Below, piece by piece: positions 1 through 57,886 of a DNA stretch of 57,886 nucleotides. The notes beneath the pieces are model-generated. The model was not told the origin of the DNA. It saw only the letters and a list, made by a program, of their open reading frames with translations, and did not search any database. This DNA is from a virus (lineage: Duplodnaviria > Caudoviricetes), in the IMG/VR virus record IMGVR_UViG_3300021403_000001, positions 1-57,886 of that record. One strand, 5' to 3'. Position 1 is the stretch's first letter, and every line of letters starts with the position of its first letter. A program made the translations under genes and the position numbers.

Positions 1-126
1 CCCGTCCCATCTGCTTTCCCTTGACCCAATCCTGCAAGAGATTGGCGATGCCGGAAAAGTCCTGCACGGGCGGCGCGTAGTTTGCCGTCGTCGGCGCATT
101 GACGACTGGTGAATCCCAGCTCGCCA
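1..126. repeat. Terminal direct repeat, left copy (circular assembly overlap)
   Basis: 1-126 is identical to 57761-57886, and an ORF reads through the junction. Confidence 0.95.
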
Positions 127-792
127 TCAGACAAAGGCCATAAGGCTAGTGGCGAGGCCAGCACCGGCCTTCAGCGCGCCGAACTGATTGGCCGCGGCCT
201 GATTGTTGGCCAGATCGGCGTTTGCCTGGGCATTGCCTTGACTAGTGTTCGCACCGTAATCGAGGCTCGCCTGCTGGCCTGCAGTACCACTCTGCGTTTG
301 CGCCAAGCCTGAATAAAGGGAGCCCTGCCCCTGTGCGCTTTGCGTCGAGAACGGAAGGTACTGCTGGAGGGCTTGAAGATAGGGCTGATAAGCGTTGGTG
401 GTCGCCGTGTTCTGCCCGAGGTTCTGCAAGGCAACGTCGGTGGCTCCACTTGCAAGCTGGCCAGTGGCCGCCTGATTGCGGAGCACGTTTTGCGAACCCG
501 TATCCAGAGCGAACTGAAAGCCGGGCGTGTTTTGGAGTTGCTGGGTCGCAGAGGCGTTGCCGCTAGCCCCTCCCAAGCCCAACAGGTCACCCAGAGCCTT
601 CGTGCCCTGATTTGCCGTCGCTGTATTCGCGATGAACGGCTGAAGGCCAGCCGTATAAGAATTGGTGGCGTTCGTCAGGCCGGTGCTTAGGTCGCCGGTA
701 GCTTGCGTTTGCCCAGCCTTGATGCTGGCAATCTGCGCGTTCGCCGCGTCCTGCGCGTTGTCGTTGTTAAATAAGTCCAATATGCTGGCCAT
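127..792 (-). CDS. DNA ejection/pilot protein (P22 gp7-like)
   Basis: Ala/Gln/Gly-rich with a NTPGFQFAL motif; lies between head-tail genes and large internal virion genes. Confidence 0.6.
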   Translation of the reverse strand: MASILDLFNNDNAQDAANAQIASIKAGQTQATGDLSTGLTNATNSYTAGLQPFIANTATANQGTKALGDLLGLGGASGNASATQQLQNTPGFQFALDTGSQNVLRNQAATGQLASGATDVALQNLGQNTATTNAYQPYLQALQQYLPFSTQSAQGQGSLYSGLAQTQSGTAGQQASLDYGANTSQGNAQANADLANNQAAANQFGALKAGAGLATSLMAFV

Positions 793-809
793 GCTGGAAC
801 ATAGCGGCC

Positions 810-829
810 AACTGGTTTACCAATTTTCG
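810..829 (-). promoter_or_regulatory. Putative late-promoter motif, copy A
   Basis: Minus strand CGAAAATTGGTAAACCAGTT followed by TATGTT (-10-like); similar to 7091-7110, 51701-51720 and 53933-53952. Confidence 0.5.
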
Positions 830-831
830 GG

Positions 832-1131
832 CTAGTTAAGCGCCGCTTTCATGGCCAGTTTCACGATCTGATCCACGAAACCCTTTTCGATCGCTCCCGA
901 GCTTTTCCCTGCCAGATGGGCTTTACCATAGAGCCATGCGAGGGTGTACGTCACAGGAGCGGGATCGTTCATGTTGCGGGCTTCAGCGACGGCCTGACGG
1001 GCGTAATCTTCGCCTTGGGCGTAGTCCTTTGCATGGTCGCCGCTTGGTTCTACGGACCATCCATCCCATTGTTCGCCGTCATTCTCGGGCGGCTTGACGA
1101 ACGGCAGAATCCTAGTGGGTTGGTTGACCAT
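832..1131 (-). CDS. Hypothetical protein (moron-like, possibly leaderless)
   Basis: 99-aa ORF; TTCAAA-17-TATGCT ends 5 nt before the ATG. Confidence 0.6.
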   Translation of the reverse strand: MVNQPTRILPFVKPPENDGEQWDGWSVEPSGDHAKDYAQGEDYARQAVAEARNMNDPAPVTYTLAWLYGKAHLAGKSSGAIEKGFVDQIVKLAMKAALN

Positions 1132-1167
1132 GCCGCAGCATACGCCAGTTGGACAATAGTTTGAAGG

Positions 1168-1503
1168 TCACGGCAGCGTCAGGTCCACATAATGGCACCA
1201 CGCGTAGAAAGGAATCGTCGGCTTTCTGTCCACGCCAAGGATCGGCGTTTCCTTCGGCAGAGATTGCGGGTTAGTCGCGAGCGGCCGGATAGACCGATCA
1301 GCCCACAACAGCCACTTCAGGAACGGTATCGTCGGCCGCCGCGCTATCACGATGGCGACGGGCGGCAATGGCTCGCGAGCTCCAACGCCGTGCGGAGCCG
1401 TTGCCTCGTCAATGCCTTGAAGCCAAGCATTAAACTCTATGGTCGGAGAATTTTGCGTATCGACAATGACGCTACCGAATGTCGGTAATGCTGGGCGGCT
1501 CAT
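1168..1503 (-). CDS. Three-repeat virion protein (position of a tail needle/plug)
   Basis: Three copies of LP...PTIxFxxW...D; lies downstream of the gp10-like gene. Confidence 0.6.
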   Translation of the reverse strand: MSRPALPTFGSVIVDTQNSPTIEFNAWLQGIDEATAPHGVGAREPLPPVAIVIARRPTIPFLKWLLWADRSIRPLATNPQSLPKETPILGVDRKPTIPFYAWCHYVDLTLP

Positions 1504-1504
1504 C

Positions 1505-1675
1505 TTATTTTTGCCGCAGCCGTTGCAGTGCCCACTTCAGTGTCTCGTAATTGGTCGCCCCATAGCGTGGGTAGTAAGGATCAATGCTCCAGCGCTCCTG
1601 ATCATAGCTATCGCGTATTGCCTGCCATGATGTCATGGCGATAAACAAACCCAGCAAAAATAAGCCAGCGCCCAT
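1505..1675 (-). CDS. Small membrane protein, 56 aa (not in the ORF track)
   Basis: MGAGLFLLGLFIAMTSWQAIRD...LQRLRQK; TGATG-coupled to the upstream gene and fills the gap. Confidence 0.55.
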   Translation of the reverse strand: MGAGLFLLGLFIAMTSWQAIRDSYDQERWSIDPYYPRYGATNYETLKWALQRLRQK

Positions 1676-3126
1676 CAGTAAGCCCTCGCGTCAGCCGCCT
1701 GCTTTGCCTTGACGAAGGACGCATAGACGGGATCGGACGCGCTCATGCGCCAGCGGCGCCCACGCGGTCCCGCCGTCCCGGCACTCAGGACGGTGACGCG
1801 CTGGGCGCCATTGCCTTGGGCTCCAAGAGTCCTCAGCACCGGGTTTGACCAGGTAGTGCCGCCATCATCCGACCAACTGATCTGCACTTGGGGATTTTGC
1901 TGGTTCGGCGTGCCAGAGGCGATGCCTACCCCCGTTACCCAATCGAAGTCGGCGCGGCCAACCCGTTGTCTGTTCGGGAAGTTCTGCACTTCTCCACTTT
2001 CCATTCGCATGCGGATGGTCTGGCCGAACTCCTGTTGGTTCGTCGCGTCGATATAGCCGAGGTTACCGCTCAACGTGTCGCCCATCACCCATTTGCCGAA
2101 CGCGAATGTTCCGCCCACCCCGCGCCAAGCAGAGAATGGAGCAGTCGTGTTATTCGTGGCTTGGAAACTCTGTCGCTCGTTCCACTTCTCGGTGTTGGTG
2201 TTGAACTCCCAAGTGAAAGTTGGTGACGAAATGAACCACACCGAGCGCCCGCGATCGACATAGCAACCTGCAATAAGCGTCGTCTTGTCGCTTACTGACG
2301 CAATGGCGCGGTCCTGGTCTGGACCTGACACTTTCTGAAGCCCAAAGCTGGTCGCGTCCGTAAAGCGATAAACCCCGCCATCATCGGCAACCCACATCAA
2401 TTGGCCAAAGCCGTCCTGATGGCCTGCGATGGCGTTGGCCGATATCAGCCCGCGGTCGATCACCTGAAGCCGGGAGTATGGAAAGGCCGGAGAGGCGTTC
2501 GCCGTGTCGTTCCAAGCCTCACAGCTCGAGGTCTTGAAGAACAGCATCACGCCCTTGTAGGCGATTCCACGTATCAGTGAATCCGAGGCCCGAGACTGGA
2601 TCGTGACAAAGCAAAGCGCGTTCACGCTGGTAGCGTTGATGCCGGTCGCGAATGCCCGCCCATCTCCAATGGTGAAGAAAAAATAGCCGTCCTGAAACGC
2701 GACCGAGTTTGGAACCGGCAGATTAGCGTCAGGCCATGAGATCGGCGCAGCCCCAGCGGTCGAAACAAATGCGCCGTTCTCTGTGACAATGGCCACATTC
2801 GGATTGGTTGCGAGGTTGTTCCGCGCCATCGTGACCGGCAGCGTGCCAGCAAGTGAACCAAGCACCACTTCATTGCCGGATGCATCGTAGGTGATCAGTT
2901 CACCACTCTTGGCGACATAGATGAGGTTCTTGACGAGGAGCGCCCCCCGGTAGCCCGTAAACGTGCTTGCAGCGAACTGTGTAAGGCCCGCTGATCGCCT
3001 CCAGCGCGGCCCCAGCTTCTCCCCCATCGGCTCGGCATAGCAATTGACGAGCCTCCCTGCGCTCTCCTGAGCGTTCTCTCCTGGAGAGGAAGACAGTGGC
3101 CAAGGGATGTCTACTTCGGCGCCCAT
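1675..3126 (-). CDS. Packaged-DNA stabilisation / tail hub protein (P22 gp10-like)
   Basis: 483 aa; SVAFQDGYFFF and ISWSDDGGTTWSN motifs; synteny. Confidence 0.75.
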   Translation of the reverse strand: MGAEVDIPWPLSSSPGENAQESAGRLVNCYAEPMGEKLGPRWRRSAGLTQFAASTFTGYRGALLVKNLIYVAKSGELITYDASGNEVVLGSLAGTLPVTMARNNLATNPNVAIVTENGAFVSTAGAAPISWPDANLPVPNSVAFQDGYFFFTIGDGRAFATGINATSVNALCFVTIQSRASDSLIRGIAYKGVMLFFKTSSCEAWNDTANASPAFPYSRLQVIDRGLISANAIAGHQDGFGQLMWVADDGGVYRFTDATSFGLQKVSGPDQDRAIASVSDKTTLIAGCYVDRGRSVWFISSPTFTWEFNTNTEKWNERQSFQATNNTTAPFSAWRGVGGTFAFGKWVMGDTLSGNLGYIDATNQQEFGQTIRMRMESGEVQNFPNRQRVGRADFDWVTGVGIASGTPNQQNPQVQISWSDDGGTTWSNPVLRTLGAQGNGAQRVTVLSAGTAGPRGRRWRMSASDPVYASFVKAKQAADARAY

Positions 3127-3482
3127 CAGAACTGCGGCGCGCGCAGGATTTCACCCGTGGGCCTTCCCCGGTTCATGACACGAAATTGCAGGAGCGCGAG
3201 CTGGTAGTCCTTATCCACTTCGGCCGCGGAATCGCCGATCAGGCCGAACTTGGACTTGCAATGGAAGGCGACACAGGCCGCGAACGGAATGAAATATTCG
3301 TCCGGGATATTGTTGAGGTCGGGGATATAGACGATCTCTGAGGCACCCAATAGGGCCACAATGGACGGAAGCTTTTCCGACACGCGATTAAGGTCCTCGG
3401 TCTCGGCAGTCTGGCCAGCAGCCAGCACACCGAGGTTTTCAAGAACCTCTTGCAGAAGATCGGCTTCCGTCCGGAATCCCAA
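3126..3482 (-). CDS. Head-tail adaptor (P22 gp4-like)
   Basis: VLENLGVLAAGQT motif; coupled to the gp10-like gene. Confidence 0.65.
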   Translation of the reverse strand: MGFRTEADLLQEVLENLGVLAAGQTAETEDLNRVSEKLPSIVALLGASEIVYIPDLNNIPDEYFIPFAACVAFHCKSKFGLIGDSAAEVDKDYQLALLQFRVMNRGRPTGEILRAPQF

Positions 3483-3488
3483 GGCTCA

Positions 3489-3962
3489 TTACTCGTTGAC
3501 GGCGGACTGTGCGAGCGCTTCCTGTTCCTTCAGGATGCTGTACCGCGACTTGTAGATGGTCTGGATGTACTCAACGTCATCCTCGCCGCAGCCGCACTGG
3601 ATGCGGAGGTCTTCCTCATCACGCCAGCGCCGCGCCATCTCCTTCGTCGAGTGCGAGGTCCGCACCCAGCCGACCGCATAGCCGCGGTACTGCTCGGAAG
3701 TATCAGGAATGCTCGGCGTCGCCTTGGCCTGATCGAAGCCTTCGACCTTGAACCAGGGGTTGTTCTTCGCCGCTTCGATCATTTCGACGGCCGAAAGCCC
3801 GTTCTTGATATCCTGCGGCTTCACCGGTTTGTTGGCGTGGAAGCGGTGCCGATTCCAGAGCGTGGAGTGCGGGTCGCCATCATGGATCGGTGTGTAGGTG
3901 ATGGTCGGAAGCTCTTTCTTCTCGGCCTTGGTGGGCTTCTCTAGCGTAGCGGCGGCGGTCAT
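3489..3962 (-). CDS. Hypothetical protein
   Basis: 157-aa ORF with an RBS (GGAGAA) inside the head operon. Confidence 0.65.
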   Translation of the reverse strand: MTAAATLEKPTKAEKKELPTITYTPIHDGDPHSTLWNRHRFHANKPVKPQDIKNGLSAVEMIEAAKNNPWFKVEGFDQAKATPSIPDTSEQYRGYAVGWVRTSHSTKEMARRWRDEEDLRIQCGCGEDDVEYIQTIYKSRYSILKEQEALAQSAVNE

Positions 3963-4023
3963 GGCTTCTCCGTTGTGTTCAAAGATAACGGGCGCGGGCC
4001 GTAGCCCACGCCCGACGCGAGAC

Positions 4024-4554
4024 TTACTGATCGTCGTCCGCGATGTAATCGATCAGGAGCGTCACTTTGCCGGCCGTTGCCGCAGTGCCCGTCTGCGTAT
4101 AGCGGACGTACAGGTCAAAGCCGCCCTGCGATCCGGTTGCGGTGCCAGAGGTCACGACAAGGCCAAGGCCTGCCGCGCTGCTCATGTTCTGGTTGCCTGT
4201 GGTCGCAGCAACGCAGTTGGTGCCAGCGGTGGTGCCAGAGGCGAGGAAATCGCCACCGGTCGCCGTTGAGCCGATGGTGAGGTTGTTGGTGGTGCCGGCA
4301 TTGAACGCCGTGGTCACATAGCAGCGGATGCCAGTGATGTAAGCGTTCGCCGGGATGGCGCCGATCTTGACGCCGGCACCGATATTGGCGTCGTTGAAGT
4401 TCACTACCTTGCGGAAGTGAACCGAGGTCTGGATTTGCAGCACGCGCGGCGAGAAGCTGGGCGGACTCGTCAGAGCCAACACAGGCACGGTGAACACGAA
4501 GGCGGTCAGTGCGACCGACAGCGCGCCAAGGATACGGGAACGAAGGGTTTTCAT
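4024..4554 (-). CDS. Putative capsid decoration protein with a signal-peptide-like N-terminus
   Basis: Follows the capsid gene; beta-rich VTTAFNAGTTNNLTIG; N-terminus MKTLRSRILGALSVALTAFVFTVPVLA. Confidence 0.55.
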   Translation of the reverse strand: MKTLRSRILGALSVALTAFVFTVPVLALTSPPSFSPRVLQIQTSVHFRKVVNFNDANIGAGVKIGAIPANAYITGIRCYVTTAFNAGTTNNLTIGSTATGGDFLASGTTAGTNCVAATTGNQNMSSAAGLGLVVTSGTATGSQGGFDLYVRYTQTGTAATAGKVTLLIDYIADDDQ

Positions 4555-4623
4555 GGTCTCAAGTCCTGAATTGTTGGGCCAAGGGAGATGCCGGAAGCCT
4601 CATGCCTCCGGCGTCAGGTTTCC

Positions 4624-5772
4624 TTAGGTGTCGCTCGCCGACGCGACGAACGCGGTGAAGATTCCCCACTCCTTCAGATTTCCAGCGAGGTTCTTCTTGG
4701 CGATCTTGGCGAGGCCGTAGGCCATCTTGATGCCGGCGCCGCGGAAGAACTGATAGTCGTCTTCCTTGAGGAACGTCGGAGTCGGCGCGCGGCCCCAGCA
4801 ATGAGCCATCGCGGACTGCCCGCAGATGAACACCGGAGCAACCTGCCCCGCCGAACCGCCGGCCGTGGTGTAGAAGGTCGGCAGACGGATATCCATCTCG
4901 GGGATTTCCCGGATGATCATGCCGCTGTAGATCAGATCGCCGTCCTGGAAGAGCGGGTTCTTGTCCATTCCGTTGCCTTCACGGGCGCGAGCCTGGGTGT
5001 TGGCATTGATGATGGTGGTGTCCAGCTGAAGATCGCGGAAGGCATTCGACCCTGCGAACACCATGAAGTATTCGCGGTTGGTGTTCTTCACCATGTAGGG
5101 GCGAATGCGCGGATTGGCCTTCTTCGCCAGCCGCTTCGCCTTCAGGAGTGTCGCTGCGGAGAGCGTCATGCCGGAGGTGATGTTGGCCATCGAGGAGGCG
5201 AAGTTGCCCGCCACGAGGTTGCCGGTTGCGCCGCCGATCAGAACGCGGTCAGCGTTGTCCGTGATCCACGTATTGCGTTGGGCAGCGGTCGCCGCATCGA
5301 ACAGGATGCCGTTGACACGCTGGCCACCAGCCGAACCGAGGCCCGCAGGCGCCGCTTCAGCGGGGAGCGCATAGAAGGCATCGATGATCTCGTCACGGAT
5401 GAGCTCCTTGCCCCAGTCTTCAAGCAGGGGCTTGGCTTCCGCGAAGATGTCGATGGACGACTTCTGCTCTTCCGCGTTGTTGATCTTGATGGCGTTGCGG
5501 CCCCAATCGATGTACGCGCGGAAGCCGTAGTTATCGATGGTCTCTTCGTTGCCGACCAGGATGCCGGAACCGACAGGCTGGTTCTTCAGGCGAGCCACGA
5601 GCGGCACGTTGATCTGCTCGCCGCCCTTCTTGAGGTCGTTGACGACGCGGATGATCGCGTTCGCCGATGCGCTCATGTAGGGCCCGAAGAGATTTGCGCG
5701 GATGTATTCCCGCGTGATCTCTCGACGGAACTGAATGAGTTTATTGTTGACTTGAACGGTAGTTGAGGCCAC
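4624..5772 (-). CDS. Major capsid protein (N4-gp56/DUF4043-like)
   Basis: 382 aa; GTG start after AAGGAG; LVGNEETID and NPLFQDGDLIYSGMIIRE motifs; follows the scaffold gene. Confidence 0.85.
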   Translation of the reverse strand: MASTTVQVNNKLIQFRREITREYIRANLFGPYMSASANAIIRVVNDLKKGGEQINVPLVARLKNQPVGSGILVGNEETIDNYGFRAYIDWGRNAIKINNAEEQKSSIDIFAEAKPLLEDWGKELIRDEIIDAFYALPAEAAPAGLGSAGGQRVNGILFDAATAAQRNTWITDNADRVLIGGATGNLVAGNFASSMANITSGMTLSAATLLKAKRLAKKANPRIRPYMVKNTNREYFMVFAGSNAFRDLQLDTTIINANTQARAREGNGMDKNPLFQDGDLIYSGMIIREIPEMDIRLPTFYTTAGGSAGQVAPVFICGQSAMAHCWGRAPTPTFLKEDDYQFFRGAGIKMAYGLAKIAKKNLAGNLKEWGIFTAFVASASDT

Positions 5773-5803
5773 GTCCGTAGCTCCTTAATGACGCAGGCGG
5801 CGC

Positions 5804-6940
5804 TTAACCGGCCTGACGATCTGCCCAGACGCTCTCGAAAATCCCTTCTTCGCTGCCATCGAAGTCTGCCGGATTGACACGCTGCGCCGACTGACTTCCC
5901 GAGGCATCGCCGAGCGACTTCGGAAAGCGCGTTACGTTGCGTGGACGGCCATTGTCGGCTTGCGCCGCTTCGGACTTGAGATCGGCGAGCAACTGCTTGC
6001 GGAACTCGGGGTCCTTCATCAGAGCTTCGCGCGTTTCGGTTCGTATCTGCTCCGCGAACTTGTCCGGATCGCTGCCGACGCGCTGCAAGGTGGTCTGCTG
6101 CTTGTGCCAGTTCATCAGGGCGCGGCCGGGGTTCGGCGCGTTGACGATTCGGGCGACTTCAGCGCGGGTCATCGGGTCGTCACGACTGACTTGCCGCATT
6201 ACCTGCTTCGTGACGGGGTTGATGCCGGTCAGGTTCTCGTAGGCTTTGACGAACTCTTCCCCGTGGGCCTCGTGAGCGTCCGCCATTGACGATTCAACGA
6301 AGTTCTGGCGATAGACATCCTGGGCTTGAGAAACGGCTTCGGACTTGGCCTTCTGAAGCACCCATGCCTCGTACCCTTCCGGGTCGGTGAACATGTCTGG
6401 CTTCTGGGCCGGCTTTTCTGGCGTCTGCTGTTGGACCTGTGGCTGCGGTTGGGGCTGGGCAAGCCGCGCCATCATCTCGTCAAAGCGCCGGTTGATGGCC
6501 GCGATCTCGGTCTTGTACCGATCCTCGTTGGCCTTCTCGCGCTCTTCGACTTCGCGCCGCTTGTTTGCCTCTCCCGTCAGGCGGGAACGCGGGACCATAT
6601 GCCCCTTGTCATCGCCTTTGCCTTCGGCCTTCTCTGGCTTCTCGGAGGTGAAGCGGCCCTTGTCGTCTCGGGCTGTCTCTTCCTCTTTCTCGCCGTCAGT
6701 TTCGCCTTTGTCCTCGTCGTTTTTCTCGCCCGCGTCGGCCTTCGTCTCGGATTCCTCACCCGAGTCATCGGCTTCAGCGCCAAGATCGTCTTCCATTTCC
6801 TCTGCGGAGCGGTCGCCGTCGCCATCGGATTCGCCATCTGCGGGCGTATCGAATGCGTCTCGGAAGAGCTCGTTATCGGTGTTGGCGACGGCCTCGGTTA
6901 GAAGTCTGTCTTCCAGCGGAGAAATTTCGCGTTGGCTCAT
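5804..6940 (-). CDS. Capsid scaffolding protein
   Basis: Acidic N-terminus, RDDKGRF motif, VPRSRL plus coiled coil, PDMFTDPEGY; lies between portal and capsid. Confidence 0.75.
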   Translation of the reverse strand: MSQREISPLEDRLLTEAVANTDNELFRDAFDTPADGESDGDGDRSAEEMEDDLGAEADDSGEESETKADAGEKNDEDKGETDGEKEEETARDDKGRFTSEKPEKAEGKGDDKGHMVPRSRLTGEANKRREVEEREKANEDRYKTEIAAINRRFDEMMARLAQPQPQPQVQQQTPEKPAQKPDMFTDPEGYEAWVLQKAKSEAVSQAQDVYRQNFVESSMADAHEAHGEEFVKAYENLTGINPVTKQVMRQVSRDDPMTRAEVARIVNAPNPGRALMNWHKQQTTLQRVGSDPDKFAEQIRTETREALMKDPEFRKQLLADLKSEAAQADNGRPRNVTRFPKSLGDASGSQSAQRVNPADFDGSEEGIFESVWADRQAG

Positions 6941-6960
6941 AAAATGGTCGTCCCTTCAGT

Positions 6961-7070
6961 GCCAGCGGTATCGTCGTGGCCACGTTCCGCCAGATATCGC
7001 TCTGGCTAGGCTGAGGAACGAAAGGAAAGCCGCCCCTGAGTGCTTGGCCGCATATCGTTGCGGGCCTCAC
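6961..7070 (-). promoter_or_regulatory. Structured 5' leader of the scaffold gene with three RCGAUA-loop hairpins
   Basis: CCGCA-ACGATA-TGCGG, GCCAGA-GCGATA-TCTGGC and GCCA-CG-ACGATA-CCGC-TGGC on the coding strand. Confidence 0.55.
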
Positions 7071-7090
7071 TGCGGAGCAGAATTGATTGA

Positions 7091-7110
7091 AAGCGATTAA
7101 CTGATTTACG
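7091..7110 (-). promoter_or_regulatory. Putative late-promoter motif, copy B
   Basis: Minus strand CGTAAATCAGTTAATCGCTT; 14/20 identical to copy C. Confidence 0.45.
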
Positions 7111-7120
7111 GAACGCGCCT

Positions 7121-9148
7121 TCAGCGCATCAGGTGCTCGGCGTAACCGCCTTGCGGTACGGTGCCGGGATGCACCGGAGGCACGGCCTGCGGTCCCGGCG
7201 AGGTCGGCGGCAACTGCCCACCGTGCAGCCCCTTGGCGAAAGCGAGCGGCAATTGCAGTTGATCGGCCTGCGGCGTGACTTGCGGCGCGTTCTGCACGGG
7301 GCCAGTCGGGGCCTGCGGCTGCTGGATGTACGGCCGGTCCTGTTGGTCTTTCTGGAACTGCTGGACGCCCATCTGCTCGGCTTCTTGCGCGCTTACACCG
7401 GCCCGAGCGGCGTTGTAGGCCGCCTGCGTAATGCGCTGAATCGAGCCTGCGTTCTTCTCCGCAATCTCCGCGTCGATACGCTCCACATATTTGAGCTTGC
7501 CAGCCTGTTCGATCGGGTCCGGAGGCGTCTGAAGCATCTGCATGTACTTCTGTTTTTCACGATACGGGATCGGCAGAAGGTTCACGATCATCGCCGGTGG
7601 GAACTGCACGCCAGATTGCTGCGCGGCCATGATGATATCGAGCGTATCGGCCTGCATGTTGATGGCGTCGGGACCCTCATCAAGTATGATGTCCACGTTG
7701 ATGGCGCCGAGATAGTTCACAAGCTGCGGCCTGCCCCACTGATCAAGGTCAAGCCCGTTCAACTGGATGAATTGCGCCAACTGCTGGTCATCGGTCACGC
7801 GAATCCACCGCTCCGCGGTCCAGTAGCGCTGCGCGCAATTCCAAACAGCTTGGTAAATGCGAAGCTTCCAACCTCTTAACGCAAGTATGAACGGGCCAAG
7901 CTCTGCCGTGCCAGCTTGCTGCATCAGGTTGACGGCGCGGCCGGAAACATTCTTCGGCACTTGCTCCGACCCCGGCATCACTGGCGTTGCAGGTGCCGAT
8001 TGATCTATCTCGGCTTTTGCTTCCTGAAGGAAGGCCATTTGGCCAGCGAGGTCGCCAGTCTTGTCGTCCGGTTTGATATCAAGGCCGGGGTTTTTCTCGA
8101 TATAGCCGTCCGGCCGCGCCCATTGAGCGCGCGCCTTCTCCACATCGTCAACTGCGCCTTTGTCGGCGATCAGGCGGTTGCTGTTGGTTGTGAACAGGGC
8201 CTTAGAGCGGCGATGGTTGATCTCGTCCTGCGGCCCCTTCAGGTTACGGAAATAGCCGTAGCGGTCCCCGTCGTGATCGACCATGGCCGAAAACATGATG
8301 AAACGCGGAATCGTCTTGCCACGATCATCGAAGAACGGCGACACACCTTCATCAAGGATCACGTCCGCGATGTAGAAGCACCAATGCCACTGGTTACGGT
8401 GCTTGTACCAGTGCTCAACCAGGCGCACGCGGCGCTCGTTGGTCATGATCCAGCGATATTCGCGATCAGCGTAGGTCGTCAGTTCCGAGCCGGTATCGAC
8501 CAGCGAGCGGATGGTGTCTTCAAGGTCCGGAAATAGTTCGATGCAGGCTTCTTCATCAACCCATTTGGCCTGACCGAGATAGCGAGCGTCGTGGAAGTCC
8601 GGCCGATACGAGCGCGGATCATAGAAAAAGTCGTCCCCATAGACGATCTCGAGCTTTACGTCCGGATCGCCCTTATCGCCCTCACGGAGCTTGAACCCCA
8701 TTCCTGAAACGCCGTCGATGCAGGCATGACGGGCCACTTCCGAGCTCTCGGTCTTCCAATCATTGGAATCGAGAATGTAGCGGACAACTTGGGTGGCGAC
8801 TTCGGCGCCCTGATCATTCCTCGGATTGCGCGGAAAGGCCTTCGGGTCCTGCCGTAACCGCTCGGTGAGGCCAACCGTGGCGTTGATCTTCTTGGAAATA
8901 CGGTTGTAAGTGACCGGAAGCTGCCGGCGTGCGCGGAGAACGCGCAATTCTTCGGCGGACCATTGAGCATTATGGTAATATTGCCGAGCCTGTTGCTGCT
9001 CCGCAATCTCAGGCGTCTTCGACGTGAGATAGTCGAGATATTGCCGCTTCAGCCGCGTGACTGAAAGGTAATGGCCTTCCTCGCCATCATAGTTCGGCTG
9101 ATTTGGCGCGTTCTCAGCTTGGCTTTGCTGAATTTGAGGCTGCATCAC
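7121..9148 (-). CDS. Portal protein (P22-like)
   Basis: 675 aa; YYHNAQWSAEE, VTYNRI, DFFYDPRS, YGYFRNLKGPQDEINHRRSK and SGRA motifs. Confidence 0.88.
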   Translation of the reverse strand: MMQPQIQQSQAENAPNQPNYDGEEGHYLSVTRLKRQYLDYLTSKTPEIAEQQQARQYYHNAQWSAEELRVLRARRQLPVTYNRISKKINATVGLTERLRQDPKAFPRNPRNDQGAEVATQVVRYILDSNDWKTESSEVARHACIDGVSGMGFKLREGDKGDPDVKLEIVYGDDFFYDPRSYRPDFHDARYLGQAKWVDEEACIELFPDLEDTIRSLVDTGSELTTYADREYRWIMTNERRVRLVEHWYKHRNQWHWCFYIADVILDEGVSPFFDDRGKTIPRFIMFSAMVDHDGDRYGYFRNLKGPQDEINHRRSKALFTTNSNRLIADKGAVDDVEKARAQWARPDGYIEKNPGLDIKPDDKTGDLAGQMAFLQEAKAEIDQSAPATPVMPGSEQVPKNVSGRAVNLMQQAGTAELGPFILALRGWKLRIYQAVWNCAQRYWTAERWIRVTDDQQLAQFIQLNGLDLDQWGRPQLVNYLGAINVDIILDEGPDAINMQADTLDIIMAAQQSGVQFPPAMIVNLLPIPYREKQKYMQMLQTPPDPIEQAGKLKYVERIDAEIAEKNAGSIQRITQAAYNAARAGVSAQEAEQMGVQQFQKDQQDRPYIQQPQAPTGPVQNAPQVTPQADQLQLPLAFAKGLHGGQLPPTSPGPQAVPPVHPGTVPQGGYAEHLMR

Positions 9149-9441
9149 TCAATGATCCGCCTAGTGGCAGTGGCTTGAGCATTTGACGCGCCTGAGGCCG
9201 AGCCGGTGTAAACGACTTGGCCAGTTCGGACATTGATGACTTGGACTTGGCCGCCCCCAATTGGGCGCATTTGATACGGCGACGACTGCGCGTATTGCTG
9301 GGGCGCTTCAGATGGAGCCTGCGCAACATCGGAGGGCGCTGGCGAAACATACTGAGCGGCAATCTGGCTGTACTGCTCAGGCGAAATCAGGCCCTGCTTG
9401 GCCATCTGTCCCGCCCGCGTTAGTACGTCCTCCGCAGCCAT
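9145..9441 (-). CDS. Hypothetical protein with a SHOCT-like motif
   Basis: LTRAGQMAKQGLISPEQYSQI; overlaps the portal start. Confidence 0.6.
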   Translation of the reverse strand: MAAEDVLTRAGQMAKQGLISPEQYSQIAAQYVSPAPSDVAQAPSEAPQQYAQSSPYQMRPIGGGQVQVINVRTGQVVYTGSASGASNAQATATRRIIE

Positions 9442-9444
9442 GCC

Positions 9445-9747
9445 TCAGCCCGTCTGCCCCGGCAGGATGTTGAGCGGAGCGCCTGCGGGATTGGTCGAGC
9501 CCATGTTGCCGCCCATGCCGCCAAGCTCAGCGCTCTGCGATCCGTATTTCTGCATCAGTTGATTGTACTGATCCGATGAAATCTGGCCTTGGCTCATCAA
9601 CTGCTTCGCCTTAGCGAGCAACGCGGATGCCGGATTCTGCTGCTGCTGCTGGCCCTGCGCGCCCTGAGCGGGTTGTTGCTGCTGGAAGACGTTGGGCGCG
9701 CCATAGTTCGTCGGCGACGGGACAGCCGTATAATCAGTTGTGCTCAT
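9445..9747 (-). CDS. Gln-rich protein with a SHOCT-like motif
   Basis: LAKAKQLMSQGQISSDQYNQL; RBS TAAGGAG. Confidence 0.6.
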   Translation of the reverse strand: MSTTDYTAVPSPTNYGAPNVFQQQQPAQGAQGQQQQQNPASALLAKAKQLMSQGQISSDQYNQLMQKYGSQSAELGGMGGNMGSTNPAGAPLNILPGQTG

Positions 9748-9758
9748 CCGGTTACTCC

Positions 9759-10827
9759 TTATGCAGCCTTCCGGCTTTCTTCAGCAAGACGCGGAGCACC
9801 CCGCGCGAGTTTGAGAATGTTTCGGGCCGCGTTTACGTCGCGGTCATGGCTCGCCACAATACGAACAATCCCAAACTCTTATTCCAAGACCTGCGATACC
9901 TTTCGGCCTCTCCGGTGGCAGGCCGCCACAGCAAGAGCAGGCTTGGGTCGTAAACCTCTCGTCCACCTCTAGGAACCTGCCCGCTTTGTAGCGCAGCATG
10001 TTTCGAAAGGCGGACCATCCAGCATCGAGAACGGATTTTGCTGCTCTCGTTTGCGCTAGATTTTTTGCATTCACATTCCCAACCGCGATGAACGCGTATT
10101 CGCGGGCAAGATGTGTAGAAAGTTTGTGGTGAAAATCTCTGCGCGCGTTGGCTATCTTGATGTAGATCGCTTTGGCGCGACGCTTATTGGAGGCCCGTTG
10201 CGCTGTCGCCAACTGATCGGCCCATTTGGCTAGATGGCGAGGGTTTTCAATAATCTGTCCAGTCGATAGGGCGGCTAGAGACTTTAAGCCCAAATCGATG
10301 CCTATCTCGCCGCGCGCAGGTTGCGATTGGTCGCCAGCTTCGGCAAAGAGAATGACGTACCATCGTCCAAGGGCGTCTTCGGTGAAAGCACCACCCTTTG
10401 CCGTAGTTGGAACGGGTCTTCCACCTACCCAGAAGTAAAGTTTCTTGCCAAGATAGACGATACTATTGCCCTCAATTCGTCGACTTTGACTCTGAAACGG
10501 TATCCAGCCGCGAGCACGCTTGCCGCCAAAGCTAGCCCTAAAACTCGGACATTTTCGGTTCTTGTCGCGCGACTGTACAAACTGTCTGCAAACCTCTTGC
10601 ACCGTCTGTTGGTGGATTCCGAGATCGGCGCCTACGCCCTTGCATTGTCGCGCGAAGTCAAATTTCGTCGGCCAAGGGCGCTTCGGTGCTCCGGCAAGAT
10701 ATCGATCTTGGATGTCTCGCTGTGCTGCAGAACACCAATTCCACACTTGGTTGACTGCATAGGCGTGTCGAGTCAGTGCCCGGCGCGCGTGCTTGTCCTT
10801 GATGCGATATTTGTAGGCCTTGAGCAC
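9759..10827 (-). pseudogene. tnpB: TnpB-family RNA-guided nuclease, frameshifted just before RuvC-III
   Basis: GTG start at 10827 after AAGAGG; KAYKYRI, GIDLGLK (RuvC-I), VDERFTTQACSCC and WDCSYCG motifs; stop at 9844; HDRDVNAARNIL...RKAA* continues in another frame (9759-9848). Confidence 0.85.
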
Positions 10828-10835
10828 ATGCCCTC

Positions 10836-11243
10836 TTATGCGGCGGCGTCTGCGCGTGTGCGGGCGATGAGTTCTCGCAGCTTCCGCTTGTTTTCGCCGT
10901 CGATGAAATAACCAAGCCCCCATTTGCAGGAGACCTTCACACCGTACTTGCGAAGTCTTACCCGAAGTTTGCAGATGAATACGTCGATGATCTTGGGGTC
11001 CGGCTCCTTGTCCCAAGTGTTCGGCATGCCGGAATAAATCGCGAGCAACGCTCCTTCTCGCGTGATGATCTCACGCTTCAACAGCATCGTGAGCAGCGCG
11101 CTCATATTGCGGGGAATGCCGAACTCTGGCGGCAAATCCACCTTCATGCCGAGCTCCCGCTCGAGCAATTCGATCCGGTCAAGCAACGGCTCGCAGCCTG
11201 CAGGCCATTCCCGATCATCAGGAACGATTGAGGGCGAGATCAT
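10836..11243 (-). CDS. Receiver-less CtrA-like winged-helix DNA-binding protein
   Basis: EPDPKIIDVFICKLRVRL...WGLGY resembles the CtrA C-terminal EPELKIIDVFICKLRKKL...WGRGY (recalled from memory); short N-terminal coiled coil. Confidence 0.8.
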   Translation of the reverse strand: MISPSIVPDDREWPAGCEPLLDRIELLERELGMKVDLPPEFGIPRNMSALLTMLLKREIITREGALLAIYSGMPNTWDKEPDPKIIDVFICKLRVRLRKYGVKVSCKWGLGYFIDGENKRKLRELIARTRADAAA

Positions 11244-11614
11244 GCTTCGCCCCGTTCGGCGCGGACCAACTCAGCAACTTCGGCCTTCATCTCGGGCGTC
11301 ATGCGATAGCCGATGCCGTGCAGACAAATGAAATCCAGCCCATGCGGGCGAATCTTGTGCCTGATCTTGTTGATGTAAACGTGCAGTATCTTCTCGCCCG
11401 GCCTCACTTTCTTGTCCTGGTACATCGCCTCGAAAATCTCCTCCCGGCGCGCCAAGTCGCGAGCCAAGATGACGCCAAATATCGCCCGCTCTTGCCGCGA
11501 TAGCTTCAGACACGTCGGAATGTCCTGATTGAACCCCAGCACGGTCTCAAGCTGCGCCACGCGCTCTTTCAGCCGCTCGTTCTCTACCTGCAATTCGTGA
11601 TCTTGGAGGGTCAA
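11240..11614 (-). CDS. OmpR/CtrA-type winged-helix protein with an N-terminal coiled coil
   Basis: ENERLKERVAQLE; LSRQERAIF; KILHVYINKIRHKI...GIGY. Confidence 0.75.
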   Translation of the reverse strand: MTLQDHELQVENERLKERVAQLETVLGFNQDIPTCLKLSRQERAIFGVILARDLARREEIFEAMYQDKKVRPGEKILHVYINKIRHKIRPHGLDFICLHGIGYRMTPEMKAEVAELVRAERGEA

Positions 11615-11928
11615 TGCGGTGGCACCTGATAGTTTGCCGCCTTTGAATAGCGAGGCTCTTGCCCGCGGCTATGTGGCACCCACCGAATATAAATCAGATG
11701 GAACACGTTGATGACGCGCCAGCCGCGATTGCGATCAGCGGGAAGCCACAGCAAGCCGTGGCCGTGCTCGCCTCGGCAATAGGAGCATGAGCACGCGCGC
11801 GTGTGCCGCTCCACAAGAAGCCAACTCCCGCCGATCTGCGCCTCCAAGAGAGTCCGCGACGTTTTGTTTGGCCATCGGTCGCCAATGACGATGCGCCGAT
11901 ACCAGGGAGTGTTAGGTGTGAAGTTCAT
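11611..11928 (-). CDS. Hypothetical protein (CSCSYC motif)
   Basis: ATG after GGAGGAG; overlaps both neighbouring genes. Confidence 0.55.
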   Translation of the reverse strand: MNFTPNTPWYRRIVIGDRWPNKTSRTLLEAQIGGSWLLVERHTRACSCSYCRGEHGHGLLWLPADRNRGWRVINVFHLIYIRWVPHSRGQEPRYSKAANYQVPPH

Positions 11929-12203
11929 GTTGGCTCCTCCAGCAGATCGGTCCATCGCGACGGATAGACTTGAACCTCTGCCGTTCCTGGTAGGCCGGAG
12001 GCCCAATGATTTAGAGCCTCGGACCACCAGCCGACAATCCGGCCGTGCGCAACCTTTGCCTCCGGATTGCCTCCCGTTCCATCAGGCGAGTTCACCCATG
12101 GGCAGAACAGAATGAGGGGCTTGTCCTTTGGCGCAGTGTCCATCGCACGCCAATCAGGCGCGGGAGGCGGTACAACGGCAGGCAGGTTCGGTGTTTCTGT
12201 CAT
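11925..12203 (-). CDS. DUF551-like phage protein
   Basis: WRAMDTAPKD...PSRW motif. Confidence 0.55.
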   Translation of the reverse strand: MTETPNLPAVVPPPAPDWRAMDTAPKDKPLILFCPWVNSPDGTGGNPEAKVAHGRIVGWWSEALNHWASGLPGTAEVQVYPSRWTDLLEEPT

Positions 12204-12485
12204 CTGAATGCGCTTTCAAAGCTGAGCACTGCGGGTCTCAGCGCCTCGGTCACCACAATGACCATTCCGAACGCGGCCAAGAGAGCCACAACAGCCATTA
12301 GGAATAGAACCCAGTCGCGCATCAGCAGTGTCCCGGATGCTTTGCTGGCTTGCGCGCTTCCTGCGAGGTGATTCCCAAGCCGTTCCTTTCGAATAGATCG
12401 ACAACGTACTTCATGCGCTCGGTTGCGGTTTTGCCGGGAACCTTGGCTTCTTCGGCCATCGCCATCAGGCGCGCGTAGGTTTCGC

Positions 12486-12725
12486 TCACAGATACCGCTC
12501 CATTTTCTCTGCCATGGACTTACCGTGCACGTACTGCGTTGAAAGCCATTGCGCCTGCGCCACGGAGCGTTGCAGCCATAGCGCGTCGTCGGCGTCGGCT
12601 AGGCTTAATCCATCCTCTCGGAGCGCCATAACGGCTTTGAAGCCGTATTCATGGACCAGAGCGCGCCAGCCTTTCGGGAGGCGGTCTATCTGGGCCATGA
12701 GCGCTGCGGAGTTGGAGTCAGGCAT
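12486..12725 (-). CDS. Hypothetical protein
   Basis: IDRLPKGWRALVHEYG; overlaps the upstream gene. Confidence 0.55.
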   Translation of the reverse strand: MPDSNSAALMAQIDRLPKGWRALVHEYGFKAVMALREDGLSLADADDALWLQRSVAQAQWLSTQYVHGKSMAEKMERYL

Positions 12726-12912
12726 CGTCAGCCTTCTTTGAGGCCTGCGCAATTTCGATGTCAGACTTCGTGAGAATGTACTTGCCGAACTCCTCGGCGA
12801 CACTGATTGCCTCAGCGGGTGGCGCGCCAGCTTGGATTGCGAGTTCCAAGCACCGTATGCGGTGCGCCTGCCAGATGTGGGCCAGCTCTTGGGCTTCGTC
12901 CTTCTGCGTCAT
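12718..12912 (-). CDS. Hypothetical protein
   Basis: RIRCLELA...AEEFGKYI; coupled ORF. Confidence 0.55.
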   Translation of the reverse strand: MTQKDEAQELAHIWQAHRIRCLELAIQAGAPPAEAISVAEEFGKYILTKSDIEIAQASKKADDA

Positions 12913-13283
12913 GGCTTATCTGGCTTGGCCTGATGCTCAGTTTCTAGCTTCCGCTTGATGTACTTCATCGCTTCCTCGATTGAGGTGCTGGCGAAAGCTG
13001 GGGCGCCGCCGCTAAACGAATAATCATCGCTCGGCTGGCCAACTAGGAAACCTCCGTCTCGCATGCGGCTGATGCGAAGCGTTGTCATCTTTCCATCCAT
13101 CACGCGGCTCCCAGCGTTCGCGTCCAGTACCAAGCGCCCTTGAACGCGCCCCAACGGGAACGGCCGATCAGCCGGTACATCCGGAAGTAATTGCGGAAAC
13201 GGTGGACGCGCTTCATGCGCGAGAAATTACTTCACATTCTCAATAGTTCGAATGGCAACAGAGTAGAAACAGTGAGAGATTTT

Positions 13284-13574
13284 TTAGGAGGCGGAGGGTA
13301 GTGCCGCGCTAACCATTCTAGATTCTATCTCTACCCACTCGGCACACCATTGCTCGCTGTCGAACGATGGTTTGAGCAGGTTATCTCGAACATATTCATT
13401 CCAAGCAGTCTGACGAAATTCAATGATCATCTGTTGCCAGCCGAGCATCATTGGCCCAATGCCGTACGGTTCCTCCATCACCTTGACCGGCATCAGGTTC
13501 GCTGCCCGCACAATTGCTGGCGCGGCGACAAATGACACAAGGCCGGTGATCAGGGAGCGACGGGAAAGGCTCAT
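13284..13574 (-). CDS. Twin-arginine-like N-terminus fused to a capsid-N-terminus-like segment
   Basis: MSLSRRSLITGLVSFVAAPAIVRA; IIEFRQTAWNEYVRDNL resembles the capsid LIQFRREITREYIRANL. Confidence 0.6.
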   Translation of the reverse strand: MSLSRRSLITGLVSFVAAPAIVRAANLMPVKVMEEPYGIGPMMLGWQQMIIEFRQTAWNEYVRDNLLKPSFDSEQWCAEWVEIESRMVSAALPSAS

Positions 13575-13942
13575 TTGAGCGCCTGTTCGTACTTTAACCG
13601 CGGATCATCGCGGTACTTCTCCAAGTCATCAAGGTGCCAGTTCCGCCAATCCCGGAAGGTGAGCTTGCCGTTCACGCGATCCGCATAGGCCGGCCCTTCA
13701 AAGTTACAATCGTCAGGCATTAGGTCGCTGGTCGCGCCGCGCGGCTCTGCGCCAGCCGTCTCATCCAGCAGCCGTCCTATTTCCTCAACGCTTTCCTTAA
13801 CGCCGTGGTTTTCACCGTCAACCCGAACAATCGTGTTGCCGCCCATGTAGCGGGTCAGGTCCGGGCTCACGATGGAAACACTATCGGCCGCGACTATGAT
13901 CTTGTGGCCTTCGGGACGGGTAAGATGGATCAGGCGGGTCAT
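13571..13942 (-). CDS. FlbD-like domain protein
   Basis: LIHLTRPEG...PD...T...G....VKESVEEI pattern. Confidence 0.5.
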   Translation of the reverse strand: MTRLIHLTRPEGHKIIVAADSVSIVSPDLTRYMGGNTIVRVDGENHGVKESVEEIGRLLDETAGAEPRGATSDLMPDDCNFEGPAYADRVNGKLTFRDWRNWHLDDLEKYRDDPRLKYEQALK

Positions 13943-14199
13943 TTGAGAGCTGCGTCGATGAATGCTTCGTGCGTCTGTTTAACCGCGTCACGGTGAAGAG
14001 CATCGTTCCGACAGGCAAGACTCAGGACAATCGCGGTAAAATACTCGTTGCCGGGGTCGCGCATGGCTACGATGGCGGCGCGGGCCTCGTCCAGTTCATC
14101 CTGCGTGATGTTGCTCGGATCAAAAACCGAAGTGCGCCGCGTTCGCTCAAACTTCTGGCGGCGGATCGCCACGGCCACACGCTCAACCATCTCGCTCAT
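13939..14199 (-). CDS. Hypothetical phage protein
   Basis: MSEMVERVAVAI...ARAAIVAMRDP...FIDAAL, a pattern common in alphaproteobacterial phages. Confidence 0.6.
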   Translation of the reverse strand: MSEMVERVAVAIRRQKFERTRRTSVFDPSNITQDELDEARAAIVAMRDPGNEYFTAIVLSLACRNDALHRDAVKQTHEAFIDAALK

Positions 14200-14309
14200 A
14201 GGGTAACTCCGGTTACTTTGTGGCATCCGCCAGCTGTGCTCCGCGTGTCTACTTTCCACGCCGCTGCGCTTCCGATCATTCTACCCGCAATGGACAACTC
14301 GCCAAAACA

Positions 14310-15845
14310 CTAAATGGTCTTATCGTATTCCGGCAGCGCTTCGTTGAAGTCGTCCTCTCGTGAATGATAGCCGTCGTTAAGATGGTCGGGTTCTTCTTCC
14401 TTGGGCTTCTGGCCCGTGGTCATCTTGTCGAGCAGTTGGCCAACCAAGCCCATGGCGTCAACAAAGTCGTCATGCTTGCCGGCGGGAAACCCCATCATTT
14501 CAGCCCGGCAGTCCGGCCACCATTCCGAGTTCATAGGCACGTAAAGCCCGTGAAGGCCCATGCGACCGCGGATGGATTGAGCTCGGATGGACTTATCACC
14601 CTTGTTCACGGGGAACTGTTCGCGGGCACAGTAGGCCTTGCGCTTGCGGGCTTCCTGCTCAAGGAACGGACCAACGCCGCTCCTGATCTGGCCGGTTTCC
14701 TCAGCCCAACCGATTGGCTTCCAGTGCTTGACCAGATCGCACCAAGCGGCAACCCATTTGTCGGAACTGGCCTGTTGTCGCCAAACATCCAAGAGATACA
14801 TACGGTCTTCCGGATCAATGCCAACGATGACATGCGCTGTGTAATCCCCTCCCGATTCGGTCACGGCATAGTCGGAAGCGCCATAGATGCGCAGCGTCTT
14901 CAGGTCCGGCCGCTTTGAGTATGGTTTCAGCCATTCGGCGAGGAAATAGGCACCGGTCTCCGGACTTGGCTTCTGCTGGTACAGCGCCGACCACTTCCGG
15001 GGATCCGATCTGGCCTCCAAGACCTGGGCCTCGGTGAACCATTCCGGCCAAAGCCGCTGGCCAATCTCGCGCCCAAGAGGATCGTCGGCCTCGGCTATCA
15101 TCGGCAGGATGATCCGGCGCCATTTGATGCCGAGCGCTTCGTCTCGTTCCCTGATGCGCCCGAGCAGATCGAACTCGTTGAAGCGGGTCATGATGATAAC
15201 GCGCTTGGCGTTTGGCTTCAGGCGCGGAACGAAGTCGCCCGTGTACCACTCCCAAGCCTGTTCTTGAATTGTTGCGCTCTGAGCGTCTTCCCATCTGGCG
15301 AACGGGTCTTCCACAAGCCCGATATCTGCGCGCTCGCCCGCGATGGCAACGCCGACGCCGGCCGCTCGATATCCGCCACCCGACGCCAGCGCCCAATCCG
15401 CCATGGCAGACGAGTCCGACGCGATCGATAGTCCAAGCACATCGGAATGCTTCTCAACGAGATTCCTGACGACGCGGCCAACCTTGCGTTGGGCAAATTC
15501 CTGAGTGTGCGAACCGCTCAGCACCAGATGCGTAGGGTTCCTTGCCATGTACCAAGGTGGGAACAAATGCGAAGCATATGTGGTCTTTGCCGAACCAGGC
15601 GGGGCCGATATCTCAAGCCGGTCAAACTCTCCGCGCTCGAGCGCTTCTAGTTCCCTGTTGATCAGCCGATGATGTAAGGCCGGCTCATAGCCGCAGTACC
15701 GCGCCCAATCGTCCAAGCTGTTGCGGACGGTCGCTCGAAACCGCCCCTTGTCCCGCTCAGTGGCGCGTCTCTGCTTCTCCGCTATCACCGCCGCCAGTGA
15801 CGGAAGCTGAGCGGAGGATAGTTTCAAGCCGGTCGAGGTCAGCAT
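14310..15845 (-). CDS. terL: Terminase large subunit
   Basis: APPGSAKT (Walker A), GERADIGLVEDP (Walker B), IIMTR, WSALYQQKP, ASDYA...GGDYTA and FPAGKHDDFVDA motifs; exact start uncertain. Confidence 0.92.
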   Translation of the reverse strand: MLTSTGLKLSSAQLPSLAAVIAEKQRRATERDKGRFRATVRNSLDDWARYCGYEPALHHRLINRELEALERGEFDRLEISAPPGSAKTTYASHLFPPWYMARNPTHLVLSGSHTQEFAQRKVGRVVRNLVEKHSDVLGLSIASDSSAMADWALASGGGYRAAGVGVAIAGERADIGLVEDPFARWEDAQSATIQEQAWEWYTGDFVPRLKPNAKRVIIMTRFNEFDLLGRIRERDEALGIKWRRIILPMIAEADDPLGREIGQRLWPEWFTEAQVLEARSDPRKWSALYQQKPSPETGAYFLAEWLKPYSKRPDLKTLRIYGASDYAVTESGGDYTAHVIVGIDPEDRMYLLDVWRQQASSDKWVAAWCDLVKHWKPIGWAEETGQIRSGVGPFLEQEARKRKAYCAREQFPVNKGDKSIRAQSIRGRMGLHGLYVPMNSEWWPDCRAEMMGFPAGKHDDFVDAMGLVGQLLDKMTTGQKPKEEEPDHLNDGYHSREDDFNEALPEYDKTI

Positions 15846-16104
15846 GGTCTACCTTGGTAAGATCGTAGGTGCCGACAGAGCCCTTGTGTTCCATTGAGGC
15901 CAGCTTGGCATGAACGAACGGCGCGGCTGCTTTGGCCATCTCGTCGCGTCGGCGCTCGTCGGCTTTCGTGTTGCGCATGACGCGAAGCATGTATTCGAGC
16001 GGCGAAACCCCGGAAGCGAGCGCCTTTCTGCGCACATAGGCGGTGACGCTCGGAACTGAGCCGGGCTTTCTGCCTGCATTCTCTCTTTTGCCGCCGCGAG
16101 CCAT
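15757..16104 (-). CDS. terS: Terminase small subunit
   Basis: RGGKRENAGRKPGS, SPLEYMLRVM and AKAAAPFVHAKL motifs; directly upstream of terL. Confidence 0.75.
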   Translation of the reverse strand: MARGGKRENAGRKPGSVPSVTAYVRRKALASGVSPLEYMLRVMRNTKADERRRDEMAKAAAPFVHAKLASMEHKGSVGTYDLTKVDHADLDRLETILRSASVTGGGDSGEAETRH

Positions 16105-16162
16105 TGAATGCTATTCAGAGACGTTCTTTTGTTTCAGCATCTTAACGAATGCCGAATAGCGG

Positions 16163-16402
16163 TTACTTGTTTTGCAGTCCGGCCGCTAAGCGCTTCAGCA
16201 ACTTTGACCGTCTGCGCCATTCAACGCGGTCCTGATCGGTGCAAACCGTATTGTTCGCGGCGATGTCTTCGTAATGCTCGGAAACGTAGATCAGATTTGC
16301 CCGCGTGGCTGGCTTGTCGAAGAACTCGTCTTCCAGCCATTCGCGATCTCGCTTCGCCTTGTGCGAGAGAATTGCTATCGGCTCGGAAAGTGTTTGTGGC
16401 AT
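16163..16402 (-). CDS. Hypothetical protein
   Basis: 79-aa ORF; TAGCAT -10-like element just upstream. Confidence 0.5.
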   Translation of the reverse strand: MPQTLSEPIAILSHKAKRDREWLEDEFFDKPATRANLIYVSEHYEDIAANNTVCTDQDRVEWRRRSKLLKRLAAGLQNK

Positions 16403-17109
16403 GCAGCGATGCTATCACAGATGCTTAACGGCGTTAAGTGTTGCGTTCTGCTTGATGCACGGCGCTGATAAGCCGCAGAATGAACTCGTCCGCATGAACG
16501 CCACTGCGATCAGGACCGGCGCCGATGATGCCGGGCTTATGGCGGGCCCACCAACTCTCGCGATTGGCCTCGTACCAACGGCGGACTTTGGTGGCGATCT
16601 CATCACCTCTCGCTGTTGGTTCCGCTGCGATCACGCCGTCTCGTCCTTTTTCTTGGGAGGATCATTTGGGTGTTCAGATGTACCGCTGCCACCAGCACGG
16701 TTGGTAGTAAGTGCGCCAACCAAAACGACACGCGGTTGCCTTGACGAAGGCCGATGCGATGGCGTGACCATTGAGGCGATTGAGACCATATAGAACGGTC
16801 CACGATTGCAGAAAGCGCTCACCACGCCTCAACTGCTCATCAATTCGGGCCAACGTGATCATGCGCTTTCAGGCTCTCCACATCTCGGCGACGACCCAGC
16901 CGAGCCAAATCCATGACGCAAGCAACCAGTCAATACGCATGTCGCTGGGCGCGCGCTGTACTCGCGAGCGCAGCATGAAGCGTATCGTAGGCCGTCGCTC
17001 GATCCAATCGATGGCGACGAATCGGCCGGCCTCCAAGACAGAGCCACGCGCCCATGGTTGGAAAATATACCCGGAGCGGAAGCATGCTCATCTCCTCTGC
17101 CTACACGGT

Positions 17110-17358
17110 TCAGGCGGATGGGCGGGCTTCGCCTTCGGCATCCCGGACCAACTCAAGAACATTGTCACTGTTCTTGGCTAGATGCGTCTCGCAATGGACG
17201 TGATGAGCGAAGCTGTATTCCGGCAGGCCGTTGATGACCTTGCCGGTTTTGCGGAATGACGCAGCGGTAAAGCGAAACCTGAGCGTCGTTCCGTCCTCAA
17301 GCTGGTACTCAGCCCAAGGCTCGTCGGCGCTCAGGATTTTGAGGACAGGGCCGGTCAC
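17110..17358 (-). CDS. Hypothetical protein
   Basis: EPWAEYQLEDGTTLR; coupled to the upstream gene. Confidence 0.6.
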   Translation of the reverse strand: MTGPVLKILSADEPWAEYQLEDGTTLRFRFTAASFRKTGKVINGLPEYSFAHHVHCETHLAKNSDNVLELVRDAEGEARPSA

Positions 17359-18275
17359 GCTGCGGCGGCTGTCTTCGGTGCGGTCGTGCCAGTGGTTGAC
17401 GGCGGCGGCGTCGGGGCCGGTGCGGGCTTGCTATTGCCGCGCATCTCGGTCGCCAGCGCCATCAACTGATGCTGGATGGTCTCAATGCCCGAGGGCGAGG
17501 CCGTGTGCATCGTGGATGCGATCTCCTGCAGGCGGTCAGCATGCGAGGCATTGTTGGCCGCAGGATCGGTCGCCGACACCGTGTTGTTAAGGATTTCATT
17601 CACGGTTGCCTTGCGGCGTTCGAATGCCGGCGTGCCGATGGTGACGCCATCGCGCTCACGTGTGCCGACTTCTTCCTGCACGGCCATGGACCGATCGCGG
17701 GCCACGTTGGCGACGTTGGTGACGGCTGCGGCGTGGTCCTGCCGTGCCTGCACCTGCTCATCCATGGCTTTGTTGGCCTCGTCACGCTTCTTGGCGAGCG
17801 CATCGAGATCAGCCTGGGTGCGGCCGTACTGGTCAACCGGCTCGCCATTGGCGTTCTTGGCCACCATGCCAGAGGGCGCAACAGGCGAGATGGTGGGGTT
17901 AGTGGTGATCGGCGCGTTGGGGCTGGCCGGCAGCGATCCCGCTACGGGCAGGCTTGCCGTCGCCGTGGTGGGCACCGCGGGCGTATCCGCGACCGGGGCT
18001 ACCTCGCTGGCTGACAGTTTGCTGTCAACATGCATTTCGCGAAGGGCCTCGTCGGTAGACGCGGAGACATCGGGAGCGCCAGACGGTGCAGGGTTCTCCG
18101 CAATGCGCTGATCACCGTGAACATAGGTGGACTCGGCACCGGTCGAAGCTTCGCTCGTGGCGGACGCCGGAGTGCCGGGATTGCTGAGCGTCGGATCAGG
18201 CGCGGGCTGCGCGGGAGGCGTGCTGACGGTCGGGTCAGTCGTGGTGTTCGTGGTGGTATCGTCTGCCATGGTCAT
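17355..18275 (-). CDS. Low-complexity Pro/Thr/Ala-rich protein with a coiled coil
   Basis: About 306 aa; RBS AAGGAG. Confidence 0.65.
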   Translation of the reverse strand: MTMADDTTTNTTTDPTVSTPPAQPAPDPTLSNPGTPASATSEASTGAESTYVHGDQRIAENPAPSGAPDVSASTDEALREMHVDSKLSASEVAPVADTPAVPTTATASLPVAGSLPASPNAPITTNPTISPVAPSGMVAKNANGEPVDQYGRTQADLDALAKKRDEANKAMDEQVQARQDHAAAVTNVANVARDRSMAVQEEVGTRERDGVTIGTPAFERRKATVNEILNNTVSATDPAANNASHADRLQEIASTMHTASPSGIETIQHQLMALATEMRGNSKPAPAPTPPPSTTGTTAPKTAAAA

Positions 18276-18340
18276 GACTCCTTTAATGGCAACGTGTGAA
18301 AGCAGAACAGAGGAACAGCACAAGCCGTTCCAGAAATTAA

Positions 18341-18709
18341 CTATTCCGGTGGTCTGTTGTGGCCGATCAGGCCCGAGAGAGCTTCGTCTAGTGAATCGAT
18401 GCCGCGCTCGTGTTCGTCCAATGCGCTTTCGTGCTGGTCAAACGCGGCGTTGCCCTTGGTGCCGATGGCGTCCACTCGCGCGATCAGCTTATCCGCTCTG
18501 GCGTCAAGCGCCTTGCGTGTGCGAGCGATCTTGTCGGCGAGCTCGGAAAACTTGTTAATGGCAGGCTTAGCGGCTGGCGCGCTGCTGGCGAGTGTCGGCG
18601 CGGGCAACCTGTCCGCCGTCTGCTCGCCTTTCAGTTGGTCAATGGCTTCGGTCAAGAACTCTCCGTAGCGGCCGGCGTGGTCAAGCGCGGGGTCGTGATT
18701 GGCGCTCAA
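18341..18709 (-). CDS. Coiled-coil hypothetical protein
   Basis: Heptad pattern; C-terminal GHN motif. Confidence 0.55.
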   Translation of the reverse strand: MSANHDPALDHAGRYGEFLTEAIDQLKGEQTADRLPAPTLASSAPAAKPAINKFSELADKIARTRKALDARADKLIARVDAIGTKGNAAFDQHESALDEHERGIDSLDEALSGLIGHNRPPE

Positions 18710-18966
18710 TCGCGGCTCTCTTCGTCGCCGGAAGGCGTGGCCTCTTTTTTCGGGGCGGCCGGTTTCTTGCCGAGCTTGTTGTCAGCCTTCGCGGCGATCT
18801 TGTCGTATTGTGCCTGACTGATGGTCCCTCGATTGAGCATCTGCTTTGCTCTCCCAAGGGCATTCTTGGCATGGTTCTTATCGTTTATGGGGTACTTCCG
18901 CTCCTTGGGCTCCGCGAACTCACTGGAGGGCAGGTCGTCGCGCTCAGCGGTATCGAGCTTGGCCAT
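18706..18966 (-). CDS. DUF6582-like protein with a SHOCT-like motif
   Basis: MAKLDTAERDDLPSSEFAEPKERKYPINDKNHAKNALGRA. Confidence 0.6.
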   Translation of the reverse strand: MAKLDTAERDDLPSSEFAEPKERKYPINDKNHAKNALGRAKQMLNRGTISQAQYDKIAAKADNKLGKKPAAPKKEATPSGDEESRD

Positions 18967-19041
18967 GGGTTTGCGCCCCTTGAAGACGATCAGGTCGTTG
19001 TTGCTCACCCTGAGGACAGTGAGGAATTCTGATTAATTGTT

Positions 19042-19069
19042 TTGACAGCCTTGTTCATGGGCATAACCT
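19042..19069 (+). promoter_or_regulatory. Sigma70-like promoter
   Basis: TTGACA-16-TAACCT upstream of ORF 19099. Confidence 0.45.
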
Positions 19070-19098
19070 TCCGTGATTCGTTCATGGAGAGGTGCACG

Positions 19099-19368
19099 AT
19101 GCCTCGCAACCGCAACGCTTCTCAGCCCGTCAAACCGATGCCAGCGGTCGAACCGCCCTGCCCGATGTGCAATGGCCGGGACGTAATCGAAAGCGATAAC
19201 TTCGATATAGCCGCGCCTGTGTTTCAATGCATGGACTGCGGCTATTGGGGGACGGACAGGAATAAGTTAGACAATCCTCCGGAGGACCATGAGGCAAGCC
19301 ATTGGGTATCAGGTCAGGCCATGCGCCGCCCCATGCTTGATCAGCCGCTTTGGCCAGATGAGGACTAA
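19099..19368 (+). CDS. Zn-ribbon protein A
   Basis: CPMC...VFQCMDCGYWGT; RBS GGAGAGG. Confidence 0.65.
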   Translation: MPRNRNASQPVKPMPAVEPPCPMCNGRDVIESDNFDIAAPVFQCMDCGYWGTDRNKLDNPPEDHEASHWVSGQAMRRPMLDQPLWPDED

Positions 19369-19370
19369 CT

Positions 19371-19528
19371 AACCACTTAGCTAGCTGGGCAACCCGGTGT
19401 TGGATTGAATTGTTTCGGAGTCTCGCCCCCTAGCCGAGTGTCACCCGGCAAAATCCACCAACTCTGAAATGCTCCTGTTGCTTGGAGTGCTGACGAGGCT
19501 TGTTTTCCCGCCAGCTAGCTAAGTGGTT
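19371..19528. repeat. 158-nt element closed by a perfect 18-bp inverted repeat (candidate structured RNA)
   Basis: AACCACTTAGCTAGCTGG (19371-19388) pairs with CCAGCTAGCTAAGTGGTT (19511-19528); internal hairpins present. Confidence 0.75.
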
Positions 19529-19540
19529 TAAATTAAGCGC

Positions 19541-19735
19541 TCAGGTTTCTTTGGAACCACGTTCTGGCCATTCAATCCTAACCTTGGCCTTCTCTGGAAG
19601 TGGATACGCAATCGCGTCCGGCTTGGTCCCCCACCACCTGCAGGCCATGCAGACGAAGATCGTTCTGGAATGCGCAGCGTCGTGCACGGGGAAAACTGAT
19701 CCTGCTTGATGGCAGTGTGAGCAATCGCTGTTCAT
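19541..19735 (-). CDS. Zn-ribbon protein B (paralog of A)
   Basis: CSHC...IFVCMACRWWGT; RBS GGAGAG. Confidence 0.6.
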   Translation of the reverse strand: MNSDCSHCHQAGSVFPVHDAAHSRTIFVCMACRWWGTKPDAIAYPLPEKAKVRIEWPERGSKET

Positions 19736-20204
19736 GATGGTCTCTCCGATTCGTCCCAAAACGTTCCGCCTGTAACGCTGCAAAAAACCCTTCAGACCGT
19801 GCGATCAATGCTTAGCCATCCGCCAGCGATCGAGTTCTTCGCGCAGCCAATCTTTCACGTTGTACGCGACACGCTTCGCACTCCGGATATATTGAAGCCA
19901 TCAGACGGTTGAGCATCCGCTTGAACAAGCCTCTTTTAGACAGAAGCCGCACATACCCTTGCTTAGCTGAAGCGGGGACCGGCCCAAGGTCTATAATGCG
20001 TGTGCCTAATGCGTCAGGTTCAGCTGGGCTACTTTTGGGGAATGGAATTTCACTCATGAGACGGTTCCTTGGGGTGCCGCGGCGCGCGAACAATTTCGAG
20101 AGTTTCCAAAGCAAGCCTTTCTAGGTCTTCCATGGGCCAGTCGTCACGGCTGTGCGGGCTAAGAACCTTTGCGATACGGCGTTGGGGAGTGTCTTTGGTC
20201 CTAC

Positions 20205-20618
20205 TCATCGGTTCCTCCGTATCTCGCATTTCAATTCAATGACTTTTTCCCAAATCGAAAGATACGTCTCTCTCGGCAGCATCTCCTTGGCTACATTTAC
20301 GAACACTCTGTGTTCGTCCGCCTCGTCGGATCGAGACCTTCCCCGTCGCTGCCTTGCGGAACTGGTGGCGATAAGTGCCCTCCGAAGAGTCTTCGCTATC
20401 TTCTGTAGTGCCTCGCGCTCGCTGTGAAGCGCTTTGACTTTTGCTCCCATTTCTGGGGAACGTGGGGACATCGTAGCTTCCCATAGTTCCGTTTTAACCT
20501 CCGCCAACCACTTCTGGGCGTCTTCCAGAGCATTTCTAAAGTCACCAGGCTTCCAATCATCGCCGATGCGGAACGCCTCGGCTATCTCATCAAGCCTGCT
20601 TTGAGAGTCATCGCTCAT
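20205..20618 (-). CDS. Hypothetical protein
   Basis: 137-aa helical ORF, coupled to the upstream gene. Confidence 0.6.
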   Translation of the reverse strand: MSDDSQSRLDEIAEAFRIGDDWKPGDFRNALEDAQKWLAEVKTELWEATMSPRSPEMGAKVKALHSEREALQKIAKTLRRALIATSSARQRRGRSRSDEADEHRVFVNVAKEMLPRETYLSIWEKVIELKCEIRRNR

Positions 20619-21036
20619 CGCTTTGGGCTTCCAACTCTAGAGCCTTAGCTGCTGCATAGTGCTTAGCGCGCTGCGCTTCCAAACGTCTTATTTGGGAAAG
20701 CAAAACGTCGATCTCATCTGTGCAGGCAATAGACAACTGAAGTTCACGAAAATAAACGTCCGCCTTTTTCATGTCAGCCGATGGTGTCTGATCGTTTTTA
20801 GCCAGTTCAGAGCGCGTGGCAGCCTCCCGAACATATCTTGCCAATGCCTCCACTTCCCTTTCTAGGACGGTCGAGGCCACGCGCTGCTCTTTAAGATAGT
20901 ACAAGAACATCTCTAAGATGCGTCCGACATGAACAGTGCCGGAACGTATGCACCGCGCTCCTGTCAATTTCATCATGTATTCATGCAGGTCGCGAGACAA
21001 AAAATCGACCGACTTTCTTTGCGGAAATTTCGCCAT
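20608..21036 (-). CDS. Hypothetical protein
   Basis: ATG overlaps the upstream stop (TGATG). Confidence 0.55.
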   Translation of the reverse strand: MAKFPQRKSVDFLSRDLHEYMMKLTGARCIRSGTVHVGRILEMFLYYLKEQRVASTVLEREVEALARYVREAATRSELAKNDQTPSADMKKADVYFRELQLSIACTDEIDVLLSQIRRLEAQRAKHYAAAKALELEAQSDER

Positions 21037-21389
21037 CACATTGCCCTGTTTCGCCGCGCGAGGGCGCTGAATTGTGGTGGCGGATCGCCCATCAATGACG
21101 CCGTGAGGGACCTCTGTGCCCAAGCTGCGACGCGCTTGGCTTGATCTGCCAATACTTCTGGCGGCGTCGGCTCGCGAACAAATGGAATCGCGGCCAGCTT
21201 TGGCCGGTTCGGCGCGGCCATCAGATAGTTGAACTTCGAAACCACGGCCGCATGACTCCGACCGGGGAAATGCCCCACGATGGTTGCCCAATCGTGGCGC
21301 TCGCGCCTCAGCCGCAACAAAAGCGCAACTTCATCATCTGTCCAGTCTTTCGGCTGGGCTTTGGTCTGATATGCGCAATCGGCTTCCAT
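21036..21389 (-). CDS. Myb/GcrA-N-like HTH protein
   Basis: DWTDDEVALLLRL...GRSHAAVVSK; C-terminal LMGDPPP...SAL. Confidence 0.6.
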   Translation of the reverse strand: MEADCAYQTKAQPKDWTDDEVALLLRLRRERHDWATIVGHFPGRSHAAVVSKFNYLMAAPNRPKLAAIPFVREPTPPEVLADQAKRVAAWAQRSLTASLMGDPPPQFSALARRNRAM

Positions 21390-21398
21390 GGCGTTCCC

Positions 21399-22745
21399 TC
21401 ATGCCCTCTCTGAAAATCGCATCGTCGCGCCGTCGAATGTGAGGGCGCGTTGCTGGAAGGCTTTGCCGCGTCGTCGCTTGAGGCAAATCACTTCGGCAAG
21501 CCCTTGGCATCGGTGAAGTTCGCTCTGCCATTTGGTGAGCGCTTCTTCACCGCCGCGTTGATCCGGCTTATTGCGGCGTAGCCAGTTGGCTTTTTGCCAG
21601 AGCGCGAGACACCAATCCGAATCCCTCTCCAGCGAGGGTGCATCAGCGTCAAGAATGTCGGGAGTAGGATCGTCTCGCCGCTGAGCTCCGCGCGTGCGCT
21701 GGGCCAATAGGATGACCGGAACCTTCAGCGCCTTGGCCATCCGTTTAAGATCACGGGTAATCTCAGCCATCCGTTCGAACCGATCACGATGTTTGCCTTC
21801 GGCCCTGATCTTGTCGAGTTGATCGATCACCACCAAACTCAATCCGCCTTTGTGCTTCATGGCCATGCCCATGGCTTTGATCTGGCGAACGGACATTTCC
21901 TCTGCGTCCAGAATGTGGAGCGGCATTTGATTGAGCGTCTTGCCAGCGGCAACAATCTGATCCCATTCGAAGGCGTCGAAACTTCCTTCGTGAACTGCTG
22001 AAACCGAGACGCCGGATAGCGCGGCGATCTCTCGCGCGGCCATTTGCTCTTGGCTCATTTCCATCTGGACATAAAGCACGGGGCGGCCTGCTCTGGCGGC
22101 GTGCGAGGCAATTTGCGTGGCGAGGGCGGTTTTCCCATCGGCTTGGGAAGCTATTATTGCCCCGAGGTCCCCGCCCAGCATCAGCCCCAGGATTTCATCG
22201 AGCGGCCCTATCCCGGTATCCGTGCCGGATAGCAGTTCGCCTTGATGTGCGGAATTGGCGGCCTTGAGAACGCTTTCCGCAACTTCCCCTATCGACTTGG
22301 GGCGAAGCGGGCTAGCCGTTGACGTGATCGCCTGAAGATGCTGGGCCGCCTCTGCGCTGATATCGTCCGCGCTGCGGTCGTTCTTCCCGGTTTGCGTGGT
22401 GATCCACTTGGCGAGGGATTGGAGGCGCTTCAGTGCCGACCGCTCGGCCAGCATTGGCGCATAATCGGTGGCGCTGCCGTCTTCCTCTGCACTGGCCTTC
22501 AGGGCCATGATGATGGCAATGGTGGGGTTGCCTTCGTATTCCTCCGGAAGAGAGGCTTGCAGAGCGGTTGTTGTTACCACCCTGCCCCGCTCGGATAAGT
22601 CTCGTATCGCGGTGTAAATATCGCGATGGGATTCCACGGCGAGACAGTCCGCCGTAACCATGTCGTTGACGTGCCACACGTCATGGGGCGAGCGCAGCAG
22701 ACAGCCGATGAAAGCGCGCTCGGTGGCTGACATGTCCGGGATCAT
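21399..22745 (-). CDS. dnaB: Replicative helicase, DnaB family (divergent)
   Basis: ERAFIGCLL N-domain; TGIGPLDEILG, ASQADGKT, EMSQEQM, VVIDQL and ITRDLKRMAKALKVPVILLAQ motifs. Confidence 0.85.
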   Translation of the reverse strand: MIPDMSATERAFIGCLLRSPHDVWHVNDMVTADCLAVESHRDIYTAIRDLSERGRVVTTTALQASLPEEYEGNPTIAIIMALKASAEEDGSATDYAPMLAERSALKRLQSLAKWITTQTGKNDRSADDISAEAAQHLQAITSTASPLRPKSIGEVAESVLKAANSAHQGELLSGTDTGIGPLDEILGLMLGGDLGAIIASQADGKTALATQIASHAARAGRPVLYVQMEMSQEQMAAREIAALSGVSVSAVHEGSFDAFEWDQIVAAGKTLNQMPLHILDAEEMSVRQIKAMGMAMKHKGGLSLVVIDQLDKIRAEGKHRDRFERMAEITRDLKRMAKALKVPVILLAQRTRGAQRRDDPTPDILDADAPSLERDSDWCLALWQKANWLRRNKPDQRGGEEALTKWQSELHRCQGLAEVICLKRRRGKAFQQRALTFDGATMRFSERA

Positions 22746-24004
22746 AGGCCGTGTACCATCTCAATGCGGTGCCCAAGCCAGCGCATGCGGTTCACAGCCA
22801 TTGAGTTACCGAGAGCCTTGTAGCGTGGCCCGTCAGGCGTCCAATTCTTGTTGCGCCATGGCACATCAGTATAGCCGTCCGGGAAACCTTGGAGGCGTTC
22901 GCATTCCTTCGGTGTCAGGCGCCGCACGGCCCAATTCGTGACCACACATTGCGCGCTGTCGCCCTTGCCGGTGCGACCAGCCTCTCCGGTCAGAGCGTGA
23001 GCAATTTCGGACGGGGCACCGCGATCATTGCGGGCGAAGCGTGGCTGAAAAGCGATAGCAGGCATCACGCCAGCATTTGCGTGGCTATTCGAAAATCCTC
23101 CCGCCCGTAACGTTGGTGCGATTCCTACTTCGGCATCGCCGCCGTGGTCTTTCGCGCTGAATGCAATGGGCACCAATGGCGTGCCGCGCCCCGTTCCGTC
23201 CTCTGATGCGTCAAAACCATCCGCCCGCAGGGCGTGCGCAACCAGGTTAGCGACTTCATCGCCGGCGGGCCCAGATGCTCCCTTACTCCATTTTGATGAC
23301 ATCGCCTGCGAGACGATATCGGGCACGTAATCGATTAGTCCGCCATCGCAGTCAAAGTCTGTTCCGAGTCCGCCACCGCCTGTAGGGCGCGCGCTAATTG
23401 TTGGGGCAACTCTTTCCCCCGTTTGGCGGCGCGGCGGAGTATTCCCTTGCAGGCTTTCGCGCTCAAATAATACTGCTGCGGCACGTCGCCAGTCTCTAAG
23501 ATTTCCGACAACGAACACACGCCTTCGTCTTTGAGGGACAGCCCGTCCAAACCCGTCCACTCGCACATATTGCGCATCGAGAACCCGGTAACTCCACCCA
23601 TACCCGAGTTGCCCCAGTCCCCCGAGGAAGGCTCCAAAATCCCGTCCTTGTTCACTCGACAAGACGCCGGGCACATTCTCCCAGAGAAGCCACTCGGGAC
23701 GATACTTGTGAGCGATTGCAAGGAAGGTGAGGCAGAGATTTCCTCTAGGGTCAGCCAAGCCTTGGCGCAGTCCTGCGACGCTGAAGGACTGGCACGGGGT
23801 GCCTCCAACGAGAACATTGACATCTGCATCGGGCCAATCCTTGAACTTGGTGATGTCGCCCAGGTTCGGGATCGACGGATAGTGATGAGCCAGAACGGCG
23901 CAGGGGAATTTATCGATTTCGGCGAAGGCGGTTGGTTCCCAGCCAAAGGGATGCCAGGCCACGCTGGCCGCTTCAATCCCCGAGCAAACCGAGAGATATT
24001 TCAT
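22742..24004 (-). CDS. DNA cytosine-C5 methyltransferase (alpha chain)
   Basis: SVCSGIE (I), GGTPCQSFS (IV), WENV (VI), QRRRRVF (VIII), RRLTPKECERLQGFPD (IX) and YKALGNS (X). Confidence 0.92.
   Translation of the reverse strand: MKYLSVCSGIEAASVAWHPFGWEPTAFAEIDKFPCAVLAHHYPSIPNLGDITKFKDWPDADVNVLVGGTPCQSFSVAGLRQGLADPRGNLCLTFLAIAHKYRPEWLLWENVPGVLSSEQGRDFGAFLGGLGQLGYGWSYRVLDAQYVRVDGFGRAVPQRRRRVFVVGNLRDWRRAAAVLFERESLQGNTPPRRQTGERVAPTISARPTGGGGLGTDFDCDGGLIDYVPDIVSQAMSSKWSKGASGPAGDEVANLVAHALRADGFDASEDGTGRGTPLVPIAFSAKDHGGDAEVGIAPTLRAGGFSNSHANAGVMPAIAFQPRFARNDRGAPSEIAHALTGEAGRTGKGDSAQCVVTNWAVRRLTPKECERLQGFPDGYTDVPWRNKNWTPDGPRYKALGNSMAVNRMRWLGHRIEMVHGL
23335..23829 (-). CDS. Nested alternative-frame methyltransferase partner (EcoHK31I-beta-like)
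   Basis: Long open second frame ending SLSEILETGDVPQQYYLSAKACKGILRRAAKRGKELP. Confidence 0.6.
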   Translation of the reverse strand: MQMSMFSLEAPRASPSASQDCAKAWLTLEEISASPSLQSLTSIVPSGFSGRMCPASCRVNKDGILEPSSGDWGNSGMGGVTGFSMRNMCEWTGLDGLSLKDEGVCSLSEILETGDVPQQYYLSAKACKGILRRAAKRGKELPQQLARALQAVADSEQTLTAMAD

Positions 24005-24027
24005 TGAAAATCTCTCAAAAGTAGCTG

Positions 24028-24056
24028 TTGACATACCGGGCCATTGGCCCTATAAG
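24028..24056 (+). promoter_or_regulatory. Moron promoter with an operator palindrome
   Basis: TTGACA-17-TATAAG; GGGCCA-T-TGGCCC (24038-24050) lies in the spacer. Confidence 0.75.
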
Positions 24057-24099
24057 GGACGCATCGCAAGGGCAATCCTGCCCGGTGATGGAGAGCAAA

Positions 24100-24309
24100 A
24101 TGCCCTTTCTGGTTTCGCATTCTGGAAGCAAAGTTCACCCCGCCAACTCGTTCGTCATGCGCGATGAGGCGAGCGCCGCCGACATCATGTTTCGGCTCGA
24201 ACATAACGGCGCGGTAGGCGTCACTTGCCGCGAACTGACTGATGAGGAATTTCGTGCTGAGAAGGCTAAGCGCTTGCCTCCGCATCTGCAGCATCTGGCG
24301 GGAGGCTGA
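24100..24309 (+). CDS. Hypothetical protein (moron)
   Basis: RBS GGAGAG; downstream of a consensus promoter. Confidence 0.6.
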   Translation: MPFLVSHSGSKVHPANSFVMRDEASAADIMFRLEHNGAVGVTCRELTDEEFRAEKAKRLPPHLQHLAGG

Positions 24310-24312
24310 GCC

Positions 24313-24624
24313 ATGGATCAGGGAAAAGTCGCAGCGCTTGCCGGAGCATTTGCCGATGTTGTCCACGAATGGACGACGCCAGCGGAGCTTGAGGAAGTTA
24401 AACGCCTCAATCGGACCGAATATGCAAACTCGAGTATTTGCGCCACACACGATTTCTTCGACGCAAATGAGGCGATGGCGGAAGCATTTCGACGCATCTT
24501 CGGACGCGCCATATGGCTCCCGTGCGACGTAGAAGAAGGTCTCTGCCCCGAAAACGAAGCCGATCTTGATCTGCAATTGTGGAATGCCGCTTGGGATCAA
24601 GCTAAAAAGGGTTGGCTTTCGTGA
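24313..24624 (+). CDS. Hypothetical protein (moron)
   Basis: RBS GGAGG; ICATHDFFDANEAM motif. Confidence 0.65.
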   Translation: MDQGKVAALAGAFADVVHEWTTPAELEEVKRLNRTEYANSSICATHDFFDANEAMAEAFRRIFGRAIWLPCDVEEGLCPENEADLDLQLWNAAWDQAKKGWLS

Positions 24625-24827
24625 CTTCCGACGAATACCGCGAAGCTCTCGACGCCCTCGGCTTGACACAAGGCGCGGGCGCTCGGCTATTGGGCGTTGA
24701 TGAGCGCACCTCGCGGCGCTGGGCCAATGGTGAGCGTGACATTCCGCCGCCAGCGCAACGCTTCCTGCGCTACCTGATAGCGACGGGAAGGTCTGGCGAG
24801 TACGCGATGAAGCGCTTGGGGTCGTAA
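24621..24827 (+). CDS. XRE-type HTH regulator
   Basis: LGLTQGAGARLLGVDERTSRRWANGERDIP. Confidence 0.8.
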   Translation: MTSDEYREALDALGLTQGAGARLLGVDERTSRRWANGERDIPPPAQRFLRYLIATGRSGEYAMKRLGS

Positions 24828-25883
24828 TCACGCGACCTCCGCGCAATGCGCCAGCCATAAATCATTGAAATCTCGCCCGCACGGCGGCTCAGCCGCAATC
24901 GTGCAGCTAACGCCCTCCGCAAGCAGCCGTGTCCGCAGCGCGAGTGCGGCTTTGCGCCCTGCCGGAACGGACGGCGCGAAGTCGTTGCCCTGCTTTCGGA
25001 TAGGCGCGTCGCCGTCAGGGGCAATCACGCAATGCTCAACACCAAGCGGGGCTTCAAAGCCAATCAGTCCCGAGGTTGATAGTGCGGCCCAGGTCGGCTG
25101 CTTTTGGCCGGTGAGAAGCCAATATCCTAAGGCGCTCTCAATACCCTCCCCGACCGCAATCTTACTGGCGAGGCCGCCAATGCGAACCGCGCCACCCGCG
25201 ACAGGTCCCAAACCAAGGCGCGCGGTTTCAACGTCGGCCTTGCGCCCATCTTCACGGAGAAAAGTGCGCCAAACTCCCGTTAGATCGCCGCTGATGTCAT
25301 CAACCCGGCAGACCAATACGGGATAGCGCTTGCTCTTGCCGGGGTATGGCAGCGCAGGGTGAAATCTCAGGACCGACGGCCATTCGGGAAAGATAAGCCC
25401 TCTCTGACAGAGATAGGTTGCCGCGAGCGTGTCCTTTAGCGGCTCGGATGCGTTCCAGATCGCCAGTGAAGTTTCGCGCGTGTTGCTCTCGTAACGCTCT
25501 TGCTCGGCTTCCCGCGCCCGCTGGGCGGACTCTGCTTCAAGCCGCTTCCTGTTGCGCTCGGCTTTCTCAGCTTCGCTCAGTGGCTTAGCTGGGCCGGTGG
25601 GGCACGGCTCGCCGGTCAATTGCTCAATCGCCGTCTTCCATGAAATGTTGCCGAGATGCATGGCTAGGGTGATCGGCGACTCCCCTCCTCCGTGGCCGCG
25701 ACAGTGCCACTTGCCTTTGCCGAGGTTGATGCCGAGCCGATCACGGCCGCCGCAAAAGCAACACGGGCCCATCCATTCGCTCCCGGCCCGCTTCAGCTTC
25801 GCGCCGAATTGTTGAGCGGCAACGAGGAGCCCGACGTTTTCGGCGCGCTCTTTCCAAGCCGAGAATGCGCGGTCGTGGATCAT
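24828..25883 (-). CDS. DNA primase (Zn-finger plus TOPRIM)
   Basis: GPCCFCGGRDR...WHCRGH; VGEGIESAL; IAPDGD; GRDFND. Confidence 0.82.
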   Translation of the reverse strand: MIHDRAFSAWKERAENVGLLVAAQQFGAKLKRAGSEWMGPCCFCGGRDRLGINLGKGKWHCRGHGGGESPITLAMHLGNISWKTAIEQLTGEPCPTGPAKPLSEAEKAERNRKRLEAESAQRAREAEQERYESNTRETSLAIWNASEPLKDTLAATYLCQRGLIFPEWPSVLRFHPALPYPGKSKRYPVLVCRVDDISGDLTGVWRTFLREDGRKADVETARLGLGPVAGGAVRIGGLASKIAVGEGIESALGYWLLTGQKQPTWAALSTSGLIGFEAPLGVEHCVIAPDGDAPIRKQGNDFAPSVPAGRKAALALRTRLLAEGVSCTIAAEPPCGRDFNDLWLAHCAEVA

Positions 25884-26434
25884 GCGTAGTATCTAGCGCG
25901 ACGCGCAAATGGATCGAATGCTTCTGGGTTGGCATCAATTATCTCGCCATAAATATCGATCACGACTGGCGCGAATTGCTGGCCAACCAGCTTCATCCCG
26001 GCAATGTCAGAATGGGTGGCGATCACGGCAATATCAGCTTTGATCAGGCCGACAAATTCATCCGCAGCACCGAAGATGTACGAGATGTTCTTGGGCTTCT
26101 GCTCCAAAAGGGTTCGCGCGAAGGCCCATGACCAGAGCGGGTTGGCCTCAAAGCAATAAACTCGCTTGGCGACGTGCGCCATATGAAGCGATAGCAGTCC
26201 GATGCCGCCTCCGATTTCTACAACCGTCTTGCCTTCTATCCTTGGCCCGAGATGCGCGGCCAGCGCGCTTGCAGTTTCATCGTCAATCACTGTCAGCACC
26301 CCCGCAGAGTTGATGTTATGTCGCTCGGTGTAGGCTTCTAATTGCTCTGAGCCTTCGAATTGATTGTAGATGTCGGACAACAGCGTTTGCAGTTCCGGCA
26401 CCAGATCCTGCGCGGCTTTGTTGCCCATCTTCAT
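25880..26434 (-). CDS. Class I SAM-dependent methyltransferase
   Basis: VVEIGGGIG...VYCFEANP. Confidence 0.7.
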   Translation of the reverse strand: MKMGNKAAQDLVPELQTLLSDIYNQFEGSEQLEAYTERHNINSAGVLTVIDDETASALAAHLGPRIEGKTVVEIGGGIGLLSLHMAHVAKRVYCFEANPLWSWAFARTLLEQKPKNISYIFGAADEFVGLIKADIAVIATHSDIAGMKLVGQQFAPVVIDIYGEIIDANPEAFDPFARRARYYA

Positions 26435-26976
26435 GCGGCATCCTTTGCGAACAGTTCGCCGGGCCGCACAAGTTGGGCTTGCTTCAGTACACCAGCCAAG
26501 TGCCAGACTATGCCAATGGCCTCAGCGGCGTCTTTTGACTTGAGATTGGGATAAAGCTGCTTGGCGAGTGCGAAGCTTTCCTCTTTCGAAGCGCGACCGT
26601 TGCCAGTAAATGACTTCCGCCACGATGCCTGATGCGCCTCAATCAAGGGAATGTTGAGCGTGGCCGCGATCTCGACCGCGTGCGCCCGCAGCCCGTAGAG
26701 CCGCAGATATGTCTTCATCGTGACGGGGTTGTGCGTCTCGCCGGGCTTGGCATTCGACCGACGATCCGGCGCGCGAATGTCAGTCACAAGCGGCTGCTCA
26801 ATGCAGACGTGCTGCACGTCATGGGCAACCAGCATCGCGCGATACCAGACGCGGAAACCTGCGAATATCTCCGCGTCCTCTTTGCCCTTCGGCCGGAAGG
26901 CCTCAGCATGCACGATCTTGTCGCCGCTCAGAAATGCGGCTCCCGTAGTCGTGGCGATGTCGAAGCCTGCCAGCAT
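26431..26976 (-). CDS. RuvC-like Holliday junction resolvase
   Basis: GFDIATTTG, CIEQP, WRKSFTGNGRASKEE and DAAEAIGI motifs. Confidence 0.75.
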   Translation of the reverse strand: MLAGFDIATTTGAAFLSGDKIVHAEAFRPKGKEDAEIFAGFRVWYRAMLVAHDVQHVCIEQPLVTDIRAPDRRSNAKPGETHNPVTMKTYLRLYGLRAHAVEIAATLNIPLIEAHQASWRKSFTGNGRASKEESFALAKQLYPNLKSKDAAEAIGIVWHLAGVLKQAQLVRPGELFAKDAA

Positions 26977-27540
26977 TCAGGCTTCCTCAAGCTCGGCTTC
27001 AGCCTCTTGCTCGGCTTCCGCTTCCAACTTCTTGAAACCAGACGCAAGATCGGCCTGCCCTTCGTGCCATCCTCGGAGCCATGATTGATCCTGCGGCGTG
27101 CTCGGATCGTGAGGCGATTTGCAGGACTCACCCCGCGCGCCCGCAATCTTCCCCTCCGCGTAAGCGGTATCGACCGCCGGTGTCCGGTCAACTTGGTCGA
27201 TCCAATCGAGCTGCGAACCGATGGGGTGGTTGAGGAACTGCGCGATCTGCGCCTCGCGGCGGCGCTTGTCCATCATCTCCGCGTCGTCGCTCTTTCGGAG
27301 CTTCAGGGCGAAGTCGATTTCGAAGGCATCGAAGCCATAGGAGATGATCCGCTTTCGCTGGCTGCGGATCGCGGCGACGACCTCATCCTTCTCTTCGATG
27401 TGCGCCTCCAGATCGGTGATGCCGCGGATAAACAGCGCTTGCCTCTCGGCATCGGTCAGGGCGGAATTATGTCCCGGCTGCGCGGCGGTCTGTTCTTCGA
27501 GTTGCTGTTCTTCGGACTTTTTGCGTCTTCCCATTTCCAT
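26977..27540 (-). CDS. GapR/DUF2312-like domain fused to an RMF-like domain
   Basis: PGHNS...EEKDEV...GFD...LKLRKSD; C-terminal AYAEGKIAGARGESCKSPH...WLRGWHEG. Confidence 0.6.
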   Translation of the reverse strand: MEMGRRKKSEEQQLEEQTAAQPGHNSALTDAERQALFIRGITDLEAHIEEKDEVVAAIRSQRKRIISYGFDAFEIDFALKLRKSDDAEMMDKRRREAQIAQFLNHPIGSQLDWIDQVDRTPAVDTAYAEGKIAGARGESCKSPHDPSTPQDQSWLRGWHEGQADLASGFKKLEAEAEQEAEAELEEA

Positions 27541-27544
27541 TCTC

Positions 27545-27898
27545 CTATGCTGCTTCTAGTTTTTTTAAACGCCATCCAATCTGATCGCTGGTGTTGCGCG
27601 TGATCGTGTAGCCAAGGCGCTCCAGCTTTTTGCGCAACCGCCCCATGATAATGGAGAGCGTGTTTAGGTTTTCGGGGCCGCCGTCTGCGCGGTCGTGATA
27701 AACATACTTGGCTAGGTCATCGAGAGTAGCGAAGTGGCGCTTGTGCCAAAGCGCGTTGAAAATACGACCCTCAGTGCATGTAAGATGAACCGCGCGCCCG
27801 TCTGCCTCAAACACCCGCGTTATGCTCTCCCAAACGAGCTTGCGCGGCATTGGGTGGCCGCAGAGCGGGCAATGACAATGGATCATGGGCGCATTCAT
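27545..27898 (-). CDS. OmpR-type winged-helix protein with an N-terminal CxxC
   Basis: CPLCG; VHLTCTEGRIFNAL; NTLSIIMGRLRKKL. Confidence 0.7.
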   Translation of the reverse strand: MNAPMIHCHCPLCGHPMPRKLVWESITRVFEADGRAVHLTCTEGRIFNALWHKRHFATLDDLAKYVYHDRADGGPENLNTLSIIMGRLRKKLERLGYTITRNTSDQIGWRLKKLEAA

Positions 27899-28230
27899 GC
27901 CGCAGCCCCGAGCACTTGCCGCAAAAGCTCGTTGGTGGCCGTCTCGCGCTGAATATTCTGCTCTTGCGCGTATTGATCGACCAGCCGGCAGATTTCAGGG
28001 CTGAGCGTTACGCCGGTTTCTTCAATGATGCTGAAGTCCCGCGAGCGGCGGCTGTTCTTCTTGATCGCGCCCCGTTCCTCCAAATCCTGCATGATGTGGG
28101 CCACGCGCCCGCGCGATTTCACGCCGATGCCCTGCCCCATTTCGAGATATGACGGCATCACTCCCCGCTCACCGCGATAGAAGCGGATGAACTTGAGCAG
28201 TTCAAGCTGGCGCGGGGTGAGGTTGCTCAT
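27895..28230 (-). CDS. LexA-type DNA-binding domain protein (no peptidase domain)
   Basis: LTPRQLELLKFI...GVMPSYLEM...SRGRVAHIMQDLEERGAI. Confidence 0.8.
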   Translation of the reverse strand: MSNLTPRQLELLKFIRFYRGERGVMPSYLEMGQGIGVKSRGRVAHIMQDLEERGAIKKNSRRSRDFSIIEETGVTLSPEICRLVDQYAQEQNIQRETATNELLRQVLGAAA

Positions 28231-28763
28231 GCCACCTTCCGATGAAGGCGCAGCGCGCTTTGCTCACCGCGCGTGCCGTGGCCGGTGCCGAGTAGGAAAT
28301 GCGGCTTACAATATGAGCTACTGCCGAAAGGCAGGTGCCCGCAGTACGTCATCACGTCGGGCGACGGATCGCTGCCGATGGGCCACCTACACGTCTTGTC
28401 CGTGAGCTCCATGATCTTGACGCCAAGGGGCTCAATGCGTGGCTCTTCCTTGCAGACGAACGGCTGGGGCCGAACTTGTGGGCCGCGATTGATCGCCTGC
28501 ACCTGAGCGCCGACTCCCATGGCAAAACGACTTGCCCGCTTGTCGCGCTTCGCTTGGGCCGCGCGTTCGTCACGCGCTTTTTTCAATTCAGCGCGGCGCT
28601 CTGGCGGGTTTGGCTCTTTGCGCTTTAGGCCGAGCCTGCAGCATTGGCGAGAGATGGCTCCCTTGGTCACGCCGAAGCGATCGGCCATCTTCTGGTAGGT
28701 AGCACCTTCCGCGAACATCTGTTGGAAGTTAGCTTTGGCGCGGTCGTCCCAATCAATCTTCAT
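28227..28763 (-). CDS. gcrA: GcrA-like cell-cycle regulator
   Basis: N-terminal DW...GVTKGAISRQCCRLGL; C-terminal IMELTDKTCRWPIGSDP...YCG...YCKPH. Confidence 0.8.
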   Translation of the reverse strand: MKIDWDDRAKANFQQMFAEGATYQKMADRFGVTKGAISRQCCRLGLKRKEPNPPERRAELKKARDERAAQAKRDKRASRFAMGVGAQVQAINRGPQVRPQPFVCKEEPRIEPLGVKIMELTDKTCRWPIGSDPSPDVMTYCGHLPFGSSSYCKPHFLLGTGHGTRGEQSALRLHRKVA

Positions 28764-28796
28764 CAGCGATTTCCCCTAATCCAAGGCGCAATCCAT

Positions 28797-29210
28797 TCAG
28801 CTAGATCGGCAAGCCGACCGCCCCAGGAAATCAATCTGAGGGCGATAAAAGTCCGAGTCGCCTTGAACGAGACGGCTTTCGAGTATCGCGAGCCGCGTCC
28901 GTAGTTCGTGGAGTTCATTCGCTGCTTCCCTAGACCGTTTGCGCTGCAAGGCTTCTTTGATGGCATCAACTTCGAACTGCTCAACGCGGCGCGCTTTGCT
29001 GTACCAAAGGTCAAACGTGCGCCAGTAAGTGAACCCGACCGCTCCAGCGGCGCGCTCAATCGCTCGCTTGACCCGCTCACCGAACACAGGCGACGCCAAC
29101 TCTTTCAGGCAAATTGCAGCTTCACTGACCTGCATACGCGCCTCCCTCCCATCACTATTGGGAAGGTTCTCATTTCCCTCCCAATTCCCAAGCCGCAGGT
29201 TCCTAACCAT
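28797..29210 (-). CDS. Phage regulatory protein (CII position)
   Basis: VKRAIERAAGAVGFTYWRTFDLWY helix-turn-helix-like segment; start uncertain. Confidence 0.55.
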   Translation of the reverse strand: MVRNLRLGNWEGNENLPNSDGREARMQVSEAAICLKELASPVFGERVKRAIERAAGAVGFTYWRTFDLWYSKARRVEQFEVDAIKEALQRKRSREAANELHELRTRLAILESRLVQGDSDFYRPQIDFLGRSACRSS

Positions 29211-29517
29211 GAAACCCGCAATGAAAACGCTTTACGAAAACTCACCCGCAGCCCGCACAGCGGCCCTTGGTGCAACGCGCCAGATGATCGCCGACGCGCA
29301 ATTCGGCGCGCTCGTGGCAGCACTGATCGACTGCAACGCCGTTCCGCACAACGTCATGGCTGCGACTCTGAAAAGGCTTGCGGATGGATTGATCGCGAAG
29401 GCGCGCGGAGAGATGGAAACGGACCGGCTGATCTATCCTGCGGAGGCGTTTGACCGAGCGCGTGAGATTCACGAAATGGCGGTGCGACTAGGCGGCCGAT
29501 CAGGTGCCCGAGCATGA
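29209..29517 (+). CDS. Hypothetical protein (opposite strand)
   Basis: 102-aa helical ORF filling the gap. Confidence 0.45.
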   Translation: MKPAMKTLYENSPAARTAALGATRQMIADAQFGALVAALIDCNAVPHNVMAATLKRLADGLIAKARGEMETDRLIYPAEAFDRAREIHEMAVRLGGRSGARA

Positions 29518-29559
29518 ATCCGGCAAACGGCGCGACAACCAAAGCAGCGACGGCCCAGA

Positions 29560-29763
29560 TCATGCGGCACCTTCAACGGATTGAGCCGCGTGGCGTTTAT
29601 CGGCATCGGCAATGGCTCGAGAAAGCGCGCTGGGCAAGTTCCGGCCAAAGACCGCGCATCGTGTCGAATGCGTCAGTCCCTTGCGGAGAACTTCAAAACC
29701 GGTTGCGGTTCGGAGAACCCAGTGCGTGGAGTTCTCGTGCATGATGTCGGCTTCGCTGGTCAT
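29560..29763 (-). CDS. Hypothetical protein
   Basis: Coupled to cro (ATGA). Confidence 0.6.
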   Translation of the reverse strand: MTSEADIMHENSTHWVLRTATGFEVLRKGLTHSTRCAVFGRNLPSALSRAIADADKRHAAQSVEGAA

Positions 29764-29981
29764 GCGGCCGTCTCATGCTCTGGCCAAGGAAGGTCCGGCC
29801 TCAACCCTTTCGCGGTCACCGTTCCACCGGTGGCCTTCTCGATCAGGAGAGCCAGTTCGGCCGAAACCCGGCCGCTATCCTTTGCCTGCCAAATAGACTG
29901 CTGCTTCACCCCACACGCCTCGGCAAGTTTTGCCTGCGAGCCGAGTTGCGAGATGGCCGTTTCGAGCAGTTCGCGTGTCAT
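29760..29981 (-). CDS. cro: Cro-like repressor (YdaS family)
   Basis: GSQAKLAEACGVKQQSIWQ...IEKATGGTVTAKGLRPDL; divergent from CI. Confidence 0.85.
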   Translation of the reverse strand: MTRELLETAISQLGSQAKLAEACGVKQQSIWQAKDSGRVSAELALLIEKATGGTVTAKGLRPDLPWPEHETAA

Positions 29982-29993
29982 AGCGAACCCTCT

Positions 29994-30058
29994 TAACAGG
30001 TGAAACAGTGAAACTCAACAGTTTTTTATGTCAGGACCGGCAACAGGAGAACCTGTAT
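29994..30058. promoter_or_regulatory. cro/cI operator region, ACAG-N6-CTGT sites
   Basis: CAACAGgagaacCTGTAT (30041-30058), CAACAGttttttATGTCA (30016-30033) and the weaker TAACAGgtgaaaCAGTGA (29994-30011). Confidence 0.65.
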
Positions 30059-30070
30059 GCTGTCCCGACC

Positions 30071-30715
30071 ATGGAACCCACGGAAGTCGGCGCCGTCATT
30101 CGCGCAAAACGAGAGGAAAAAGGTTGGTCGCAGGGCGATTTGGCCCGCGCGATTGGCATCAAGCAGCAATCGATCGATGCTGTGGAAAGCGGCCGCACCG
30201 CCAAGAGCAAACATCTGCCTGAAATCATTGCCGAGCTCGGTATACCGCCTGAAAGGGTCGGCCTCCCGAAACAACCGGCCGGCGACGGCATGATTCTGCA
30301 GCCGCTCACTCGAGACCGCGATTTCCCGATTTATGCCTCGGTTGAGGGCGGCCCCGGCGAGATCATCAGATCCACCGAGCCGGTCGATTGGTACCCGCGC
30401 CCTGCCCCGGTCGCGCACGTCCGGGATGCGTACGGCCTGTTCGTGGTCGGTGATTCCATGGCGCCGGAGTTCGAGCCCGCGGATATCGCCCTGGTAAACC
30501 CTATCCTGCCGCCATTAGCGGGCAAGCCGTGCATTTTTTATGCGGAACGGCAGGGAGAAGCCAAGGCCACCATAAAGCGCTTCCTGCGGGCCTCCCCGGC
30601 CGTCTGGCACGTGTTCCAACACAACCCGCCGCGGGGCATGGCCCACGAGTTCACCCTCTCGCGTAAGGAGTGGTCGATATGCCACCGCGTGCTTGGAAAG
30701 TACTACCCGCAATAG
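30071..30715 (+). CDS. cI: CI repressor (HTH plus S24 peptidase)
   Basis: WSQGDLARAIGIKQQSIDAVESG; VVGDSMAPEF; ATIKR. Confidence 0.9.
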   Translation: MEPTEVGAVIRAKREEKGWSQGDLARAIGIKQQSIDAVESGRTAKSKHLPEIIAELGIPPERVGLPKQPAGDGMILQPLTRDRDFPIYASVEGGPGEIIRSTEPVDWYPRPAPVAHVRDAYGLFVVGDSMAPEFEPADIALVNPILPPLAGKPCIFYAERQGEAKATIKRFLRASPAVWHVFQHNPPRGMAHEFTLSRKEWSICHRVLGKYYPQ

Positions 30716-30954
30716 CCGCGCTGCTCTTGGCAGCCTGCGACTTGACGACACGCGCCCCAGGCTATGAAACAAGCACGATGCACGCTGATGGTTCTCCTGT
30801 GACGGCCGAAGAAAAGGCCGAGGCATTGTCGCGCCACAAGTCAGAATGCCAGCGGCTTTATGGAATGCTGGGAGACCGCTCTCTGACCGCACAACAAATC
30901 GAAGCAATCCGGGTCAGCATGAACGCAAAGTTGTGCGCTGGGTTGGTGCCCTGA
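30679..30954 (+). CDS. Lipoprotein co-transcribed with cI
   Basis: Lipobox LLAA-C after a basic/hydrophobic N-terminus. Confidence 0.55.
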   Translation: MPPRAWKVLPAIAALLLAACDLTTRAPGYETSTMHADGSPVTAEEKAEALSRHKSECQRLYGMLGDRSLTAQQIEAIRVSMNAKLCAGLVP

Positions 30955-30955
30955 T

Positions 30956-31522
30956 CTATCGTCCTACAATCCTAGCGCATTGAAAACTATAGACTTTATC
31001 ATCGAAAGCGATTCCACCCGTGATTATGGCCGTCTCAGGCCGACCGCCGATCACTTGCTCCACGGTCGGCATTTGGCCACCAAAATACGCCAAAACCTCT
31101 GGCAGATCGGCCAACAGATAGCCCTTTCCCGCATTGTTAACCGCCATCACAACCTGATGCAGTAACTTGGCCTCGAGACTGTCCTTAGCGTGAATTGGAG
31201 TAGGCTTCCGTTCCTCAGGAGCAATCTGGCTGATCGGAACGCCAGCGAGAAGCGCCGCTTTCCATCCTTTAGGAGGCGGCCACGAAACACCCCACTTGGC
31301 CAACGTGTCACGAGTCCATGCGCCGCCCGGAGATTTGGCCGATTCGATTTCTTCAGCGGTGACAATACGGAATGGCGTTCCGGTGACTTCTCCGCAAACC
31401 GCGCGTTCCAGGTCATCCCAATTGTCGATCTTGGTGCTTTTTCTGCGCCTTGGCCTTCCGCCTGGGTACATCTGCTCTGATGCGCGCGGTTGTTTTGCTT
31501 TAGACCAATTGAGCTTGACCAT
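30956..31522 (-). CDS. Hypothetical protein
   Basis: RBS GAGAGGA; GGAWTRDTLAKWGVSWPPPKGWK motif. Confidence 0.65.
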   Translation of the reverse strand: MVKLNWSKAKQPRASEQMYPGGRPRRRKSTKIDNWDDLERAVCGEVTGTPFRIVTAEEIESAKSPGGAWTRDTLAKWGVSWPPPKGWKAALLAGVPISQIAPEERKPTPIHAKDSLEAKLLHQVVMAVNNAGKGYLLADLPEVLAYFGGQMPTVEQVIGGRPETAIITGGIAFDDKVYSFQCARIVGR

Positions 31523-31619
31523 TTCCTCTCTCCACGACTAGCAGTGTTTTATCAAAGGTTATTTGGTCTAAGTTATTGATCTTAAGGTCTAAAACCTCAG
31601 TTCAGATTGGTGTATCCCC

Positions 31620-31835
31620 AAAGACCCCCCTACCCCCCATGGAACCATGGGAAGGCGGGAGATCGTTGGGTGTCCGAAACCTTCAGACGAGTTGGTTGCA
31701 GAGCCCCAAGGCACCTTACGGTTAGCCTGTCCTCAGTACCCCAGCCGCGCCGTAGGACTTTCGACCCTGCGCGTGCCGCCCTTACTGGGTGAGCCCCGAC
31801 GCTTTCGCGCCTCGGCAATGGTGACGGCGGAAGAG
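31620..31835 (-). ncRNA. Candidate structured RNA with GNRA hairpins ending in G6-UA-G6
   Basis: GGCGC-GAAA-GCGUC, AGGGUC-GAAA-GUCCU, ACC-GUAA-GGU, UCUGAA-GGU-UUCGGA and CCCAUGG-UU-CCAUGGG; GGGGGGUAGGGGGG at 31625-31638. Confidence 0.55.
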
Positions 31836-31856
31836 CCATACCATAAATTTTGCCTG

Positions 31857-31899
31857 TTACAAACTTTCCTGTTGACTTAACAGTTTTAGCTGTTAGATT
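31857..31899 (+). promoter_or_regulatory. PL-like early promoter with operators
   Basis: TTGACT-16-TAGATT with extended -10 TG; perfect TAACAG-N6-CTGTTA (31878-31895) and TTACAA-N6-CTGTTG (31857-31874) match the cro/cI sites. Confidence 0.75.
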
Positions 31900-31928
31900 T
31901 CTTCCCATCAGAGATTGGGGAGACCGAA

Positions 31929-32920
31929 ATGACCGCACCAGCCCATTCCTACTACGTCGTCATGATCGACTACGGCCGCAAAGGTCGCGAAGCGATTGTT
32001 GACCCGGAAGTGACGCGCCGTGAAGTCGTCTCCAGGATCAAGTCCGGCGAGTATGGGCCGATCAACTTCATCCACTTCGTGGAAGTCTATGCAGACGGAT
32101 GGGGCCGCTCCACCGACGTGACTAATGAGGTGTTGAACGAGGCTGATTTCTACAATCAGCAGGCAGCGGAGTAGCAGCGATGGCAACCGTCAAGGTTCAA
32201 GCCCGCTATCTCCAATCTGGCGATCAGGTCGGCTCCGGTGAAATCGTGACATGGGTTGGCGCTGGCGTTCGCACGCCGCGCGGCAAGGTCGAAGTGGTCC
32301 TTGAGAAGGACGGTAGCCGCCGCCTCGCTATCTGGGGCGCGTCCACCACGATCAACGTCCGGAGGGCTGCGTAATGCTCAGTCTCAGCCAGCGCCTTTTC
32401 CTATCCGCCCTCCTCGCCATCAATGAGGCAATGGTCGAGAGTTTCCCCGATCACCCGGAGGCTCCGAAACTGCGCGAAGTCATAGACGCAGTGAAGCGCG
32501 CCTTCGCGCCGCGCCTTCCGACGCTGATCATCGCCGATCCTTATTTCGACGCGGATGAACTTGAGATCGGAGCAAGCGCATGACCCGCGCCGAACTGACC
32601 ATTGACCTCTTTGGCCTCATCTGCCTCGTCGCGATCTGGTTTGCTGTGTGGGTGGTGCTGCCATGAACGCGCCAGCAGCAAAGCAGCAAGAGCCGACGTT
32701 CTTTACTGGGACCAGCTTCGCGGTCGGTGAAATCGAACTCGGTCTCCGCGTCCTCGCCGCGAAAACCCGCGACCTCAAGCGCGGCAATGAGACCGGCAGC
32801 GCCGTGGATCAGAAGCTGGCGGCTGAGGCCATCTCGAAATTGGCAGGGCAGATCGCCGTGCTCGCGGACACGCTCGTTCGCGTCAGTTGTGCTCACCTAA
32901 ATCGGAGGCCCAGGCCGTGA
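31929..32920 (+). other. Run of small early genes (31929-32174, 32180-32374, 32374-32583, 32663-32920)
   Basis: Tightly coupled short ORFs after the PL-like promoter. Confidence 0.6.
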
Positions 32921-33855
32921 CCCAACAGGCTGACCAATACTCATTCTGGCGTCGCCGCCTCACGGGCGAGATTGTCCCGATCCATGACAGCGAGCCGCAA
33001 GCCGGTTTCTATCGGATGAAAAGCCGCGACGGGGAATGGAAGCCCGTAGCGTACTGGTTTACCCGAGATGGCAGCTTGCGTTGCCGGATAGGCACATCAG
33101 ATGTCACCGACCAGATAGCTAACGAGCGCTGGCCATGGGCATCGAAGCACCCGATTACCCACGAAGTTTACAAGGCCGTCATTGCTGGCGAAGCGTGGCC
33201 CGATCAGCATGAGTCCGTCATTCGCGACCGTGCCAACTCTGTCGGCGCCCCTGACGAAGTGTCTTTCGATGGGCTCAAGGATCGCATTGAGGACCTGGCG
33301 CGCGATGCCGAGCGCCTGATTGGCGAAGGCGCAGCCAAGGATCAATCCGCAGCAGACCGCGCGTCCGACCTCGCGAACCGCTTGGCTGAGCTCCAAAAGC
33401 AGGCCGATGCTGCGCGCATTGTCGAAAAAAAACCCCATGATGACGCCGCGGCCGCCGTGCAGGCCAAGTGGAAGCCGATTCTTGCAGCGGCTGATGTCTA
33501 TAAGCGCATCAAAGCTGCGGTGATCACGCCGTTCCTGGTAGCAGAGGATGCCAAGCGGCGCGCAGCCGAAGAAGCAGCACGCAAGGCCGCTGCTGATGCC
33601 GCCAAGGCTGGCCAGCCGATACCGGATGCGCCGCAAATGCAGCGCTCGGCACCGAAGGCGGGAAGTGGTGGACGCCGATCTGTCGCGCTACGCACCGTGC
33701 GCGTCGTTACCATTACCGACCGCGCCGCGTTGCTCGCGTTCTTCTCGGGCAATGAGCAGATCACCGAAGTCCTGCAGAGACTCGCTGAGAAGGCATCCGC
33801 CGCTGGCGTTGACGTGCCCGGCATTTCCGTCACCGAAGAACAGAGGGCAGCATGA
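32917..33855 (+). CDS. Hypothetical recombination-module protein (coiled coil)
   Basis: PQAGFYR...PVAYW N-domain; EKKPH...VQAKWKP helical region; directly upstream of bet. Confidence 0.7.
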   Translation: MTQQADQYSFWRRRLTGEIVPIHDSEPQAGFYRMKSRDGEWKPVAYWFTRDGSLRCRIGTSDVTDQIANERWPWASKHPITHEVYKAVIAGEAWPDQHESVIRDRANSVGAPDEVSFDGLKDRIEDLARDAERLIGEGAAKDQSAADRASDLANRLAELQKQADAARIVEKKPHDDAAAAVQAKWKPILAAADVYKRIKAAVITPFLVAEDAKRRAAEEAARKAAADAAKAGQPIPDAPQMQRSAPKAGSGGRRSVALRTVRVVTITDRAALLAFFSGNEQITEVLQRLAEKASAAGVDVPGISVTEEQRAA

Positions 33856-34715
33856 GCACGGCCGTTGCGAATGTCTCGGAACCCCCCGGCAGATCACTCT
33901 TGGCGGACATGGCTGGCCGCTATCACATGGAGCCGCAGAAATTTGCGGCGACCTTGCGCGCCACGGTGGTTCCAAAGACCGCCTCGAACGAGGAGTTCGC
34001 CGCATTCCTGATGGTGGCGAAGCACTACAACCTCAATCCGATCACCAAGGAAATCTATGCCTTCCCGAAGCAGGGTGGAGGCATTCAGCCAATCGTCTCG
34101 GTGGATGGCTGGGCCAACCTGATCAACTCGCATCCGCAGTGCGACGGTTTCGAGTTCGAAGATCATCTCAACGATAGCGGAGATTTGGTTTCGATTACCT
34201 GCAGGATGTATCGAAAGGACCGTTCCAAGACCACGACCGCGACCGAATACATGGTCGAATGCCGCCGCGAGACATCAACCTGGAAGCAATGGCCGCGCCG
34301 GATGCTGCGTCACAAGGCGCTGATTCAGGCCGCACGCTATGCCTTCGGATTCGCCGGCATTGTCGATCCGGACGAAGCAGAGCGCTTCACTACCTCACCG
34401 CAGCGCGTTCGCGATGTCACGCCGCGCGAGGAGCCGCCAGCACCGCCGCAGGTGGCCGCTATTGAGCCACCAAAGCCCGCACAGGCCACACCAGCACCTC
34501 AGACTGCTCAACCAGTCGACGATGTGCCGAGCCCCATGCAGGACACAGACGGTTTTTTGAGGATCATCACGGCAAAGCTTATGGCGGCGGAAGCCGTCGA
34601 AGGCCTCAACGAAATCTGGGATCGTTACGTCACGCCAGCCGAGAAAGACCTATTCCCGACCGATGTTGATGACCTCGTGTCCGTGTTCCGCAAGCGGGAG
34701 AGCGAGCTGGCATGA
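33852..34715 (+). CDS. bet: RecT/Bet single-strand annealing protein
   Basis: YNLNPITKEIYAFP, PIVSVDGW and WKQWPRRMLRHKALIQAARYAFGFAGIVDPDEAER motifs. Confidence 0.9.
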   Translation: MSTAVANVSEPPGRSLLADMAGRYHMEPQKFAATLRATVVPKTASNEEFAAFLMVAKHYNLNPITKEIYAFPKQGGGIQPIVSVDGWANLINSHPQCDGFEFEDHLNDSGDLVSITCRMYRKDRSKTTTATEYMVECRRETSTWKQWPRRMLRHKALIQAARYAFGFAGIVDPDEAERFTTSPQRVRDVTPREEPPAPPQVAAIEPPKPAQATPAPQTAQPVDDVPSPMQDTDGFLRIITAKLMAAEAVEGLNEIWDRYVTPAEKDLFPTDVDDLVSVFRKRESELA

Positions 34716-35488
34716 CGCGGGCACTCGTCACCATCCGCTGCGAGGAAGATCGGTTGCGGGCGTCCCGCTGGGCTTTGCGCGCACGACCAGGCATGCGCAT
34801 TGAGTTCAAGGAAGCCAAGCGCACGGTCGATCAGAACGCGCGGATGTGGGCAATGCTTACCGATGTTGCCAGTCAGTTGCCGTGGCACGGCATGAAGCTG
34901 ACGCCAGACGACTGGAAAATCCTGTTCCTTGATGCGCTCAAGCGCGAGATCAGAGCAATTCCGAACTTGAACGGGGACGGTTTTGTTAATCTCGGAAAGT
35001 CGTCTTCTGATCTGACGCGCGCCGAAATGAGTGACCTGATGGAGCTAATCTCCGCGTTCGGCACCAGCCACGGGGTCACATTCCACGACGACCAAGAAGA
35101 TTCCAATTCGACCGAACCCGCCCAGTCTCCCCAAGACTCTCAGGATCGGTCGGATAAGCCCGAGGCCAGCCTGCCTAGTTCGGTCTCGGGCAACCAATCG
35201 TCCGCAACTCCAGCCCGTGCGGATGAAGATGGGAGCGGTGCTTCACCCCCGACGCCGCTCCCATCGCTTCCGGAGGGCTGGGAAATTACCTACGCGGCAG
35301 CATTGCGGCGCGCTCAGAAGCCCATCAGCTTGGACAAGCTTGCAAGCCAGTGGTGGGCAACGCATGGCGGCTGGGAAACACATAAGAACGGCCCCAACGC
35401 GACAACCGCAGCGGCGATCTACACCGCCTTCAAAACCAACTTTGGCAACAAAGACGCGATTGAGCGCGACCTTCGGGAGATTTTCTAG
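34712..35488 (+). CDS. ninB: NinB/Orf recombination protein with a C-terminal extension
   Basis: RTVDQNARMWAMLTDVASQ...SSSDLTRAEMSDLMELISAFG..HGV. Confidence 0.8.
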   Translation: MTRALVTIRCEEDRLRASRWALRARPGMRIEFKEAKRTVDQNARMWAMLTDVASQLPWHGMKLTPDDWKILFLDALKREIRAIPNLNGDGFVNLGKSSSDLTRAEMSDLMELISAFGTSHGVTFHDDQEDSNSTEPAQSPQDSQDRSDKPEASLPSSVSGNQSSATPARADEDGSGASPPTPLPSLPEGWEITYAAALRRAQKPISLDKLASQWWATHGGWETHKNGPNATTAAAIYTAFKTNFGNKDAIERDLREIF

Positions 35489-36093
35489 TGTTGTTGTTTC
35501 TCGACACAGAGACGAGCGGCCTGATCAAGCGGAATTTCCCACTTGAGTCGCCAGAACAGCCGTGGATTGTCTCGATTGCTTGCCAGCTATGTTCCAGTGA
35601 CGGCACCGAGCTCGCCGCGCTCCGCACCACGATCCGCGCCCATGGTCGCGCCATTGGCGAAGCAGCCAAGGCCGTCCATGGGATTTCATCGCGTGACGCC
35701 GGCAAAGGCGGCATCGCGGAAAAGAGCGCCCTGCGCCTTCTCTGTGGCCACGAAAGCCTAGCGTCGCAATCTCGATACGTGATCGGCCACGGGCTAGACT
35801 TCGACCGCGACGTGATTTCCGGAAGCCTATTGCGGAATGGATGGGACCCAGCTGTCTGGCTGCGGCCCGGCTTGACCTTCATCGACACCATGATCAGCGT
35901 TGCGCCATTCTGCAAACTACCATCCGATCACGATAGCGGTTCTTACAAGTGGCCATCGCTGGATCAAGCTTGCGAGTTTCTTCTCGGTGAGCCTCCACGC
36001 GAAGGCCGTCACGATGCTTGGGACGATCTGAATCGCTGCAAGCGGCTGTATTTCTGGCTTCGCGAGCGAGGCGCTTTTGAGGTGGCGGCATGA
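35488..36093 (+). CDS. 3'-5' exonuclease (DEDDh)
   Basis: LDTETSGL, VHGI, GHGLDFD, DTM and HDAWDD motifs. Confidence 0.85.
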   Translation: MLLFLDTETSGLIKRNFPLESPEQPWIVSIACQLCSSDGTELAALRTTIRAHGRAIGEAAKAVHGISSRDAGKGGIAEKSALRLLCGHESLASQSRYVIGHGLDFDRDVISGSLLRNGWDPAVWLRPGLTFIDTMISVAPFCKLPSDHDSGSYKWPSLDQACEFLLGEPPREGRHDAWDDLNRCKRLYFWLRERGAFEVAA

Positions 36094-36488
36094 AACCTCA
36101 GCGCATCATCCGGCCTGCATCGGCTTTCTCCGTCGCTTCCACAAAGCAACGGCGCCCGCGTGACAAGGACAAAAATCACCTTGCGTTCATTCGCTCGCTC
36201 AAGTGCTGCCTCTGTGGCGTTCCTGGTCCTGACCCTGCGCATATCCGATCGGCAAGCAATCTTCATGGCAAACGGGAAACCGGAGGCGCTGAAAAGCCTG
36301 CGGACAAATGGACAGTCCCGCTTTGCAGGATTCACCACGACGAACAGCACGCCGCAGGAGATGAACTGAAGTGGTGGGCATCGAAACGAATTGATCCGTT
36401 CGGGCTCGCGCTGTCGCTCTACGCTGCGAGCGGAGACGATGAAGTAGCGGAAGCCATTCTAACGTCTCATCAGAGTGCGCAGCGATGA
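36090..36488 (+). CDS. DUF968-like Zn-binding HNH-related protein
   Basis: HLAFIRSLKCCLCG...AHIR...DKWTVPLCRIHHDEQH. Confidence 0.75.
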   Translation: MKPQRIIRPASAFSVASTKQRRPRDKDKNHLAFIRSLKCCLCGVPGPDPAHIRSASNLHGKRETGGAEKPADKWTVPLCRIHHDEQHAAGDELKWWASKRIDPFGLALSLYAASGDDEVAEAILTSHQSAQR

Positions 36489-36726
36489 CCGACCTTCAAG
36501 CCAAAGCCCTCTCCGGCTGGTGTATTCTGTTTCTGCTGATCGGGGTTGGCATAACGAAGCTAGGAGGCTGGTGGTGATTCTTATCCCGGTTTCGTTCGCA
36601 GTCATGATTTTAGCATGGTGGTCTCTGCCATTGCTGGTGTTGGGAATGTTTCGTGTTGTGCATGGACGATGGCCTGAGAGACAGTGGCCGTATTGATAGG
36701 GAATTAAGGGAAGATAGGAGGGCGAC

Positions 36727-38295
36727 ATGCTCGCACAGAACTTCAAGACGGCGGATGATCTGGGAATAGCCCAGCACGAATTTGAGGCGCTGGCAAAAAC
36801 GCTGGTTCTCTTGGAGACCGGCAAACTTCGGCATGTGCCTGACGATAATGCTGGGGAAATGGTTTTGCACACGGAGGCTAAGTTTAATGGCCTCTTCAAC
36901 ATGAATCTGTGGGGGAACAAAACTGATTGCGGCACAGTCGCGTGCATTGGCGGCACCGCGCAGCTAATCGGCCGCTTTGAGTTTCGCGAAATGCCGGACG
37001 CGCTGGACGATCTTTTTTATCCAGATAGCCTGCCGCTGACCAATTGGAATCGCATTACCACTTCCCAAGCCGCCACTGCCCTCCGCTCCTATCTCACGAC
37101 TGGCGACGCGCGCTGGGATTTGGCCGTTCAGCTTTAATGCCCCGATTACGCGAGGTTTGAAATGAGCGCCATGCCGTCAGAACACCTGCTTTCCCTCGCG
37201 GACTGCATCGAGGACGCGCGCAATCAGTTCCTCGATGACTTTCCAGACGAGACGAAGAAGGCGATCCTTCAAGGCGTTCTTTGGAACGACAAAGGCACCT
37301 TCGCGCCGGCTCTCCGCGAACTCGTCGCCCTGCGAGCGCAGCTTGCCAAATCCCCTCTCCCTGATGGGGAGACGGTCGCTTGGCGGATTCCGGCGAAAGA
37401 CATTCAAAACCTGCGCACTGTTTTGAACATGGCGGCGAACAGAAACGTGGCGAGTGTAGAGTTCGTCAACCGCTGGACGGTCTATCTCAACAAACTTGCA
37501 GCCGCGTCTTTCTACGCCTCCCCTCCCCCTGTGAGCGGGGACGTGAGGACCGTCATCGCTGAAATGATCGAAGTTGCGACGGGCGACGACGATAGCGTTT
37601 TGGCTGAGTGGACTTGTGACAACAAAGCCACCATCGACAAATGGCAGATGCGCCTTTCCCGCGCCCTCTTACCTTCCGGGGAGAAGTGATGGGCGATCCG
37701 GGCCTGACTGGAATTGCCGCGCTGGAATCGGAGATGCGAGACCGATTGAATGCGAAGGACGCCGAGATCGAGCGGCAACGTATCCATCTTGATAAAGCAC
37801 ACGCCACGCTGCGGCGGATATTGGTCGATCCTCCGGCGACCCTGGACGAACCCGATACCGACGCAGAGGTGATTATCAAGCTGCGCGATCATGTTCATGC
37901 CTATTTCGCTTACGCCGTAACTGACGAACTACGCGAGAACGAGAAATGACTTTAGCGCGGTGGGACTGATCGGCGGAGCCGCGAAGGGTGTGTTGGGACC
38001 GCCGTCAAGCCCAAACCACGACACACCCGCCCAAAAACACCACACGCAATCGGAGAAGGCAATGCCTCACGTTCTTTGGCTAATCGAGCACCCCGACAAC
38101 GGCAAGCAGTCTCCCTTCTATTTCGGTTGGGAGGAAGGTGAGAGGGGATGGACCGGCGAGATTGACGCTGCGTTCAAGTTCGACACGAAGGACGCGGCCG
38201 AGAAGATGGCGAGCGACTGTGGCCTTCCCGACTACCAAATCAGAGATCACAAATGGCTGGATCACAAACCTACGTCAAATTTGGACGTAGCCTGA
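36727..38295 (+). other. Accessory hypothetical genes (36727-37137, 37162-37689, 37689-37949, 38062-38295)
   Basis: Each has an RBS or a coupled start; CGTVACIGG motif in the first. Confidence 0.6.
37956..38028 (+). ncRNA. Candidate kissing-loop RNA element
   Basis: Stems CGCGG/CCGCG and GGGUGUGU/ACACACCC whose loops carry complementary CGGCGG and CCGCCG. Confidence 0.35.
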
Positions 38296-38320
38296 CGGCG
38301 ATAAAGAGTTGTTAAATCAC

Positions 38321-38896
38321 ATGGACGCCATCCCAGATCTTCCGCCATACACCGTCCTGGAGAACGGCTACATCCATGGAACGTGGTTCTGTGGGCGTCC
38401 GACCAAGAAGTATTACGGATCCTTCCCCTATTCCTTCTGGCCGCGCGCTCAGCAAGTCCTCCGGCCATGGGGAACGCTGCTGCATTGGTTCAGCGGCCTT
38501 GAGCAGCCCGAGCCCGGCATCACCACGGTTGACGGCAACCCCGAGGTGACGCCCTCTGTTGTCTGTCAGGGCACGAACCTGCCGTTCGCCGATTGCACCT
38601 TCGACGCCTCGTTTGCGGATCCTCCCTATTCGCCCAAGGATTCCGAGCGCTACGGGTTGCCCTATCCGTCCGCCACGAAGGTCATCGCCGAGCTGGCGCG
38701 CGTCACTAAACCGGGCGGCAAGATTGGTCTGCTTCACGAGTTCATTCCGCCGACCGGCGGAAAGCGGTGCTTGCCCGTCAAGCTACTCGGAATCATCGGC
38801 GTGATGAACGGCCCACAGAAACGGATCCGGCTCTTTGCGATCTATCGCAAGCTGGCGACGCAAACAGATTTATCCATCGGTTTGGGCGAGAAATGA
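38321..38896 (+). CDS. Amino (m6A/m4C) methyltransferase-like protein
   Basis: LHWFSG, LPFADCTFDASFADPPY and ELARVTKPGG motifs. Confidence 0.7.
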   Translation: MDAIPDLPPYTVLENGYIHGTWFCGRPTKKYYGSFPYSFWPRAQQVLRPWGTLLHWFSGLEQPEPGITTVDGNPEVTPSVVCQGTNLPFADCTFDASFADPPYSPKDSERYGLPYPSATKVIAELARVTKPGGKIGLLHEFIPPTGGKRCLPVKLLGIIGVMNGPQKRIRLFAIYRKLATQTDLSIGLGEK

Positions 38897-39642
38897 AACC
38901 CCGCACCCTCATTTGGTTTTCGACCGGAGCCGCCAGCGCGGTCATGACGCAGCTTATGCTTCGCGAGGACCGAGAGACGGCGATCGTGGTCCGGTGTGAG
39001 ACGGGCAACGAAGACCCGGACAATTACCGCTTTGAGGCCGACGTGATGCGCCACCTCAACACGTCGATTACCGTCCTAAAGTCTGACGAGTTCGATAACG
39101 TCCGGGACGTGTGGAAGCGCGAGCGCTACATGGCCGGCATCAATGGCGCCTCCTGCACGCGTGCCATGAAGGTTGAGCCGCGCCTCGCATTCCAGCATCC
39201 GACAGACCGCCATGCCTTCGGCTACACGGCCGACAAGGCGGACAAAGAACGCTTTAAGCGCCTGCAAGAGAATTACCCCGAGTTGGTGGTTCGCGCGCCT
39301 CTGATCGAACAGGGGATTAACAAGGCCAATTGCTTGGGCAGGATAGAGCGTTGGGGCATCGCGCTTCCCCGCTCCTACGCGATGGGCTTTCCGAACGCCA
39401 ATTGCCTGCAAAGCGGATGCGTGAAGGGCGGCTTGGGCTACTGGTCCCGGTATCGCCATTACTTTCCGGAAGCGTTCGCCAAGACCGCCGCCCAGGCTCG
39501 CGAGATCGGCGCGCGGCTGGTCAAATACAAAGGCGAGCGCATCTTCATTGACGAGATTCCAGCCGACTATCCGATGATAGACGCGACCCTTCCGGCCTGC
39601 GATTTTCTTTGTCACTTGGCTGAGGCGGAGCCCGTCGAATGA
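38893..39642 (+). CDS. PAPS-reductase / adenine-nucleotide alpha-hydrolase-like protein
   Basis: WFSTGAASAV PP-loop-like motif; CTRAMK; GFPNANCLQSGCVKGG; CDFLC. Confidence 0.7.
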   Translation: MKPRTLIWFSTGAASAVMTQLMLREDRETAIVVRCETGNEDPDNYRFEADVMRHLNTSITVLKSDEFDNVRDVWKRERYMAGINGASCTRAMKVEPRLAFQHPTDRHAFGYTADKADKERFKRLQENYPELVVRAPLIEQGINKANCLGRIERWGIALPRSYAMGFPNANCLQSGCVKGGLGYWSRYRHYFPEAFAKTAAQAREIGARLVKYKGERIFIDEIPADYPMIDATLPACDFLCHLAEAEPVE

Positions 39643-39805
39643 TAATTAGCAAAGCGTATTCATGCCCGTGCGGTGATTGGCACCCAACTCCCAAATGGCT
39701 CAAGTGGTTCGGTAAGGCGCCCTATCGTCGCGCGCTATATGCGTGGCCGCACATCGGTGGCGGCTGGGATGGCTGGGAATATGCCCTAACCTCGGGATTT
39801 GGTGC

Positions 39806-40147
39806 ATGAATCTGCCCGCCCACATCACCCCCGCCGACTTCGCCAAGCAGTACGGCGAGAGCGAAAGACGTGTGCGCGAGCGTGCGCGGCGCCTTGGCGC
39901 GTGCCGGATTATGGGCAATCGTATGGTCCTACTGCCCCAGGACGTAGCTGCCCTATTGGAGGACGCCAAGCCATGCCCCTCAAAATCTTCAAACGAGGTC
40001 GCGTCTATCACTTCGCAGGAACCATCGCAGGTAAGCGAGAGCGTGGTTCGACGGGTCTTGAGACCAGGGAAGCCGCGCTTGCATTTGCGGCCGAGTACGA
40101 AGCCAAGGCAAGAAAATGTCGTGAGCTTGGACCAGAGGCGGTCCTGA
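39806..40147 (+). CDS. Putative excisionase
   Basis: ITPADFAKQYGESERRVRERARRLG; overlaps the integrase start. Confidence 0.55.
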   Translation: MNLPAHITPADFAKQYGESERRVRERARRLGACRIMGNRMVLLPQDVAALLEDAKPCPSKSSNEVASITSQEPSQVSESVVRRVLRPGKPRLHLRPSTKPRQENVVSLDQRRS

Positions 40148-40950
40148 CGTTCGAGGATGCCGTGCTGAACTACTTCGCCGCGGAAAAGACCGAGCGCTTC
40201 ATTGCGAAGCCCCGTGCCTATTTCAAGAACACCCTTGTGAAGGATATTTCGGCTGGCGTGATCCGTCAGGCCGCGATCGACCTATATCCGGCTGCTGCGG
40301 CATCCACGCGCAACCGTCAGGTCATCGTCCCGGTGCAGGCCGTCATTAACCACTGCGCTGACTTGCAGCTCTGCGCCGCGATCAGGGTCAAACGGTTCCC
40401 GATCGACAAGAAGGAAAAGACGCCGGTTACGGTCGAGTGGGTGCGCGCCTTTGCCAAGGGCGCCCCGCCGCACCTTGCCGCCCTTGCCCTCTTTCTGTTC
40501 GGAACCGGCGCCCGCATCTCGGAAGCCCTGAAGCTTCGATGGGAGGACGTGAACCTTCAGGCCGGGACGGCCAAGCTTGTGCAGGGCAAGCAGCGCAACG
40601 AAAGAACCGCTAGGCTACATCCCGAGGTCATCGCCGCAATGGCGAACTTGAAGCGCTACAGGGGGCGCGGTCCGTTCTTCTATCTGGAACGGTCATCGGC
40701 CTACGGTGCCTGGGAGCGCGCCTGTAAGGCCGCCGGCCTGCCCTATCTCTCCTTCCATTGCTGCCGGCACGGCTTCGCCACGACGCTGCTGCACAAGGGC
40801 GTGGACGTTCTGACGGTCGCCAAGCGCGGCGGCTGGAAATCGGCCCGGCATGTCTTTGAGACCTACGGGCACGCTAGCGAGGACGCATCGGTCGTGGACA
40901 AGATTTTTGACGAGCCGATGCCCGCGAAAAAGAGTAAGATGGCATCATGA
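39973..40950 (+). CDS. int: Tyrosine integrase
   Basis: TGARISE (R), HCCRH (HxxR), GGW and TYGH (Y); N-terminal arm-binding RGSTG. Confidence 0.92.
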   Translation: MPLKIFKRGRVYHFAGTIAGKRERGSTGLETREAALAFAAEYEAKARKCRELGPEAVLTFEDAVLNYFAAEKTERFIAKPRAYFKNTLVKDISAGVIRQAAIDLYPAAAASTRNRQVIVPVQAVINHCADLQLCAAIRVKRFPIDKKEKTPVTVEWVRAFAKGAPPHLAALALFLFGTGARISEALKLRWEDVNLQAGTAKLVQGKQRNERTARLHPEVIAAMANLKRYRGRGPFFYLERSSAYGAWERACKAAGLPYLSFHCCRHGFATTLLHKGVDVLTVAKRGGWKSARHVFETYGHASEDASVVDKIFDEPMPAKKSKMAS

Positions 40951-41726
40951 CTCCCCTTGCCTACAGCGTCGCGAAAGAGAATTGGTTGCCTGAGAAGCGG
41001 CGCCGGTTTCAGGACAAGTATGGCATTCTCGAATTTATGGATGATGTGCGCTGCTTCGAAGTTTCTGAGGTGTTCGAGCTTGCGGATGAGCTTGGAGAAA
41101 AATGGTATAAGGAGGATGCCAAAAGCCAATTCCTGTCGAACTCCATTGACACCACATTTGCGTTTCTGCCCGCAGAGAAAACTTGGATCGAGTGGCGAGA
41201 AGGCCCGGCGCGCGTGGCCGTTCTTTTGCTGAATTGCAAAGATGATGGCCAAGCGTTCGCCACTATCATCATTGCCAATCAGAAATATTTCGGCTCTGTG
41301 GATACGTTCGTGCTCAAACTTCACGACAATGAGAACTTTGAAATACGAATTTATCCGGACTCGCCGTTCAATCCAGCCACTCAGGCCTTTTTCCAGTATC
41401 GGCTCTACGCTTTCCTGGCGCTGATAAATTCCCCGAGTGTGATCGGTCGTCAGCAGCACGCGCCTCACAAGGCGTTGCAGAAAGAAGCTAGGGCTCAAGG
41501 GATCGGAAACGTCCCCGAGTGGACCTTGCTTCAATTGCACGTTGCCAAGCCCGCCGATCTGGACGACGGCGAAGCACACGAAGAGCATCTGACGGGCAGG
41601 CGCGCGCTGCACTTCTGCCGGGCGTTCGTCCGCATTCGGCTCGGCAAGCTTGAGTACGTCAGGGCGCATTGGCGGGGCGACGAAGCGCGCGGTGTCAGGG
41701 AAAAAACGTACATGGTGACACGATGA
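40947..41726 (+). CDS. Hypothetical protein between int and attP
   Basis: 259 aa; ATGA-coupled to int; LHFCRAF...VRAHWRGD motif. Confidence 0.7.
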   Translation: MTPLAYSVAKENWLPEKRRRFQDKYGILEFMDDVRCFEVSEVFELADELGEKWYKEDAKSQFLSNSIDTTFAFLPAEKTWIEWREGPARVAVLLLNCKDDGQAFATIIIANQKYFGSVDTFVLKLHDNENFEIRIYPDSPFNPATQAFFQYRLYAFLALINSPSVIGRQQHAPHKALQKEARAQGIGNVPEWTLLQLHVAKPADLDDGEAHEEHLTGRRALHFCRAFVRIRLGKLEYVRAHWRGDEARGVREKTYMVTR

Positions 41727-41808
41727 CGAGATGGGTGCGCGCCGAAAGCGACGATAGGTTGACATCACCCGGACGAGCCAAGAGACGCGGTAGGCTCGTC
41801 GCCCGAAT

Positions 41809-42034
41809 TGGCTCAAAAGTGACACACTCAAAAATTGGAAATTCCAGAAACCAGCGAAAGACGGGCACAACTTGAAAATCTCAAACGCCCCTGGCGAGGG
41901 CCGTGGCGTTTTATGATAAGATGAGAAAATTCAATGCAGACTAACAACTTAGCATCCACGCCCCTGCAAGTTCGTGCAAGTTTAGGCGTGAACCTAGGAG
42001 GAACATGCGTCGTGATTGACACAAAATTGGCACA
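41809..42034. other. Putative attP region
   Basis: Two pairs of arm-like direct repeats with 11-bp phasing, TGGCTCA/TGACACA (41809-41826) and TGACACA/TGGCACA (42017-42034), flank an AT-rich non-coding segment. Confidence 0.55.
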
Positions 42035-42208
42035 GCGGCGTTCCGGTCCCGTTCGCTTCGAAAGCGTCTCCTACCGCGGCGAGATATTCGGCCCCTACGA
42101 CAGCATGGAGGCCGCAGCTCAGGCCGCGAAAGAGAAGTGGCCAGACCAGCACCAGGACGAAGATCGAACCGGGGCCGGGTGGGACGTGCAGGTCGAAGGG
42201 GCGAAGTG

Positions 42209-44779
42209 ATGGCGACCTTCGCGCAAGGCTGCTGCTCGGCAATCTTCCCGTGCTCGCATCAGCAAAAAGACCCGTTCAGCATCTGCGACATCTGTCAGCA
42301 ATCTCATGACATGGCCAGAGACCGCGCCCTGTCCGATGCAAGGCGACTCTTGGAATCGCACGGCTACACTGTGACGAAGCCGCAAAAGCAAACAGTCACC
42401 GCATGAGTTAACGGCAAACGACAACCTGTGACAGGTGCGGCCATTCCGGCTCGCCTGTGCAATGGAGGCGAAGATGGATGCCTTAGCTGTGATTGCCGCC
42501 GCGCTCAATGAGTTCGACGTGGAGGACTTCATTGACGAAGATTTCAACCGAGCTGCGGCTGCGAAGATCGTCGCCGAGCTGGAATGGCAGAACTTTCGGA
42601 TCGTGAAGATGGAGCGAAAGCCCATGGCGGCGGACATCCAGATCGCGGGGGCGAAGTAATGGCTAAGCCGAAGTTCAAATTCGTTCCTGATGATGTCAGG
42701 AATCTCGTGATCGACGAGTGCGCCAAATGCGTCCCCACGACTTGGCTTGACCCGCTTCTTACCGGGCCGAAGGCAGTTGGCGACATGCCAGCGCGGGAGA
42801 CGGAGGCGCTATTGCGAGCCATCCAGGATCGTATCCGCGCGCTCAAGTCCGCTTGAACGGCAAGTTAAGGAAAGAAACAGCCCGACGACTAAATTTAGTC
42901 GGGCGACTAACAGGGACTAAATATGAAAGAGCGGCCAGCCAACGACGACATGCTTGAGGGCTTTCTAGACGGTTACGACTTGACCGCTCCGGAGCCATCA
43001 TCAAACCGCTCCAACAGCTACCGGCACGGCTTCAAGGTTGGCCGTCTCGATAAGACGCCGGCCGATTGGGGGAAGTACACAGCCGACGAGCTGCGCCGGA
43101 TGGCCGACGAAGCAATGGAAGCCGACGAGCCAAGGGGCGTCTAATGAGCGATGGAAATCAGACCGACATTCTTCAGCAGCTCGACGAAATCGGCGATTGG
43201 GTGTCTGACAAGGAATGGCATCAGCACCCGATAGCTGCTGAGGCGCAACGTGAGATCAAGAGGCTTCGCGCCAACCATCGCGACGTGGTTGAGCATAAGC
43301 GCGGCACGTCCAAGCGCCTCAAGGCCGCCCTAGAAGGGCTCCAACAGATTTATGATGTATGCAGGGACAACGTTGCCGAAAGCTGCAACCATCGCATGGC
43401 GCTTGATTTTGTGCATCAGGTCGCCGGTGCGGCATTCGAGAAAGCAACGCGCAATCTACCGCCATCCGAATGGAAAACGCCTTAACGCGCCCTGAAGGAA
43501 CATTTCGATGACTCTAGCAATCTGCCTTTTCCTCTACTTCGCGCCGCCCATCGCCTCCATGTTTATCACACCGCAGATGGCGATCCATGGGCGCGTCTGG
43601 CTGTTTAATCTGGTCTGGCTGTTCGCGTGGCCGATCCTGATACTGTTCCTCCCGCTGAGGACGCGATGATGATGCACATCATCAGCGATCCGAGCATGAA
43701 GCGACCGGGCTACGTCTATAGGAACGGCGTTGGCGTTCCGGTGGGCACTCAACCGCACATCAACTGGAAGCACATCGACGGACCGCTTCTCCGGGCATCA
43801 GACGGTCAATTGCATTGGCTGACGTGGCGCGAGCGATTCCGTCTGTTTATCGGCCTAGCCGACATCCACGACATCGACTTTGAGTACAGAAAAGCGACGG
43901 AAAGAATGGTTTTTTGAACATGGAATGCAAGCTGATGACCCAGGAAGAGATCGAGCGCATCATTTTGGTCGAGGTTCTCGACTTCAAAAAACCGGAGCGC
44001 GCTGGATCGCATTGCCGGCGCTTGGCTCAGAACGCCGCGAAGCAGATAATCGAAGGGTTTCAACAGCAAGAGCGAGAATCGGTTGCAAGTGTTGAAACCT
44101 CGTCTTAACGCGTCGTTACAATGGAGAAATAAAAATGGACGCATCATCGGACTTCATCTCGTTACCAAAAGCCGGGTTGGTCTACCAACTCAATAAAGTC
44201 CACGTCGAGGTCGTCGGGTTCGACGATGATGAGGTGCGATGGCAGGAAAAGGGCAAGAAGGCCCTCCATAGAACCCCGCGCTGGTACTTCGAACTCCACG
44301 CGGCGGCTCCATCGCGATAATTGACAGGTAAGTCATGGACCGAAAAGAACGAGCGGCAATGCGGCGATTAGTTGCGGACTACATGCACAGCGAGGGCTGC
44401 TCGTGTTGTCGTGACACCGAGGCACACGAGAAGCATGCCGCAGCTCTGGCGAAGGCCCTCGGGGTTCGGAAATATGGCGACGGGAGCGGCTACGATTTTG
44501 CCAAGCACAGAAGCCGCGAAGATAGGTAGTTAAATGCAGATCACCAGCAACGTCTCACACGCAAGCGTCAAGGTGTATGTCAACGACATACTCCACATCC
44601 ATTTCGCGCGTGAGCGGTTCGTTGGCTTGTCATCGTGGCAGTACGAGAAGGAAGGCCGCAAGGATCAGGGCGGCATGTACTACATCGAGATCGTGCTGGA
44701 CGGCGGCAACGTGACGGTCGATTACGATCGGCGGGATATGTGGCTTGGCGTATTGGCAGAGCTTGAGAAGGCCCGATAA
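42209..44779 (+). other. Array of small accessory genes (including 42209-42406, 42659-42856, 42923-43144, 43144-43485, 43508-43669, 43666-43917, 43914-44108, 44135-44320, 44335-44529, 44534-44779)
   Basis: Co-oriented 50-115 aa ORFs, coupled or separated by short spacers. Confidence 0.6.
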
Positions 44780-44794
44780 TCAGCAGTTAGAGAA

Positions 44795-45355
44795 ATGACG
44801 CCCGAGCGATACCAGGAAGTACGAGCTGCCATCATCGACGCGGGCTACGCGAGCGAGATCGAATGGGCTGAAGGTGTCAAGGCGCCTGAGAATGCCGAGG
44901 ACTTCGCTGGCGAGGCCGTCTGGGTAATCCTGTGCAGCGGCATGAAGGAGCAAATCGCGCGGAAGATCAGCGACAAGGTTTGGGGCGCCATCCGCGATGG
45001 TCAGCCGGTACGCTCGGTATTTGGTCACGATGGGAAGGCTGCCGCCATAGAGACGATCTGGCGCGACCGCGAACGGCTGTTTCAATCCTTCAAGCTGGCG
45101 AACGATAAGGTCGAATTTTGCCAGCGCCTGCCGTGGATCGGCGGCATCACGAAGTGGCACCTCGCCAAGAACTACGGCGTCGATTGTGCCAAGCCGGACA
45201 TTCACCTGTCACGACTTGCGACCCACTATGGGACCACGCCGGCCAACCTGTGCGCTGCATTGGCGAAGTCATCTGGCGACCGCATCGCGACCGTCGATCT
45301 TGTCATCTGGCGAGCCTGCAATCTCGAAATTATCAAGACGCGAGAACTTGCGTAA
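44795..45355 (+). CDS. HhH DNA-glycosylase-like protein
   Basis: LPWIGGITKWHLAKNYGVDCAKPDIHL (HhH hairpin plus PD). Confidence 0.55.
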   Translation: MTPERYQEVRAAIIDAGYASEIEWAEGVKAPENAEDFAGEAVWVILCSGMKEQIARKISDKVWGAIRDGQPVRSVFGHDGKAAAIETIWRDRERLFQSFKLANDKVEFCQRLPWIGGITKWHLAKNYGVDCAKPDIHLSRLATHYGTTPANLCAALAKSSGDRIATVDLVIWRACNLEIIKTRELA

Positions 45356-45738
45356 ACATCACAGAAAGGCAATCGACATGACAGAGGACGAACGCGAAGA
45401 ATTCATCTATAGCTTGTTGGGCGAATTTCAAAGGTCGCTTGGCTCAATTACAGATGAGCAGAAATATGCTTTCATCGCCGGAGCCAGATCGGCTTTAGTC
45501 ACCCTTGAGGAGCGCGAAAAGGCTGCGCGGAAACGATGACTGAACGCGAAAAAATCGATCCCGATATGATTACTCACTTGCAGCAGTTCATCGCCATTGC
45601 GGAGACTTGCCACCGACAGCGGGAGCCTTCGTATTCGTGGCACGTTCTCGACTGGATGTCCTACAAATCGCAATGCCGCTGGCCGTTGGTCCGGAAGTGT
45701 GACCGTCTCATCGATCCTTCGATGATTGTTCCTTAACG

Positions 45739-45879
45739 GTGAGTGACCGATGACTTTGCTCGGAGCGAGCGGGACGCTCGGGCTTCGCCAAGAACAAGTT
45801 GCCTCCCCCGTTATCTTGGCTAGTGGGAGAGGCGGTCGGGTCGCGCCCGGCCTCCGAGCCCACTAACTGAGTCGCTCAC
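45739..45879 (+). ncRNA. Candidate multi-stem structured RNA with a possible pseudoknot
   Basis: Stems GUGAGUGAC/GUCGCUCAC, GCUCGGAG/CUCCGAGC, CGAGCG/CGCUCG, GCCAAGA/UCUUGGC and GGUCGGG/CCCGGCC. Confidence 0.55.
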
Positions 45880-45947
45880 AGCCAAATGAACTTGAGTCCG
45901 AGACAACATATCCTTGACCCATCCTATCCGCTGCGGAATCATGTGGG

Positions 45948-46163
45948 ATGCCAATCGACCCAGAGAACGATCCGAACGAGGATTACGAAATCGGTCACAT
46001 GCCCCAGAGGCCCCACAGTATGCCGCCGGATTGGTGGACAGTGTTCTGCAATGGAGTTCCGGTCTATCACTTCGCGCCGGACAAAGTGGCTGAAGCCGAA
46101 CGGTACGTCACCGACCCGGCGTATCGGGTGAATCTGGTGACTAGGTTGCTGCATGATAGATAG
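45948..46163 (+). CDS. Hypothetical protein
   Basis: 71-aa ORF with protein-like composition. Confidence 0.5.
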   Translation: MPIDPENDPNEDYEIGHMPQRPHSMPPDWWTVFCNGVPVYHFAPDKVAEAERYVTDPAYRVNLVTRLLHDR

Positions 46164-46235
46164 CCAATTCTTGCACGCAGAACCGTAACGAAACTCACCA
46201 GATCAAACCCCCTCCATCGGTCCGATGACGACCCG

Positions 46236-46394
46236 TCAGTGGACACCCATCAGCAAAAGCGTCGCGAAGCAGCCAATAGCGATAAGCCCCAGCGGAAGCG
46301 GATATCGGTTGTTGTGATCGTTCATGTGACCGCACGCGCCGATGATGAGGCAACCGACACCGGTCACGGCCAGCAGTTCTACGAGCGCGATCAT
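46236..46394 (-). CDS. Two-TM small membrane protein (holin candidate; not in the ORF track)
   Basis: MIALVELLAVTGVGCLIIGACG...LPLGLIAIGCFATLLLMGVH; ATGA-coupled. Confidence 0.45.
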   Translation of the reverse strand: MIALVELLAVTGVGCLIIGACGHMNDHNNRYPLPLGLIAIGCFATLLLMGVH

Positions 46395-46597
46395 CGCTTG
46401 CACCGCTTGGCCTTGGCGATATCGGCCTCTGAGACGCCTTTGGCGCGAGCGGCCTTCTCTGCCGCGGCTTCACCTCCAGCCTCTACAACGGCTCCCTTGG
46501 CCATCCAGCAGAAGAATGCGGACGGCTTGTCGTTGGCGAGTGCTGGGCCAATCATGATTGTGAGGCCGAAGATGATGGCCGTGAAGTGTCGGATCAT
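46391..46597 (-). CDS. Small secreted protein in the lysis cassette
   Basis: Signal peptide ...IGPALA; two Cys residues. Confidence 0.55.
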   Translation of the reverse strand: MIRHFTAIIFGLTIMIGPALANDKPSAFFCWMAKGAVVEAGGEAAAEKAARAKGVSEADIAKAKRCKR

Positions 46598-46983
46598 TTA
46601 GCGCCCTTTGGAGATTGAAACTGCGTTTCGTTGTAGCGCTGCAATGCTATATTGTGACGATCCAGACCTTGATGCAGCTTACTGAGGTCTTCGCGGATCA
46701 GGAGATTGTCCTGCTCCATATTTCCCTGTCTGACAGCAAGAGCGGCTTGCCGATCCTCAACCAAGGAAAGGCGTCGATCCGTATTCTTTAGATCGGTCAA
46801 GTTCGTCTCGACGCCTCTGACGCGAATGTCGAGCCCTTCAAGCTTACCGGTGACTTGCGTGTGGTTGATATCGATCTTGCCGCCCAACTTGACGACAAAA
46901 ACCGTGACCGAAATGATGTTGCCAAGGACAGTAACAATCCCGACCACTAGAGAAGCGATAACTCCGGGGTCCCACATTCCCAT
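46594..46983 (-). CDS. Single-TM coiled-coil protein (holin/spanin candidate)
   Basis: N-terminal TM then heptad repeats; downstream of the endolysin. Confidence 0.6.
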   Translation of the reverse strand: MGMWDPGVIASLVVGIVTVLGNIISVTVFVVKLGGKIDINHTQVTGKLEGLDIRVRGVETNLTDLKNTDRRLSLVEDRQAALAVRQGNMEQDNLLIREDLSKLHQGLDRHNIALQRYNETQFQSPKGAK

Positions 46984-47024
46984 GCGCCTCTAGTTACCCA
47001 AATGCACAAGAACGTGCGGCCCCA

Positions 47025-47369
47025 CTAGCCGCTGCCTTGAGTCGATGTGCTGGCCGTTGGCGCGGAAAGAACCGGAGAGTTCGGGCCACCCTTGCTGACG
47101 TGCTGCAACAGTTCCACGACCGCGCCGAGAACGTCGCCGCCGTTGCTGGTGGAGATGTCAGTAAGCGCGCGCTCGAGATACGGCGCGACAAGCACGATCC
47201 ACGGCTGCACCATGGCCATACCAGGGACGAACATGCCGGCAACGCCAGCCACGGTAGGTTCTACCTTCATCACGTTCTCTACAACTTTTTCCGCGGCCGC
47301 CGCGGCACCTGCGATCGTGCCGACCGTCGTTGCCGCCTGAGTCGTCTGTGCTACGTCACCCATAGTCAT
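47025..47369 (-). CDS. Hypothetical lysis-region protein
   Basis: RBS AGGAG; amphipathic helices. Confidence 0.6.
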   Translation of the reverse strand: MTMGDVAQTTQAATTVGTIAGAAAAAEKVVENVMKVEPTVAGVAGMFVPGMAMVQPWIVLVAPYLERALTDISTSNGGDVLGAVVELLQHVSKGGPNSPVLSAPTASTSTQGSG

Positions 47370-47377
47370 TCTCCTGG

Positions 47378-48760
47378 TTAAGCTACGTTTGGGGGTTGTG
47401 CCGCAACTGCGGCGGGTGGAACGGGCGGTACGGCGGCGACACGAGCTGGGCCGCGTGCGAGATTGAAGCCGTACAAAATTTGGGCGTCAGACAATGGCGT
47501 CGGGCGGCCAGCTTCGTAGCGAAACATCGCTTTGCCAAAGGCAAGCAACGTCGCGTCGTCGTCGAGATTGATATCGGCTTGCTCGCTAAGCCCTGACCAT
47601 GCCGCAACCTCCGCGACATAGTTGGAATAGTCTTGGCCGCCGCCGTAGCGGTTGATAATCGCGCTGAGCGTGGTGGCTCCAGCGGCGTGGTATTTCTGCA
47701 GCAGAGTGAACCACGCGGCGACACCGTATTCGGGTGTGGAGAAGATCACCGTCGAGTTCGCCTCTGCGCCCGACATCGATGTTACCTTGTCGCCGACGTA
47801 GCCGGGCGCGGTCTTGATCCACGGTGCCACATTGAGTGCGCCTGGATTGTTAGTGCGGATCGATGCCGGGATGCTCTTGTCGAAAGGAGTTGACGAGAAG
47901 TATCCGCCAGCAACCATCGCGCTAAACTCCGCATTCTGCGCGGGAGTGGCTGGGATAGTGGTGGCTCCGGAGACAGTGGGTGGAGCTTGGATATTCACCG
48001 GCGAGCCGGCCGGCATCATCACGGGCCCCGTCGTCGGCAGCGGAACTGATTTCGGCCAGACGTAGGCGCGGAATCCAAACGTCGGGCTATCCTTGGGAAG
48101 GGCCTCTTCCTGCACCATGTCGTTTTCGTTGCCCCCGAGCGTCCAAATCCGGGTCGCATCCTCGCCACCATAGAAGCCGACATGGCCCAACCCGCTGTTC
48201 TTGGAGTTGCGCCAGAAGACAACGAGACAGCCGAGAACCGGGGTCGCAATCTGGATAAAATCAGGATGGCTCAGGAACGACTGTGAGGAGGGCGAGCGTG
48301 TGCCGGGGACGCCAGCCTGCTCCAGCTTGGCGTTGGCCCAAATCGCGCACCACGGGTCGCCCAAGGCACCCGTGTGGGCCTGCTTGATGAATAGATCGAT
48401 GCCCTGATTGTCGCCGGTTTCGTGAAAGCCTATGTCGAGTAAGCCGAGCTTGAACCAGGGCGGGGCTGTACCGAACAGGCCAGTAAAATTGGGAACTTGC
48501 GCGCCGCTTGGACTTGGCGCGGCTACCGGTTTTGCCGGCGCGGGAAGAACTGGCGGCGAAACCGGCTGCGCAACCCCTGATATCACCTTGGGGCTGATCG
48601 GCTGCTGACCCGCCAAGGCCTGCGCGAGCAACGTAGAGAGGTCGTGATTCTGCTGTCCGGACTGCGATATCAGCGAGGCTAGCTTGAAGCACAGCCAGAG
48701 CAGGCCCCCGACCACGGCCAGCATGCAAAGCAGAGGAACATTCGTGAAAAAATCGGCCAT
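47378..48760 (-). CDS. Endolysin: N-terminal TM, TIGR02594/CHAP-like domain, lysozyme-like domain
   Basis: PWCAIWAN...VVFWR...GHVGFY...LGGNEND; IRTNNPGAL...FSTPEYG. Confidence 0.8.
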   Translation of the reverse strand: MADFFTNVPLLCMLAVVGGLLWLCFKLASLISQSGQQNHDLSTLLAQALAGQQPISPKVISGVAQPVSPPVLPAPAKPVAAPSPSGAQVPNFTGLFGTAPPWFKLGLLDIGFHETGDNQGIDLFIKQAHTGALGDPWCAIWANAKLEQAGVPGTRSPSSQSFLSHPDFIQIATPVLGCLVVFWRNSKNSGLGHVGFYGGEDATRIWTLGGNENDMVQEEALPKDSPTFGFRAYVWPKSVPLPTTGPVMMPAGSPVNIQAPPTVSGATTIPATPAQNAEFSAMVAGGYFSSTPFDKSIPASIRTNNPGALNVAPWIKTAPGYVGDKVTSMSGAEANSTVIFSTPEYGVAAWFTLLQKYHAAGATTLSAIINRYGGGQDYSNYVAEVAAWSGLSEQADINLDDDATLLAFGKAMFRYEAGRPTPLSDAQILYGFNLARGPARVAAVPPVPPAAVAAQPPNVA

Positions 48761-48880
48761 AAGCCGACTTTTGGGCTGTACTTATTGAAGGTTTTTCTTT
48801 GGGGTTGTGGGAGGCATCCCAGCTTGCTCGCGGGAGGGTTGTGGGGCTAGAACCTTCACGACAAACGATGAGGCGGCGAC

Positions 48881-49078
48881 ATGGGCACCGATGGCGGCTA
48901 CCGAGAGCGGTTCGATCGAGTCCTTAAAGAGAAGGAACTTATTGCCGTCCGCCGATGGGACGGCAACAATGGTTGGGGACGAACAACGCTGAACGAACGG
49001 CGTTGGTTCGCGGCTATCATGGTCGGTTGGCTTCTTGTCGTGATCGTCTTTGGCTTCTACAAGATATTTGCTGGCTGA
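48881..49078 (+). CDS. Small membrane protein (opposite strand)
   Basis: RBS GAGG; C-terminal TM WFAAIMVGWLLVVIVFGF. Confidence 0.45.
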   Translation: MGTDGGYRERFDRVLKEKELIAVRRWDGNNGWGRTTLNERRWFAAIMVGWLLVVIVFGFYKIFAG

Positions 49079-49204
49079 GAACCGCTGCGGAAACACAGGA
49101 TAGCGAGCGGAACGCTCGGGTTTACTAGGGCGAGATCGGGTCCCGCGAAATCCTAGTTAGTTTGCGAGACCCAGGCAGATCGTGCCTGCCTCCTGTGGCC
49201 ATCC

Positions 49205-51655
49205 TTACCGATACGCAGTGACGCTGTACGTCCCGTTCGCGATGTTGCCGGAGGCATAGCGGAGTCGGACGTTGGTGATCGTCGTCGCGGAAAAGTAAGC
49301 GCCGCTGGCGCCGAAGCTTATGTACCCTCCCGCCGTGTTATCCTTGTACGTCGACTGCCAGTTCCACGCCTGAAAGTCTCCGGCGTTGCTCTGTGGCGTC
49401 AGATTGATAATGGCCGACATGAAAAACCCGACCACTTGAGCGCGACATATCACCGGCAACGCAGCGGCGCCTCCGGCAATTCCGCCTTGGGTGCCTCCGA
49501 ACGAAGTGAATCCTCCCCCATAGCTATAATTTGCTGCCGTCGTGTCATAGCTCACGCCGCTATTGGTCGACACGATCATCTGCAGGTCTTGGTTCGCCGT
49601 CACCGGATCGAAACTGTTGAGGCGGATTTCGACGAACCGCGCGCCGGACGGGATAGGAATATCGACGGTCGCAACTGCCGAGACCGTCGTGACGGACACG
49701 GCTTGGTATGGCGAAGTGGAGAAGCCAGCGCTTGCATTTGGGGCGGCGGCCAGCGCGGTCGCAACGCCCGTCCCGAGGCCGGAAATGCCGGTCGAGATCG
49801 GCACGCCAGTGATGTTGGTGCCCGTGCCCGACGACGGCGTTCCGAGCGCACCACCGTTTACAACGTGCGATCCAGCAGTGCCCGTGTTTACTTTTAGTGC
49901 CGCCTCGACGCCGCTTCCGAAGCCTGTTCCGTTTAGCTGAATCGTCCCGGCTAGATTTACCGTCGTGCCCGTGAGCTGCACGGTCGAGCCGCGAAGCTCC
50001 ATACTCTTCAAGGTGTTGTTGGCGTCGTTGATGGAGCCAAACGAAACGCCGTCCGCGAGGTTAAAATTGGAGCCAACATAGAGATTTTTATCAGCAGCGA
50101 CATGACAGACGAACGGAACGCCCGTGATGCTGGTTGAGGACGCTCCGCACAAAATCGACGTGCTGCCGAATAGTGCAGTGAAGCCGCCCGTCGTCGGCGT
50201 CGTCGCGCCTACGGTGCCATTGATGTTGATGCTGGCGGTGCCGGTAAGGTTCGTGACGGTGCCGGAGGACGGCGTCCCGAGCGGCCCCCCGCTATAGAGC
50301 AGCGTTCCGCTCGCGGCTGGAAGTGACCACGCAAATGACGACGCGCTCGCCGGTGCCGACAGCGTGCTGAGGCCGCCTGCAGCTTGCCCGAACTTCACGC
50401 TGCCATCGCGCGATCCGGCATAGCCCGTGTAAATCGAACTGAGCGATGGCGCCTCGGTGTTCGACCAGAACTTGGTGAGGCCGTCGATTTCTAGCGTGGC
50501 GCTAGCATTGGTATTGTTGATCGCAGGACGCCCGGCGCTAGCGCTATATCCACTCAACCCGTAGAAATTCGAGTTTACGATCTTGTAATTGGAGTCCGCA
50601 TTCGATCCGTCGATGAAAAGCTGATTTGTGCCGAAGCCAAGACCGGAAAAATTAGCCGTGCGAAGCCATGCTACGTTATCGAACAGGACGTTCGCCTTGT
50701 GCGCAGTATTGGTGATCCAGATGTCGCCCTGCCCGCCATTGCCCTCGAACGACATTCCAGAAAATAACACGGTGCCGTAGCCGTCGCCGGGATCGACCAG
50801 CCGAATGCCGTAGCAATTGGTCGTCGTTCCGCCGCAGGCCGTGGAGCCGTTGTACTGGATTGATCCGCCGTACCAGGAGAGCGAATTCGGGTTGGTGACC
50901 TGAAGGCCGAACGTGGCGTTGTTCGATACCGTGGTCGAATAAAACGCTATCGAATTCGTGCTGGTAATGGTCGATGCGCCGTTGAAGCGCAGGCCGCCAT
51001 TATTGAACCGGAATTGCGAGCGCAAAAATTCTGACTGTTCAACGTCGGTCGCGTCGAACGCCAGGTCGAGCGCTTCGATATCCACGTCGTCGATATGGAA
51101 AAACGCCGCCTTGTTGATCTGAAGGCCGATGCTGCCTGCGTTGATCGCGCTGGCATTGCCTACAATCCGCAATCCCTTGACCATGAAATCGCTTTCAAGG
51201 GCGGAAGCATTGCCGGTGTATTTGATGAAGATGCCGGTGAACGTGGTGTTGATAATGCAGGACCGGCCCTGACCGTCGCCGAGCAATTGAATCTTGCCCT
51301 GAAACCGCGTGGTGATCGCGGAAAGATCGACGGTAAGCTGATTGGTTGTCTTGTAACAGGCGGTTGAAGCCGGGAAATACACCGTTCCACCGCCCGCGGT
51401 AATGGCTGCGGCTATCGCATTGTTTATGGATGTTGTGTCATCAGACGTGCCGTCACCCTTCGCAGAAAACGGCGACGATTTGACATTGATAAATGGCACG
51501 CCAAGATTAGCGGCCGCCCCGGCGGCGGTTGACGCGCCCGTACCCCCTTTCGGTATTGAAAGGGGCGATGTGCCGGGGTTCACTTGGGCAACAGCGGGCG
51601 TTGCCAACAGCAATCCAAGCAGGGCAAGTAGATAGAAATTGTTCGCTGGCTTCAT
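49205..51655 (-). CDS. Tailspike with a pectate-lyase-like beta-helix
   Basis: GGTGAST.AGA..NLG, INVKSSPFSAKGDGTSDDT and GGTVYFP motifs; two GGxLGTPSSGT repeats; signal-peptide-like N-terminus. Confidence 0.8.
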   Translation of the reverse strand: MKPANNFYLLALLGLLLATPAVAQVNPGTSPLSIPKGGTGASTAAGAAANLGVPFINVKSSPFSAKGDGTSDDTTSINNAIAAAITAGGGTVYFPASTACYKTTNQLTVDLSAITTRFQGKIQLLGDGQGRSCIINTTFTGIFIKYTGNASALESDFMVKGLRIVGNASAINAGSIGLQINKAAFFHIDDVDIEALDLAFDATDVEQSEFLRSQFRFNNGGLRFNGASTITSTNSIAFYSTTVSNNATFGLQVTNPNSLSWYGGSIQYNGSTACGGTTTNCYGIRLVDPGDGYGTVLFSGMSFEGNGGQGDIWITNTAHKANVLFDNVAWLRTANFSGLGFGTNQLFIDGSNADSNYKIVNSNFYGLSGYSASAGRPAINNTNASATLEIDGLTKFWSNTEAPSLSSIYTGYAGSRDGSVKFGQAAGGLSTLSAPASASSFAWSLPAASGTLLYSGGPLGTPSSGTVTNLTGTASININGTVGATTPTTGGFTALFGSTSILCGASSTSITGVPFVCHVAADKNLYVGSNFNLADGVSFGSINDANNTLKSMELRGSTVQLTGTTVNLAGTIQLNGTGFGSGVEAALKVNTGTAGSHVVNGGALGTPSSGTGTNITGVPISTGISGLGTGVATALAAAPNASAGFSTSPYQAVSVTTVSAVATVDIPIPSGARFVEIRLNSFDPVTANQDLQMIVSTNSGVSYDTTAANYSYGGGFTSFGGTQGGIAGGAAALPVICRAQVVGFFMSAIINLTPQSNAGDFQAWNWQSTYKDNTAGGYISFGASGAYFSATTITNVRLRYASGNIANGTYSVTAYR

Positions 51656-51700
51656 CAATTCCACACGGCAAATTGCTCTGTGGAATGCAGTCTTGGGCCA

Positions 51701-51720
51701 AACGGGTTGACTAATTTCCG
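51701..51720 (-). promoter_or_regulatory. Putative late-promoter motif, copy C
   Basis: Minus strand CGGAAATTAGTCAACCCGTT. Confidence 0.5.
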
Positions 51721-51724
51721 GCCT

Positions 51725-52246
51725 TTAATAGGCCCCCGAACCGTCAGGCAATGGCGTGAGAGTGATTGACCCACCGTTCCCGTCGATTCTGTAGACGTAG
51801 TTCACGCTGGCCATCTGGGTTTGGCCAGCCTTTGGGGTGATGGTGATGTTGTTAGCGGATGCCGAACCAAGAGCATCGACCACACGAAGCGCTTTGGTGC
51901 GCGCAGACCAATCAACGGTGATGGCCATAGGCAGCGACTTAACCAGGATCACTTCATCGGAGGGTTGTGCGGTATAGGCCGATCCGCTCGTGAGCGTGAT
52001 GATTGACTTGGCGGAAACAACGGCTGAGACTTGCACCAGCGAAGCAACGCCCGTCAGGACATTGTAGGCCATGACGTAAGTATTAGCTGGATCTGGGATG
52101 GTGGTCAGTTGCTGGAATGAGTTGAAATCCAGCTTCACCGTCCAAATTCCGTTGGACTTTGTGATCTTGATTCCGCTCGCGCCGGCAACCAGCGACGGGA
52201 AGTTGACCTTGGTATCGACGCGGAGATTGTACGGGAGGGCGTTCAT
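51725..52246 (-). CDS. Tail-associated protein
   Basis: Beta-rich; VVDALGSASANNITI; lies in the tail cluster. Confidence 0.6.
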   Translation of the reverse strand: MNALPYNLRVDTKVNFPSLVAGASGIKITKSNGIWTVKLDFNSFQQLTTIPDPANTYVMAYNVLTGVASLVQVSAVVSAKSIITLTSGSAYTAQPSDEVILVKSLPMAITVDWSARTKALRVVDALGSASANNITITPKAGQTQMASVNYVYRIDGNGGSITLTPLPDGSGAY

Positions 52247-52918
52247 TTAGTTTGTGACGCCTCCGTATGCGACTGGCAGTCGGCCTAGAAACAATTGCCG
52301 CGTGTCGATTCCGTCCGCACTGGTCAGCGTTGCCGCTACCGAATGCATCCCCGGACCAAGCGAGCGCATAGACGTTTCCGAGAAATAGACTTGGAAAATT
52401 CCGGTATCGACAATCGAGATGCCGTTGCCAATGGAGGCGGTCAGAATTGGCGCGCCCCAATCGTATTCGCCAACCGTGGCGTAAGGTCCGTAGCCATCCC
52501 TGTTGTAGCCGGGGCCTTTCGCCCTGCGGATTTCAAGCTGGATCGATACGCTGGCGACACTGAAGGTGATAGCGCCGGTCGTCGGATTATAACTCGCAAC
52601 CTGACCCTGCATGAAGTTGGTCGCATCGGACTGCGCGGCGAAGTTCACATATTGCCCAGCCGATATCGCGAGGCCGGCCCCGATGACAGCGTTGACGGTG
52701 CCGTTGCCGATGGTGAGATTGCTTGACGATTGAGCAGTCAGAACTGTGTCGCCGTAGAGCGCGTTCATCACCTGCACGTTCCAAGCTGAGAACGAGCCTT
52801 GACCGCCGATATTGGAAAGTGAGATCGGGTCGCCGGAGTCGTCATCATAGACGCCGATCAGCTGTGACCAACTCTCGCGGTTTGTAATTTCAGGGAACTG
52901 TGTTGACGGGGCGTACAT
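52247..52918 (-). CDS. Tail-associated protein
   Basis: FMQGQVASYNPTTGAI; synteny. Confidence 0.6.
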   Translation of the reverse strand: MYAPSTQFPEITNRESWSQLIGVYDDDSGDPISLSNIGGQGSFSAWNVQVMNALYGDTVLTAQSSSNLTIGNGTVNAVIGAGLAISAGQYVNFAAQSDATNFMQGQVASYNPTTGAITFSVASVSIQLEIRRAKGPGYNRDGYGPYATVGEYDWGAPILTASIGNGISIVDTGIFQVYFSETSMRSLGPGMHSVAATLTSADGIDTRQLFLGRLPVAYGGVTN

Positions 52919-53893
52919 CTACAACTTCCAGAAGTGACTTCCGAGAACGAATAGCCCCATGTTGTTGTGAGCCTGCCCGCCCGTGTTGGTTGATGTCCCG
53001 CTCAGTGACGCGACGCCAACCCAATTCCCGTTGCTATTAGACGGCGCTATATTGGTGGTCGCCGTGCTTGTGACCTGAATGCTGCCTATAGTTCCGCTTG
53101 ACAGCGCGATATTCGGGAATCCACCGCCGGGCGTAATGGTTGTGCTGATCCCAGTCGGCGTTTCCGTTAGCGTCAGTGTGTGGTTCGCTTCGCCGCCGTA
53201 GCCTGCAGCGGTCGTCACTGTGTCAGTGCTGCCCGGCATATTTGCCGAAGAGATGCGCCCCGCCGCAGCGTTGCCCATATCGTCAAGGCCAATCGGGCCG
53301 CGCCCGCGCATATCGAGCAGCGTGATTTGCTTGTTGGCGTTGAAGTCGGCCAATGCATTCGCGCCACGACCACCGACAACCGGACACTTCGCATCTGGAT
53401 AGGTGTTCCAGATGTAGAGGAATAGTGCCTGAGCCGATGCGTTAGCGAGTTCCGAACCGCCAGAGGACGCGTTGCCAATCGTGCGACCGTTGAGGCGAAC
53501 CCAACCAGTCATCGTGATAGCGTCGGGCTTCCACGTCCACATTCCAGTTGAAAAGACAGTCGTCGGGTCAACTGGCGTGCCGCCACCGCCAGAGCTGGAA
53601 GCACCTATCGACGGAACGGACGGATAGAAAAATCCGCCGTTGGCCTGCACGCCGAAGGCATCCGTCAGGCGCAAGCCGAAGGTGCCGTCGTTTACGAAAA
53701 ACATCGGGATACGGCCCGAAGCATCCGCCACCAGCGGATTCGTGGTCGGTAGCGTCAGTCCGATGTCCTGATAAACATTTGCGAGCGCGGAAGAACTGCC
53801 GCCCTGGTAGACGGTCAACAGCGCACCGGCCATCGGCTGGCCGTTGATGTCGTGCTGTTGGGTGTTTGCGGTTCCCGGAAAGGTGCCGGCCAA
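52919..53893 (-). CDS. Tail fibre / tail-collar domain protein
   Basis: NPLVADASGRIP head-binding-like N-terminus; GWVRLNGRTIG, LLDMRGR, GGEANHTLT and AHNN motifs. Confidence 0.75.
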   Translation of the reverse strand: MAGTFPGTANTQQHDINGQPMAGALLTVYQGGSSSALANVYQDIGLTLPTTNPLVADASGRIPMFFVNDGTFGLRLTDAFGVQANGGFFYPSVPSIGASSSGGGGTPVDPTTVFSTGMWTWKPDAITMTGWVRLNGRTIGNASSGGSELANASAQALFLYIWNTYPDAKCPVVGGRGANALADFNANKQITLLDMRGRGPIGLDDMGNAAAGRISSANMPGSTDTVTTAAGYGGEANHTLTLTETPTGISTTITPGGGFPNIALSSGTIGSIQVTSTATTNIAPSNSNGNWVGVASLSGTSTNTGGQAHNNMGLFVLGSHFWKL

Positions 53894-53932
53894 TGTCTAT
53901 CCGCCCGTTGTTACGGGCCGGATTGTGGCCTA

Positions 53933-53952
53933 GACTGGTTGCCTAAAATCCG
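53933..53952 (-). promoter_or_regulatory. Putative late-promoter motif, copy D
   Basis: Minus strand CGGATTTTAGGCAACCAGTC followed by CACAAT. Confidence 0.5.
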
Positions 53953-53965
53953 TGACCGGAGGCGG

Positions 53966-56206
53966 CTATTGCTGCGGCAGATCGTAGGGATTTTCCGGCG
54001 TGTGATCGGGCGCTTCCGGATCAGGCCCCTTGATAACGCGCTGTGCCAAAGTAGCGGCCCCGGCCGCGGCATTCTCGGGGCCAACATCGTAAGCTCCGAT
54101 CCGGGCACCAGCCGCAGTGGCTCGCCGCAACGCGTCGAGGTACGCGGGAGAACTAGCGACAACCTGCACGCCTTTCGCAAGAACGGCAGGATCGTCCGAA
54201 GCGAGCATTTCGCCCACACGGCGAGCAACGCGACTGTCGATTACCTTTGCGCCGTGACGAATCGCTCCGAAAGTGAGCGCCGCAGTGAGGACATGCACCG
54301 GGTTGAAATCATGTTCTTTGAGGCCTTCAAACGCGGCGACGGCCCCTCCTCCGGCCAATCCCGCCTCCGCAAACTGTCGCATCGTGGTCGAATTGCCCAG
54401 CGCCTTTCGGGCTTGGTCAATCACGTGCTCGGTACGCAAAAGGGCCTCGAGCTGGGCGGCTCGTTGAGGACCAAGGGCGAGATTGATCTTCTGCCGCGCG
54501 GGTCCGTTGTTGAGAAAGATGGAATTGAGGACGTTGCGGTTGTCCCCCGTTCTCTCGATTTTATCGGCCAAATCAGACGCAAATCCGCGGGCAAATAGTT
54601 CTCGCTCGGGAGCGCTCATCTTCGAAAGAGCGCGCCGCGCCTCGTTCAAGTTGGCGTTCGACATAACAAACTTTTGGCCTGCCTCTAGCGCATCTTCCGC
54701 ACCAAAGAACGCCGCGGCACCTTGGCGTGCAGCTTTGTATTCCGGAACAGCGGCGTCGAGATGCGCCACAAGCTGATTCTTGAGCGCAAGCAAATCAGCA
54801 GCTTGGCCCTTCTCACCAGCACGCATGGCTGCGCCGATCTTGTCGTCAAGGTTCTGCTTCACGGCATCCCAGAACTGGAGATTGGGGCGTGCGTTTCCGG
54901 CCAGAGAGACCGAGCCGTTAGTCCCGAATACAAAGGGATTTTTGACTGGGGTAAATCCCTGAGCCGCGGCTTTGTTCGCACCGGTTCTTGTCGCGTCTCG
55001 CGCGGCCTGTTGGAAGTCGGGGGACTTCAGGAGTTGCGCCAACCCTGAATGCCAGATGCCGCCTGCGCCCTTTGCGTAAGCCTTGGCATAGGCCGGTTTG
55101 TTGGCCACCTTGGCGGCTTGCTGAAGCACTTGGCTATCGGCATCGGCGTTCGCGCCGCCTGTGATGCGCCGAATGAAGTTGCCAACTCGGGGCGCCTGAG
55201 TGGCAAACCGATCTTGCGTTAGCTCCTCAAGGGCTTGGCGGCCTTCCGGAGAAGTGTTCGCCGCCGAACGGGCAAGTGCCCTGGTTCTCTCGCCGCCAGT
55301 ATCCACGATGGCCCTTGGTGTTCCTGCGGCGTTAGCAGCGGCAATGTCCTGCCGCGAGAGCTGCGGGCCTTGGCTTTCCATGTCAGACTGCAAAGCATTT
55401 ACAACGCGGCGCCCGGCCTCAGCGTCCACATCGCGCGTTCCTCGCAAGATCGAGACGCCCTTATCGATGCCTTGGCCAATCACGTGGCCACCAGCCGATG
55501 CAACCGTTCCAAACGCCGCGCCGGTTAGAGCCCCCTTTCCGCCTTCCTTTGCGATGGTCGCGGCGTCCTCGCCGTGCCCTATCGCATCGCCAGTGCCATA
55601 CAAACCGCCGCCGACAACGCCACCACCAATGCCGCGCGCGATTTTTGCTGCAGCGGTCGCGCCGCCTGCTACGCCCATCGGCGTCAAAAGAGCGCCGCCC
55701 AACTGGCCGGCAATATAAGCGGCTGGGTGTTGCTCCATCGCCAATTGTTCATCGCTTAGTTGGGCCTTCCGGCCGCGCTCATAAGCCGCCTGTACTTCCG
55801 GATCGGGATGATCGGAAAGATAGTTGTGCAGCACCTTGGCCGCGCCGACGATGGGGCGAATGGGGTTGAGGTCGATTTCATCAGGGTTTTTGGCCGCGCT
55901 CGGAATACCAGATGCTTCCGCTAGGCCTGCGATTGCTGGAGACGAACCGAAAGTCAGCGCATTGCCGATGCCCTTTACGGCGGACTCGGCGCCTCCAACC
56001 TCACGGGTTGGCGTCGCTTCTTCCGGTGGTGGCTTATCCGAAAACGCGGCCTCAAAATGGCTATCATCGGCAGGCTTTGGCGGTGCCGCATCCTTCGGCG
56101 GCTCGTCGCCGAAATGGGCGGCAAACGGATCATCCCGAAATTTGATGCTGACATCGCCCGGAGCGCGCGGACTAACCGCAGTGTCGATGGGCGCTACATC
56201 ACCCAT
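53966..56206 (-). CDS. Large internal virion / DNA ejection protein
   Basis: 746 aa; Gly/Ala-rich hydrophobic segments; PNLQFWDAVKQNLDD and PEYKAAR motifs. Confidence 0.7.
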   Translation of the reverse strand: MGDVAPIDTAVSPRAPGDVSIKFRDDPFAAHFGDEPPKDAAPPKPADDSHFEAAFSDKPPPEEATPTREVGGAESAVKGIGNALTFGSSPAIAGLAEASGIPSAAKNPDEIDLNPIRPIVGAAKVLHNYLSDHPDPEVQAAYERGRKAQLSDEQLAMEQHPAAYIAGQLGGALLTPMGVAGGATAAAKIARGIGGGVVGGGLYGTGDAIGHGEDAATIAKEGGKGALTGAAFGTVASAGGHVIGQGIDKGVSILRGTRDVDAEAGRRVVNALQSDMESQGPQLSRQDIAAANAAGTPRAIVDTGGERTRALARSAANTSPEGRQALEELTQDRFATQAPRVGNFIRRITGGANADADSQVLQQAAKVANKPAYAKAYAKGAGGIWHSGLAQLLKSPDFQQAARDATRTGANKAAAQGFTPVKNPFVFGTNGSVSLAGNARPNLQFWDAVKQNLDDKIGAAMRAGEKGQAADLLALKNQLVAHLDAAVPEYKAARQGAAAFFGAEDALEAGQKFVMSNANLNEARRALSKMSAPERELFARGFASDLADKIERTGDNRNVLNSIFLNNGPARQKINLALGPQRAAQLEALLRTEHVIDQARKALGNSTTMRQFAEAGLAGGGAVAAFEGLKEHDFNPVHVLTAALTFGAIRHGAKVIDSRVARRVGEMLASDDPAVLAKGVQVVASSPAYLDALRRATAAGARIGAYDVGPENAAAGAATLAQRVIKGPDPEAPDHTPENPYDLPQQ

Positions 56207-56207
56207 G

Positions 56208-57886
56208 TTACTGCGCCCACTTCAGCTTGCCATCGATCTTGACAGGTTGGCCCTTTGGCAAATGGGCGTTGAACGCTTCGCGCGCCGTGGGGAACTCAGG
56301 CGGGGCGATCAGGCGCGGGTCCTTCATCTCAGCTTCGTTGAACAGCGGATGCTTGACGTAGTAGTCGTGAATCGCCTGATCTAAGCCAACATTCATCTTT
56401 CCGGGGCGGTTGCCGGGATTGGACTCATATTCCCGCGTAATGCGCGCGATTTCTTGAACATCGCGATAGGTCCGGTCTGTTATCTCGACCAAGAGTCGGT
56501 TCGTAACTGGCGTGATGCCAAGGTTGGCAATCGACTTCTGCATATTTTTGACTTCGGCGATGCGAACCGGACCAGCGCCCGATGCACCCAACGCCCTGAT
56601 CTGGCTGGTGAGCATGTCGCTGACGATCTTGTTAAAGCCTTCCTGCGGAAGCGCCTTGTTCGGGTCGGCACCAATCGTCGCAGCGAATTGCTTATAAGCC
56701 CGGTTGGTCGGCTCGAGCGGACCAGAATAGAAGTTCGGGCTATTGATGAGCGTTTTCGCCAACTGGATTTTCGGCTGCTCGATAGACGCCTCGGTCGCCG
56801 CTTTCTGGATGCCTTCATATTTTTTGCTGTAGGCAATCGAGTCCTGCTTGGCGAGCTCGACGCCACCACCTACGCGCGCCTGGTAGCCAGCCATCGTTTC
56901 GCCGGGCAGGTGGTCGGAGTTAAAGTTCTTCATATCCGGCGTAGATTTGTCCTCCTCGCTCAGGTAGTCGCGGATTTGCTTGGCTCGAGCATCCGTTGCC
57001 TCCGCTTCCGACTTTGCCATCTCCGACGCCTTCGGATTGACATTGGCAATTGCCGCTCCATAGGCGCGAAGACGCGTTGCCCTCGCTGACAGCGCATCGG
57101 CATCGGCTTGTGACCATCCGGGCGAGGCATCGGATTGAGGCTGCGCTGTGACCTGTGGAACGCCCGCTTGGGCAACGCGCTGATTAGGCGTTAGCTGGGG
57201 TGTTCCTTCTTGCGGGGCGCTCTGCGGCACGCCAGAGGCCGTTGCGGATGAAGTCGGTGCAGCCGAGGCCATCACGACATTGCCAATGCCGCCCTTCTTG
57301 AGTTGGGCGATCGCGGGGCCTAATACGTTCCTGACCTGCGGGTCCTGAGTGTCAATCGGCGCGTTCGGCGCAACGCCAAGCTGGCGCGCGACGGACTCCG
57401 ACGCTGCTTGTAATTGATCGTTCGGGATGCCTTGAGCAGAAAGAATGCTCATGACGGTTGGCTGAGCCGTTTGTGCCGGCGCTGCTGCTGGGCCGCTGGG
57501 AGCGCTAGCCGATGGCTGCGCTACGGGCGCCCTTTGTGGTGCTGGGCCTCCTGCCGGGGTTGGCTGGCCTGCCATGATGGCATTAGCTGCAGTCTGACCT
57601 TGCTGACCCGCGATCTGCGTATTGATCAGCGGCATCGCGTAGTCGGGATTTATGCGCGCTAGTTTGTCCGTGACCGCGCCAACATCAATAGGAGCATTCG
57701 GATCGGTGCTACCGCCAACCTTCGGAATGCCATTGCGGAAGAGAGTTGCCTTCTCCTCCTCCCGTCCCATCTGCTTTCCCTTGACCCAATCCTGCAAGAG
57801 ATTGGCGATGCCGGAAAAGTCCTGCACGGGCGGCGCGTAGTTTGCCGTCGTCGGCGCATTGACGACTGGTGAATCCCAGCTCGCCA
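56208..57886 (-). CDS. Internal virion / ejection protein spanning the circular junction (true ATG at 125-127)
   Basis: Across the overlap the frame reads MASWDSPVVNAPTTANYAPPVQDFSG...; the ATG is TGATG-coupled to ORF 127-792. Confidence 0.75.
   Translation of the reverse strand, partial: ASWDSPVVNAPTTANYAPPVQDFSGIANLLQDWVKGKQMGREEEKATLFRNGIPKVGGSTDPNAPIDVGAVTDKLARINPDYAMPLINTQIAGQQGQTAANAIMAGQPTPAGGPAPQRAPVAQPSASAPSGPAAAPAQTAQPTVMSILSAQGIPNDQLQAASESVARQLGVAPNAPIDTQDPQVRNVLGPAIAQLKKGGIGNVVMASAAPTSSATASGVPQSAPQEGTPQLTPNQRVAQAGVPQVTAQPQSDASPGWSQADADALSARATRLRAYGAAIANVNPKASEMAKSEAEATDARAKQIRDYLSEEDKSTPDMKNFNSDHLPGETMAGYQARVGGGVELAKQDSIAYSKKYEGIQKAATEASIEQPKIQLAKTLINSPNFYSGPLEPTNRAYKQFAATIGADPNKALPQEGFNKIVSDMLTSQIRALGASGAGPVRIAEVKNMQKSIANLGITPVTNRLLVEITDRTYRDVQEIARITREYESNPGNRPGKMNVGLDQAIHDYYVKHPLFNEAEMKDPRLIAPPEFPTAREAFNAHLPKGQPVKIDGKLKWAQ
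57761..57886. repeat. Terminal direct repeat, right copy
   Basis: Identical to 1-126. Confidence 0.95.

Follow-up and report, generated by a model that had tools for sequence, protein, structure and literature searches.

The tnpB gene described here raises the question of whether a TnpB that, as recorded, ends ahead of its RuvC-III motif and carries a glycine where the RuvC-II glutamate is expected is a decaying gene, a domesticated RNA-guided factor or a mobile element in working order. The gene is located in the window, by which we mean the whole 57,886-bp stretch of DNA that was analysed, a virus record that is complete and has direct terminal repeats (IMG/VR).

A lone tnpB gene in the head module

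All genes around tnpB are found on the minus strand:

14310-15845, minus strand: large terminase (gene list and Pfam)
11240-11614, minus strand: small winged-helix (Trans_reg_C) protein (Pfam)
10836-11243, minus strand: second small winged-helix (Trans_reg_C) protein (Pfam)
9844-10827, minus strand: tnpB, frame 0 of the window record, 327 aa (GTG start at 10827, TGA at 9846-9844)
9759-9848, minus strand: +1-frame tail of tnpB, from HDRD (RuvC-III) to Ala-Ala-TAA, equal to residues 328-356 of the intact homologs P0003 and P0123
9445-9747, minus strand: small Gln-rich protein, directly downstream of tnpB (gene list)
9145-9441, minus strand: second small Gln-rich protein (gene list)
7121-9148, minus strand: portal (gene list)
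4624-5772, minus strand: major head protein (gene list)

The original prediction had placed tnpB inside the late operon, and the gene indeed lies in the terminase-to-portal stretch of the head module of this soil phage, among co-oriented neighbours. It is also the stand-alone gene it was taken for: searches of the complete 57,886-bp record for a Y1 TnpA (PF01797) and for a serine recombinase (PF00239) returned no match, with positive controls in both cases. None of five related virus records contains a Y1 TnpA, and a resolvase is present in one of the five, ~55 kb away from tnpB.

The encoded protein matches the Pfam families OrfB_IS605 (2.7e-15) and Cas12f1-like_TNB (3.3e-10). With the NCBIfam profile guided_TnpB it scores 165 bits in the 327-aa form and 194 bits in the intact form, at a cut-off of 100. 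It scores nearer to the IS200 than to the IS607 profile and below both cut-offs (IS200_TnpB, 147 bits with a cut-off of 425; IS607_TnpB, 86 bits with a cut-off of 350). In a phmmer comparison, the RuvC/zinc-finger half aligns with ISDra2 TnpB (8bf8_A) with an E value of 5e-23.

The reading frame in other assemblies

The +1 frame of the window record encodes HDRDVNAARNIL... between 9848 and 9762, followed by a TAA at 9761-9759, and the codon of the RuvC-III catalytic Asp (9839-9837) falls within this tail. The best database match, P0003 (356 aa), is 100% identical and reads through as ...CSYCGASHDRD.... The corresponding 90% cluster has three members, of which two are intact at 356 aa (P0003 and P0123, both ...CGASHDRD...) and the third is the 327-aa form of the window. 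P0003 is encoded on a 57,903-nt Logan/ENA contig and P0123 on a 57,859-nt JGI contig. We compared four public runs with the window over 9300-11300 at the level of contigs, not reads, and Logan contigs drop rare variants. The difference maps to a single site:

9851-9852, no strand assigned: 2-nt difference site, CG in other assemblies (run contigs versus window)

Over these 2,001 bases, a 57,792-nt Logan contig of run X1, the likely source sample, has no other letters and a single indel, a CG put in behind 9851 at a depth of 9.98 of 9.98, which restores the frame as in P0003. Contigs with TnpB relatives from runs X4 and X2 contain two extra letters at the same place (CG and TG, respectively). 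The deletion sits in a short GCGCG run. The original prediction had traced the broken frame to a 2-bp loss from GGCGCGAGC, which proves exactly right, as the intact assemblies carry the two letters. It had also raised an assembly error at 9844-9856, to be looked for in reads; at contig level, another assembly does restore the frame. The stop with RuvC-III in the +1 frame is thus a property of the window record but not reproducible, two of the three cluster members and the X1 contig being intact. We conclude that the 2-nt deletion is either an assembly error or a rare dead allele and not the state of the phage population, in part of which the deleted allele may be real.

Homologs in phages and their genomic contexts

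A homolog search returned 4,680 matches among 8,000 scored candidates, and 119 of the best 120 matches are 349-400 aa long. P0059 (326 aa), the lone short one among the best 120 listed, is without the N-terminus and has kept RuvC-III. A comparison of homologs for a conserved truncation and gene context, as had been proposed, therefore gives a clear outcome: the truncation is absent in the best 120 listed, and the contexts vary. The flanks of none of 17 close TnpB loci are syntenic with those in the window; the only similarities, a gene shared with L006 and a strong match in L170, are to distant parts of the window. Close homologs in the form of intact IS605 elements in varied contexts had been named as a finding that would speak against a special role. 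They are intact and their contexts are varied, but they come without tnpA and without IS605-type ends.

Relatives were confirmed in at least 485 viral contigs by an alignment-based scan, a scan with the single protein having found none, and 65 isolated-phage records match. Among 185,579 species genomes, the best match has 64% identity and is located at a Caulobacter contig end, and the next has 48%. Lone TnpBs are thus common in phages, yet they are filed as 'transposase'.

A relocated RuvC-II glutamate

We examined the catalytic residues in an alignment of 30 homologs at 60-73% identity (alignment A1):

10294-10296, minus strand: RuvC-I Asp D178 (GIDLG), invariant in the 30-sequence alignment A1
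10078-10080, minus strand: Gly250 of IAVGNV at the canonical RuvC-II Glu position, invariant in A1, aligned with the ISDra2 Glu (...GTEHL...)
9958-9960, minus strand: E290 (VDERFTTQ), the candidate relocated Glu, 7 residues ahead of the first zinc-finger Cys, invariant in A1

No variation is seen among the 30 homologs at D178, G250, E290 and H328-D329-R330-D331; in the alignment with ISDra2 TnpB, the Glu of VDERF lies opposite a Pro. These alignments bear out the earlier reading of the protein, namely an intact RuvC-I Asp in GIDLG, a Gly in IAVGNV in place of the canonical RuvC-II Glu and an alternative Glu in VDERFTTQ. Judging from its position in published models of the lineage, E290 is likely to represent the relocated RuvC-II Glu of the active site. 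With the relocated Glu counted, no member of the Asp-Glu-Asp set is missing from the intact allele or from any of the 30 aligned homologs; the deletion in the window record leaves the third Asp out of frame. As far as the alignments tell, the Gly at RuvC-II is a lineage trait and not a dead site.

A Gly combined with a displaced Glu had been pointed out as an already described layout, and two articles contain it. Altae-Tran et al. (2023; PMC10691335) assign TnpBs with a Glu-to-Gly change and a compensating Glu to 'RIIr' branches, of which RIIr-4 is 'specifically represented in viruses', and Yoon et al. (2023; PMC10711439) use the name 'Ealt' for this layout, in which the Glu precedes the zinc finger by six residues. 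The preprint on TldR proteins cautions that a flexible active-site layout yields spurious 'dead' calls (PMC10705468).

A conserved scaffold at the right end

Alignment A2 contains 17 elements, that of the window plus those of 16 relatives with protein identities of 53-64%, and outlines the following features at the 3' end of the gene:

9739-9840, minus strand: omegaRNA-like scaffold with a hairpin at 9789-9806, a 3-bp stem at 9779-9788 and a CCGG stem pairing 9771-9774 with 9748-9751 (alignment A2)
9739-9753, minus strand: right-end terminal motif with the ATG of the next gene (9747-9745), conserved in 16 relatives
9719-9738, minus strand: putative guide, the first 20 nt past the right end, placed by the scaffold/flank boundary

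The order is common to all 17 elements: a hairpin, the conserved GAAAGCCGG, a variable hairpin and a terminal motif with the consensus AACCGGATAAGCACG. Beyond the terminal motif the sequences are unrelated; the 16 relatives have 15 different flanks between them, those of L007 and L008 being identical. RNAalifold proposes 27 pairs, 10 of them with compensatory changes. Paired cells amount to 96.5% in A2 compared with 34-42% when the partners are slid, and double-change cells to 46 compared with 15.0 in shuffles, a value reached by 0 of 500 shuffles. In the main hairpin (9789-9806), four of six pairs show double changes and none is broken. One relative has a 42-nt insertion in the loop of this hairpin.

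Folded as a single sequence, 9739-9860 is no stabler than its shuffles (z +0.72; 151 of 200 fold as well), and Rfam searches of 9300-11300 (E up to 10) gave three chance-level matches and neither an omegaRNA family nor RAGATH-18. A model built from 16 elements matches tnpB 3' ends in 82 rows from 88 sources; it consists in part of conserved coding sequence, and its scores are not independent evidence for the structure. Taken together, the 3' scaffold with its sharp flank boundary looks like the scaffold/guide boundary of a guide RNA, as suggested by comparative evidence. The IS608-type TCAA end is indeed absent, as had been noted, but the claim that the gene is without IS ends does not extend to the right end, which has a conserved, covarying 3' scaffold and a terminal motif specific to the family. 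An omegaRNA covariance-model scan had also been suggested: model R1 has a single, complete match in the window, which is the right-end scaffold itself (the window is part of the training set), and it found no second (trans) guide-RNA copy in the phage. The scaffold is encoded in cis, and the trans-encoded RNA considered earlier is not supported.

Occupied and empty alleles of one site

The borders of the insertion were defined with a related contig in which the site is empty:

9738-10829, minus strand: inserted TnpB-omegaRNA element, 1,092 bp (the X2 contig joins 9737 to 10830)

This 303-nt contig, from another soil run (X2) of a different study, matches 9634-9737 and then 10830-11015, skipping 1,092 bases and having 9 other letters between. 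On its minus strand, the winged-helix gene's stop codon is followed by GAGGGC, another five bases and an ATG opening M-A-D-Y. A contig of run X3 begins its exact match at 10830. Occupied and empty alleles of one site are thus found in related genomes, namely in the window and in the X2 contig. In the related IMG/VR phage L165, where the regulator is 80% identical and terminase and portal are syntenic, the slot is occupied by an unrelated 80-aa ORF and the downstream gene opens M-D-Y. When viral contigs were scanned for exact copies of 24 and of 18 bases from the right flank, no further occupied or empty alleles came up (0 matches). The element has a GC content of 0.543 compared with 0.585 for the genome, and GC3 is 0.54 in tnpB compared with 0.70-0.75 in four neighbouring genes; the codon composition of tnpB is foreign.

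From the comparison of these alleles, the element appears to have separated the start codon of a small gene from its ribosome-binding site on insertion. In the window, the terminal motif (9751-9739) is ...CCGGATGAGCACA, the ATA of the consensus being an ATG here (9747-9745), and a GGAG is located in the variable hairpin at 9758-9755, 7 nt upstream of this ATG. The downstream gene opens M-S-T-T-D-Y in the window, and since M-S-T-T is missing in both related phages, it seems that the insertion displaced the original start and that the tail of the element now provides GGAG and ATG. By this comparison, the right end has probably been co-opted as the translation start of the downstream gene, which would be how an insertion inside an essential operon can be tolerated.

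The original prediction had seen the gene flanked by a 9/10 direct repeat. The repeat is present (9758-9767 and 10835-10844) but within chance, a 9/10 match being reached in 35 of 500 shuffles and in 48 of 500 random window pairs. The copy lying downstream coincides with the conserved Ala-Ala-stop in which TnpB ends, and the upstream one corresponds to the end of the regulator gene, which is found in the empty-site contig as well. We have rejected it as a target-site duplication, the match being at chance level. Excision at the repeat had been expected to leave a clean stop-RBS-ATG junction, and the empty site in X2 differs from that junction.

Left end, guide and candidate TAM

Only two bases lie between the left junction (10830|10829) and the GTG start:

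10821-10828, minus strand: candidate 8-nt left-end vestige overlapping the GTG start, reverse complement of 9739-9746
10831-10835, minus strand: GAGGG, one base left of the element, Shine-Dalgarno of the slot and TAM candidate, also in the empty-site contig

Of 200,000 random placements, 164 gave an 8-nt inverted repeat at the ends and no more than 2 nt from either junction, and a probe of the window left end with the last 13 nt of the right end matched at 8/13 (p=0.52). These values are suggestive, and only suggestive, of a real left-end vestige. Five of 15 usable relatives (L012, L013, L168, L169 and L171) carry the last 13 nt of the right end in inverted form, located 36 or 64 nt upstream of the start and matching at 10-13 of 13 positions (p <= 0.005); in all of these except L171 the inverted repeat reaches 21-36 nt. 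Long inverted ends are missing in most of the 15 usable relatives. IS605 and IS607 elements are described without terminal inverted repeats, and TnpBs within repeat-bounded elements with DDE transposases are reported, in PMC13565253. A doubtful further idea is that the window element belongs to a sub-family not yet described, in which TnpB elements of phages, free of TnpA, would have as their left end the inverted last 13-36 nt of the guide-RNA scaffold (8 nt here); they would land at gene starts, supply RBS and ATG and use their inverted ends for TnpA-independent movement or as a translation throttle. If this were so, the inverted ends would mark TnpA-independent movement or, alternatively, the 5' leader would pair with the guide-RNA tail in the RNA and throttle TnpB translation.

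The putative guide has a single exact copy in the window, its own site. A second near-match at 648-663 with 3 mismatches was discarded as within chance. For the X2 relative, no difference falls within 9719-9737 among the differences listed. GAGGG is the TAM of some IS607 TnpBs (4 of 22 strains), according to PMC11061315. No common motif was found in the left flanks of those relatives that have clear left ends, and the bases preceding the guide match in the X2 empty site differ from those left of the element here. Because nine bases differ between the junctions, a clean 'TAM + guide' target cannot be rebuilt. As for a link to IS607, the candidate TAM GAGGG one base left of the element speaks for it, and against it are the lack of a serine recombinase and of a RAGATH-18 match, a right end that is not GG and the IS607_TnpB score below the cut-off. 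The sub-terminal hairpins and short AT-rich target of IS200/IS605 elements were not found: the junction is two bases from the start, and the left flank is G-rich.

A probable homing-type element and its alternatives

We think it likely that the locus is a TnpA-less TnpB-omegaRNA homing-type element of the RuvC-II-rearranged lineage that is common in phages, and that this record shows a rare broken variant of it or an assembly error. It is probably an ordinary TnpB element, and an active one. Homing between co-infecting phages appears to be the best-supported mechanism, and we propose it here. The element would be transcribed together with the late operon, with the captured GAGGG serving for the translation of TnpB. 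The guide RNA would consist of the final ~100-180 nt of the tnpB mRNA plus ~16-20 nt of flank, and the ribonucleoprotein would cut related phage genomes that are without the element at the slot. Recombination with the carrier genome would then copy the element in (homing), or the rival would be eliminated. The right end of the element would give the downstream gene its GGAG and ATG. Review PMC13565253 describes TnpB homing and a TnpA-independent spread in a plasmid population, and proposes TnpB homing between phages in principle. Our literature search found no experimental test of TnpB homing in phages, and there are no RNA runs among the sequencing runs listed for the stretch. Against the homing model, it does not account for the way in which a TnpA-less element reaches new sites.

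The presence of the deletion in the window record bears on two other readings. If it were real and fixed or common in the phage lineage, TnpB would be a young pseudogene left after its spread ended. Slippage is plausible in the short GCGCG run, homing elements are expected to decay once fixed, and contigs leave room for a minority allele. Such decay is nonetheless unlikely: the window is otherwise identical to the intact X1 contig over 2,001 bases and thus has no further lesions, P0003 and P0123 are intact and 100% identical to the protein of the window, and both other assemblies as well as the Logan contig show the intact allele. The original suggestion of a decaying gene survives only as a possible rare variant. 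The stop codon could instead be part of a programmed frameshift (+1 or -2) at ...GAG CCA TGA C... that yields low, controlled amounts of full-length TnpB. The +1 frame goes on exactly with the conserved HDRD motif, and +1 frameshift sites such as prfB have a stop codon at the shift site, as is the case here. But the same phage has an in-frame allele, all three phage homologs and all four fetched metagenome homologs encode three in-frame residues between the last Cys and the His, and the shift site is common to no homolog examined. We consider this reading extremely improbable, and the frameshift-controlled RNA-guided factor of the original prediction is not supported.

A function other than self-propagation would be implied if the gene were a TldR-like, domesticated and nuclease-dead TnpB that acts as an RNA-guided repressor and is expressed together with both winged-helix regulators. 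It sits beside regulators in an operon, and the protein of the window record is without RuvC-III, like the C-terminally truncated TldRs described in PMC10705468. The truncation, though, is present in one of three near-identical assemblies and in none of the best 120 homologs listed, all catalytic residues are invariant in relatives, and the neighbours of homologs differ. The gene is moreover an insertion polymorphism of foreign composition, and its guide is simply the adjacent coding flank, as in mobile TnpBs. Domestication, the other half of the original proposal, is hence very improbable. One may also envision a weapon: the phage would keep TnpB, which would not copy itself, as a means of destroying rival phages or the DNA of the host. 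In related phages, the putative guide has a match in a conserved late gene, with no X2 difference among those listed in 9719-9737, and phage homing endonucleases can also kill competitors, as stated in PMC13565253. The same data fit homing, and the patchy presence at one slot together with the spread over unrelated phages argues for self-propagation, making a pure weapon quite unlikely. In our view, the element belongs with the known mobile TnpBs and seems neither tamed nor dead. An annotation lesson is that a frameshift confined to one record is no ground for inferring domestication in a phage assembled from a metagenome.

Comparison with known systems

ISDra2 TnpB (IS200/IS605, Deinococcus radiodurans; PDB 8bf8, 8h1j) resembles the window protein in its RuvC/zinc-finger alignment and guided_TnpB subfamily, and its guide RNA stems from the 3' end of the gene and extends into the flank, as is predicted for the RNA in the window. 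In contrast to ISDra2 TnpB, the window protein has a Gly for the canonical RuvC-II Glu and a Glu beside the zinc finger, and the window genome is without tnpA, without IS605-type left- and right-end hairpins and without a TCAA-like end, its left end being almost absent. RIIr/Ealt TnpBs and pro-Fanzors share with it the Glu-to-Gly change and an alternative Glu six residues ahead of the first CxxC. The RuvC-I motif of the window protein is D-L-G and not DPG, and the protein is placed by residue layout, with no named branch. Its spacings (109 residues from DLG to Glu and 20 between the two CxxC, counted from P0003) lie outside the ranges of the Ealt regular expression given in the accessible part of PMC10711439.

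The same clade motifs (G-N/D-V, DE-x-[YF]-[ST]-TQ and HDRDVNAARNIL) are found in the lone tnpB genes of Ralstonia phages Raharianne and Hyacinthe, Bacillus phage Dartukuta and Salmonella phage LPSTLL, and the rearranged Gly/Glu layout is common to three isolated-phage TnpBs. These genes are annotated only as 'transposase', with no tnpA listed adjacent; they have 40-44% identity to the window protein, and their right-end terminal sequences differ. TldR (prophage fliCP-tldR) is likewise phage-borne, has no tnpA and resembles the protein of this record in being truncated ahead of RuvC-III. Different from TldR, there is here no conserved truncation, the clade has kept the catalytic residues, the element is mobile, and neither a conserved partner gene nor a promoter-matching guide is present.

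In setting, the locus resembles the free-standing homing endonuclease genes of phage T4 (Seg, Mob), which are also lone nuclease genes among conserved late genes and patchy in relatives, and the behaviour expected of it, a biased inheritance in co-infection, is the same. With an occupied/empty pair, a scaffold/guide boundary and a testable target at hand, RNA-guided homing between phages becomes directly testable. Different from Seg and Mob, recognition would here be achieved by an RNA guide and a TAM rather than by the protein, and the insertion itself would protect the carrier from its own nuclease.

Genomic neighborhood of tnpB

We annotated the following features around tnpB in the window:

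9145-9441 and 9445-9747, minus strand, a pair of neighboring Gln-rich proteins of ~100 aa, just upstream of the portal gene
10321-10911, plus strand, 196-aa open frame antisense to tnpB
10836-11243 and 11240-11614, minus strand, a pair of small overlapping genes, each for a winged-helix output domain as in OmpR/CtrA-type regulators

Both winged-helix proteins consist of the output domain only, lacking a receiver domain, and both match Pfam only weakly (E 1e-3 and 9e-6). The two Gln-rich proteins share a G-x-I-S-x-x-Q-Y motif, and neither has a match in Pfam or PHROG. The antisense frame is probably a by-product of composition; an expressed reverse-strand ORF has been described for a cyanophage tnpB (2026 preprint, 10.64898/2026.02.14.705889).

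The gap between the regulator gene and the small Gln-rich gene, which holds tnpB in the window, is a variable insertion slot. In the related phage L165, it is occupied by an 80-aa ORF unrelated to tnpB (3866-4108).

Relatives of the element

A close tnpB relative (64%) is found in one cellular genome only, at the start of a Caulobacter sp. BE264 contig (L085). The locus shares the right-end motif and hints at an alphaproteobacterial host range of the element group.

In L173, the main scaffold hairpin has a 42-nt insertion in its loop (about 2560-2601), as tolerated RNA loops typically do; the insertion can itself form a hairpin and is located within the coding region. The relative in a 103-kb virus record (L011, 2980-3213) has an in-frame TAG after ~75 codons, with similarity running on past it to the end, and may represent a pseudogene or a case of stop-codon recoding.

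Inverted scaffold ends upstream of tnpB

In relative L012, positions 2953-2988 pair with 4071-4106 as inverted copies, and in L013 the corresponding pair is 2967-2987 and 4098-4118; L168 and L169 contain the same kind of pair. In these four relatives, the 21-36 nt upstream of tnpB form an inverted copy of the guide-RNA scaffold's end, with a score reached in 0/30 shuffles. A 10/13 copy is located 64 nt upstream of tnpB in L171.

At L013, and at this locus only, ~15 identical bases including an ATG are found on either side of the element (about 2952-2971 and 4117-4135), and the start of the downstream gene is retained. These flanking copies resemble either an extended duplication of the target or a product of repair.

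An inverted scaffold end upstream of tnpB, as present in L012, L013, L168, L169 and L171, is unexpected in IS605 or IS607 elements.

Follow-up and report, generated by a model that had tools for sequence, protein, structure and literature searches.

The region between a cI-type repressor gene and a divergent early operon in the window, by which is meant the whole 57,886-nucleotide stretch of phage DNA that was analysed, contained the following genes and sites.

30008-30715, plus strand: cI-type repressor gene with HTH_3 and Peptidase_S24 domains (likely start ATG 30071), convergent with the RNA unit
30956-31522, minus strand: ORF of 188 amino acids, the accessory gene of this phage, with a small WPPPKGW-type domain
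31611-31831, minus strand: match to covariance model R1, comprising the complete predicted RNA and 9 nt beyond its U tract
31835-31862, minus strand: putative promoter of the RNA, TTGTAA (31862-31857), 16 nt, TATGGC (31840-31835)
31857-31874: second, degenerate operator copy with 3 mismatches, overlapping the -35 of the RNA promoter
31872-31899, plus strand: rightward promoter-like site TTGACT-16-TAGATT from the promoter scan
31878-31895: operator-like perfect palindrome TAACAG-N6-CTGTTA (0 mismatches), overlapping the spacer of the rightward early promoter
31929-35488, plus strand: divergent early operon with small ORFs and genes for an exonuclease-like protein (32887-33855), RecT (33852-34715) and NinB (34712-35488)

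Three more operator copies, with 2-3 mismatches, were located in the cro/cI gap (29994-30058). Because the operator pattern matched ten times in the whole window as compared with 6.95 matches expected by chance, a count that is not significant alone, the interpretation of these sites as operators is based not on their number but on their position, five of the ten matches falling inside the two regulatory gaps. The minus-strand TTGTAA-16-TATGGC described in an earlier, sequence-only reading of this DNA was present as noted; it is a weak match to the consensus and was not called by the consensus scan. In many homologues, a clear TTGAC(A/G) -35 was seen at about the same distance and was flanked by phage-specific inverted repeats. 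Beginning of the RNA beside repressor-type operators, also proposed earlier, was thus indicated by the palindrome copies in the window and by the -35 and inverted repeats in the homologues, and we infer a start site near 31828. RNA sequencing runs that were searched for the sequence gave no match, and the four runs listed were all DNA metagenomes, one of which may be the sample of origin.

The ORF at 30956-31522 begins 103 nt from the G tract described below, and the consensus scan found no promoter-like site between this ORF and the terminal hairpin (P7) of the RNA. The encoded protein was not assigned to a Pfam or PHROG family, and a protein atlas gave no usable match; what it shares with 40 viral loci is mainly residues ~52-94. 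A primase gene (24828-25883) and a DnaB-like helicase gene (21399-22745), both on the minus strand and both reported earlier, were confirmed; they belong to a separate operon situated 5.7-10 kb from the RNA.

By sequence comparison, 31611-31831 on the minus strand belongs to a new family of structured RNA with 42 distinct members. The covariance model R1 matched the window over model positions 1-225 of 225 with a score of 119.9 bits (E ~1e-34), and scores of the 42 distinct members were in the 68.8-223.7 bit range. Members were seen in IMG/VR phage contigs, in Hyphomicrobiales genomes and in one deposited phage record (OM868082.1), strains of Pseudochrobactrum being among the bacteria that carry the element, and the carriers, of which there are at least 42, are temperate phages or prophages of soil and plant-associated alphaproteobacteria. 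The RNA occurred in one copy per genome and was sporadic among hosts: in a sample of 151 genomes from one order it was present in 3, one of which was the genome taken as centre. Such a distribution is consistent with prophage carriage.

The family is previously undescribed and absent from Rfam 15. Thus, the Infernal comparison with Rfam suggested in the sequence-only reading gave no match at the gathering threshold, either for the whole window or for 12 loci that included five family members, and matches at E values up to 10 were at chance level (RF01074, 16.7 bits for a cutoff of 40; RF02450, 13.3 bits for a cutoff of 60; RF01119, 12 bits for a cutoff of 40). A tRNA/tmRNA scan found neither type of gene. 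Deposited phages gave zero BLAST matches to the window's RNA, and the same search with a query from the majority class gave two records. The first viral pattern tried (GGGGTCG...GCG) was found at 53 loci, none of which proved to be a family member. The literature search found no description of the RNA, and the part of preprint 10.64898/2026.09.22.753630 that was available deals with other RNAs.

The predicted elements of the RNA are as follows, all on the minus strand.

31774-31817: helix a:a', UGCCG (31817-31813) with CGGCA (31778-31774), identified by eye
31798-31811: hairpin hp1 with a GAAA loop, enclosed together with strand b by helix a:a'
31785-31789 with 31740-31744: pseudoknot helix b:b', CCCAG (31789-31785) with CUGGG (31744-31740), crossing a:a'
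31746-31773: hairpin P3, with a CGCGC/GCGCG stem, a conserved internal loop, an inner GGG/CCU stem and a GAAA loop
31729-31735: unpaired UGAGGAC at the junction of b' and P4, in near-invariant alignment columns
31709-31728: hairpin P4, with AGG/CCU and ACC/GGU helices and a GUAA loop
31667-31708: segment A, composed of P5, UGGG (31708-31705) with CCCA (31670-31667), and the variable hairpin P6
31623-31664: long terminal hairpin P7, found in the MFE fold and as a family helix, with G6-UA-G6 as its 3' strand
31620-31624: UCUUU tail after P7, the probable 3' end of the RNA
31575-31620: segment B, which repeats segment A directly in degenerate form and whose initial UGGGG (4-5 nt) can pair with the P5 3' strand

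When folded alone, the window's RNA deviated only slightly from expectation (RNAfold z = -1.92; 4 of 100 shuffled sequences folded equally well; z = -1.54 for the plus strand), and the evidence that is decisive for the predicted structure is comparative. Covariation among homologues was strong: of the 2322 pair cells in the alignment of all 42 members, 91.5% were paired as compared with 45.7-56.2% when partners were slid, compensatory changes were present in 42 of 57 pairs, and 0 of 500 shuffles reached any of these measures, the alignment being model-based and hence biased towards the model's own structure. It also misplaces helix a and hp1 in the subclass to which the window belongs (about 9 of the 42 sequences), and these two helices of the window were read by eye. 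In all 35 loci compared, the RNA strand was more stable than the complementary one (-101.1 versus -76.2 kcal/mol for the full length). The earlier proposal of a structured transcript from the minus strand was thus supported by family covariation and by folding, as were the three GNRA-capped hairpins noted on that strand (GAAA 31806-31803, GAAA 31762-31759 and GUAA 31719-31716), which are backed by the family model.

Support for individual helices was in most cases high. Compensatory changes occurred in all five pairs of helix a:a', and helix b:b', which lies outside the model, was nonetheless paired in 84.6% of cells with changes on both sides in three of its five pairs. P3 was the most conserved block of the family, its two helices being 99.5% and 94.0% paired; the P4 helices were 99.2% and 96.8% paired with compensatory changes in five of six pairs, and P5 was 86.2-87.3% paired with such changes in four of four. 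P6 was missing in one member, L255. From these comparisons, the 5' two thirds of the RNA is predicted to be a compact domain in which helices a:a' and b:b' form an H-type pseudoknot, two hairpins are inserted into it and P4 follows. The loops, which are of the GNRA or T-loop kind, and the strongly conserved junction nucleotides appear to point to a binding or sensing module, and the pseudoknot, P3 and P4 are conserved, structured and covarying in the manner of a riboswitch sensor domain.

Other classifications of the domain were considered and rejected. The letters that resemble a hammerhead ribozyme (CUGAUGA...GAAAC) are a covarying pseudoknot strand and are not conserved, and an HDV-like fold has a different strand order. 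Mimicry of tRNA by a T-arm-like hairpin (loop UGCAAUU) does not apply to the window's subclass, in which a GNRA-capped or other hairpin occurs instead. Coding was rejected as well, since frames across the RNA were open in only 11 of 34 loci and both the G-U asymmetry and the compensatory changes favour RNA.

The GGGGGG-TA-GGGGGG reported earlier was present on the minus strand at 31638-31625, and the RNA is predicted to end at this G-rich element, as had been claimed. Within the family, 19 pairs of P7 were modelled, of which 91.6% of cells were paired and 12 were compensatory, the inner stem being among the parts that covary. The mean stability of P7 was -33.8 kcal/mol in 35 members as compared with -16.7 kcal/mol for the other strand, and the value for the window was -28.1 kcal/mol. 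P7 is therefore a stable, GC-rich hairpin of the kind that forms part of an intrinsic terminator. The sequence after the stem was TCTTT in 28 of the 35 members and CTTTT in four more. The terminator rule that was applied calls for 5 U in 8 nt, and P7 of the window, with 4 in 8 (UCUUUGGG), was not listed; given the short U tract and this result, P7 may be a weak terminator or else a processing or stabilising hairpin.

Segment B can form an alternative helix with the P5 3' strand that excludes P5; this helix was 89.9% paired with compensatory changes in three of its four pairs. The similarity of segments A and B within a locus exceeded both shuffled and cross-locus values, and what segment B copies is the sequence of A rather than its pairing potential beyond the initial 4-6 nt. 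Segment B was accordingly rejected as an invading mimic of P6, the complementary bases having been lost from it, and a diversity-generating retroelement was rejected as the source of the A/B repeats because their differences are not adenine-specific. No convincing antiterminator was found upstream of P7, and the competing pairings of segment B, being located 3' of the hairpin, are unlike those of classical attenuators.

The surroundings of the RNA were compared in 34 loci. A convergent gene for an HTH and S24 repressor was present within 4 kb downstream of the RNA in 22 of these; its end was only 44-83 nt from P7 in L114, L177, L218, L221 and L241, and in five of the 34 loci the RNA was followed by the repressor gene with no same-strand gene intervening. 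Divergent upstream genes included a PDDEXK exonuclease in 13 loci and RecT in 12. Same-strand downstream genes, on the other hand, were varied: a WPPPKGW protein was encoded in four loci, DUF5131 in four loci and in OM868082.1, and T5orf172/MUG113 with an HTH in four, while other loci had methyltransferase-like or HNH-like genes (both recognised by eye from translations) or no gene. The downstream genes of the family share no common theme such as a riboswitch regulon would have, and no match to an antirepressor family was found among them.

The explanation we prefer, which we consider about evenly balanced between holding and failing, is that the locus is the gene for a regulatory RNA of approximately 207 nt, which belongs to the immunity region and whose own terminal hairpin would end or gate it. 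Of this explanation, the comparisons establish the homology of the RNA, its structure, strand and synteny and the pairing of its G tracts. Transcription would start at the putative promoter among the cI-type operators, in a control region shared with the RecT/exonuclease operon that runs in the opposite direction. The 3' third of the transcript would consist of P5/P6, then P7 (about 21 bp, with G6-UA-G6 as 3' strand) and then UCUUU as predicted 3' end, and P7 would most likely end most transcripts or mark a processing site so that a stable RNA is released. Presumed read-through would be the sole evident source of expression for the variable downstream accessory genes, in this phage the ORF at 30956-31522, and would run on into the convergent gene for the repressor as antisense RNA. 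By this means, the lysis-lysogeny region would be gated by the element. Gating of accessory genes cannot account for all of its function, there being five loci in which no gene separates the RNA from the repressor gene. A more speculative part of this proposal, and one that we regard as rather improbable, is that the conserved, pseudoknotted 5' domain senses a putative small-molecule ligand or a host or phage protein partner and so sets the choice between stopping at P7 and running on. If true, it would allow run-on across the accessory genes, antisense over cI and towards the cro/replication operon, and it would provide an RNA-level input to lysis-lysogeny that bypasses repressor cleavage.

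The sequence-only reading had instead taken the G tracts as an R-loop primer. According to this explanation, the G tracts of the transcript form a persistent R-loop that opens or primes a phage origin in the adjoining AT-rich DNA. A G-rich stretch of RNA takes part in primer formation in ColE1 RNA II and in mitochondrial CSB II, and the G6-N1-2-G6 stretch at the end of a structured transcript is a likeness to these systems; G6-UA-G6 has the polarity of a G-rich primer, and its complementary string CCCCCCTACCCCC was found mostly in mitochondrial-genome papers, where we take it to be the CSB-II element. Also in favour are the lower GC content downstream of the RNA in most members (average 0.41-0.48 versus 0.56 for the loci), the presence of primase and DnaB with no initiator protein recognised among the proteins scanned, and a broad minimum of cumulative GC skew around 31.5-36 kb. 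In contrast with the known primers, however, the G tracts here are not free but paired inside a covarying hairpin, the opposing 5' strand of P7 consisting of C and U only (CG or UG pairs in 42 of 42 members at each of columns 248-250), and uninterrupted G runs are not conserved. Thus, in OM868082.1 the runs are broken (GGUAGGG-UA-GGGGUG) with matching A/U changes on the partner strand, and in L252-L257 the spacer between runs is UAA, AA, UUU or A. Hairpins of this type followed by TCTT are common in unrelated phage contexts: the G-tract and TCTT pattern had 111 other matches elsewhere in phage contigs, and in 60 of these the tract pairs with an upstream C-rich strand. The AT-rich tract is present with two copies each of TTAGACC and AATAAC (31595-31558, minus strand), as described earlier; the homologues do not share these repeats, which are peculiar to the window. 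Since gene direction switches at the position of the skew minimum, the minimum is uninformative on the origin. The fixed neighbours of the element are repressor and recombination genes, and the replication genes lie 5.7-10 kb off, beyond the immunity region. An RNA-primed origin is not supported by these results, and we consider it very improbable. More generally, a primer-like G run can be merely half a hairpin. The other earlier suggestion, that the RNA is a cis-regulatory leader of the ORF at 30956-31522, was closer in kind but too narrow. A gene-specific 5' leader, either a riboswitch or a protein-binding element, would fit the position of the RNA directly upstream on the same strand, 103 nt away with no promoter-like site between, and relatives of the ORF also follow the RNA in L008, L017 and L020. 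The gene family is nevertheless downstream of the RNA in only four of 34 loci, with the copy in L008 about 1.5 kb away, other loci have unrelated genes or none, and the model matched none of the other 37 among the 40 viral loci in which the shared domain is encoded, so that we give such a leader hardly any credence.

A purely trans-acting RNA, in which the 5' domain binds a protein, RNA or small molecule, P7 is a terminator and the downstream genes are bystanders of leakage, is a possible explanation but somewhat doubtful; it is compatible with the gated regulatory RNA and does not exclude it. It would account for the five loci without a same-strand gene before the repressor gene, for the heterogeneous downstream genes and for a conserved, complex architecture of tertiary type that is independent of what comes after, and there is a parallel in the Brt RNAs of Bartonella, which, in the part of that report available, are abundant and terminated and have a proposed role in trans (PMC5387305). 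Against it, apart from the repressor and recombination genes the RNA has no constant neighbour that could be its partner, no other region of the phage was found to have conserved complementarity to it, and the two mutually exclusive helices around P7 and segment B suggest that the read-through form matters. We also consider it improbable that P7 is mainly a bidirectional terminator, or a processing site of RNase III type, that serves the RNA unit and the convergent repressor transcript with the segment B helix as the base of the hairpin. The U tract and the next 3-4 nt do pair with an upstream A-containing stretch and the P5 3' strand, by which P7 would be extended to a nearly continuous helix in read-through RNA (89.9% paired), and the end of the repressor gene lies 44-83 nt from P7 in five loci. 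A near-perfect duplex of about 21 bp is typically needed by RNase III. The complement, however, folds much worse than the RNA strand (-16.7 versus -33.8 kcal/mol) because many G-U pairs turn into A-C, P7 and the repressor gene are separated by other genes in most loci, and an activity of this kind would be a sub-function that leaves the conserved 5' domain unexplained.

Comparison of the proposed gated regulatory RNA with known systems revealed likenesses and differences in each case. As in intrinsic terminators, attenuators and riboswitch platforms, a GC-rich hairpin with a putative U-rich tail would end a structured, promoter-proximal RNA, and the downstream genes have no visible promoter; unlike attenuators and riboswitches, the tail is only UCUUU, an upstream antiterminator was not found, the alternative pairings come after the hairpin and the downstream genes are unrelated. 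The textbook picture of a temperate-phage switch is a circuit of proteins, an RNA component being known for only a few such switches, namely those of P4, P1/P7, N15 and lambda (OOP). The P4 CI RNA, the c4 RNA of P1/P7 and the CA RNA of N15 are immunity RNAs of about 70-80 nt that are cut from operon leaders and base-pair with repeats that overlap ribosome sites or cause termination. Like these, the present RNA would be made where an immunity-region operon begins, and it may have flanking short direct repeats complementary to an internal stretch, the counterpart being segments A and B versus the P5 3' strand with a shared complementarity of only 4-6 nt. It differs in its length of approximately 207 nt, its pseudoknotted core, the lost pairing of segment B and the lack of a recognised antirepressor gene downstream.

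The lambda OOP RNA overlaps its target, and phage 186 shows interference between convergent promoters; the likeness would be in a short terminated transcript or a promoter aimed against a lysogeny gene. Unlike OOP, overlap of the present RNA with cI would need read-through, and other genes intervene in most loci. The put sites of HK022, each about 70 nt long, suppress terminators, and each of the two early operons has one copy. A structured RNA right after an early promoter in a control region of lambdoid type is common to put and the present element, which differs from put in being present once per genome, on the strand opposite the early operon and with a hairpin of its own at the end.

The Brt RNAs, as far as the available part of the report describes them, are highly structured and abundant RNAs of 194-203 nt from a prophage-rich region that are most conserved at the 3' end, with a suggested terminator or riboswitch element just upstream of poorly transcribed genes, and one copy is carried on plasmid pBGR3 (PMC5387305). 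They are from the same bacterial order as the present RNA and resemble it in length and in being structured; as described there, an HTH gene always follows Brt on the same strand, whereas the repressor gene is convergent here. A search of pBGR3, one record, for homology to the family with R1 and filters off gave a best score of 3.5 bits, which is no sign of homology.

Across phages that differ in immunity specificity and accessory genes, this large, well-folded RNA has a constant position, with the repressor gene on one side and the early operators on the other, and a role in lysogeny control or in accessory-gene expression is testable from that placement. Experiments are feasible with OM868082.1, a deposited, cultured phage that carries the RNA. 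The family also provides a clean example of a predicted, covarying pseudoknot in which GNRA and T-loop-type caps are interchangeable.

The viral record is complete (57,886 bp, with terminal repeats), and the RNA is located on its minus strand in a 406-nt gap between ORFs at 30956-31522 (minus) and 31929-32174 (plus). The genes around this gap are as follows.

21399-22745, DnaB-like helicase, in the leftward operon headed by the Cro/YdaS-like gene
24828-25883, primase, in the same leftward operon
29760-29981, Cro/YdaS-like gene, divergent, beyond cI; first gene of the leftward operon
30008-30715, cI-type repressor (HTH_3 and Peptidase_S24), convergent with the RNA, past the 188-aa ORF
30956-31522, minus strand, 188-aa ORF, left of the gap
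Right of the gap, early operon encoding an exonuclease-like protein, RecT and NinB
39799-40950, integrase

The 188-aa ORF belonged to no Pfam or PHROG family, and a protein-atlas search gave no usable match. Its residues 52 to 94 (approximately) form a segment of about 45 residues (GGWTR...WGV.WPPPKGWK) common to proteins of 40 viral loci, which in contig L008 is fused to an HNH-like C-terminus. Also noted were a phosphoadenosine-phosphosulfate-reductase-like gene (PHROG 424) at 38767-39642 (plus), adjoining the integrase, and, in the leftward operon, genes at 28227-28763 and 27895-28230 (minus) for a 178-aa protein and a LexA-N-terminal-like DNA-binding protein without a peptidase domain, respectively. 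The former resembled GcrA-type cell-cycle regulators by eye, while its PHROG match was only "transcriptional regulator, D5-like".

Every sequence feature listed by the sequence-only reading, which had proposed an RNA-primed (R-loop) replication origin at 31545-31860, was found in its place by direct reading of the sequence. Taken alone, the minus strand folded slightly better than shuffles (z -1.92; plus strand, z -1.54). The proposed Rfam check (Rfam 15) gave the window no match, either at gathering thresholds or with E relaxed to 10, and a tRNA/tmRNA scan of the window found none. In loci with relatives of the 188-aa ORF, nhmmer gave two matches to the RNA region, and many further homologues were gathered from IMG/VR contigs with two patterns, one for the G-tract element and the other a stricter one in three parts. 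Eleven species genomes matched as well (Hoeflea, Aliihoeflea, Pseudaminobacter, Limoniibacter, Bradyrhizobium, Ensifer, Roseibium, Aureimonas, Mesorhizobium, Pseudochrobactrum and a Hyphomicrobiales MAG). A 33-sequence alignment, with the structure drawn by eye, was used to build a covariance model, R1 (225 positions, 57 pairs), which identified 35 distinct members; a scan with the 5' core only added six more. The RNA was present in 3 of 151 genomes sampled from one carrier's order (the carrier itself counted), in a single copy in each of five carrier genomes checked, and in four Pseudochrobactrum replicons of a plasmid collection. A full-length member (172.1 bits by R1) was also located in an unannotated gap of OM868082.1 ("Synechococcus phage Yong-M2-251"; 16184-16406, complement); this and PP438429.1, a second deposited Synechococcus-labelled phage with a full-length member, share the RecT / RNA / DUF5131 layout of Hyphomicrobiales prophages. 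Since all other carriers with an organism name are Hyphomicrobiales, the Synechococcus host label may deserve re-examination.

The structural elements, in 5' to 3' order, are as follows.

Strand a (window 31817-31813, pairing with a' at 31778-31774, by eye)
Hairpin hp1 (window 31811-31798, by eye), with a 7-nt loop, UGCAAUU, of the T-loop kind in most members and a GNRA-capped or other hairpin in the window's subclass
Strand b, then strand a'
P3, with a conserved internal loop and a loop that is usually GAAA
Strand b'
GAAAC-N-GAGGAC, conserved and single-stranded, between b' and P4
P4, 3+3 bp with a GNRA loop
P5, closing the variable hairpin P6
P7, a long hairpin, then UCUUU

Since b lies between a and a' while b' follows a', helices a:a' and b:b' constitute an H-type pseudoknot. 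In an alignment fitted to R1, 90.9% of 2120 pair cells were paired among 35 members and 91.5% among 42, as compared with 44.0-56.5% and 45.7-56.2%, respectively, when partners were slid by 1-3 columns. Changes on both sides were seen in 43 of 62 pairs (35 members) and 42 of 57 (42 members), and none of 500 shuffles attained any of these measures in either set. Pseudoknot helix b:b', which is absent from the model and thus an independent check, was paired in 84.6% of cells with 3 of 5 pairs compensatory (35 members). The alignment misplaces helix a and hp1 in the window's subclass, hence their reading by eye. The choice of the minus strand was confirmed by folding of 35 members: the RNA strand was the more stable in 35/35 at full length (mean -101.1 versus -76.2 kcal/mol for the complement) and for P7 (-33.8 versus -16.7 kcal/mol), and in 34/35 for the 5' domain, the asymmetry that G-U pairing would produce.

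Elements of this kind are already known, whether as RNAs of phage immunity regions or as structured leaders with a terminator end. Judged from sequence comparison and literature searches, which found no description of this RNA, the family and its architecture are new, with no counterpart in Rfam.

Among 34 loci examined, a convergent HTH+S24 repressor gene was located at most 4 kb downstream of the RNA in 22, in five of them just 44-83 nt from the hairpin, and divergent genes for a PDDEXK exonuclease or RecT were located upstream in 13 and 12, respectively. Genes between RNA and repressor varied: a WPPPKGW-type protein (4/34, window included), DUF5131 (4/34, plus OM868082.1), T5orf172/MUG113+HTH (4/34) and, in remaining loci, methyltransferase-like or HNH nuclease-like genes (by eye) or no gene. 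These differences indicate that the RNA heads an accessory-gene slot and is directed towards the repressor gene, with the same orientation as the cro/replication operon on the far side of that gene. The TAACAG-N6-CTGTTA palindrome at 31878-31895 is perfect, and a second, degenerate copy (31857-31874) overlaps the TTGTAA of the promoter proposed earlier. These two match three sites in the gap that separates the cro-like gene from cI, and one repressor probably controls both regulatory regions. The five copies of YAACAG-N6-CTGTTR in these two gaps (three by cro/cI, 29994-30058; two by the RNA and early operon, 31857-31895) resemble the OR/OL layout of lambdoid phages. Many homologues carried a clear TTGAC(A/G) 45-60 nt upstream of helix a, amid inverted repeats that varied by phage, as expected of operators of different immunity types.

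The G tracts on which the R-loop proposal turned (GGGGGG-UA-GGGGGG, 31638-31625) form the 3' strand of P7. Variation in the partner strand (window 31664-31650) was almost only C versus U, columns 248-250 of alignment A5 being CG or UG in 42/42 sequences each, while the inner stem covaried freely (263:325 was GC in 20, AU in 15 and GU in 4). In OM868082.1, where the tracts read GGUAGGG-UA-GGGGUG, each changed G was opposite a changed partner and 19/19 pairs were kept; in loci L252-L257, inter-tract spacers were UAA, AA, UUU or A. Thus, the helix is conserved rather than an uninterrupted G run. Pairing of 9 or more of the first 12 tract bases with an upstream strand (minimum-energy fold) was also seen in 60 of 111 other G-tract+TCTT matches from unrelated phage loci, indicating that a hairpin of this kind is a common ending element. 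With G tracts paired and interruptions compensated, repeats of the AT-rich tract not conserved, the element tied to repressor and recombination rather than replication genes, and a GC-skew minimum (another check proposed with the origin) that coincides with the change of gene direction, an R-loop origin was not borne out and appears highly improbable. A search of RNA-seq runs listed none that contains the sequence.

We give roughly even odds to an immunity-region RNA with a regulatory role, in which a folded 5' module would precede a hairpin, P7, that ends or processes most transcripts, and read-through, which would offer the accessory genes their only visible route of expression, would continue antisense into cI. 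In the P7 tail of the window just 4 of 8 nt are U, and a terminator scan did not report the site, which counts against a canonical terminator. A purely trans-acting RNA, which overlaps with the read-through interpretation, seems rather unlikely. Both roles have a precedent in the Brt RNAs of Bartonella, a genus that belongs to the Hyphomicrobiales as well (PMC5387305), although R1 showed no homology on Bartonella plasmid pBGR3. At 26620-26690 of that plasmid (NC_012847.1), CUCCC...GGUAGGGGGG directly upstream of an HTH regulator gene loosely recalls the P7 ending.

Following the U tract, 45 nt (segment B) resembled segment A of their own locus, which comprises P6 and the 5' strand of P5, with a mean local alignment score of 19.5 versus 11.9 for shuffled B and no higher-scoring cross-locus pair in 14 of 35 loci. 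The two stretches, in the window (31575-31620 versus 31671-31708, minus) and at corresponding positions of 34 other loci, are degenerate direct copies that track each other per phage. The first 4-5 nt of B can pair with the P5 3' strand (89.9% paired, 3 of 4 pairs compensatory), mutually exclusive with P5 itself (86.2% paired, 35 members); later, B keeps the letters of A but loses the G's needed for folding. Further downstream, many loci contained purine-rich GGUAGA/GAUAGA-type repeats up to the first start codon.

A further candidate RNA type, shorter than the first, was noted on other phage contigs (L125, L148 and the following).

L129, 3082-3204, minus
L188, 4076-4243, plus
L132, 4990-5156, minus
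L123, 8418-8568, plus
L196, near 5100-5190, minus

This type scored only 12.8-21.2 bits against R1 and had no match in Rfam. It shares with the main family a T-arm-like hairpin, here canonical (e.g., GGUUCAAAUCC), and the P7-type ending (C-rich/GGGGGUAGGGGGG/UCUUU), and contains further hairpins. In this type too there is a direct repeat, purine-rich and 6-9 nt long, which flanks the T-arm-like hairpin on both sides (e.g., CGAGGAACC in L132); its downstream copy could be a ribosome-binding site in some of these loci.
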